Both the position numbers and the translations under genes were made by a program. This document shows, in pieces, positions 1-64,000 of a stretch of 64,000 bases of DNA. Below the pieces are notes generated by a model. The model did not search any database. It saw nothing but the letters and a program-made list of their open reading frames with translations, and was not told where the DNA came from. The number at the start of each line of letters is the position of its first letter. Position 1 is the stretch's first letter. Source of the DNA: Ylistrum balloti (taxonomy: Eukaryota); NCBI RefSeq assembly GCF_031769215.1, contig NW_026782484.1, forward strand, positions 1,922,001 to 1,986,000. The letters run 5' to 3'.

Positions 1-12213: not shown

Positions 12214-13499
12214 CTTGCAGGCCGGTTTGAGACTCGAACAGATTTTCAATATATTTATATGGTCTGATGTCTGGAACGTGAGATGGTCCGATTACTCAGG
12301 TCAGCATGATCGGTTCTTATTTGCTTATAAATGTGGCGCGATGTTTCGCCCTAGTTAAGGTAATCCCCTAGCTAACCTTATCGGTGATGGTGTATTTCTA
12401 TCACACCGAACTGTTGACGGGTGCCAACCGGATATTGTTTATGTAAACACAGCTCTAGAATGATTGCGATAAAGAGATCGAAAATCTTATGTTCCCCTTA
12501 AGAACTTGAACTCGTATATCACCTGTCTTGTCATCTCGTCAATTTTGCAGAATACCCTCTATTATAACATTGACGACTGTGGATTTTGAGCTTAAATTCT
12601 TTCTGAGGCATTTCAGTCGTAATGCTGTAATTGTGACCTTGAGGTATACCTACGGTGTATATGATACTGTGTGAATCAAATACATATAGCTAATTCTTAG
12701 ATATATCAAGACGATCAGATAGTAACGAGATTGATGAATCTACGTCCCGACCACCGCACTAGTATAACAAGATGGATTAAAATAGTTAAAAAGACTTTTT
12801 TCATTAAAATATTCATAGAACCTGTCACAACTTCAATTTTCAAACAAAAGATTAAAAACACAAGCTTTACAGTTTACAAAAACAAGGACATATTCTTATG
12901 ATATATCAATATACTTATCAACTAAAATATTTGAAATACCAACTAGTGCATATGTTATGAATCATGATCAACCTCATTGTATATTTATATATATATCTCT
13001 GAAGTAGAAATATGGTCATGCGTAGATATAAACATTGTTTTTCTTAGATTACGAAGTCGTCGTTTGACGTTGTCACGACAACGGAAAGTATACCTTAAAA
13101 ATTATGATCGAATGTGTGTATCATTTCTCTCGACTTACATTTATTTGTACATATTCCATATCAGTGACGTTTCATAAATAAATTAGTTCAACTATAATTA
13201 CTGGTTTGTGAATTCTTTATTAGAACACCATACTCGAAAAAAGAAGCTGTAATTTCCCTTATGCAATATGGAATGTCATTTCTTTGTGTTGTATGGAATG
13301 GCTTTGCCGCCTGCTTCAAATTTATTCAACCATTTTTTTTATTTAATGAGATTGCTTTCCATAACAATCAACATAAGGTTACGTAACTTTTAATAAGTTT
13401 ACTGTGTTTGAATTCAACAGTCATTTTTGGCACTTCAGAATGATATCCTAGTTTTGTTTTGTGAATGTTATTATTTTTTAGTTACCTATACATAAAACA

Positions 13500-13795
13500 A
13501 CGATCGGGGTGAAACTATTCCACCAGATCAATGCCCCTGTTCACAAGTCTATCATCAACGATTGTGGCTCTGAATTGATTGAGTATCCGCCTTATTCGCA
13601 TTTTCTCGCTTCATCAGATTTTCAGCTATTTCCAAATTGAAAAAAGGTAATTTCCGGTACCCTCTTTCGGCCATACATGCAGCGGAAGATTTTCTGGACG
13701 GTCAAAAAGAAAACTTCTTTAAAAGAGGCATGGAGATACTTTAACATCGCTGACAAAAATGTATAGATACTGAAGTAGATTATGTTGAAAAATTA
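13500..13795 (+). mobile_element. Mariner transposase C-terminal relic
   Basis: YPPYSHFLASSDFQLFP...FFKRGMEIL*HR*QKCIDTEVDYVEK matches mariner HPPYSPDLAPSD...RWxKC...YVEK, with stops. Confidence 0.8.
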
Positions 13796-14199
13796 TACAA
13801 TATGTCAATATATATATAAGTAAAGCTCACAGCTTATCAATCAGCTTTCGTAGGTATGAGGGCCAATATCGTCTGTTAAAGAACAGTCTGAAGAAGAATT
13901 TACATACTGGTCAGCATTCCTTAAATCACTGACGTGATAGCCGCCATATCAGATGACGACGTCGGTGTAGAAATATGCACGGTTCTCGATATGCTGCAGT
14001 CATGGACAACTGTCTCGCCCTCCATTCCGACTGCGCCAACAAGTCACAAGACTGTCACATAGGTGTAGGTGCCGCTTTCCACCGTTTAATTGCTGTTTCT
14101 AAATAGAGTCCTTTCATGTCGAGTTTCCTCAGAGACATACTAAATGTCGAACCTCTCATGTCAAGTTCGATGAGAATCTATTTAAGTAGCATAGAGCGC

Positions 14200-14400
14200 T
14201 GACAATGATTTTCTAAAAAAAGTTAGTGACCTTGACCTTAAACTAACAACCTTAAAACTTTTTCATTTCTAAATGTTTTAAAATTGTGTGAGTATAGATA
14301 AAAAAAATCCTCAATTTGTGAAGCTGGTAGAGCGATGATTATGGGACGGACGGACTGACGGACGGACGGACGGACTGCAAAATAAACTATTTCACTCTTG
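14200..14400 (-). mobile_element. Pearl/HINE-like element fragment
   Basis: (GACG)n tract plus tgaccttgacctt motif. Confidence 0.4.
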
Positions 14401-15165
14401 CTTTAATCTAGTATATCGATCACCTTTGTATATTAAACACTACGCAGAAAAATAGCGATATTTTGCTATTTCATCATTAAAGTTCATTTCGTCATCGCAG
14501 TATCACATTTGACATCACCATTATCACACAATGGGTAATTGTCACATTTTGTGTACTTGTGAGACAGCATGACATAATCTTAATTGTAATGAATTTTTGG
14601 TTTTTGTAACGTCCCTTGAGCAACCGGGGTAATTTTGAGGCGCAGTCTCCATGTAGTAACTGGTGGTTGCCTCACATAACAACAAGTTAGAGACCGCCAC
14701 ATGCTATACAAAGCATATACGAAATTCTCGTCTTAAAAACAATTTCGTAATGGGAACTGATATTGATATATGCAAACTTGTAAGCTTTCTACATATTAAG
14801 ATTCCATGTTAAGGTTTCACATCAAAAACTGGCCTACAATATCAATGTGTGAAAAACAATCAACGACTGAGAGAGATGAACATGGCGACATAGATGGAAA
14901 CTGAAAACAGAATAAAAATGTGCGACCACAAGAGAGGAACTTGATATGCAAGTTACGACCGAGTTAGGAACTGTAAAACTACAAGATAAATATCTTTACA
15001 ACGCAAACGAGAGAGGAACATTACACGACTGCAAGGAAAGGCAAATGATAACAATGAATGCCAAGTAATAAAGATACAAACGAAAGTAAGATGAGAAACT
15101 AGCGACGGGAAAGATAAGTATAAACACGAGAGATACAATGATCATATCACAACTAAGAGAGAAAA

Positions 15166-16135
15166 ACATCTATGTGAGAGGAACTAGATGACAACATCTA
15201 TGTGAGAGGAACTAGATGGCAACATCTATGTGAGAGGAACTAGATGACAACATCTATGTGAGAGGAACTAGATGGCAACATCTATGGTAGAGGAACTAGA
15301 TGACAACATCTATGTGAGAGGAACTAGATGACAACATCTATGTGAGAGGAACTAGATGACAACATCTATGTGAGAGGAACTAGATGGCAACATCTATGGT
15401 AGAGGAACTAGATGACAACATCTATGTGAGAGGAACTAGATGGCAACATCTATGGTAGAGGAACTAGATGACAACATCTATGTGAGAGGAACTAGATGAC
15501 AACATCTATGTGAGAGGAACTAGATGACAACATCTATGTGAGAGGAACTAGGTGACAGCATCTATGTGAGAGGAACTAGATGACAACATCTATGGAAGAG
15601 GAACTAGGTGACAACATCTATGTGAGAGGAACTAGATGGCAACATCTATGTGAGAGGAACTAGATGACAACATCTATGTGAGAGGAACTAGATGGCAACA
15701 TCTATGGTAGAGGAACTAGATGACAACATCTATGTGAGAGGAACTAGATGACAACATCTATGTGAGAGGAACTAGATGACAACATATATGTGAGAGGAAC
15801 TAGGTGACAACATCTATGGTAGAGGAACTAGATGGCAACATCTATGGTAGAGGAACTAGGTGACAACATATATGTGAGAGGAACTAGGTGACAACATCTA
15901 TGTGAGAGGAACTAGATGACAACATCTATTTGAGAGGAACTAAATGACAACATCTATGTGAGAGGAACTAGATGACAACATCTATGTGAGAGGAACTAGA
16001 TGGCAACATCTATGGTAGAGGAACTAGGTGACAACATATATTTGAGAGGAACTTTATGACAACATCTATGGTAGAGGAACCAGATGACATATATTTGAGA
16101 GGATCTTCATGGCAACATCCATGAGAGAGGAACTT
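15166..16135. repeat. 28-bp minisatellite (~33 units) downstream of gene A stop
   Basis: Unit acaacatctatgtgagaggaactagatg. Confidence 0.95.
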
Positions 16136-16413
16136 GGTGTTAACATCTAGGAGAAAGAAACATGGCAATGGCAAGAGTAAGAGAGAAATATCCCAATATG
16201 AAAAAAAAACCCAATGAGAATAATATTACAATATTAAGCTAATAAAGATAATGATCATAACATGACTACAACGACAAAAGATTGGAATATCGTATCGTTG
16301 CAACATATACGAGATGGAAATATACCATCAACAGAACGAAAGAAAAAAAGACATTTCCCATGCTCATGAAGTGGACTGAGGTTCTGTTTTTCGTGATGTC
16401 TAACAGACAAAAG

Positions 16414-17228
16414 TCATGCTCTTGACGGTGTATCTTTACCCACATTACATCTGTACCTAAACAAGCTGATAGCATCTCCGAGCACAATAACAACCACCAC
16501 ACTTATCAGGACCCCGGCGCCTAGTGATGCTCCCACAGTCGTGGCGCTCACGCGTTTATCGGGCGCACTGGTCAGTGATCGTATGTAAGAAGATGTTACT
16601 TTCTTATCTATAGTAAGTTCTTTCTTGAGTTCGTTTAGTTTTTCTTCTATCGTTTTATTGGAAGTTGGCACTTGTACACATCGACAATGGCACTGAGATA
16701 TGGGTCCAACGCTTGTGGTATCTGTAGTTGTTGTCGTTTCTGAAGTTGTAGCGGTTTCCGGAGTTGTATTGGTTGTCGGTGTTGTAATAGTTGTCGGTGT
16801 TGTAGTAGTTGTCGGTGTTGTCGGAGTTGTCTGAGTTGTAGTGGTGGTTTGAGTTGTTGGTGTTGTCTGAGTTGTAGTGGTGGTTGGAGTTGTTGGTGTT
16901 GTCTGAGTTGTAGTGGTGATTGGAGTTGTAATGGTTGTTGGAGTTGTAGTGGTGGTTGGAGTTGTAGTAGTTGATGGAGTCGTAGTAGTTGTTGGTGTCG
17001 TAGTGGTTGTTGGAGTCGTAGTGGTTGTTGGAGTTGTAGTGGTTGTTGGAGTTGTAGTAGTTGTTGGAGTTGTAGTAGTTGTTGGAGTCGTAGTGGCTGT
17101 TGGTGTTGTAGTAGTTGTTGGTGTTGTAGTGGTTGTTTGAGTTGTTGTTGGTGGTGTTGTAGTCAATAAAGAGCAAACTGCTGCATCCGTACTTGAACTG
17201 GGGATGGACCCGGTTACTACTCCGGGTT
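16414..17228 (-). CDS. Gene A last exon: Thr/Pro mucin stalk, CxCxC + juxtamembrane motif, TM helix, short tail. Gene A = complement(join(16414..17228,17787..18098,19481..19719,21296..21485,22241..22286,22509..22511)), 534 aa
   Basis: ttttatttcag acceptor; (TTTTTP)n; CHCRC...ELTIDKKVTSSYIRSLTSAPDKRVSA; hydrophobic LGAGVLISVVVVIVLG; phases of all six exons sum to 1605 nt. Confidence 0.88.
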
Positions 17229-17786
17229 CTGAAATAAAACCAATCACAACAGTATTACATTAGGCAGAATTATAAATACATATACTTGATATATCAGATG
17301 TTTTATTTTAGGATATCAAGAACTAAGGTTCATACTGTTAACATTTGCTTTACATTTCTACACAACAGGATTTGGTGTAACGGTGAAAGAGAAAAAATCT
17401 TTCGGAATGAAATCGGCACGGATGAAAATTTCTGCATTCACCCCAAGTGCCCTGGATATATCGCCACATAAAGTCATCACGTCACAACATATACACAAGT
17501 AACAGAAACGTCAACGTCACAATAATTGCATGATAGATCACTCGCTGAAGAACGCAGAATTCTCCTCGTTTTTTAAAGTTCTACTTAACAGTAAACCAGC
17601 ATTTCTGTGGACTTTCTTTCACTTTTATCAGCGGAATATCATTTTGACATATAAGCTTAGCACTTTTCAGGCATTTCCTGACTTATATTTTCTCAAATGT
17701 ATAGTTCAATTTTCAGTGCGACGATACTCACCATAACACGATTCAAATGACGTGCTTCAAGTGTAAACCTAAAGAATAAATCTCAC

Positions 17787-18098
17787 CGTCATAACATCTT
17801 TTCCAGCTGACGAAAGAATCCAGACCGTGGTCGGTGATGTGATTTTCGTTGCAAGAAACCTGGTATTCGGATGTGTCAGCATCGAATCGGAATGGCTCTT
17901 CATGGATAGACGGAGCACATTTCTGGCTACTGTTAATGTAGGTGACAGCCCAGCACTCGCCATTTCTTTTACTCCTCGCCATTATTTCACTACAGTACTT
18001 CTCGCACGCGCTTCTATTTGGTGTAGTAATAATCCAAGAATCGTCAACCCCTTTTGTACAGGCACCCTCAGTGCTATCTCGTTCGTAAGTACAAGGAC
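17787..18098 (-). CDS. Gene A PAN/apple-like domain exon
   Basis: 312 nt phase 1-1; GPCTYERD..C..ACEKYC..ECWAVTY..C..C..SWKRCYD; donor G|GTGAGA; paralogous to 52856-53170 and 59149-59460. Confidence 0.88.
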
Positions 18099-19480
18099 CT
18101 GTCTCAGAAATGTAAAGATGCCATCTAGAAGTCGCTTGGTTATATTGTATTGATACATAACGATAGAACATCTGTTGATGAAATAGCCAACGGAAGTACA
18201 ACACAAAATGATGAAGAATGTCAAAATAAGCGATTATACTGTAGCTTAGCACTATACATCTCAAGAAAATTGATGTCATTGTATAATCTCTGCAAACATT
18301 TGTGGAGATATTGATATTAAAATAGAATTTTAAGGGTTTACATGCAACAAATAATTTCTAAAAATACATGAACATTTACTTTATACGAACCATGTCGTTT
18401 AACCAGCCACGTGGTTCCAGATAACATCTCGACCTTTAACACGAACAGGTCTCCACATTGTCACATAAAACAAGTTCATGGTAATGCATGTTAAATGTCA
18501 GAGATTATATAGCAACAATATTCGCTTGTGTGTCTTTTGTGAAATCGTTGTAACTTTGACCATGTTGTATTTCATCAATGAAATAATATTTTCTATTGTT
18601 TTTGATGATCAAAATGCGCTGCTGATATTCGCTGCTTTCCTATGCACTTTCGACACACAAACTACAATTTGATGAAGTCCCTTAGTACTGCTTCATGATT
18701 ATACTTTTGTGAAATGATTGATGAGATACAAGGCAATACTGAACAAATTATATAAAATTTCGAATGTATAATACAAGGAGACACATGCATGACACGTGGC
18801 AACATACGTTTTGAAAAGATTGCTATTGTATTTGCCATTCCTGAAAATCCTCATGTAGCATTTCAGCTTGATTGGACAATATGTGAACTTTGACCTATCA
18901 AATGCCATGATTATGGTTCCACAGTAATGGTGATGGAAACACCTAATTTGTCAGATTATAGGCTTCCTATCTTAACTCAAGGACTGGTGAGCTATACGCT
19001 ATTACACATGTGTTGAGTTACTGGGATACTTTACCGACCAAATTTTCAGCAAAGCAACGTGTATGCACATTAACAATGTGTGCTTAATATTCATGTAAAG
19101 TTTCATTTAAATTAGTTTAAGAGATGTTGCTCAATCGAATCTGCTCTTGGTAATCAAAGCAACCAATTGACAACCAATGTTTTGGAAAATAGTACCATTT
19201 CACAAAATCCTTATCTGCACACAGAATCCTCCATCATAGATTTATAGTAGTGGTTCTGGAAACACAAAATATTTCAACTAAGAGATCTCCATACTTTGAC
19301 CACTTCATCAAGTTTGAATGAAGTTGATCTAAGAGCAGAGTGCCTAGTGACTAGACAAGCTGTCGTTGCGGGGGTATATTTTCCTGATCGTGTTATGCTG
19401 TTATTGATAAAGATAGACATTTGATTACAAAACTGTGTTTCTATCGTTGTATTTTATCAAGAAGGAAAACATCTTCTTAC

Positions 19481-19719
19481 CAATGTCCTCTTGGCAGACC
19501 GCCTTAAAGCCGTTTAGCATGCAATCGACCAACTCCCATTTCATATCACCTTTTTGCGCTCTGCCACAAAGTTCAGTTCCATCAAGACTACCAGAAGCAG
19601 GAATACCGTCCTTGAATCGTTCGAACGAGGTTACATCGACCGTTTCACAACTGCCATCCCATATAAATGATGGTGTGAGGTAATTCATTACGTACATACC
19701 GAACCAGTAGTCAACATCC
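19481..19719 (-). CDS. Gene A C-type-lectin-like domain, second exon (most distal acceptor shown; 22 further upstream acceptors exist)
   Basis: tttttgtag|(W)DVDYWFGMYV...FIWDGSC...LCG...WELVDC...AVCQEDIG|gtaaga; 239 nt phase 2-1. Confidence 0.85.
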
Positions 19720-20545
19720 CTACAAAAATGCATACGGAACCAGTAGTCAACATCCCTACAAAAATACATACCAAACAAGTAGTCAACATCCCTACAAAAA
19801 TACATACCAAACCAGTAGTCAACATCCCTACAAAAATACATACCAAACAAGTAGTCAACGTCCCTACAAAAATACATACCAAACCAGTAGTCAACATCCC
19901 TACAAAAATACATACCAAACAAGTAGTCAACGTCCCTACAAAAATACATACAGAACCAGTAGTCAACATCCCTACAAAAATACATACCAAACCAGTAGTC
20001 AACATTCCTACAAAAATACATACCAAACAAGTAGTCAACGTCCCTACAAAAATACATACCAAACAAGTAGTCAACGTCCCTACAAAAATACACATCGAAC
20101 CAATAGTCAACGTCCCTACAAAAATACATACCAAACCAGTAGTCAACATCCCTACAAAAATACATACCAAACCAGAAGTCAACATCCCTACAAAAATACA
20201 TACCAAACAAGTAGTCAACATCCCTACAAAAATACATATCGAACCAGTAGTCAACATCCCTACAAAAATACATACAGAACCAGTAGTCAACGTCCCTACA
20301 AAAATACATACAGAACCAGTAGTCAACGTCCCTACAAAAATACATACAGAACCAGTAGTCAACATCCCTACAAAAATACACATCGAACCAGTAATCAACA
20401 TCCCTACAAAAATACATACAGAACCAGTAGTCAACATCCCTACAAAAATACATACAGAACCAGTAGTCAATGTCACTACAAAAATACACATCGAACCAGT
20501 AGTCAACATCCCTACAAAAATACATACAGAACTAGTAGTAAGCGT
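19693..20545 (-). repeat. 36-bp minisatellite (23 units) built from the intron/exon junction of the gene A lectin exon
   Basis: Minus-strand unit atttttgtag|GGATGTTGACTACTGGTTCGGTATGT; stop-free, in frame with the exon (DVDYWFGMYFCR). Confidence 0.95.
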
Positions 20546-20814
20546 CCTTATATAAATACATCAAACCGAACCAGACCAGTAGTCAAACGTTCCTACAAAG
20601 ATACATACCGACTGACTTACGTAAGAGAAATCAAAAGTTTTCATTCAAGTACATTTATGTTATCATCATGTATAAAGAAAAACACGTTTGTTTATAACCT
20701 ATCAATATTAGACAGTGGCTAGAAATCAACAATAAAAATGATCAGTTTGTGGTGAAAATAAATTTCAGCATCATTTCTCCATCCTGTATTAGAAAGACAA
20801 CTTATCATCAATGA

Positions 20815-21106
20815 TCATACTTCTCCTACCTAACTACAGAGTTGAGTGTATACTTCTCCTCTTACCCATCTACAGAGTTGAGTGTATACTTCTCCTCTTA
20901 CCCATCTACAGAGTGGAGTGTATACTTCTCCCCTTACCTATCTACAGAGTGGAGTGTATACTTCTCCTCTTACCCACCTACAGAGTGGAGTGTATACTTC
21001 TCCCCTTGCCTATCTACAGAGTGGAGTGTATACTTCTCCCCTTACCTATCTACTGAGTTGAGTGTGTACTTCTCCCCTTACCTATCTACAGAGTTGAGTG
21101 TATACT
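20815..21106. repeat. 36-bp minisatellite (~8 units) in gene A lectin-domain intron
   Basis: Unit gtatacttctcctcttacccatctacagagtggagt. Confidence 0.95.
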
Positions 21107-21295
21107 GACATACAATTTAAATATCGAGGATGTCAATGACGATTCTTTTAATAAAAATATACATTGCAAACATATTTATTTCGGGTGTTCAGTAGTCTTT
21201 AAATAAAGTATAAATCAGAACTAAGACTTTTGACTTATTGATGTCGTTAGAGAAAACAATATGAACTATTAAATGAGAAACTAAAACGGATATAC

Positions 21296-21485
21296 CAATT
21301 ATGTGTTTTCCAATAATTGTCGCTATCTTTGTACAATTTGACCATTTTCTGATTGGCTTCCGACTTGTCGTCCAATAGTCTTGTGTGATTGATATAGCAG
21401 TACGAGGATGCGTCATACCATGATGAATACACTGACACGAAAATCAACTTCCGCCTCAGAGTCGTGGGTGGATAGGAATTTCCAA
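21296..21485 (-). CDS. Gene A C-type-lectin-like domain, first exon
   Basis: ttttctag|..GNSYPPTTLRRKLIFVSVYSSWYDASSYC..RLL..HNW|gtatat; W-x-x-A-x-x-x-C helix motif; 190 nt phase 1-2. Confidence 0.85.
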
Positions 21486-22240
21486 CTAGAAAATACAAGA
21501 ATGTTGTAAACTCGTGAATATTTCTATATTCAACCAATATTTCATCAACTTTTGTTGCTATAGTAATAAACACTGACAAGACAGTAATGATAACATGATT
21601 ATCATTATTTTCACCAATTGAAAACTCCTATATGTTTAAGAATAATCTCTTTAATACACGATTTTATATGAATTCTCAAGTGATATTTATAAAAACGCTC
21701 TCACATTACTAATTTGCTTTGATAATTCCCAAATAAATTATGGTTTAAACAAACTTTGCAAGTTTCTAGGATTGTCTTTAAATTTTGCTTTTAATAGTAA
21801 AATTTCAATGGTCAATGTGTTATCTCATCTAAAAACAAAATCATAGCCATTGTTTTCACCAACATAAAAACAAATTGCGGATTTCAACTATATTTTCTAG
21901 TGTCATTTAACCGTTGTAGAATAATTAGCAATAAACAATACCATATATGAATACGTATCTTAAGTTATGTAGCTGCACATACATTTATGGATATGAAGTA
22001 TTTTTTTCATGAAAAGTGATATCAACTGTGGAACCGCTCCGATTTTGTCATCCGTCCTTACTCATTATTGCTGTTCTGCGAGTTTTTTTTTTGTTTTTGT
22101 TTTTGTTTTTTTTCAAAATGTACATTATTGAATGGAAAGCTAAACTTAAAAGTTAAAGGACACAGGAACAATATGTTTTGAATGAAATCAGTAATAATAC
22201 ACCAACATGAACTTATTGAAAGCATCAAACGAGTGCTTAC

Positions 22241-22286
22241 CTGATAGATGTATTAACATTAAGCATACGAAGATTATCCCGACTTC
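22241..22286 (-). CDS. Gene A signal-peptide exon (46 nt)
   Basis: gttgtttcag|EVGIIFVCLMLIHLS|gtaagc; same length and phase as module C exon 62625-62670. Confidence 0.7.
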
Positions 22287-22508
22287 CTGAAACAACAATT
22301 TGGAAACTCAAGGAACAACATATATCATAATAATGTCTAATACATATTCCTCCTTTCCCCGTCTCTTTTGCAATCCTAAGATTTAAATATATCAAAAGCA
22401 TGTTGTTTTAATAGACCAGCGATAACACAGAGTGAAAAGTTCAGATGACACTTGGACAACCGAATTTTCACTCGTGGTCAACTCCTGTGGTCAGACGGAC
22501 AAACTTAC

Positions 22509-22511
22509 CAT
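22509..22511 (-). CDS. Gene A probable start codon at end of exon 1 (ATG|gtaagt)
   Basis: Nearest upstream ATG abutting a consensus donor; the downstream phase-0 exon has no suitable Met at its start. Confidence 0.5.
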
Positions 22512-23479
22512 AAGTGGATTAACAGAACAGTCGAAGGTGTTTGTGATGAACTTCCCGATGCTGTTGTATTGTTAACCTTCTTGTTAAAAATATGCTTTTA
22601 AGGTAATCTTTCATTTTCCAATGACTACATCAGTTTGGCTTTGAAATTATTTTACGGTGCAATCCACTGTATCGCTGAGTATAAATGCTCAGATGTTGCT
22701 GATACCTAAGCGTGCGTCAATTGTCGGTAAGTCATCAATGAGTCAACATATTAATATACATTTCAATGTCTGGACTTTCAAACTTGTGTGACATTTTGTA
22801 GCATAATTATTCTATATGTTATTCGAAAAAGGACCGGCATATCCATGTAGAAAGCTTAGCGAGATAGCAACAACGCTCTATCGGGACAAGTACAGAAGCA
22901 CTCATGTTTAATGTACAAAAATAATATCGATTATAACACAATCCTAGCCCGAGAGAGCCATTATTCACCGCCGTTATCGGGAATGATTCATTTCAGCGGG
23001 TTTAATAGTATAAATTAAAGCAGGAAATGTCCTTTCACCACTGCGAAAATCAAAGGTGAATTTTGATGATATACTATCAAGTAACTACGTCGGGCTGTTT
23101 TCAATTCAATTACAATAAAAAAAATTCATCTTGATTGAGAAATATAACTTTTCCGTATAAGTTAATTTCGCAAACAGAAAAAAATATTTATATCCCCAAA
23201 TGATGTCATGTAGAGTCTGAAGTTAGAAAATCACACTTTATAATCTACAGAATACTTACAACAGAACAGAAAGGAATGAGTATTGGTCACAGAACGTAGA
23301 CGACTAACGAACAACAGCTCTGCATAAGTTTTAGCACATTCAACATTTATGGAGCAAATTAAGTTTCAACTTTTGTTAACCAACCTAATGAAGCAGTCAA
23401 CTTGCTTTCTACGTACTTAATTTTCATCTAAAAAGTCTGAAATTTGTGGAAAACCTGTTATTGAAAATTTATTTGACAT

Positions 23480-26400
23480 ATTGTTATGACTGACTGACCC
23501 CTTTGCCTGACTACAGACTGTGCTGTGTTGTACCTGGATTATACTAGTATATATTAGGCTCAGATAGATTATGGCTACTTCAATCACTATCTAGTCAAAT
23601 TTAGAAAGGAGCTCAAATTCTGGAAACAGACTCAATGGTGTTTTTAAGGGTAACCCAAAAATATCTGTCAGACAGGAAAATCGTTAGCTTGTGGAGCGTC
23701 TAGAATGCCGTGTGTTTGAGCTAGAAAGAGCTAATGGTTTTCAGAAACATAAAGTCGTGCTACTGGATAAAGAAATTGTTAAAGGTCTAGACAGAATTTG
23801 AAAACTAGAGCTCAAGGAAAATGAACTTGAGCAACATAGTCGGAAAAACTAGAAGATGACAATGAAAACGAAAAAGGAGAATGAAGGGAAGTGGTGAACC
23901 TTATTAGAACACTAGAAAATGTTGGCACTTGTGAGGCAGATATAGACACAGCACACAGGCTTGGTGCATACAAAGGTAGACATTTGTGAGGCAGATATAG
24001 ACAGCATACAGGCTTGGTACATACAAAGGTAGACATTTGTGAGGCAGATATAGACACAGCACACAGGCTTGGTGCATACAAAGGTAGACATTTGTGAGGC
24101 AGATATAGACAGCATACAGGCTTGGTGCATACAAAGGTAGACATTTGTGAGGCAGATATAGACAGCAAACAGGCTTGGTACATACAAAGGTAGACATTTG
24201 TGAGGCAGATATAGACAGCATACAGGCTTGATACATACAAAGGTAGACATTTATGAGGCAGATATAGTCACAGCAAACAGGCTTGGTGCATACAAAGATA
24301 GACATTTGTGAGGCAGATATAGACACAGCACACAGGCTTGGTGCATACAAAGGTAGACATTTGTGAGGCAGATATAGACAGCAAACAGGCTTGGTACATA
24401 CAAAGGTAGACATTTGTGAGGCAGATATAGACAGCATACAGGCTTGGTACATACAAAGGTAGACATTTATGAGGCAGATATAGTCACAGCAAACAGGCTT
24501 GGTGCATACAAAGATGGGAAGTCACGTCCTATTATTTGTAAGTTTGTGTATCGTAGAAAGAAAATGGACATAATAAAAAGGAGAAAAGGACTGAAGGATA
24601 CTGGCAAAACAATCGTAGAAGATCTGACGTAGACAAATCGACAACGTCTGAAAAAGGAGTGAAGTGGAATGTGTTGAACGTACATGAAATACGGACGGTA
24701 AACAGTTTGCCTTGCCAAAAAAAAAAAAAAAAACCAAGAAAATACGGAGACTTTTCAGTAATACTCAATTGTCAGAACGTTACCTTCTCGATGAGACAAA
24801 AAGATGACATGTACATATTCAACTCATAAAGCTCCTTCCCCTTTTACAGGCCCCGAACGTTAAGTAACATAACCAGCATACACACTCGAGTTTTCCTCAT
24901 TTGATAACTAATATTGAATTCAAAATTTTACCTGCCGTAGATCTTTACTTCAAAAGCAAGGGAGTGAAATGACTTAATTTTAAATATTTCCTTTCTTCAA
25001 TTTGGTTTGCTTCCAAGTTGCTTATCCTGGCACGATGAATGTCATCTTATAAGTTCACACCCTAAAGTAATTTACTTAGACTATAACGTTTCATGTAATA
25101 TCAAGCAAATAGTAAAATGGATGAAAATGTTCTTTAATACATTTCCTTTATAATAATCAAGAAAAAATGGTAAAATTTTATTTAGATTTTGAGATGTATG
25201 GTATTTGTTTTTTCTCTTTCAGTTATTGCTACCTTTAATACAGTCTCGTTGTCTATCTGTGGTCTGTTAAGATGACCTTTTCAAAAGACTTGATAAAAAT
25301 ATATTAACATTGAAATCATAAAGAGACTTTCAGCTAATTGTCAGGGCATAGGTGACAAAAGTAAACGCCGTGATGTTTCCTCTTAAAAAATAGAAATTTC
25401 CATATTTATTGTATTCAAGATACTACTTTGACAGCAGGAACGGAAAAAAATTATGTGAATGAGGATTTACTTGCCATTTCAATTCAATTAGATGAAATTC
25501 AACATGTGTTGCAATTTTAGTTAACAAAAGTTTTGAAGTGAAAGTTATGAAGGGAAAAAGAGATGTTGAAGGGAACTTTATTGCTGTAGATTTATAAATA
25601 GCCGCCGGAAAAATGTAACGTTAATAAAAGTCTATTGACCCAATACAGACAGACCAGAGTTCTATGACATAATTTCAGAGGCTATTCAAGATTTCAACAA
25701 TGCCTTCTATATAATATGTGGTGAATTTGATTTGGTTTTGATCCTGATTTAGACTATGATCAAAATTATGAATGGATCAATAATCCCAAAGCTAGAGATA
25801 AAGTGATTGAACTTATAGCAAAAGTTGCTTTAGTCGATATTTACAGACAGCAACATCCAGATAGTAGAAGTATACATGGAATAGAACTATGCCTATTATA
25901 CGAACTCGTCTTGATTTCTTTTTAATATCTGATAACATGTTAAGTAATACACAGAGTGCAAATTTAGATATCAGTCTGATCATTCCTTACCTATTATATC
26001 AATTAAATTTAATGATTGCAGAAAATATATCTTTATATTATATAGACAAAATATTTTTGATCAAGAAAACCGTAATTTCACTTATGAAATTATTCCATTT
26101 GTAGAAAAAGAAAACGGGGAAACTATTTCAAAACAAGAAGATATTTTAAATGAAGTAAGAGAATTTTATGAAAAATTGTATTCAAGTGATAGTAATATTG
26201 AACATATAAATCTTGATACTTAAGTAAATAGCGATGATAATAATATTTCAAAATTAAATAAGTCAGAATCTTTACTATTAGAGGGAATGATATTTATTGA
26301 AGAAACTTCACATACTTTGTCCTCGGTCAGATGGTTTCACTGCTGAATTTTTAAAATGTTTTTGGGGTAAATTGATAAATTTTGTGATAAGATCGATTAA

Positions 26401-27600
26401 TTATGGATTTATTAATAGTAGATTAAGTCAAAGGCCGGTAATCATTACATGTATACCTAAGGGAGACAAACCAAGGCAGTTAAAAAAAATGAAGACCAAT
26501 TTCTTTACTCAATATTATATATAAAATACCCTCAGGGTCAATAGCAAGTAGACTTAAAAACTTGTAGACAAATTAATGAATAGAGAACAAACTGGTTTTA
26601 TTGCAGGTAGGTATATCAAGGGAATTACAAGGCTAATTTATGATATCATGGAGCATGCGGAAGAAAATGAAATGCCTAGTATGCTTTTATTCATAGATTT
26701 TGAAAAGGCCTTCGATTATGTTGGTTGGGATTTTATCAATAATATTCTTTCATGTTTTGTTATTTTTGAGTTGATATAAGCAAGTAGATAAAACTCGACA
26801 TGCCAGTGTATCTTCTTCTATAAATCAAGGAAGCACTCTTTCATAAGACAGGTTGTCTTCAGGAGAACCTATTGCTTCTTATATTTTCATATTATGTGTT
26901 GTAATATTTACTATTAGAATATCCATTGTATAAACATAGATAACGTTCCAGTTCTATTATCACAATATGCAGATGATACATAAATTATTTTAGAATATCT
27001 TTAAAGGAATCGTTCCATGAACTAAATAACTTTGCAAAATGTTTTTGTCTAAAAGTAAATAAAGGCAAAACACAGGAATAAATATAGCATTGACATTTAA
27101 TTTCCAGAGTGGAATTTACCAATGAGAATTACTAAATTTACAGTGTTAGGTATTGTGTTTGATATGGACCTACACCAAATTCCGAGACTTAACTATGTTA
27201 AAAAATTGGTAAAGCTTAAAATCATTAATTAACACCTGGAACACGATTCTTACACTTCTTGGAAGACTACATATCCCTTTTCATATCTCAATTCAACAAT
27301 CTTTTCATATCCATGCCAAATCCATGCGATTTTTTTTTATAAGAAACGGGACTTACAATGATACACTTACAATCTTTTGTTGACTCATTGAAACTGCCTG
27401 GTGACGTAGGCTGTATACAACAGATGGAAAATGACATATATTCTTTGACAGATATGGAAACTAGGATATTTTAGCAAGTTATGGTAATAATTATAATCAT
27501 AAATGCCAACAAAACTGTAAAAATTCATTTTGGAAAGACATATCAAAAAATGGATTGCCTTGAATATACATATGAAGCCATTCTTAAAATTGCCCTAATA
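23480..27600 (+). mobile_element. Decayed Tx1/L1-type LINE (ORF1 about 23.5-24.7 kb; APE endonuclease and RT about 25.3-27.1 kb)
   Basis: ORF1 DIDTAHRLG, RPIICKF, EDLT; endonuclease SANCQGI..KRRDV, YCIQDT, RLDFFLIS; RT DGFTAEF, QTGFI.GRYI, IDFEKAFD, QYADDT; many stops and frameshifts. Confidence 0.9.
23923..24515 (+). repeat. 55-57-bp minisatellite (~10 units) inside LINE ORF1
   Basis: Unit tgtgaggcagatatagac(ac)agca.acaggcttggt.catacaaaggtagacatt, i.e. the DIDTAHRLG coding segment. Confidence 0.9.
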
Positions 27601-28454
27601 ATCAAAGAAAGAGCAGTTGACAAAATGCGGCTGCCAGAGTGAATGCTAAGGACGATGCAAATGCTATGGCTTCAGCCTGAAGGGTGCACAGTTGTGTGCC
27701 TGCAAATGTGAGGACTAAAAGAAGAACCTATCGAAGCTGTACATCTACAGCAAGTCGTTTCCTGACTCAAACAACACACAAGTAAATCAGTTTCTTCTTC
27801 ACATTGTTCGAAAACACAGAATTGAAGTTAACATTACGTACCCTATATGTTGAGAAAGTGCAATCCCCATTATATCATTATAATGTTCAGTAATTTTTTA
27901 AAGATGATATTTTTTACTGCTGTAAAAAAAGAACAGTACGTTACTTGGACAAGGAGAACTTTTCCATATCAGAAAGCAGATATTATTCTAATGGTTCACA
28001 GTGGTTATCAATTAACATTGAATATCGAATTCAAAATTTGCAAGGGATTGATATTGGTTATCCCAATAAATACTCATATCGATCGATCAAGCACCATAAC
28101 TGTTTAATTACATTTTGGTATCAAAATTGGTACGATCCTATACCATTGAAATTACATCATATTCCATAATATTTATCACAGCATCATGAATGCAGCACCT
28201 TTGATAAAACGTTCTTTTACTCTCTCGTGCCACTTCCCGGACTTATGTCGGATATATTGGAATTACGTGATGTCATAGAATACTTGCACGAGTATGCAAT
28301 ATGATATTTTATCACTGTCACAAAGTGCAATTCGACGTTTACAAGAATAACACGTGATTGCGTGTAGACCAATCAGCATCTGACACAAAACTGAAAATAT
28401 GCGCCACGAATCGTCGACTTTAACAATACCTAGAAAATCATGGCCTAATCACAA

Positions 28455-29250
28455 TTTAACAGAGAGAAAACACTTGTCATTTGTCCTTTCACGATAGGCG
28501 AGGTGCACACCGCTGGAAAGGGAAAACACAGGTCATTGGTCCTTTTACGATAGGCGAGGTGCACACCGCTGGAGACCATTTCAATTTAACAGAGAGAAAA
28601 CACAGGTCATTTGTCCTTTCACGATAGGCGAGGTGCACACCGCTGGAGACCATTTCAATTTAACAGAGAGAAAACACTTGTCATTTGTCCTTTCACGATA
28701 GGCGAGGTGCACACCGCAGGAGGCCATTTTAATTTGAAAAAGGGAAAACACTTGTCATTTGTCCTTTTACGATAGGCGAGGTGCACACCGCAGGAGGCCA
28801 TTTTAATTTAACAGAGAGAAAATATTTGTCATTTGTCCTTTCACGATAGGCGAGGTGCACACCGCAGGAAAGGGAAAACACAGGTCATTTGTCCTTTCAC
28901 GATAGGCGAGGTGCACACCGCAGGAGGCCATTTTAATTTGAAAGAGAGAAAACACTTGTCATTTGTCCTTTTACGATAGGCGAGGTGCACACCGCAGGAG
29001 GCCATTTTAATTTGAAAGAGAGAAAACACTTGTCATTTGTCCTTTCACGATAGGCGAGGTGCACACCACTGGAGACCATTTTAATTTAACAGAGAGAAAA
29101 CACTGGTCATTTGTCCTTTTACGATAGGCGTGGTGCACACCGCAGGAGGCCATTTTAATTTGAAAGAGAGAAAACACTTGTCATTTGTCCTTTTACGATA
29201 GACGAGGTGCACACCGCAAGAGACCATTTCAATTTAACAGAGAGAAAACG
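28455..29250. repeat. ~74-bp tandem repeat with 56-bp deletion variants (~11 units)
   Basis: aaaacacttgtcatttgtcctttcacgataggcgaggtgcacaccgc recurring. Confidence 0.92.
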
Positions 29251-30099
29251 GAAAACACTTGGCAATCGTCCTTGTTTACGACAGTCGAGATGTATGCTGG
29301 TATCAATTATAACTGCGTAAAAAATGTTTGAATGATGTGTTGGATGCGGTATTAAAAAGCTACACGTTTCATGTGACTGCCTGATAAGTCTCTGTCACCA
29401 TGTCATCAATCACCACAATTAATCTAGTCGATCCTGACGTATCGTTGATTCGTTCATGCGACGTAACAATGATAGAAAATTGGTGAAATCTCGTATCCAC
29501 GGAAACGAACAACTGATAAGCATGTTGTTATACCTGAATGCATGATAGTAGCCAGGTAATCAATAATCAATTTAGTGACAGACCTTTTTTCTACCTTCAG
29601 ACTAGCATCGGGGTATGTCACTCCAATGATTCACTACTAAAATCTAAATAGTTTCCTGCTGTTGGGTGGCTAAAGAACGTCATGCAAGAGTATCCTGATG
29701 GGAAACTGTATAACGATTTTTATCTATCAATATATACCATAGTGTCGGATTCGTGTGAGTGTGGAGGTCGTCTGTAGTCAGAATGTATGGCTGTGTTTGC
29801 AGATCATATTTTTTTAAAACTGCAAACATTTTGATATTGCCAGTTTGCCAAAAGCACCAACCTATCTTGCAGCCAAGGAAACCGTCTTTTCTTCACTTTA
29901 TCCGATCTTATGATAACTGACTAATGATAAGAATGTTTGTCCAGGTCCCGTCACTTTACTAACAGCCATAACTTAAAAATGATTGAAACATTCGCGATTT
30001 TGTGAATTCAACAAGTTCCCGATAATTTACTTTCTGTTTTATAATTCTGAGTCCCCTTTGAAAGATTTAAAGTACGTGGTATTTATCTACACCCCAAGG

Positions 30100-30900
30100 G
30101 AGTCCCATATCAGTTGGTTAATTTGGCATATACAGGTGAACTTACCGCATGAGGGACTTGAAATTTAAAACGAAAAGAGAACACAATTCTGCTTTCCTTG
30201 ATCCTGATGTCAAATCAACACTTGAAAATTTACATGATAGGTATATTGCTTGCCTGCAAACAAGACTTTGTATTACACCTTGTTTACATGTTTCTGCTTA
30301 TGAAAAGAACTAGAATTGCCCGAGAACTAGGAAAACCCCTCCCTATACATTATCCAGTCTTCCTTATGCCTTATCCTTCTGGAAAGCCACAACCATGTCG
30401 AAGTTGATTCGATATTTAAAGATTTGTTCTCAATAACACGATTTATGTGCAATAAAAGGTATGTTCGTAAAGGGGTATGTATGGGGACCTTCTGTTACAA
30501 TATATGTATCAATTTGTGAAAACCTAAAATTAATTTTTGTTGCAATTTGTTTGATAAAAAAAACCATCAAATGATTGGATCATAAAGACCTTCCTCGTTT
30601 TTATTGGATAAGTAAAGCTCAAATGAATATATGTAAACAATATTTTATTCCTGTCTCGGCTAGTTGCTCAACCAAGTCTTTATCCAAGCTTATTTTAAAT
30701 TATAGCTTGAATTATAGATCATGATAATAGTCAAGCACAAAGATAAAATATATTGACATTGGAAATGTAAAAAAGTTGGCTGACAATGTCCTTATTGGCA
30801 AGATCTTTCAACAGACAACTGGTAAATTCTTTGGGAATAATTGTGCCTCCCTTTTGTCTGGCTAGAATTTGGGGACCTAATTTACTATGGAGTTCAGAAA
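30100..30900 (+). mobile_element. Rearranged Penelope-like RT fragments
   Basis: SAFLDPDV, LIRYLKICS and QQTTGKFFGNNCASLL (cf. QLIRYARACS, GIPMGTNCAPLL); order of motifs is scrambled. Confidence 0.55.
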
Positions 30901-31497
30901 TGATAGCAAAGGTGTTGCATTTAATTTTCTTTCCTGATATTGATGGAATGTTGTTGTTTAATATCAAGAAAATCGTTTATCACACTAATCCGATAAAAAC
31001 AACAACACCATAAGATAAATTGAAGTATGTATGTATGTATGTTCCTTCAACATTATTACATGAACATCCACTATAAATATCAACATCGTCGCGATTTACG
31101 GATTGACATGCTTCTTTTTGTTATAAGTAAAACGTTTACATTCGTTTCAGTTAGCATTCTAGTCTCTTACCTAAAATTACATTGTAACATATGTTAAAAA
31201 GTGTGTGTAATGTAAATACGGAATCACACATATAAAACGCTGCAATAGCGACAGAGATATATAACTATTGTTGTAAGGATTAAACGTAATATTTGAAACA
31301 TAAAAAAATTAAAAAAAAACATGTAACCTGCATGTCACGTTTATTTTATTTCATTTTTAGAATGGGTGACACGGTTCAGAATATACACATGAACCTGACG
31401 TCGTTCTGAAACTATCTGAAGTATGAAAATTACTAATTCTATTGAATTATTTGGTTACTGAGAAAACAAAATCCATGTTGATTGGCACTTACCAAAT

Positions 31498-31551
31498 CCA
31501 AAAATCCAAAGTGACAGAAAGGAAAGTCAAATTCTAGATTGGAAGGTGCAC

Positions 31552-31607
<56 letters not shown>

Positions 31608-31683
31608 ATAATAATAATAATAGTCTTTATTTATACTTGACCAGAAGGTAGACGAGTATTTGACTCATTCTGTTATCAAGTAT

Positions 31684-31714
<31 letters not shown>

Positions 31715-31835
31715 TATTAGTGCACCTTCCCATCTAGAATTTGACTTTTCTTTCTGTCACTTTGGATTTTCCTCAGTCGCCGAATAGGCTTCAGAAATTA
31801 GGCCCTTGGCATCACTGACCAGTCCTAGAAGTTTT
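31498..31835. mobile_element. Foldback structure: inverted partial copy of the hammerhead-bearing repeat family, ending in a truncated hammerhead
   Basis: Arms about 31498-31640 and 31677-31772 are reverse complements incl. (TAA/CTA)n; right arm continues to GCATCA-CTGACCA-GTCCTAGAA; homologous to 41000-41100. Confidence 0.75.
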
Positions 31836-32989
31836 TTTTTAATGTAGTTTGACTGTAAGGTATCTATTTCTAAATTTGTATTAAACGGTGATATTCACTT
31901 TTTTGTCTTTTGTACAATGTCGGCAGGTTTTGCGTATGTGCAAACTTGATGAATTATTTGATCTATGACATATTTCACTTGTTCCATACCATGCTTTATT
32001 CTTCAGTATGTTGTATCGAAGTATTGATCTGTTATATATGTTTAATCGTAGTAAATACCCACACCTATACTTATAGTATAAAGTCATGAATCTACAGAGT
32101 TTAGGAATCTACCGTAACAAGTTATCGATAATTCTCAGAGTCAGGACAAAGTCCATTTGACCCATGCAAGGTATTATGCAATATGAATATTGTTTATTTT
32201 ATATAGTAGACTTTTTAATAAAGGACTTTCTCTAAAGAAGTTCCAGTATATAGTAGTTTTGACTTTTAAACGATGATATCTATCATACGTTTTGCATATA
32301 GCGTACTACATTCGTTGGAAAGAAAAACAAAACTTACCTTTTCCTTTACACGAGGAGTCTTCCAATTTTGAGAAAGAATCATTTTGTGTCTTATCTTCCA
32401 GTTACACACATAAAAAGATTTCCCAAGCTGATGGCGACTTATAATAGATACCCAAGTTTCTTGCATCGACTGTAACACAGGCACCTATATATATGGTTGC
32501 ATTGCTTCCTTGCAAATATCGATTTGTTTTGCGTCTAATTACATAGGGCTTACAGCCATCACGATAACAGCTATTTTTACTTTTTTGATATATTTGCAAT
32601 ATTACTGCTCTTGATTTGCCGTTTGGGGAATTTTAACAATTTGAGTAAAACATATATGTAAATTGTCACATTCTTAATTATCGGAAAATAAGAAAAGGAA
32701 AGAATATTAAAATATAAATTTCTGAGAACAGAATAGCTGCAATATTCCGGCTCAAGGACATTGATCTCTTGTCAACGATCATAAAATATCAATACAAGTT
32801 TTCAGAGATTTTCCCTGTTGGCCAATTCCATTAGTTCATGAATTCTTAACTACTCTGAGTTACATGTTCAACACTCGCGGGACCTAAATATTGTACGACT
32901 AAATAACATAAATACACACGTATCTATGAAAGCGATCATGAATATATTTTCATGAATAAACTATGAAATATATGCTTTTTTACATATCA

Positions 32990-33662
32990 TTCCAAGTACA
33001 CGGGTCGTTATCACCGTCACTCCAAGTACACGGGTCGATATCACCGTCATTCCAAGTACATCGGTCGTTATCACCGTCACTCCAAGTACACGGGTCGATA
33101 TCACTGTCACTCCAAGAACATCGGTCGATATCACTGTCACTCCAAGAACACGGGTCGATATCACATTCACTCCAAGAACACGGGTCGATATCACTGTCAC
33201 TCCAAGTACACGGGTCGATATCACTGTCACTCCAAGTACACGGGTCGATATCACTGTCACTCCAAGTACACGAGTTGATATCACTGTCACTCCAAGTACA
33301 CGGGTCGATATCACTGTCACTCCATGTACACGGGTCGATATCACTGTCACTCCAAGTACACGGGTCGATATCACTGTCACTCCATGTACACGGGTCGATA
33401 TCACAGTCACTCCAAGTACACGGGTCGATATCACAGTCACTCCAAGTACACGGGTCGTTATCACTGTCACTCCAAGTACCCGGGTCGTTATCACCGTCAC
33501 TCCAAGTACACGGGTCGTTATCACCGTCACTCCAAGTACACGGGTCGTTATCACTGTCACTCCATGTACACGGGTCGATATCACTGTCACTCCAAGTACA
33601 CGGGTCGATATCACAGTCACTCCAAGTACACGGGTCGATATCACGGTCACTCCAAGTACCTT
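32990..33662. repeat. 30-bp minisatellite (~22 units)
   Basis: Unit tccaagtacacgggtcgatatcactgtcac. Confidence 0.95.
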
Positions 33663-33734
33663 ATACAATTATTGACTCCATATGAGGAAAAGTTTGCACA
33701 TGAGGTAAATGGTTAGATATCATTGTCGCTCCAG

Positions 33735-34085
33735 GTTGACATCACTATCATCAGGTAAGCATGATGTCACTATCACCCAAGTAAGTATGATATCACTATC
33801 GTACAGGTAAGAATTACGTAACTATCACCAGGTAAGCATGCTGTCACTATCACCCAAGTTAGTATGAAATCACTATCATACAGGTTAGAATTATGTAACT
33901 ATCATCAGGTAAGCATGATGTCACTATCACCAAAATAAGTATGATATCACTATCATCAGGTAAACATGATGTCACTATCACCCAAGTTAGTATGAAATCA
34001 CTATCATACAGGTTAGAATTATGTAACTATCACGAGGTAAGCATGATGTCACTATCACCCAAATAAGTATGATATCACTATCATT
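33735..34085. repeat. 24-25-bp repeat organised as ~74-bp trimers
   Basis: atcactatcatcaggtaagcatgatgtcactatcacccaagtaagtatg... Confidence 0.85.
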
Positions 34086-34307
34086 CCATTTATAGATATT
34101 ATACCATAATCACTCCAGATATATGGTTGAAAATAACTGTTGTCCTATTACTCCATTTACATCATGCGATATCACTACCTCTTCAGTTACATGGTTTAAT
34201 GTCACTGTCACTAAATGTACCTTGTTCGATATCATCGTCGCTCGACGTGCATGGTTCGGCATCATTACCATTCGAGGTACATGATTAATCCACGCACCAG
34301 TTATGTA

Positions 34308-36495
34308 TAGATATCCCATTCCATCCGGGTACCTAGATAGATATCGTTTTCAATCCAGGTACATGGATAGATATCGTTTTCAATCCAGGTACCTAGATAG
34401 ATATCGTTTTCAATCCAGGTACCTAGATAGATATCGTTTTCAATCCAGGTACCTAGATAGATATCGTTTTCAATCCAGGTACCTAGATAGATATCGTTTT
34501 CAATCCAGGTACCTAGATAGATACGGTTTTCAATCCAGGTACCTAGATAGATATCGTTTTCAATCCGGGTACCTAGATAGATATCGTTTTCAATCCAGGT
34601 ACATGGTGAGATATTGTTTTCAATCCAGGTACCTAGATAGATATCATTTTCAATCCAGGTACATGGATAGCTATCGTTTTCAATCCAGGTACATGGTGAG
34701 ATATCATTTTCAATCCAGGTACCTAGATAGATATCGTTTTCAATCCAGGTACATGGATAGCTATCGTTTTCAATCCGGGTACATGGATAGATATTGTTTT
34801 CAATCCAGGTACCTAGATAGATATCGTTTTCAATCCAGATACCTAGATAGATATCGTTTTCAATCCAGGTACCTAGATAGATATCGTTTTCAATCCAGGT
34901 ACCTAGATAGATATCGTTTTCAATCCAGGTACCTAGATAGATATCGTTTTCAATCCAGGTACATGGATAGATATCGTTTTCAATCCAGGTACCTAGATAG
35001 ATATCGTTTTCAATCCGGGTACCTAGATAGATATCGTTTTCAATCCGGGTACCTAGATAGATATCGTTTTCAATCCGGGTACCTAGATAGATATCGTTTT
35101 CAATACAGGTACCTAGATAGATATCGTTTTCAATCCGGGTACCTAGATCGATATTGTTTTCAATCCAGGTACATGGATAGCTATCGTTTTCAATCCAGGT
35201 ACATGGTGAGATATCATTTTCAATCCAGGTACCTAGATAGATATCGTTTTCAATCCAGGTACATGGATAGCTATCGTTTTCAATCCAGGTACATGGTGAG
35301 ATATCGTTTTCAATCCAGGTACCTAGATAGATATCGTTTTCAATCCGGGTACATGGATAGATATTGTTTTCAATCCAGGTACCTAGATAGATATCATTTT
35401 CAATCCAGGTACATGGATAGCTATCGTTTTCAATCCAGGTACATGGTGAGATATCATTTTCAATCCAGGTACCTAGATAGATATCGTTTTCATTCCGGGT
35501 ACCTAGATCGATATTGTTTTCAATCCAGGTACATGGATAGCTATCGTTTTCAATCCAGGTACATGGTGAGATATCATTTTCAATCCAGGTACCTAGATAG
35601 ATATCGTTTTCAATCCAAGTACCTAGATCGATATCGTTTTCAATCCGGGTACATGGTGAGATATCATTTTCAATACAGGTACCTAGATAGATATCGTTTT
35701 CAATCCAGATACCTAGATAGATATCGTTTTCAATCCAGGTACCTAGATAGATATCGTTTTCAATCCAGGTACCTAGATAGATATCGTTTTCAATCCAGGT
35801 ACCTAGAAAGATATCGTTTTCAATCCAGGTACATGGATAGATATCGTTTTCAAACCGGGTACCTAGATAGATATCGTTTTCAATCCGGGTACCTAGATAA
35901 ATATAGTTTTCAATCCAGGTACCTAGATAGATATCGTTTTCAATCCGGGTACCTAGATAGATATCGTTTTCAATCCGGGTACCTAGATAGATATCGTTTT
36001 CAATCCGGGTACCTAGATAGATATCGTTTTCAATCCAGATACCTAGATAGATATCGTTTTCAATCCAGGTACCTAGATAGATATCGTTTTCAATCCAGGT
36101 ACCTAGATAGATATCGTTTTCAATCCAGGTACCTAGATAGATATCGTTTTCAATCCAGGTACATGGATAGATATCGTTTTCAATCCGGGTACCTAGATAG
36201 ATATCGTTTTCAATCCGGGTACCTAGATAAATATCGTTTTCAATCCAGGTACCTAGATAGATATCGTTTTCAATCCGGGTACCTAGATAGATATCGTTTT
36301 CAATCCGGGTACCTAGATAGATATCGTTTTCAATCCGGGTACTTAGATAGATATCGTTTTCAATCCAGGTACATGGATAGCTATCGTTTTCAATCCAGGT
36401 ACATGGTGAGATATTGTTTTCAATCCAGGTACATGGATAGATATTGTTTTCAATCTGGGTACCTAGATAGATATTGTTTTCAATCCAGGTACATG
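34308..36495. repeat. 30-bp minisatellite (~73 units)
   Basis: Unit caatccaggtacctagatagatatcgtttt, perfectly in register line to line. Confidence 0.97.
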
Positions 36496-36499
36496 CTTT

Positions 36500-38300
36500 G
36501 ATGTAGTCATCAGTCCATAAATATGTTCGATATCTAACTGTCAATCAGGCATTGATTAGAAATTACTTTCACCGGCAATTGTAATTTACATGATCCAATT
36601 AATTCTTACTGACCAAAGGCTGATTTGCATTTTCCATTGTGTCCATTCGAATATCGCACAAAAAGATGAGCGTTGACCCATTAATAGGCAATCAGCATTT
36701 CTACAGCAACCAGTCAAAATCATCTTATAAAATTCCGCGCGAAAATGTGTACGCGGACTGTTTAGGATTATCCATGGACACGTCAAAGGACCAATGGTCA
36801 TCATAGCGAATTGTGGATTGAAACATGTAATTATTGAAATCAGTGTTAGTGGTGAATATGTGTACTGCTCATGCAAATTGGAACTTAAAGGAGGGTTTCA
36901 CGATAGGTAGCACGTCGCCGAAACACTGGAGACGATACCTGGCAACAGGAGAAGTCGCTGAGACGGAAAACTTGTCAAACAACCGATCAACCAACAGAGT
37001 AGTAGCTTTCTACGTCTCTGTAAAGCATTTTCATTTCACCGACCATTTTGATTGTCTCAAGTACCCAGTAAAATCTCGGCCATTTCAGGTTGCTTGGTTA
37101 GTTACGGGTTTTTCATCTCGATGACTCGTTCTATCACTAGGCGTTGTCTCACCGACGAACATCAGTGTTCTGGCGATGAGAGGACGCCTTAGGGTGACGA
37201 CTCCTGTCAGGATGTCGGAAAAGTAATACAACAGATCTTTTATCTGGCACAGTACATATGGAGATACAATATGATACAAATTAAAGTTTTTATAACATTT
37301 ATTACACTGTATCAATATCTCAGGTGTTTTACGAACAGTCGCCACAGATACTGAGGTCAAGAGGGTGGTCAGACATCAAAGGAACATCTGTAAAACCAGT
37401 CCCATTTACACCGTTCAAAACCAACATCCCAGCACCTCTTACATATACACCCTCCATCTATCTCACCCTTACCAAACGTCACTTGTTGAAATCCCGGGAT
37501 AAAACAAAACGTATTTGATAGTATTCATGATAGAGTAGATACGATGTTTTCTCTATATTTCTTTTCACTATATTACCAATGAAAATTAACACAATATATT
37601 TTCTAAATACATAATTAAACAACTCCACCGTGATTCTGGTTCCTAACCTATCTCATCCTATGTTATAACATTTCCATTACAACTGATCTTACCTTAGCGT
37701 CTCAAGACCCTTCTATAGCAACATGTACATACAAATTACACATATAACAATAAAAAATCAGACTAGTGAACATACTTCTGATTGGAAGGGAATAACAGAA
37801 AGCGATGGACAATAAGATGACAAGTGTTCAGTCGGATGATTTGACCATTTCTGAGTCCGTTAACAATATGCATGTGCGGTTGGCTTAGAGTTTTATCATT
37901 TCTTTGAGGGTTGCCAATAAAGAAAGTCATCTTTCATGTTTGTTGACGACGATGGAAGTAGTTCCTTTTGTATTACTTTATGACCAAAACTTTCAATCCG
38001 ATGAAATTGCAAGTTACAAATAAAATTGTTATTGCAGAAGTTATATTGTACACAACATTTGCTACAGATGGATATTGAAAGTCAATGTTGGTTGTTTTGA
38101 TACCACGAGCTACATGACAGCATTAATTCAGATTGTAATGTGGAATCTGACATTGGTGTGTACATTTCAACTATCACTCGCTGAAGGTTAATCAATTTGA
38201 AATCAAGTACATATAGAACTTGGTGAGCCATGGTGATACCTTCAGGCCATTTAATACCTATATAGAACTGTTACACAATTAATCTCCAATTAATACGTGT
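36500..38300 (-). pseudogene. Possible decayed YWTD/LDLR-class-B beta-propeller sequence
   Basis: Scattered frame-broken motifs GIKWPEGIT, DDFLYW, LLYYFSD, NLKWP-RFYWV, DDFDWL, TYLWTD. Confidence 0.3.
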
Positions 38301-39204
38301 ATAATCCTGGCTAAAGCCACATTTACATGTTTTACCTTCTTATTTCCTTTGTGACAGGCTAATGACACATGGACAACTGTATACAATAACCATTCCTAGT
38401 AACCGGTGTTGTTGTTCAGCTACAGCCAATTACTCACAAATTAGGTGTTATCTTTATTCCTTGTTGATAAATTATTGAAATGTCGTCATGGTAACCTTGG
38501 AATATCTAGGCATGATTATGAAGACTTTGGAAGAGACATAATGAGGGCATGAGTAATTTGTGCGTTTGAATTTATCATCGATTTATCTAAGTATTCACGT
38601 CTAGACAATAATATCGAACACAGTAAATATCTACACTGATCCTATTCTAGTCCAGAGTTCTGTGAGCTCCACGAGGTAACACATTCAATATAGTGAATTT
38701 TAAATAGGAAGCTATCTATCAATTAACACTATCATTATTGAAGAAGTATTCAAACTAAAACATGAATAAATAGATAGCAGATAAGATCTTTAACAAAAAT
38801 TATAAAACTAATATATGTAACATTATCAATACAAAAGATATCGTCATGATATCAAATAATAATTTTAAAAAAATCAAATAATTTAAACAGAATACTCGAT
38901 TAATATAAAAAAAATCTGACGACATGCAAAAAGAGCATGTTTGTGGAATTATTGGCCTTCAAAGCCTGTCCTGAATCATGTTTGTTAGCTTTGTTTCATT
39001 ATAAGTCAGTTTGATCTTGCAAAATTGAATTAAAGTCAACGCCCGAGTGCCTTCCGTCGAACTGAATCTATCTAATGATGTTGATAACACCAGCTCTTTA
39101 ATCAAATAGGCTATTTGTTAAGACCACATCTCCATTAGTATGATATCGGCTCATTACAGTAATGATCACGCTGTATCGATTACATTGTCATCAATTATGA
39201 TGTA

Positions 39205-39895
39205 GTCTGATATCGTCTCGATGTATATCTTGTGGTGTCTGATATCGTCTCGATGTATATCTTGTGGTGTCTGATATCGTCTCGATGTATTTCTTGAGGT
39301 GTCTGATATCGTCTCGATGTATATCTTGTGGTGTCTGATATCGTCTCGATGTATATCTTGAGGTATCTGATATCGTCTCGATGTATATCTTGTGGTGTCT
39401 AATATCGACTTAATGTATATCTTGAGGTGACTGATATCGTCTCGATGTATATCTTGAGGTATCTGATATCGTCTCGATGTATATCTTGTGGTGTCTAATA
39501 TCGACTTAATGTATATCTTGAGGTGACTGATATCGTCTCGATGTATATCTTGTGGTGTCTGATATCGTCTCGATGTCTGATATCGTCTCGATGTATATCT
39601 TGAGGTGTCTGATATCGTCTCGATGTATATCTTGAGGTGTCTGATATCGTCTCGATGTATATCTTGTGGTGTCTGATATCGTCTCGATGTATATCTTGAG
39701 GTATCTGATATCGTCTCGATGTATATCTTGTGGTGTCTAATATCGACTTAATGTATATCTTGAGGTGACTGATATTGTCTCGATGTATATCTTGAGGTAT
39801 CTGATATCGTCTCGATGTATATCTTGTGGTGTCTAATATCGACTTAATGTATATCTTGAGGTGACTGATATCGTCTCGATGTATATCTTGAGATA
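39205..39895. repeat. 32-bp minisatellite (~21 units)
   Basis: Unit tctgatatcgtctcgatgtatatcttgaggtg. Confidence 0.95.
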
Positions 39896-40004
39896 TTTAA
39901 GATCGTCTTGATACATATCTTCGGATATAGTCTAGAATCTATATAACAGTAATTAATGTGAATGTGAATTTCATTTGCTAGCAGCCTCGATGGATGTAAT
40001 TTAT

Positions 40005-40290
40005 ATCATCACTGGCGAGTTCCAGGCCCTCATCATCATTGGCAAGTCCTAGGTCGTAAGCATCATTGGCGAGTTCAATCTCTCAGCATCATTGGCGAGT
40101 TCTAGGCCCTCAGCGTCATTGGCGAGTTCAATCCCTCAGCATCATTGCCGAGTTCAATCCCTCAGTATCATTGCCGAGTTCAATCCCTCAGCGTCATTGG
40201 CGAGTTCTAGGCCCTCAGCATCACTGGCGAGTCTTAGGTCCTCAGCATCACTGGCGAGTTCTAGGCCCTCAACATCACTGGCGAGTTCTA
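40005..40290 (+). repeat. 27-bp minisatellite (~10 units) derived from the 5' half of a hammerhead
   Basis: Unit catcactggcgagttctaggccctcag; last unit runs into a full hammerhead fold. Confidence 0.8.
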
Positions 40291-40315
40291 AAAGGACGAT
40301 ACAGCTGTAGGATGT
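40272..40315 (+). ncRNA. Minimal type I hammerhead ribozyme, degenerate (A6G, A14U)
   Basis: ACAUCA-CUGGCGA-GUUC-UAAAA-GGAC-GAUAC-AGCU-GUA|GGAUGU; stems I, II and III can pair. Confidence 0.7.
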
Positions 40316-40813
40316 AGTTCAAGTCATTATTTCGCTATATGTTGTTCACTTGTTTGAAATTACTTGTAATTATAATCTTCCTTTTGCAAGCCATGAAATC
40401 AGACAATACTCAGAACATGATCGAAGTTAAACCAATATCGTTATTTGGATATCCGGAAATTCTGGCTTAATTTCATAGAAAGAAAACACCATTACATTTC
40501 ATTTTTACATGATATTTCACTTTGCTTTATACCATTAACTAATGGAAGGGATACATTTAAGAATTGTTCCAATCTTAACACCCCATCGACTAAGTATTGT
40601 TACTACCAGTGACATATATTTTTGATAACAATCCGACAGACATCGACTGCTTTAACCAGTTTAAAATACATGACTTTCTAGCTCCACAAATCGAAGTTCT
40701 ATATGGTCACTCCATGGTGTTTTTATTCGAGGCGTTTTTATTTCCGTATATAATCTGCTGACATCAACTGAACTTCTATTATGGATACAATCAGTAATGC
40801 ACTAAAATTGGAA

Positions 40814-41220
40814 GGACGAAACAACTGTATGATGTAGTTTAATTCATTGTTTGACGACTGTATCTCAGTCTATATGTGTGTCTTTTGTACAATCTTTAAG
40901 AAGGTGGTAGACACTGTTGGTGGACATTAAGTCCCCGAGGTTTGCTGATCTGATATGTAAAAAATAGGAAATTCGTTTTTAATTATGGGACAAGTGCACC
41001 TCCCCGTGTAGATTTTGATTGTTCTTTCTATCACTTTGGATTTTTCTTAGTCACATCCTGGCGTCAAAGTTTAGACCTTTAGCATTACTGGCGAGTCTTC
41101 GAAGAACGGAAAAACTGCATGATGCAGTTTAATTAAGCGTTTGACTCTGTTGTATCGGATTATAAATTTGAATAAAAAGGTGCTTTTGACTAGCTTATCT
41201 TCAGTACAATCTTTAAGTGA
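40814..41220 (+). mobile_element. Retrozyme-like unit: 290 nt between two hammerhead cleavage-site equivalents (40829, 41119)
   Basis: Canonical 3' half GGAC-GAAAC-AACT-GTA|TGATGT at 40814-40835; degenerate full copy at 41082-41125; similar sequence follows both (tttgac...gtacaatctttaag). Confidence 0.6.
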
Positions 41221-41451
41221 CGCACAGTAATTTGTGATGACAGAACCGTTATAGGGACCTTTTCGTCTCTTTCCTTGTAAAAATTAATGACGTGTAATGT
41301 TTGCTAACTTTTTATTTAAAACAATTAAACTCGCTCGAATTCATGACGTCATATGATGATTTTTCCAAGAATCTTAGGAACCAAAATATCATGTTCAAAT
41401 TAACGTTTATGGCAATTTAATGTCTAATTCTAACTTTCTATAGAGTTAATA

Positions 41452-41690
41452 TCATATCAATATTAATTCAGTGTTGATAAAAATGAATTCATCAACGCCA
41501 TTTGTATAGCTAGATGGATAGTTGTTACTGTTGGTTTCAAAAAGATCGAGATGAGTTGCTGTCATAGAAGGGTCTGTTGTGTGTATGATTTCATATTCTG
41601 TTGGGTATATACGTTGGGCGTGATCAATAAATAGCTCGTAATATAAAGACAAGACATCATCAATATATATGTATATATATATAAAGTATT
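41452..41690 (-). mobile_element. Penelope-like RT fragment
   Basis: YIDDVLSL...RIYPTEYEI..TT....ATHLDL. Confidence 0.75.
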
Positions 41691-42184
41691 TTAAAACCCC
41701 CACATTGAGAAAAATACGAGTTTTCTATTCACAATTAAATTATTGGAACAACCTCAAAAAAATATCGAACTGAAAAACCTTTCATTCTCTTCCAGTATAT
41801 GATTCTGCTGAACTGTGTTTGAACTGTTTTGACAGCTGTAGGCAGCAAACATATACAAACACTGTTTGTTATTTCATTTGATCAATATCAATATAACATG
41901 AAGTCAAAGACCTATTAAGAACAGCTATTTATTTACAAAACAATAAAAGCGAGAAGTGTATCTAGACTGATCAATGTAAATGACACCTAAAACCACTTTA
42001 CAAAGACATCTGAAGTAGGTAGACTGTGTGGTAACATCAAATATACAAAGTTAATTTTTATCGTGTTTGAAAAGCTTTTGGTGTGGTTGTATCATTATTT
42101 GTAGTTTAGTGCCATATTCTTTAAATAATCGACGAATATAATTATCTAAACTTTGACAATAAAATATTGTTACTATAACCTCTC

Positions 42185-43285
42185 TACTGATACACGGATA
42201 TCTATAGGTCTATAGAATTACAACCGTCCCTAGTGATACCAGAATATCTATAGGTCTATGGAATTACAACCGTCTCTAGTGATACCAGAATATCTATAGA
42301 ATTACAAACGTCCCTAGTGGTACCAGAATATCTATAGGTCTATAGAATTACAACCGTCTCTAGTGATACCAAAATATCTATAGAATTACAAACGTCCCTA
42401 GTGATACCAGAATATCTATAGGTCTATAGAATTACAACCGTCCCTAGTGATACCAGAATATCTATAGGTCTATAGAATTACAACCGTCTCTAGTGATACC
42501 AGAATATCTATAGAATTACAAACGTCCCTAGTGGTACCAGAATATCTATAGGTCTATAGAATTACAACCGTCTCTAGTGATACCAAAATATCTATAGAAT
42601 TACAAACGTCCCTAGTGATACCAGAATATCTATAGGTCTATAGAATTACAACCGTCCCTAATGATACCAGAATATCTATAGGTCTATAGAATTACAACCG
42701 TCCCTAGTGATACCAGAATATCTATAGAATTACAAACGTCCCTAGTGGTACCAGAATATCTATAGGTCTATAGAATTACAACCGTCTCTAGTGATACCAG
42801 AATATCTATAGGTCTATAGAATTACAACCGTCCCTAGTGATACCAGATATCTATAGAATTACAAACGTCCCTAGTGGTACCAGAATATCTATAGGTCTAT
42901 AGAATTACAACCGTCTCTAGTGATACCAGAATATCTATAGGTCTATAGAATTACAACCGTCCCTAGTGATACCAGAATATCTATAGAATTACAACCGTCC
43001 CTAGTGATACCAGAATATCTATAGGTCTATAGAATTACAACCGTCCCTAGTGATACCAGAATATCTATAGGTCTATAGAATTACAACCGTCCTTACTGAT
43101 ACCAGAATATCTATAGGTCTATAGAATTACAACCGTCCTTACTGATACCAGAATATCTATAGGTCTATAGAATTACAACCGTCTCTAGTGGTACCAGAAT
43201 ATCTATAGGTCTATAGAATTACAACCGTCCCTAGTGATACCAGAATATATATAGGTCTATAGAATTACAACCGTCCCTAGTGATA
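42185..43285. repeat. 46/37-bp minisatellite (~25 units)
   Basis: Unit tctatag(gtctatag)aattacaaccgtccctagtgataccagaata. Confidence 0.95.
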
Positions 43286-44327
43286 ATGTGTCATGTTGGG
43301 ACAGTCAGTTCAGCAATGCTGGTGCCATTGTAGACACATGGTTCAAAAAAACTTCGATATAACGTTATTCTTAAGGAAAATATGACCAAAGTCAAACATT
43401 CATCTATGGAAGCCTTGTGTTGACACATCAACATATTTACCCCATACTATTGGGCTTCCTTTTTGTGGTGATACAGCTTGTATCAAAGTAGAAAACATTG
43501 AAATGTTGAAGGCTTTTCAGATATTCTTGATTTGATCTTACATCATGTTTTGTTACCGTATACCATTGTTATGTAACGATGTGTTTCAATTAACGGCTGA
43601 CTGAGAACTGCATGTAGGTGAATGGAATTGTGCAGGACGTCGAGTGATCGTTAAGAAGGACTGCGATGAACTGACAATGTAGTGTTGGTTGTAAAGTGAA
43701 TATTTTTCCGGATCCTGCGTGGTCTGTGCCATGATGTCACTGTTGCTATGTATACAAATGCACATCATGTTACATGTCTGATCATACTGATTCTGGCCCC
43801 GCCCCAGTTCCGTGATATAGTACATTCGGAATTACTAAGATTTGTATCATACATGCACATATACCAAACTATTGGTGTTATCCTTCAAGTATTTCCCTTC
43901 TCGTCCCCTACCATCTCCCACCATATCCCCTACCATCGCCCCTTCCCCTAGTCACTATTATTAAAAAATATGTTTTATATTGCATATAAATGAATTTAAG
44001 CATAATGCCAATAGGAAAGCGTTCATGCTGTAATGTTCGTCAGCGTCTGTGGCTCACCAATACAGCTTGTCTGTGTGAAAGAGTAAGAAAAAATCGATTG
44101 ACTTAAGTACAATCGTACGTATTTCTGAATTCTCTTAGTACGTTTTTGTTTATTCAAATACTTGTGAATAAATATTAGTTTAACAAACTGTGATAAAGCG
44201 ATACCGTATGTCGTGTTACCATTAAAATGAGAATAACACCAAAGCATTAAAAGCACATATTTTATTCTTATTTTAAAACAACCAAACATATACCACTTAT
44301 AGACATGTAACTCATTAGGTAAATGTA

Positions 44328-44872
44328 CAGCAATGGTCAGAATAATGTACAGCAATAGTCAGGATATTGTACAACAATGGTCAGGATAACGTACAACAAT
44401 GGTCAGGATAATGTACAACAATGGTCAGGATAATGTACATCAATGGTCAGGATAATGTACAACAATGGTCAGGATATTGTACAACAATGGTCAGAATAAT
44501 GTACAACAATGGTCAGGATAATGTACAACAATGGTCAGGATAATGTACAACAATGGTCAGGATAACGTACATCAATGGTCAGGATAATGTACAACAATGG
44601 TCAGGATATTGTACAACAATGGTCAGGATAATGTACAACAATGGTCAGGATAATGTACAGCAATGGTCAGGATAATGTACAACAATGGTCAGGATATTGT
44701 ACAACAATGGTCAGGATAATGTACAACAATGGTCAGAATAATGTACATCAATGGTCAGGATATTGTACAACAATGGTCAGGATAATGTACATCAATGGTC
44801 AGGATAACGTACATCAATGGTCAGAATAATGTACATCAATGGTCAGGATAATGTACAACAATGGTCAGGATA
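44328..44872. repeat. 21-bp minisatellite (~26 units)
   Basis: Unit aatgtacaacaatggtcagga(t). Confidence 0.95.
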
Positions 44873-45054
44873 GTTGAAACTATCATTTCTTTTACTTCGT
44901 TTCCAATCACACCTATTATTTCCATTACGACACTCCCAATTGTAAACCAAGTCAGTAAGGTACATCAAACTTAAACAGATGGTTCCTCTAATAGAGAATA
45001 TTTTTGTAAATATTCTCACTGGGCAAATATCTTGTCAGTAATTGTAAATAATGT

Positions 45055-45600
45055 TTTTTTGGCTACGGATCGATTTTACTGTCAGTATTTACACAATATG
45101 ACTTCTTAATTAAATATCATTTTTTTTCTTTTGTGTCTCATATTGGTATAAATTCTCTAAGTTAACATTTATCAATCAATTGTTAATTATTGAACTTAGT
45201 AGCAGTAAGTGAGGCTATTGTCAAGCCGAATGTAAAACCGATAACCAAGATGTTTGAAACAATGAAAGAACATTCGTAATCGAGAGTATTGTTTACATAT
45301 TCGTTATTGTTAATAATTACATTTTGTTAATATTTCCACCGATTCAAAGTCTTTGAATAAATGTAAATAATACTATTTTGGCTACGGATCGATTTTACTG
45401 TTAGTATTTACACAATATGACTTCTCGATTAAATATCATGTTTTCTTTTATGTCTCATATTGGTATCAATTCTCTCAGCTAACATTTATCAATCAATTGT
45501 TAATTATTGAACTTAGTAGCAGTAAGTGAGGCTATTATCAAACCGAATGTAAAACCGATAACCAAGATGTTTGTAACAATGAAAGAACATTCGTAATCTA
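45055..45600. repeat. Direct duplication of ~225 bp (about 45055-45281 and 45375-45598)
   Basis: Near-identical blocks beginning ttttggctacggatcgattttactg. Confidence 0.85.
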
Positions 45601-46687
45601 TGTTATTGGTTTTTTTAGTTAATAAATCGTGGTGGGCAGGCTAATTGCTGTTTTTTATCAGAAGCAAAATTTTTCGAAGAGTCAATAATCTAGTTTTTTC
45701 CTCAGACAATGCCTTAATGTCTTCATAAAAGATCAATTGTACAACGAATTTCTGCAGCAATATATGAACGAGAGGTACTTAAAAACTATAGCGTTCGGTA
45801 AGAGAGTTTGTCACAAGCCTTGATTATCAATCAATGACTTTCGATACTGGTAATCCACAGATACATAAACTAACAAACTTACTGATGTATTCCTGCAATG
45901 TGAACGATCAAAGGGTCCGATATGAACCTCCCAATCTGAAAAGGAGCCAACAGCGGCTAGGTGAATTTTTAAATTCAACCGTTTATGGACAATTACATAG
46001 AGTCAAATAATAAATATTACGAAATCGTACAGCTGCTCCGTCTTTCTAGGATAGGATTCGTCAGTTACATTCAGGGCCTAAACTTTTTAAATCCGGGATT
46101 CCAATTAAAAAACGGAATTGATCAAACTAAGTGTGGAAATCCAAACACACTTATCACAGAATTCATCTGTTATATATATTTATTCATTTATTTATTTCTG
46201 TTAGATAATGTCAAATACACTTGTATACTGTGGATAATTACACTGTTCAATTATTTCAAACGTGGCTTGATGGTAATGCTAAATACTTATATTAAAACCG
46301 TGCATACTGTTATATATACAATTTAACACAATACTCTTTATATAAGAAAACAGTATTACCGTCAAAACTTTCATTCGCATTCGATTTTCTCGGCTTGTTT
46401 TCAGAAATGCAGGTTGATGGGAAAGACAATAGCAACGTGTTATAGTCATCATCATGATCTCAGTGGTGAACATTATTCTATTCCTTGTCTGAAATGTAGT
46501 TAGACTTTTTAATGCTCGTTAGTATACCCGGTGATTTGTTTTTAACCTGGGTCTTACTGCAGAACGCCACATTACTCACTTGTATTGAACAATATTGAAA
46601 GGGCAGATGTCGTCCATGAAGCAAAGAAAGACGCGAACACGTGCTCTTATTGTTGTACTTGTTCCAGAGTAAGTCTGAATGAGATTT

Positions 46688-47177
46688 NNNNNNNNNNNNN
46701 NNNNNNNNNNNNNNNNNNNNNNNNNNNNNNNNNNNNNNNNNNNNNNNNNNNNNNNNNNNNNNNNNNNNNNNNNNNNNNNNNNNNNNNNNNNNNNNNNNNN
46801 NNNNNNNNNNNNNNNNNNNNNNNNNNNNNNNNNNNNNNNNNNNNNNNNNNNNNNNNNNNNNNNNNNNNNNNNNNNNNNNNNNNNNNNNNNNNNNNNNNNN
46901 NNNNNNNNNNNNNNNNNNNNNNNNNNNNNNNNNNNNNNNNNNNNNNNNNNNNNNNNNNNNNNNNNNNNNNNNNNNNNNNNNNNNNNNNNNNNNNNNNNNN
47001 NNNNNNNNNNNNNNNNNNNNNNNNNNNNNNNNNNNNNNNNNNNNNNNNNNNNNNNNNNNNNNNNNNNNNNNNNNNNNNNNNNNNNNNNNNNNNNNNNNNN
47101 NNNNNNNNNNNNNNNNNNNNNNNNNNNNNNNNNNNNNNNNNNNNNNNNNNNNNNNNNNNNNNNNNNNNNNNNNNNNN
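46688..47177. other. Assembly gap (490 N)
   Basis: Direct reading. Confidence 1.
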
Positions 47178-49448
47178 ATCATTTCAAACCTTATGTTTTC
47201 ATGTTTAAGCCCTGGTGATTTTCATGTTATTTAAAATGAGGGTGTTACCGATTAGGACAACTACGCTACCATTTCCTACATGAGAGAGACCTGAATTCGA
47301 AATTCAATTTCGACATTTTTTGTGGACTGGATATTAAATCAGGCACATTCGTCTTTCTTACACACAATCACATATTACTTCTTAGAAACTACCCGTAACT
47401 TATGGCGGAGGGGAGACAAACCAGATTTAGGTTATAAAATGTCTTCCAAATTAAGTCATTTTATGTACAAACTTGGTGTAAATCTCTCAATATCAAACCC
47501 TGCAGAGACTCTCCGGTATAAATCACATTTCTTCCATTCAACTAATGCAAACAAAACATATGTTGTCAACCACATAACATTTTAATGAATCGGATTACGA
47601 TAAAGAATAATTTCGGATACAGCATTTAACGACTTTGATAATTAGTTAACACCACATTACTAAGTCATATTATAAAAAAAAAATCATCATTTGACATGTA
47701 ATTTTCCTGGTGCCCGGTTTTTATAATAGACTGATAGATACTTCGTGATTTCCAATTTAAAGATATCGGGATGTAATTGTTTTCTGTTAAAATATAGTAA
47801 AAACGTTGTGAGAGGGATGTTCAAAGAAATATAAATAAAACGTAAAATATGAAACAGAGTTACCACTGACCTTACACTGATTCAGTATCATTTATCGCAA
47901 TGGCGTAATTTCGACACTCATAAGGGACGCTAATGTGTAGGGTTTTTTTTGCATCATCCTATTCTAAACAGTTAAAGCTTATATATCAATGTTTCCCATC
48001 ATAGATGAAATGCAATGTCTATATAATGTATTACTGAATAAAATAGTGTTTCAACAGTTCATATCTAGCGACATTGATTTCGTTGTTTTCTGTTCATGTT
48101 ACTATTAAAAAGTAATAAAATACCATTGTCTTGTATCACAAGAAGACTATCTTCTACATAAATCGTAAATTAATTGTTTTTATAAATGTGCTTATCAGAA
48201 GTCTAACAATTTAATACTCCACAGAAATAAGTTATATTATAAGCTGTGTTTCAGTTTTAAAAATTATAATATCTCGACTTGTTTCCTTGCAGTTCCCACT
48301 TTCCATCCTCTTCATATACATCTTTACATTAAATTCATCTGCAATTTAAGTTGAATATAATTTACCTGCACATTATATTAGCGCATTTCTGTAATATTTT
48401 TGGCGGCAGATTTTTATGATGGTATCTTATCAGAAGTTACAAAACATGATAGAATACCAGCAAATCTGTCTGTCCAAACAATGTCACAGCTGTTTGTATA
48501 CAAAGAACAAAAAGATTAAGGAGAATATTCGACATATATCAATTATCATACACTCAGAACTTTACTTATATAGTATTACATCTTAGTATAAAGAACATAA
48601 TTTACTTACATGATCTATACATAGTATAATGTTAAAATCCCACCACAATAACGACAGCAATACAACAATATTTCTTATTTCAAAAGACAACGACTTATTT
48701 GTTTTGTCAGTATTTTGCCAACGATTTTGAACAACTGAAAATGATTTCTTAATTAATTAAAATATAATTTAAGATTTTTTAAATAAAATTTTGTACATTC
48801 ATATCATTTAAAAATCTACATCAATAAATCACTGTGTGATACAAATGAGGAAATTTTCTCTAAATTGAAACTTTACAAAAATTGTTACATGTAAATCAAA
48901 TTCCTTTTAATAAAGATATATGTGTATTGATTGGTTCGAACACGCGTGCCTTTATTTAACATTGATTTGTATTTTTGAATTACGATCTCATTAATGTGTT
49001 CCTCCCACCTTCAAATCACCCTTTAACATGACACAATATTTACACACCACACATTAACCTATGTAAGGTTATTTTGTCTATTCTACCATCCCGTCAGATG
49101 GTGTACTAGTTCAGATAAATCGCTGTCATTACACAGTGACATTGTTTTGCAATGTAAACGATTTTTTCCCTTCTGCTCTCTCTTCTGAACCATAATACGT
49201 TATTTATGCAAATTAATTTATATTCATTAATGTAGTTTGAAATATGCTATTTCTAGGTTTTGATAAGGTCAGTGATAATTTATCAGCTTTCACATGGTCT
49301 ACAATCTTTGTCGATCTACAGCTAATGTGTATTTATTTAATTACTAATACACAAATATAACTTTATGGATTATAAGTAATCAGTGTAGGAATTCTCACCT
49401 ATGTACCAGTACCTTATGTTACTTATGTAACCCTTGTTTGTACCATCA

Positions 49449-49690
49449 GGCCCCACTTGTATAAAACATCTCAACTTGAGATTTCCTCAAGTCGAGATTT
49501 TCCTCAGCTGATATCTCCTCAAAAACGGCTTGTAAAAAATTTTCTCAAGGAACAGGAGGAAGTCATCGGCTAGGATGTCCTGAAATTCCTTGAGGAATTT
49601 TCATACAAGATTTTTTTCAAGGAGATATTAGCTGAGGAAAATCTGGGCTTGAGGAAATCTCAAGTTGAGATATTTTATACAAGTGGGGCC
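49449..49690. mobile_element. MITE with ~70-bp terminal inverted repeats
   Basis: ggccccacttgtataaaacatctcaacttgagatttcctcaag... / ...cttgaggaaatctcaagttgagatattttatacaagtggggcc; no TSD evident. Confidence 0.8.
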
Positions 49691-50887
49691 AGATCTAATA
49701 TGTAGCTAAACATGGTCTACCCATATGACCCTTTTCTGTTATTACTCTACTAATTTAAGTATAAAAGGATGCCCTCCCATGAGTATAGGTGTTACTCCTT
49801 ATACACACCCTCGTATGTATACACCATATATCAAATATTAAAACCACACTGCTACAATAAAACGGAATAGACATTATTCTTGTAAATCAACACCAAGAAA
49901 TATTTCCCTCTACATCTCTTTGGTCGTTGTTTCAGCATGTACCTCAGCATGACGGCATCGACAGCATCCGATTGAGTAATTGTACATAAAAAATACCAGT
50001 CGATCACGGTCTTGTACTTTAAAAGGAATGTTAATTCAGAAAGGTTTTCAAGCAGTGCCACTATAATCAATATTTGACCTCGTGTTATCATGAAACAAGC
50101 ATTACATTGGTATTTTTTTCTCTCTTTTTTTTTAACGTTTATCCCTCCATAACATAACAAATCGACGCCATTTATAATGATAATTGACAAATGCGGCGGT
50201 GTAAGAAAATTTCAAAGAATCTATTACAAATATAAGAATCATTGCAATCTATGATTATATGATAAGGATTAACTTTGATCTTTAATTTTATGTTATTGCT
50301 CTATAAAACAGAAAGGTGTGTACGCTAAAATAAAATATCGTGATTTGGTAGAATATTAGTGGAAAATAGATGAATTTATTGAAATAAAAATTGGTGATTG
50401 ATGAATTGTAAAATAAATGTCAATTTAACACATATGCCTTAAAATGAAACGGTTCCTATTATAATACAAGACCGGACCTGCACAAATAAGATATGACGTT
50501 TGGAAAACTGCATTACAGACAATCTAATTTGTAACAAAACTATTTTCGTAGAAAATTTTAGTCTTAATTTATGTTGTGTGTAATTAATCTATAAGTAATA
50601 ACTGCCCGAAAAGTATATTCGAAATCAAAATTAACTTTGTGTTTGTTAACTTACGTAGGTATACATTCACTCTGCATGGATGCATTTATACATAAGCATG
50701 ACTTCAAAGTAAGGCAGCTTTCCATAGCTTCATCCTTTGAATCACCTACAAATGACGTGATACAAAACACGCAAAAGTATATAAAGAATATCACTTATTA
50801 CTAAGGGATGTGATGACATCTTGTTGATATACACGTCAGTTCTTCTTTATAAAGCTGGCCAATGACAACTAACTGAAAAAATGCTTC

Positions 50888-63565: not shown

Positions 63566-64000
63566 TTTTTAAATCAGTCTTACTATAATAATGAGATACA
63601 ATAGATAAATAGCATTACAAGAAAATGGTGTTTATAAATCAACCTTTTAATTTTAGGCCTCAAAAATCAACTGCCGAGTATATGGCAACCAAACAGAGTT
63701 CACCAATTGGAACACTATAGACTAACTATTTATTATTTCATTATTCATAGGAATATCTGAAGTTTATTTTCTTATGAGGTATAATTATGAATTATTGTCT
63801 ATATTATATGACTGAATGATTAAACACGTGTTAAATTTGAGTTTGTTTACAGTTGATAATGTATATATTATCGTATAAATCACTGTTGTATATTATATAA
63901 CATTTAAAACTACCACACTGTTTTAGATAATTTCGTATCAACATGATAAATGTACTGTATTTTTAATGTTGTGAAAAGGTTATCTGACGTAACCAGGAAA

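What the first reader, a model, noticed from the sequence alone, without database searches (positions are those of the whole stretch)
19481..20545. 23 in-frame tandem splice acceptors inside a lectin domain: a potential isoform dial
Seen: the 36-bp unit is the 3' splice site plus the first 26 nt of the exon (atttttgtag|GGATGTTGACTACTGGTTCGGTATGT), duplicated via gtatgta microhomology. All 23 copies keep tttttgtAG and the array has no stop in the coding frame. Any acceptor therefore gives an in-frame protein with 0-22 extra 12-aa units (DVDYWFGMYFCR; variants YLFG, YWFC, YWFD, FWFG). The repeated segment is the WIGL-equivalent core strand of the C-type lectin fold, and each unit adds a Cys. Many units also contain a donor-like G|GTATGT, whose use would shift frame (20-nt pieces). 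Established: the first AG after the branch point is usually favoured, so long forms are not implausible. Inference: combinatorial 3' splice choice plus VNTR alleles could diversify or switch off this receptor; it also resembles intron gain by tandem duplication caught in progress.
Basis: partly seen in the sequence, partly recalled or inferred. Interest (0 to 1): 0.85.

Follow-up and report, generated by a model that had tools for sequence, protein, structure and literature searches.

The report
Splice-acceptor minisatellite in scallop lectin gene
An intron of a scallop lectin-like receptor gene ends in 23 tandem copies of its own splice acceptor plus the start of the next exon; this is a real example of a repeat type already described ("mirage" minisatellite), and it is most likely spliced out rather than used to make a ladder of protein forms.

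Summary
On the minus strand, 19693-20561 is a 36-bp minisatellite (24 copies, 91% match). Each unit is the last 9-16 nt of the intron plus the first 20-27 nt of the exon that encodes the WIGL strand of a C-type-lectin-like domain. It gives 23 equally spaced acceptors, and the frame stays open through all of them. Contigs from four independent DNA runs enter the array from both flanks, so it is not an assembly artefact.

The "isoform dial" reading is not supported:
- All relatives are collinear with the form made from the last acceptor.
- Variants among units show no coding constraint and hit the W and G of WIGL.
- An open frame is a likely by-product of a 36-bp unit that is mostly exon.
- The Argopecten irradians orthologue has a 37-bp x 173 array at the same acceptor, in the same register, full of stops.
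- An A. irradians paralogue has an independent 58-bp x 19 array with a stop in every upstream copy.

This repeat class is known: amphioxus "mirages", where splicing stays normal, and the human F7 intron-7 repeat. Earlier follow-ups of this scan reported it many times on other DNA of this genome. No RNA data were available, so acceptor usage is inferred, not shown.

The parts
19693..20561 (-). 36-bp 'mirage' minisatellite. It has 23 copies of the 3' splice-site module (branch-point-like TTGAC, T-rich tract, AG) plus the first 20-27 nt of exon B. The G of each AG lies at 20512 minus 36 times n.
   Evidence: TRF; unit table. Contigs of 4 independent DNA runs enter it from both flanks, and contigs inside the array have 3-8 times the flank depth.
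20562..20630 (-). Two degenerate older copies at the 5' edge of the array, with indels and one acceptor-like tgtag at 20593.
   Evidence: Direct reading.
19481..19719 (-). Exon B, the second half of the C-type-lectin-like domain. It starts at the WIGL-equivalent DYWFGMY and ends at donor G|gtaaga.
   Evidence: Translation. It is 61% identical to P0001 residues 93-170 and collinear with P0001, P0004 and P0005.
21296..21485 (-). Exon A, the first half of the lectin-like domain. It ends in phase 2 ('tg') at donor |gtatat.
19720..21295 (-). The intron between exons A and B (1576 nt). More than half of it is the boundary array, and it also holds a second, unrelated 36-bp array.
20827..21106 (-). 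Second 36-bp minisatellite in the same intron (7.8 copies). Each unit carries a consensus-like donor AG|GTAAGG. It is not derived from either neighbouring junction.
17787..18098 (-). PAN/apple-domain exon of the same gene.
   Evidence: The PAN_1 hit in the orthologue P0001 is.
16414..17228 (-). Last exon: a Thr/Pro mucin-like stalk (itself an 18-bp coding minisatellite), a transmembrane helix and a short tail, ending at the stop codon.
   Evidence: The C-terminus aligns with that of P0005.

Best explanation
This is a 'mirage' minisatellite: a tandem amplification of an exon-intron boundary, here the 3' splice site of an old intron plus the first 27 nt of the following exon. The gene encodes a membrane receptor with a C-type-lectin-like domain, a PAN domain and a mucin stalk, in a scallop. 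The array most likely arose by slippage between the GTATG(T/C)A in the intron and the GTATGTA in the exon. It then grew and turned over by unequal exchange in a genome where about a quarter of this window is minisatellite. It belongs to the intron. Productive mRNA uses the exon-proximal (last) acceptor at 19720, and the 22 upstream copies are pseudo-acceptors that stay largely silent. The open frame follows from the unit being 27 nt of coding sequence plus 9 stop-free intron bases (36 = 12 x 3). It is not a selected property.

Shown: the anatomy, its presence in independent DNA samples, the lack of coding constraint in the units, the 0-unit architecture of all relatives, and non-coding arrays at the same acceptor in Argopecten.

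Inferred: which acceptor is used, and why. The likely reason is exon definition by the real exon body and its strong donor. A possible aid is that the GTATGT pseudo-donor, which sits 16 nt before every upstream acceptor, is disabled only in the last unit.
For: (1) Relatives P0001 (A. irradians), P0004 and P0005 (M. yessoensis) are collinear with the last-acceptor product across the junction, with no inserted unit. P0020 (P. maximus) has its intron at the same place.
(2) There are 13 variable columns among the 22 upstream units, spread 5/3/5 over codon positions. Nine changes are non-synonymous and 4 synonymous. W to L occurs in 6 units and G to C, D or R in 11, all in the WIGL core, while the real exon keeps the motif.
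(3) Only about 7 of 108 possible single substitutions in the unit would make a stop, so having none is expected (my count). Several other frames are open as well.
(4) The syntenic A. irradians locus L001 has a 37-bp x 173 array that ends at the same acceptor, in the same register and about 61% identical per unit. Stops follow within 2-4 codons (median 4) of its acceptor-like sites.
(5) The A. irradians paralogue L003 has an independent 58-bp x 19 array of the same boundary, and 18 of its 19 acceptors run into a stop after 11-17 codons.
(6) Published precedent: amphioxus mirages, including an acceptor-side one in globin Gb6, do not disturb splicing. In human F7, only the exon-proximal site is used although the copies are functional. 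In CBS 844ins68, a duplicated 3' splice site, the distal copy (the downstream of the two identical sites) is selected.
(7) DNA contigs of 4 runs confirm both array borders.
Against: No RNA data exist in the tools for this species, so acceptor choice is untested. Every unit carries a plausible branch point (TTGAC, 27 nt before its AG), and the T-tract and AG are identical in 23 of 23 copies. By sequence alone the upstream sites are therefore as good as the real one, and the first one is transcribed first. The 10 nt ATTTTTGTAG never vary while 13 other columns do (p = 0.0045 for that block chosen beforehand; p = 0.08 for any 10-nt block). This could hint at constraint on the acceptors. Because the array is in frame, mis-spliced forms would escape nonsense-mediated decay and could be translated. 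The gene models of the relatives are predictions, not cDNAs.
Confidence: 0.75

Rival explanations
1. Isoform dial. Upstream acceptors are used at appreciable levels, giving receptors with 1-22 extra 12-residue units before the WIGL strand. Array length alleles would set the range.
For: All 23 acceptors are in frame, free of stops and identical in the last 10 nt, and each has its own branch-point-like TTGAC. Internal unit composition seems to differ between samples: bins 20070-20223 are empty in X3 and X5 but filled in X1 and X2. The insertion would precede the true strand rather than replace it, so short forms might still fold (inference).
Against: The units show no protein-level constraint. 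No relative has such an insertion. The arrays at the same acceptor in A. irradians are out of frame and full of stops, so any such function would be confined to this species and accidental. Each unit is hydrophobic, aromatic and adds one or two cysteines. Known mirages and the F7 repeat stay silent.
Confidence: 0.1
2. Expression modulator. The array does not diversify the protein. Instead its decoy acceptors and GTATGT pseudo-donors divert or slow splicing, for example through 20-nt micro-exons that shift the frame, so that copy number tunes the output of productive mRNA.
For: There are 11 consensus-like G|GTATGT sites in the array, and GTATGT or GTATAT are the real donors of this intron in A. 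irradians and in the window. The same intron also holds 8 AG|GTAAGG sites. Arrays sit at this acceptor in two genera. In both species the last unit has lost the pseudo-donor.
Against: There are no expression data. P. maximus and M. yessoensis relatives do without any array. The window's own paralogues have unrelated arrays in the homologous intron that do not touch the acceptor. Earlier follow-ups of this scan judged such arrays about as frequent as random duplication would produce in this genome (not checked by me).
Confidence: 0.1
3. Dead gene. The locus is a silent or decaying paralogue, and the array is debris in a pseudogene.
For: No clear signal-peptide exon was found. The only candidate is a short ATG exon at 21605 with weak donors. 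There is no RNA evidence. The A. irradians orthologue model has a frame-shifted stalk.
Against: All four recognised coding exons are open, with canonical AG/GT borders and matching phases, and the transmembrane tail is intact. Four independent samples show no frameshift in exons A or B, only one R to K, one S to F and one synonymous change. The exon keeps WFGMY while the copies decay.
Confidence: 0.04
4. Assembly artefact. The array is a mis-assembly or over-expansion.
For: Short-read contigs cannot span the array, so the copy number of 23 is unverified.
Against: Both flank-to-array junctions are present in 4 runs from 2 studies. These runs differ from the window at 4 shared SNPs, so they are not the assembled individual. 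Contigs inside the array have 3-8 times the flank depth. Similar arrays exist in an independent assembly of another genus.
Confidence: 0.01

Closest known systems
Amphioxus 'mirage' minisatellites (Adh3, troponin C, globins Gb6 and Gb9, PGBD5; Canestro et al. 2002, as cited in PMC3087553 and PMC3902484)
   Same: Both are tandem repeats whose unit spans an exon-intron boundary and so multiplies splice signals. The Gb6 case is also on the acceptor side (3' end of the intron plus the 5' part of the exon). Both show concerted evolution, with edge units left out of homogenisation.
   Different: The phylum differs (mollusc, not cephalochordate). The unit is shorter than in Gb6 (36 against 150-160 bp) and there are many more copies (23 here, 173 in the A. 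irradians orthologue). Here the period is a multiple of 3 and the frame stays open. An array also sits at the same acceptor in a second genus. Normal splicing was shown for amphioxus but could not be tested here.
Human F7 intron 7 37-bp VNTR (PMC1557585)
   Same: It is a minisatellite of nearly the same unit length whose first element spans an exon-intron boundary, giving a row of identical splice sites. Those copies are functional but silent, and only the exon-proximal site is used.
   Different: F7 multiplies the 5' splice site at the start of the intron. This array multiplies the 3' splice site with its branch point at the end of the intron. The 5'-to-3' scanning rule shown for donors cannot simply be carried over.
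CBS 844ins68 (duplicated intron 7 / exon 8 acceptor; Romano et al. 2002, as cited in PMC1802585)
   Same: The 3' splice site plus the exon start is duplicated, and the distal copy (the downstream of the two identical sites) is selected, so the duplicate is removed with the intron.
   Different: It is a single duplication of 68 bp. The selection there depends on G runs between the sites, which are absent here.
NAGNAG and other tandem acceptors used for subtle alternative splicing (PMC2279118, PMC2699507)
   Same: These are in-frame alternative acceptors close together.
   Different: They lie 3-9 nt apart and share one branch point. Here each acceptor is 36 nt from the next and has its own branch-point-like site. 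Alternative use is documented for NAGNAG and not for this array.
Introns born from tandem arrays or duplications (Rogers' model; Zhuo et al. 2007, cited in PMC2812944; PMC3265369)
   Same: Tandem duplication puts donor-like and acceptor sites side by side.
   Different: No new intron is created here. A conserved intron is lengthened.

Membership tests
Mirage minisatellite (tandem repeat of an exon-intron boundary) | Head-to-tail tandem array with a minisatellite-sized unit | tested here: met
   Period 36, 24.1 copies, 91% match.
Mirage minisatellite (tandem repeat of an exon-intron boundary) | The unit contains both intron and exon sequence of the adjacent authentic boundary, so the splice signal is repeated | tested here: met
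   The unit is the last 9-16 nt of the intron, including AG, plus the first 20-27 nt of exon B. There are 23 AG sites in register.
Mirage minisatellite (tandem repeat of an exon-intron boundary) | The array abuts the authentic exon and lies on its intron side | tested here: met
   The last copy is the real exon start. Relatives define the junction.
Mirage minisatellite (tandem repeat of an exon-intron boundary) | Regular splicing is not disturbed | not testable with these tools
   No RNA run holds the locus.
Mirage minisatellite (tandem repeat of an exon-intron boundary) | Length or composition polymorphism between haplotypes | tested here: inconclusive
   Contigs inside the array differ between runs (bins 20070-20223 are empty in X3 and X5), but contigs cannot size arrays and gaps prove nothing.
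C-type lectin-like domain (Pfam PF00059) | Significant match to the Lectin_C profile | tested here: inconclusive
   The window's two exons searched singly give no hit. A spliced protein could not be submitted by reference. Relatives P0004, P0005 and P0020 pass the curated cut-off (33-39 bits against 22.6). The orthologue P0001 is just below it (20.0 bits).
C-type lectin-like domain (Pfam PF00059) | WIGL-type core strand and the conserved cysteine pairs | tested here: met
   DYWLGLY of P0004 aligns with WIGL of PLA2R and other solved domains. The window has DYWFGMY, and the cysteines of YC...C...C...VC are present in exons A and B.
C-type lectin-like domain (Pfam PF00059) | Ca2+/sugar-binding EPN or QPD plus WND motifs (needed for a true lectin, not for the fold) | tested here: not met
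   There is no EPN, QPD or WND in the exon B translation, so the fold assignment does not imply sugar binding.
Alternative tandem-acceptor splicing | Two or more of the acceptors are seen in transcripts | not testable with these tools
   No RNA. The protein databases hold no form with inserted units.
Intron gain by tandem duplication (Rogers model) | The intron is absent at this position in relatives | tested here: not met
   The intron has the same position and phase in the window's modules B and C and in loci L001-L004.

The most novel reading that the evidence does not exclude
In this scallop the array happens to be in frame and free of stops, so nonsense-mediated decay cannot remove transcripts spliced at upstream acceptors. 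A measurable ladder of receptor forms with 12-residue steps, set by array length alleles, would then be made and exposed to selection. This would be a first step towards a repeat-tuned immune-type receptor. A more modest and more likely version: mirage arrays persist at the same acceptor for the whole time since Ylistrum and Argopecten split, and selection for splicing fidelity shapes them. Two observations point that way. The pseudo-donor is lost only in the last unit in both species, and exon-derived TAGTGAC has changed to a perfect TACTAAC branch site in 144 of 173 Argopecten units.
Probability: 0.08. Interest if true: 0.75.

Novelty: new member of a known kind. Interest (0 to 1): 0.3.

Why it matters
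If the ordinary reading holds, this is one more clean example, on the acceptor side, of a boundary-derived minisatellite in a mollusc. The class has so far been described in print for amphioxus and a few human genes. I found no paper reporting it in scallops.

It is a natural test of how a spliceosome picks one site among 23 (or 173) near-identical complete 3' splice-site modules. This mirrors the human F7 donor model, and the scallop arrays offer natural variants in frame, copy number and pseudo-donor state.

The same-acceptor arrays in two genera show that such repeats can be long-lived or recurrent. That bears on how introns grow and how exon sequence turns into intron. For gene annotation it is a warning: the array forms a 366-codon ORF that a gene finder could take for coding sequence.

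Tried and rejected
- **RNA evidence.** The look-up of sequencing runs returned only 5 DNA runs kept as contigs and no RNA, so acceptor usage could not be read.
- **Annotated model of this gene.** A word-based protein search with exon B and with the orthologue found no model from this species and no protein with inserted units.
- **Pfam on single exons.** There was no Lectin_C hit. The array translation gave a sub-threshold LED_rpt match (46.6 against 59 bits), which I take as a repeat artefact.
- **RNA structure that might hide upstream acceptors.** Four units fold no better than shuffles (z = +0.62). Rejected.
- **Second 36-bp array in the intron (20827-21106) as a mirage of a neighbouring donor.** There is no meaningful similarity. 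Rejected.
- **Constraint on the acceptor block.** The invariant 10 nt give p = 0.0045 if the block is chosen beforehand but p = 0.08 for any 10-nt block. CpG sites explain several variable columns. I left this as a weak hint.
- **Signal-peptide exon.** Only a weak candidate was found (ATG at 21605).
- **Primary papers.** The primary mirage paper (PMC117041) and Zhuo et al. 2007 (PMC1783408) are not held. Both are cited through secondary sources.

Full report
**1. What is there**

All coordinates below are read on the minus strand. Tandem Repeats Finder reports a 36-bp array at 19693-20561, with 24.1 copies, 91% matches and no indels.

- There are 23 sites 'atttttgtag|G', with the G of AG at 20512, 20476 ... 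19720, exactly 36 nt apart.
- Two older, indel-bearing copies lie at the 5' edge, around 20513-20630.
- The last site is the acceptor of exon 19719-19481. The upstream exon is 21485-21296 and ends 'tg|gtatat', so the first G after an acceptor completes a Trp codon.
- The unit is the last 9-16 nt of the intron plus the first 20-27 nt of the exon.
- In the exon's frame the array has no stop and reads DVDYWFGMYFCR with variants.

**2. The gene**

The exons are 21485-21296, 19719-19481, 18098-17787 and 17228-16414. They have canonical borders and matching phases.

- Together they encode a C-type-lectin-like domain split over two exons, a PAN/apple domain, a Thr/Pro mucin-like stalk (itself an 18-bp coding minisatellite), a transmembrane helix and a short tail.
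- A search of 1.84 billion representative proteins with exon B found three relatives: P0001 (560 aa, 61% identity, Argopecten irradians), P0005 (Mizuhopecten yessoensis, 'mucin-5AC-like') and P0004 (A. irradians). P0020 (Pecten maximus) was found with P0005.
- P0004, P0005 and P0020 pass Pfam's Lectin_C cut-off. P0001 is just below it and also has PAN_1.
- In alignments to solved structures, DYWLGLY of P0004 lies on the WIGL strand. The repeated piece is therefore the WIGL-equivalent strand.
- No EPN, QPD or WND motif is visible in exon B. The fold does not imply sugar binding.
- Two diverged paralogous modules lie in the same window, with exon B at 60871-60653 and 53566-53336. They have the intron at the same place and a single ordinary acceptor each.

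**3. Is it real DNA?**

Contigs of four DNA runs from two studies were laid on 19300-21600.

- In every run one contig runs from the unique 3' flank to 19729 and another from 20503 into the unique 5' flank.
- Short contigs inside the array have depths of 40-112, against 14-18 (X5: 7-11) for the flanks.
- All four runs differ from the window at the same four positions (20706, 20719, 21149, 21455), so they are not the assembled individual.

The array is not an assembly artefact. Its exact copy number cannot be checked with contigs. Some internal unit combinations are missing in X3 and X5, which hints at allelic differences but proves nothing.

**4. Is the open frame meaningful?**

No, for four reasons.

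- Of the six frames of the array, two have no stop and two more have only one.
- The unit is 27 nt of real coding sequence plus 9 intron bases that happen to lack a stop. A third of all periods are multiples of three, and 9 of about 20 arrays in this window have such a period.
- Only about 7 of the 108 possible single substitutions in the unit would create a stop. The absence of stops among some 15 variant events is therefore expected (my count).
- The 13 variable columns fall 5/3/5 on codon positions 1/2/3. Nine changes are non-synonymous and four synonymous. They include W to L in six units and G to C, D or R in eleven, which are the most conserved residues of the WIGL motif. The real exon keeps them.

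The copies evolve as non-coding DNA.

**5. Comparative evidence**

All relatives are collinear with the product of the last acceptor. The junctions read ...HNW|DVDYWFGMY here...HDF|NSDYWFGMY in P0001 and ...SW|GNDYWLGLY in P0004 and P0005.

*A. irradians orthologue (L001).* This locus is syntenic with the window at 65-71% nucleotide identity.

- Its homologous intron is almost entirely a 37-bp x 173 array (24016-30406) that ends at the acceptor of exon B.
- Its units align with the window's units in the same register, with one 1-nt indel and about 61% identity.
- The units keep a GAT that the A. irradians exon has since changed to AAT. This favours an array older than the split of the two genera. 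Repeated seeding at the same conserved microhomology cannot be excluded.
- The period is not a multiple of three, and stops follow within 2-4 codons (median 4) of its acceptor-like sites.

*A. irradians paralogue (L003, P0004).* It has an independent 58-bp x 19 array made of the last 24-33 nt of its intron and the first 25-34 nt of exon B. Of its 19 acceptors, 18 hit a stop after 11-17 codons.

*Closest relatives of that gene.* Those in M. yessoensis (L002) and P. maximus (L004) have no array in this intron.

Boundary arrays at this acceptor are therefore either long-lived or recurrent. In the other two cases they cannot encode anything. A conserved 'dial' function is ruled out, and any coding use in the window species would be a recent accident.

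**6. Known class**

Earlier follow-ups of this scan name the genome Ylistrum balloti, which I did not verify. They reported many splice-junction minisatellites on other DNA of this genome, including an acceptor-side one in USP5, and called them 'mirages'. I checked the literature myself.

- Ebner et al. [quoted passage not shown] They state that the Adh3 and globin RT-PCR data suggest no interference with regular splicing, and they note that edge units escape homogenisation.
- Pavelitz et al. 2013 (PMC3902484) say the same for Adh, troponin C and PGBD5.
- The human F7 intron 7 37-bp VNTR is the donor-side mirror image. Its pseudo-sites are functional, but only the exon-proximal site is used (PMC1557585).
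- In CBS 844ins68, a duplicated 3' splice site, the distal copy (the downstream of the two identical sites) is chosen (PMC1802585).
- I found no paper on such arrays in scallops.

**7. How it most likely works**

*Shown.* Each unit is a complete 3' splice-site module.

- It has a branch-point-like TTGAC (invariant apart from one TTGAT), whose A lies 27 nt before the AG, then a T-rich tract, then the AG.
- Because an AG recurs every 36 nt, the branch point of the true acceptor must lie in the exon-derived part of the last unit.
- In A. irradians the corresponding exon-derived TAGTGAC has become a perfect TACTAAC in 144 of 173 units.
- Eleven units carry G|GTATGT. GTATGT and GTATAT are the real donors of this very intron in A. 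irradians and in the window.

*Inferred.*

- The last module wins because only it is followed by a real exon body (239 nt) and a strong donor (G|gtaaga), that is, by exon definition. The nearest donor downstream of an upstream module lies only 20 nt away, which is too close to define an exon.
- U1 bound at a pseudo-donor 16 nt before an AG would also overlap that AG's T-tract.
- In both species the last unit, and only that one in the window, has lost the pseudo-donor. It reads CCGTATGC here and GTATTT in A. irradians.
- This could be selection for the true acceptor, or only the usual divergence of edge units. The numbers are too small to decide.
- An RNA fold of four units is no better than shuffles (z = +0.62), so structure is not the explanation.

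**8. What remains open**

Without RNA, low or even moderate use of upstream acceptors is not excluded. Such transcripts would be in frame here and would escape nonsense-mediated decay. The last 10 nt of the unit never vary (p = 0.0045 for that block chosen beforehand, p = 0.08 for any 10-nt block). The start exon of the gene is not identified with confidence.

**9. Verdict**

- The origin by tandem duplication of the acceptor boundary is supported.
- The 'isoform dial' and 'intron gain in progress' readings are not supported.
- It is a new member of a known kind (mirage minisatellite) that this scan has already met repeatedly in this genome.
- Its modest extra value lies in three points: it is in frame, it sits in the core strand of a lectin-like domain, and a same-register array at the same acceptor exists in a second scallop genus.

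Noticed in passing
window 1-64000: About 20 distinct minisatellite arrays (periods 18-77 bp) cover roughly 17 kb, or 27% of the window (my sum over). This repeat-prone background makes boundary arrays likely.
   Followed up: partly
window 20827-21106 (-): A second 36-bp array lies in the same intron. Each of its about 8 units carries a consensus-like donor AG|GTAAGG. It is not derived from the neighbouring exon junctions.
   Followed up: partly
window 61152-61526 and 53939-56336: The homologous introns of the two paralogous lectin-PAN modules also hold minisatellites (25 bp x 14 and 50 bp x 48), but these do not include the acceptor.
   Followed up: partly
window 16726-17163 (-) and 51289-51919 (-): The mucin-like stalks of the receptors are themselves coding minisatellites: an 18-bp unit giving TTTPTT-type repeats, and a 45-bp unit in module C. 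The same gene family therefore carries both coding and intronic arrays.
   Followed up: no
L001 24016-30406 (Argopecten irradians): The 37-bp x 173 array fills nearly the whole 6.5-kb intron. 144 of its units hold a perfect TACTAAC and 162 hold GTATGT, so each unit looks like a miniature intron.
   Followed up: partly
L001 31711-32343; P0001 residues about 400-560: The A. irradians gene model reads its 30-bp stalk repeat first as TTSTSTVPP and then in another frame (QQQRLHLRYR), and it lacks the transmembrane end. This is either a frameshift in the assembly or gene, or a faulty model.
   Followed up: no
L001 23258-23495: A microsatellite of about 79 copies of ATC lies in the intron after the signal-peptide exon of the A. 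irradians orthologue.
   Followed up: no
window 19594, 19605, 21455: There are coding polymorphisms between samples. 19594 gives S to F in exon B (runs X1, X3). 19605 is synonymous (X2). 21455 gives R to K in exon A in all four runs relative to the window, and K is also the residue in P0001.
   Followed up: partly
window 21573-21605 (-): A candidate start exon reads ATG...MIIMLSLLSCQ, with weak phase-1 donors about 90 nt before exon A. The signal peptide of this gene is otherwise not located.
   Followed up: partly
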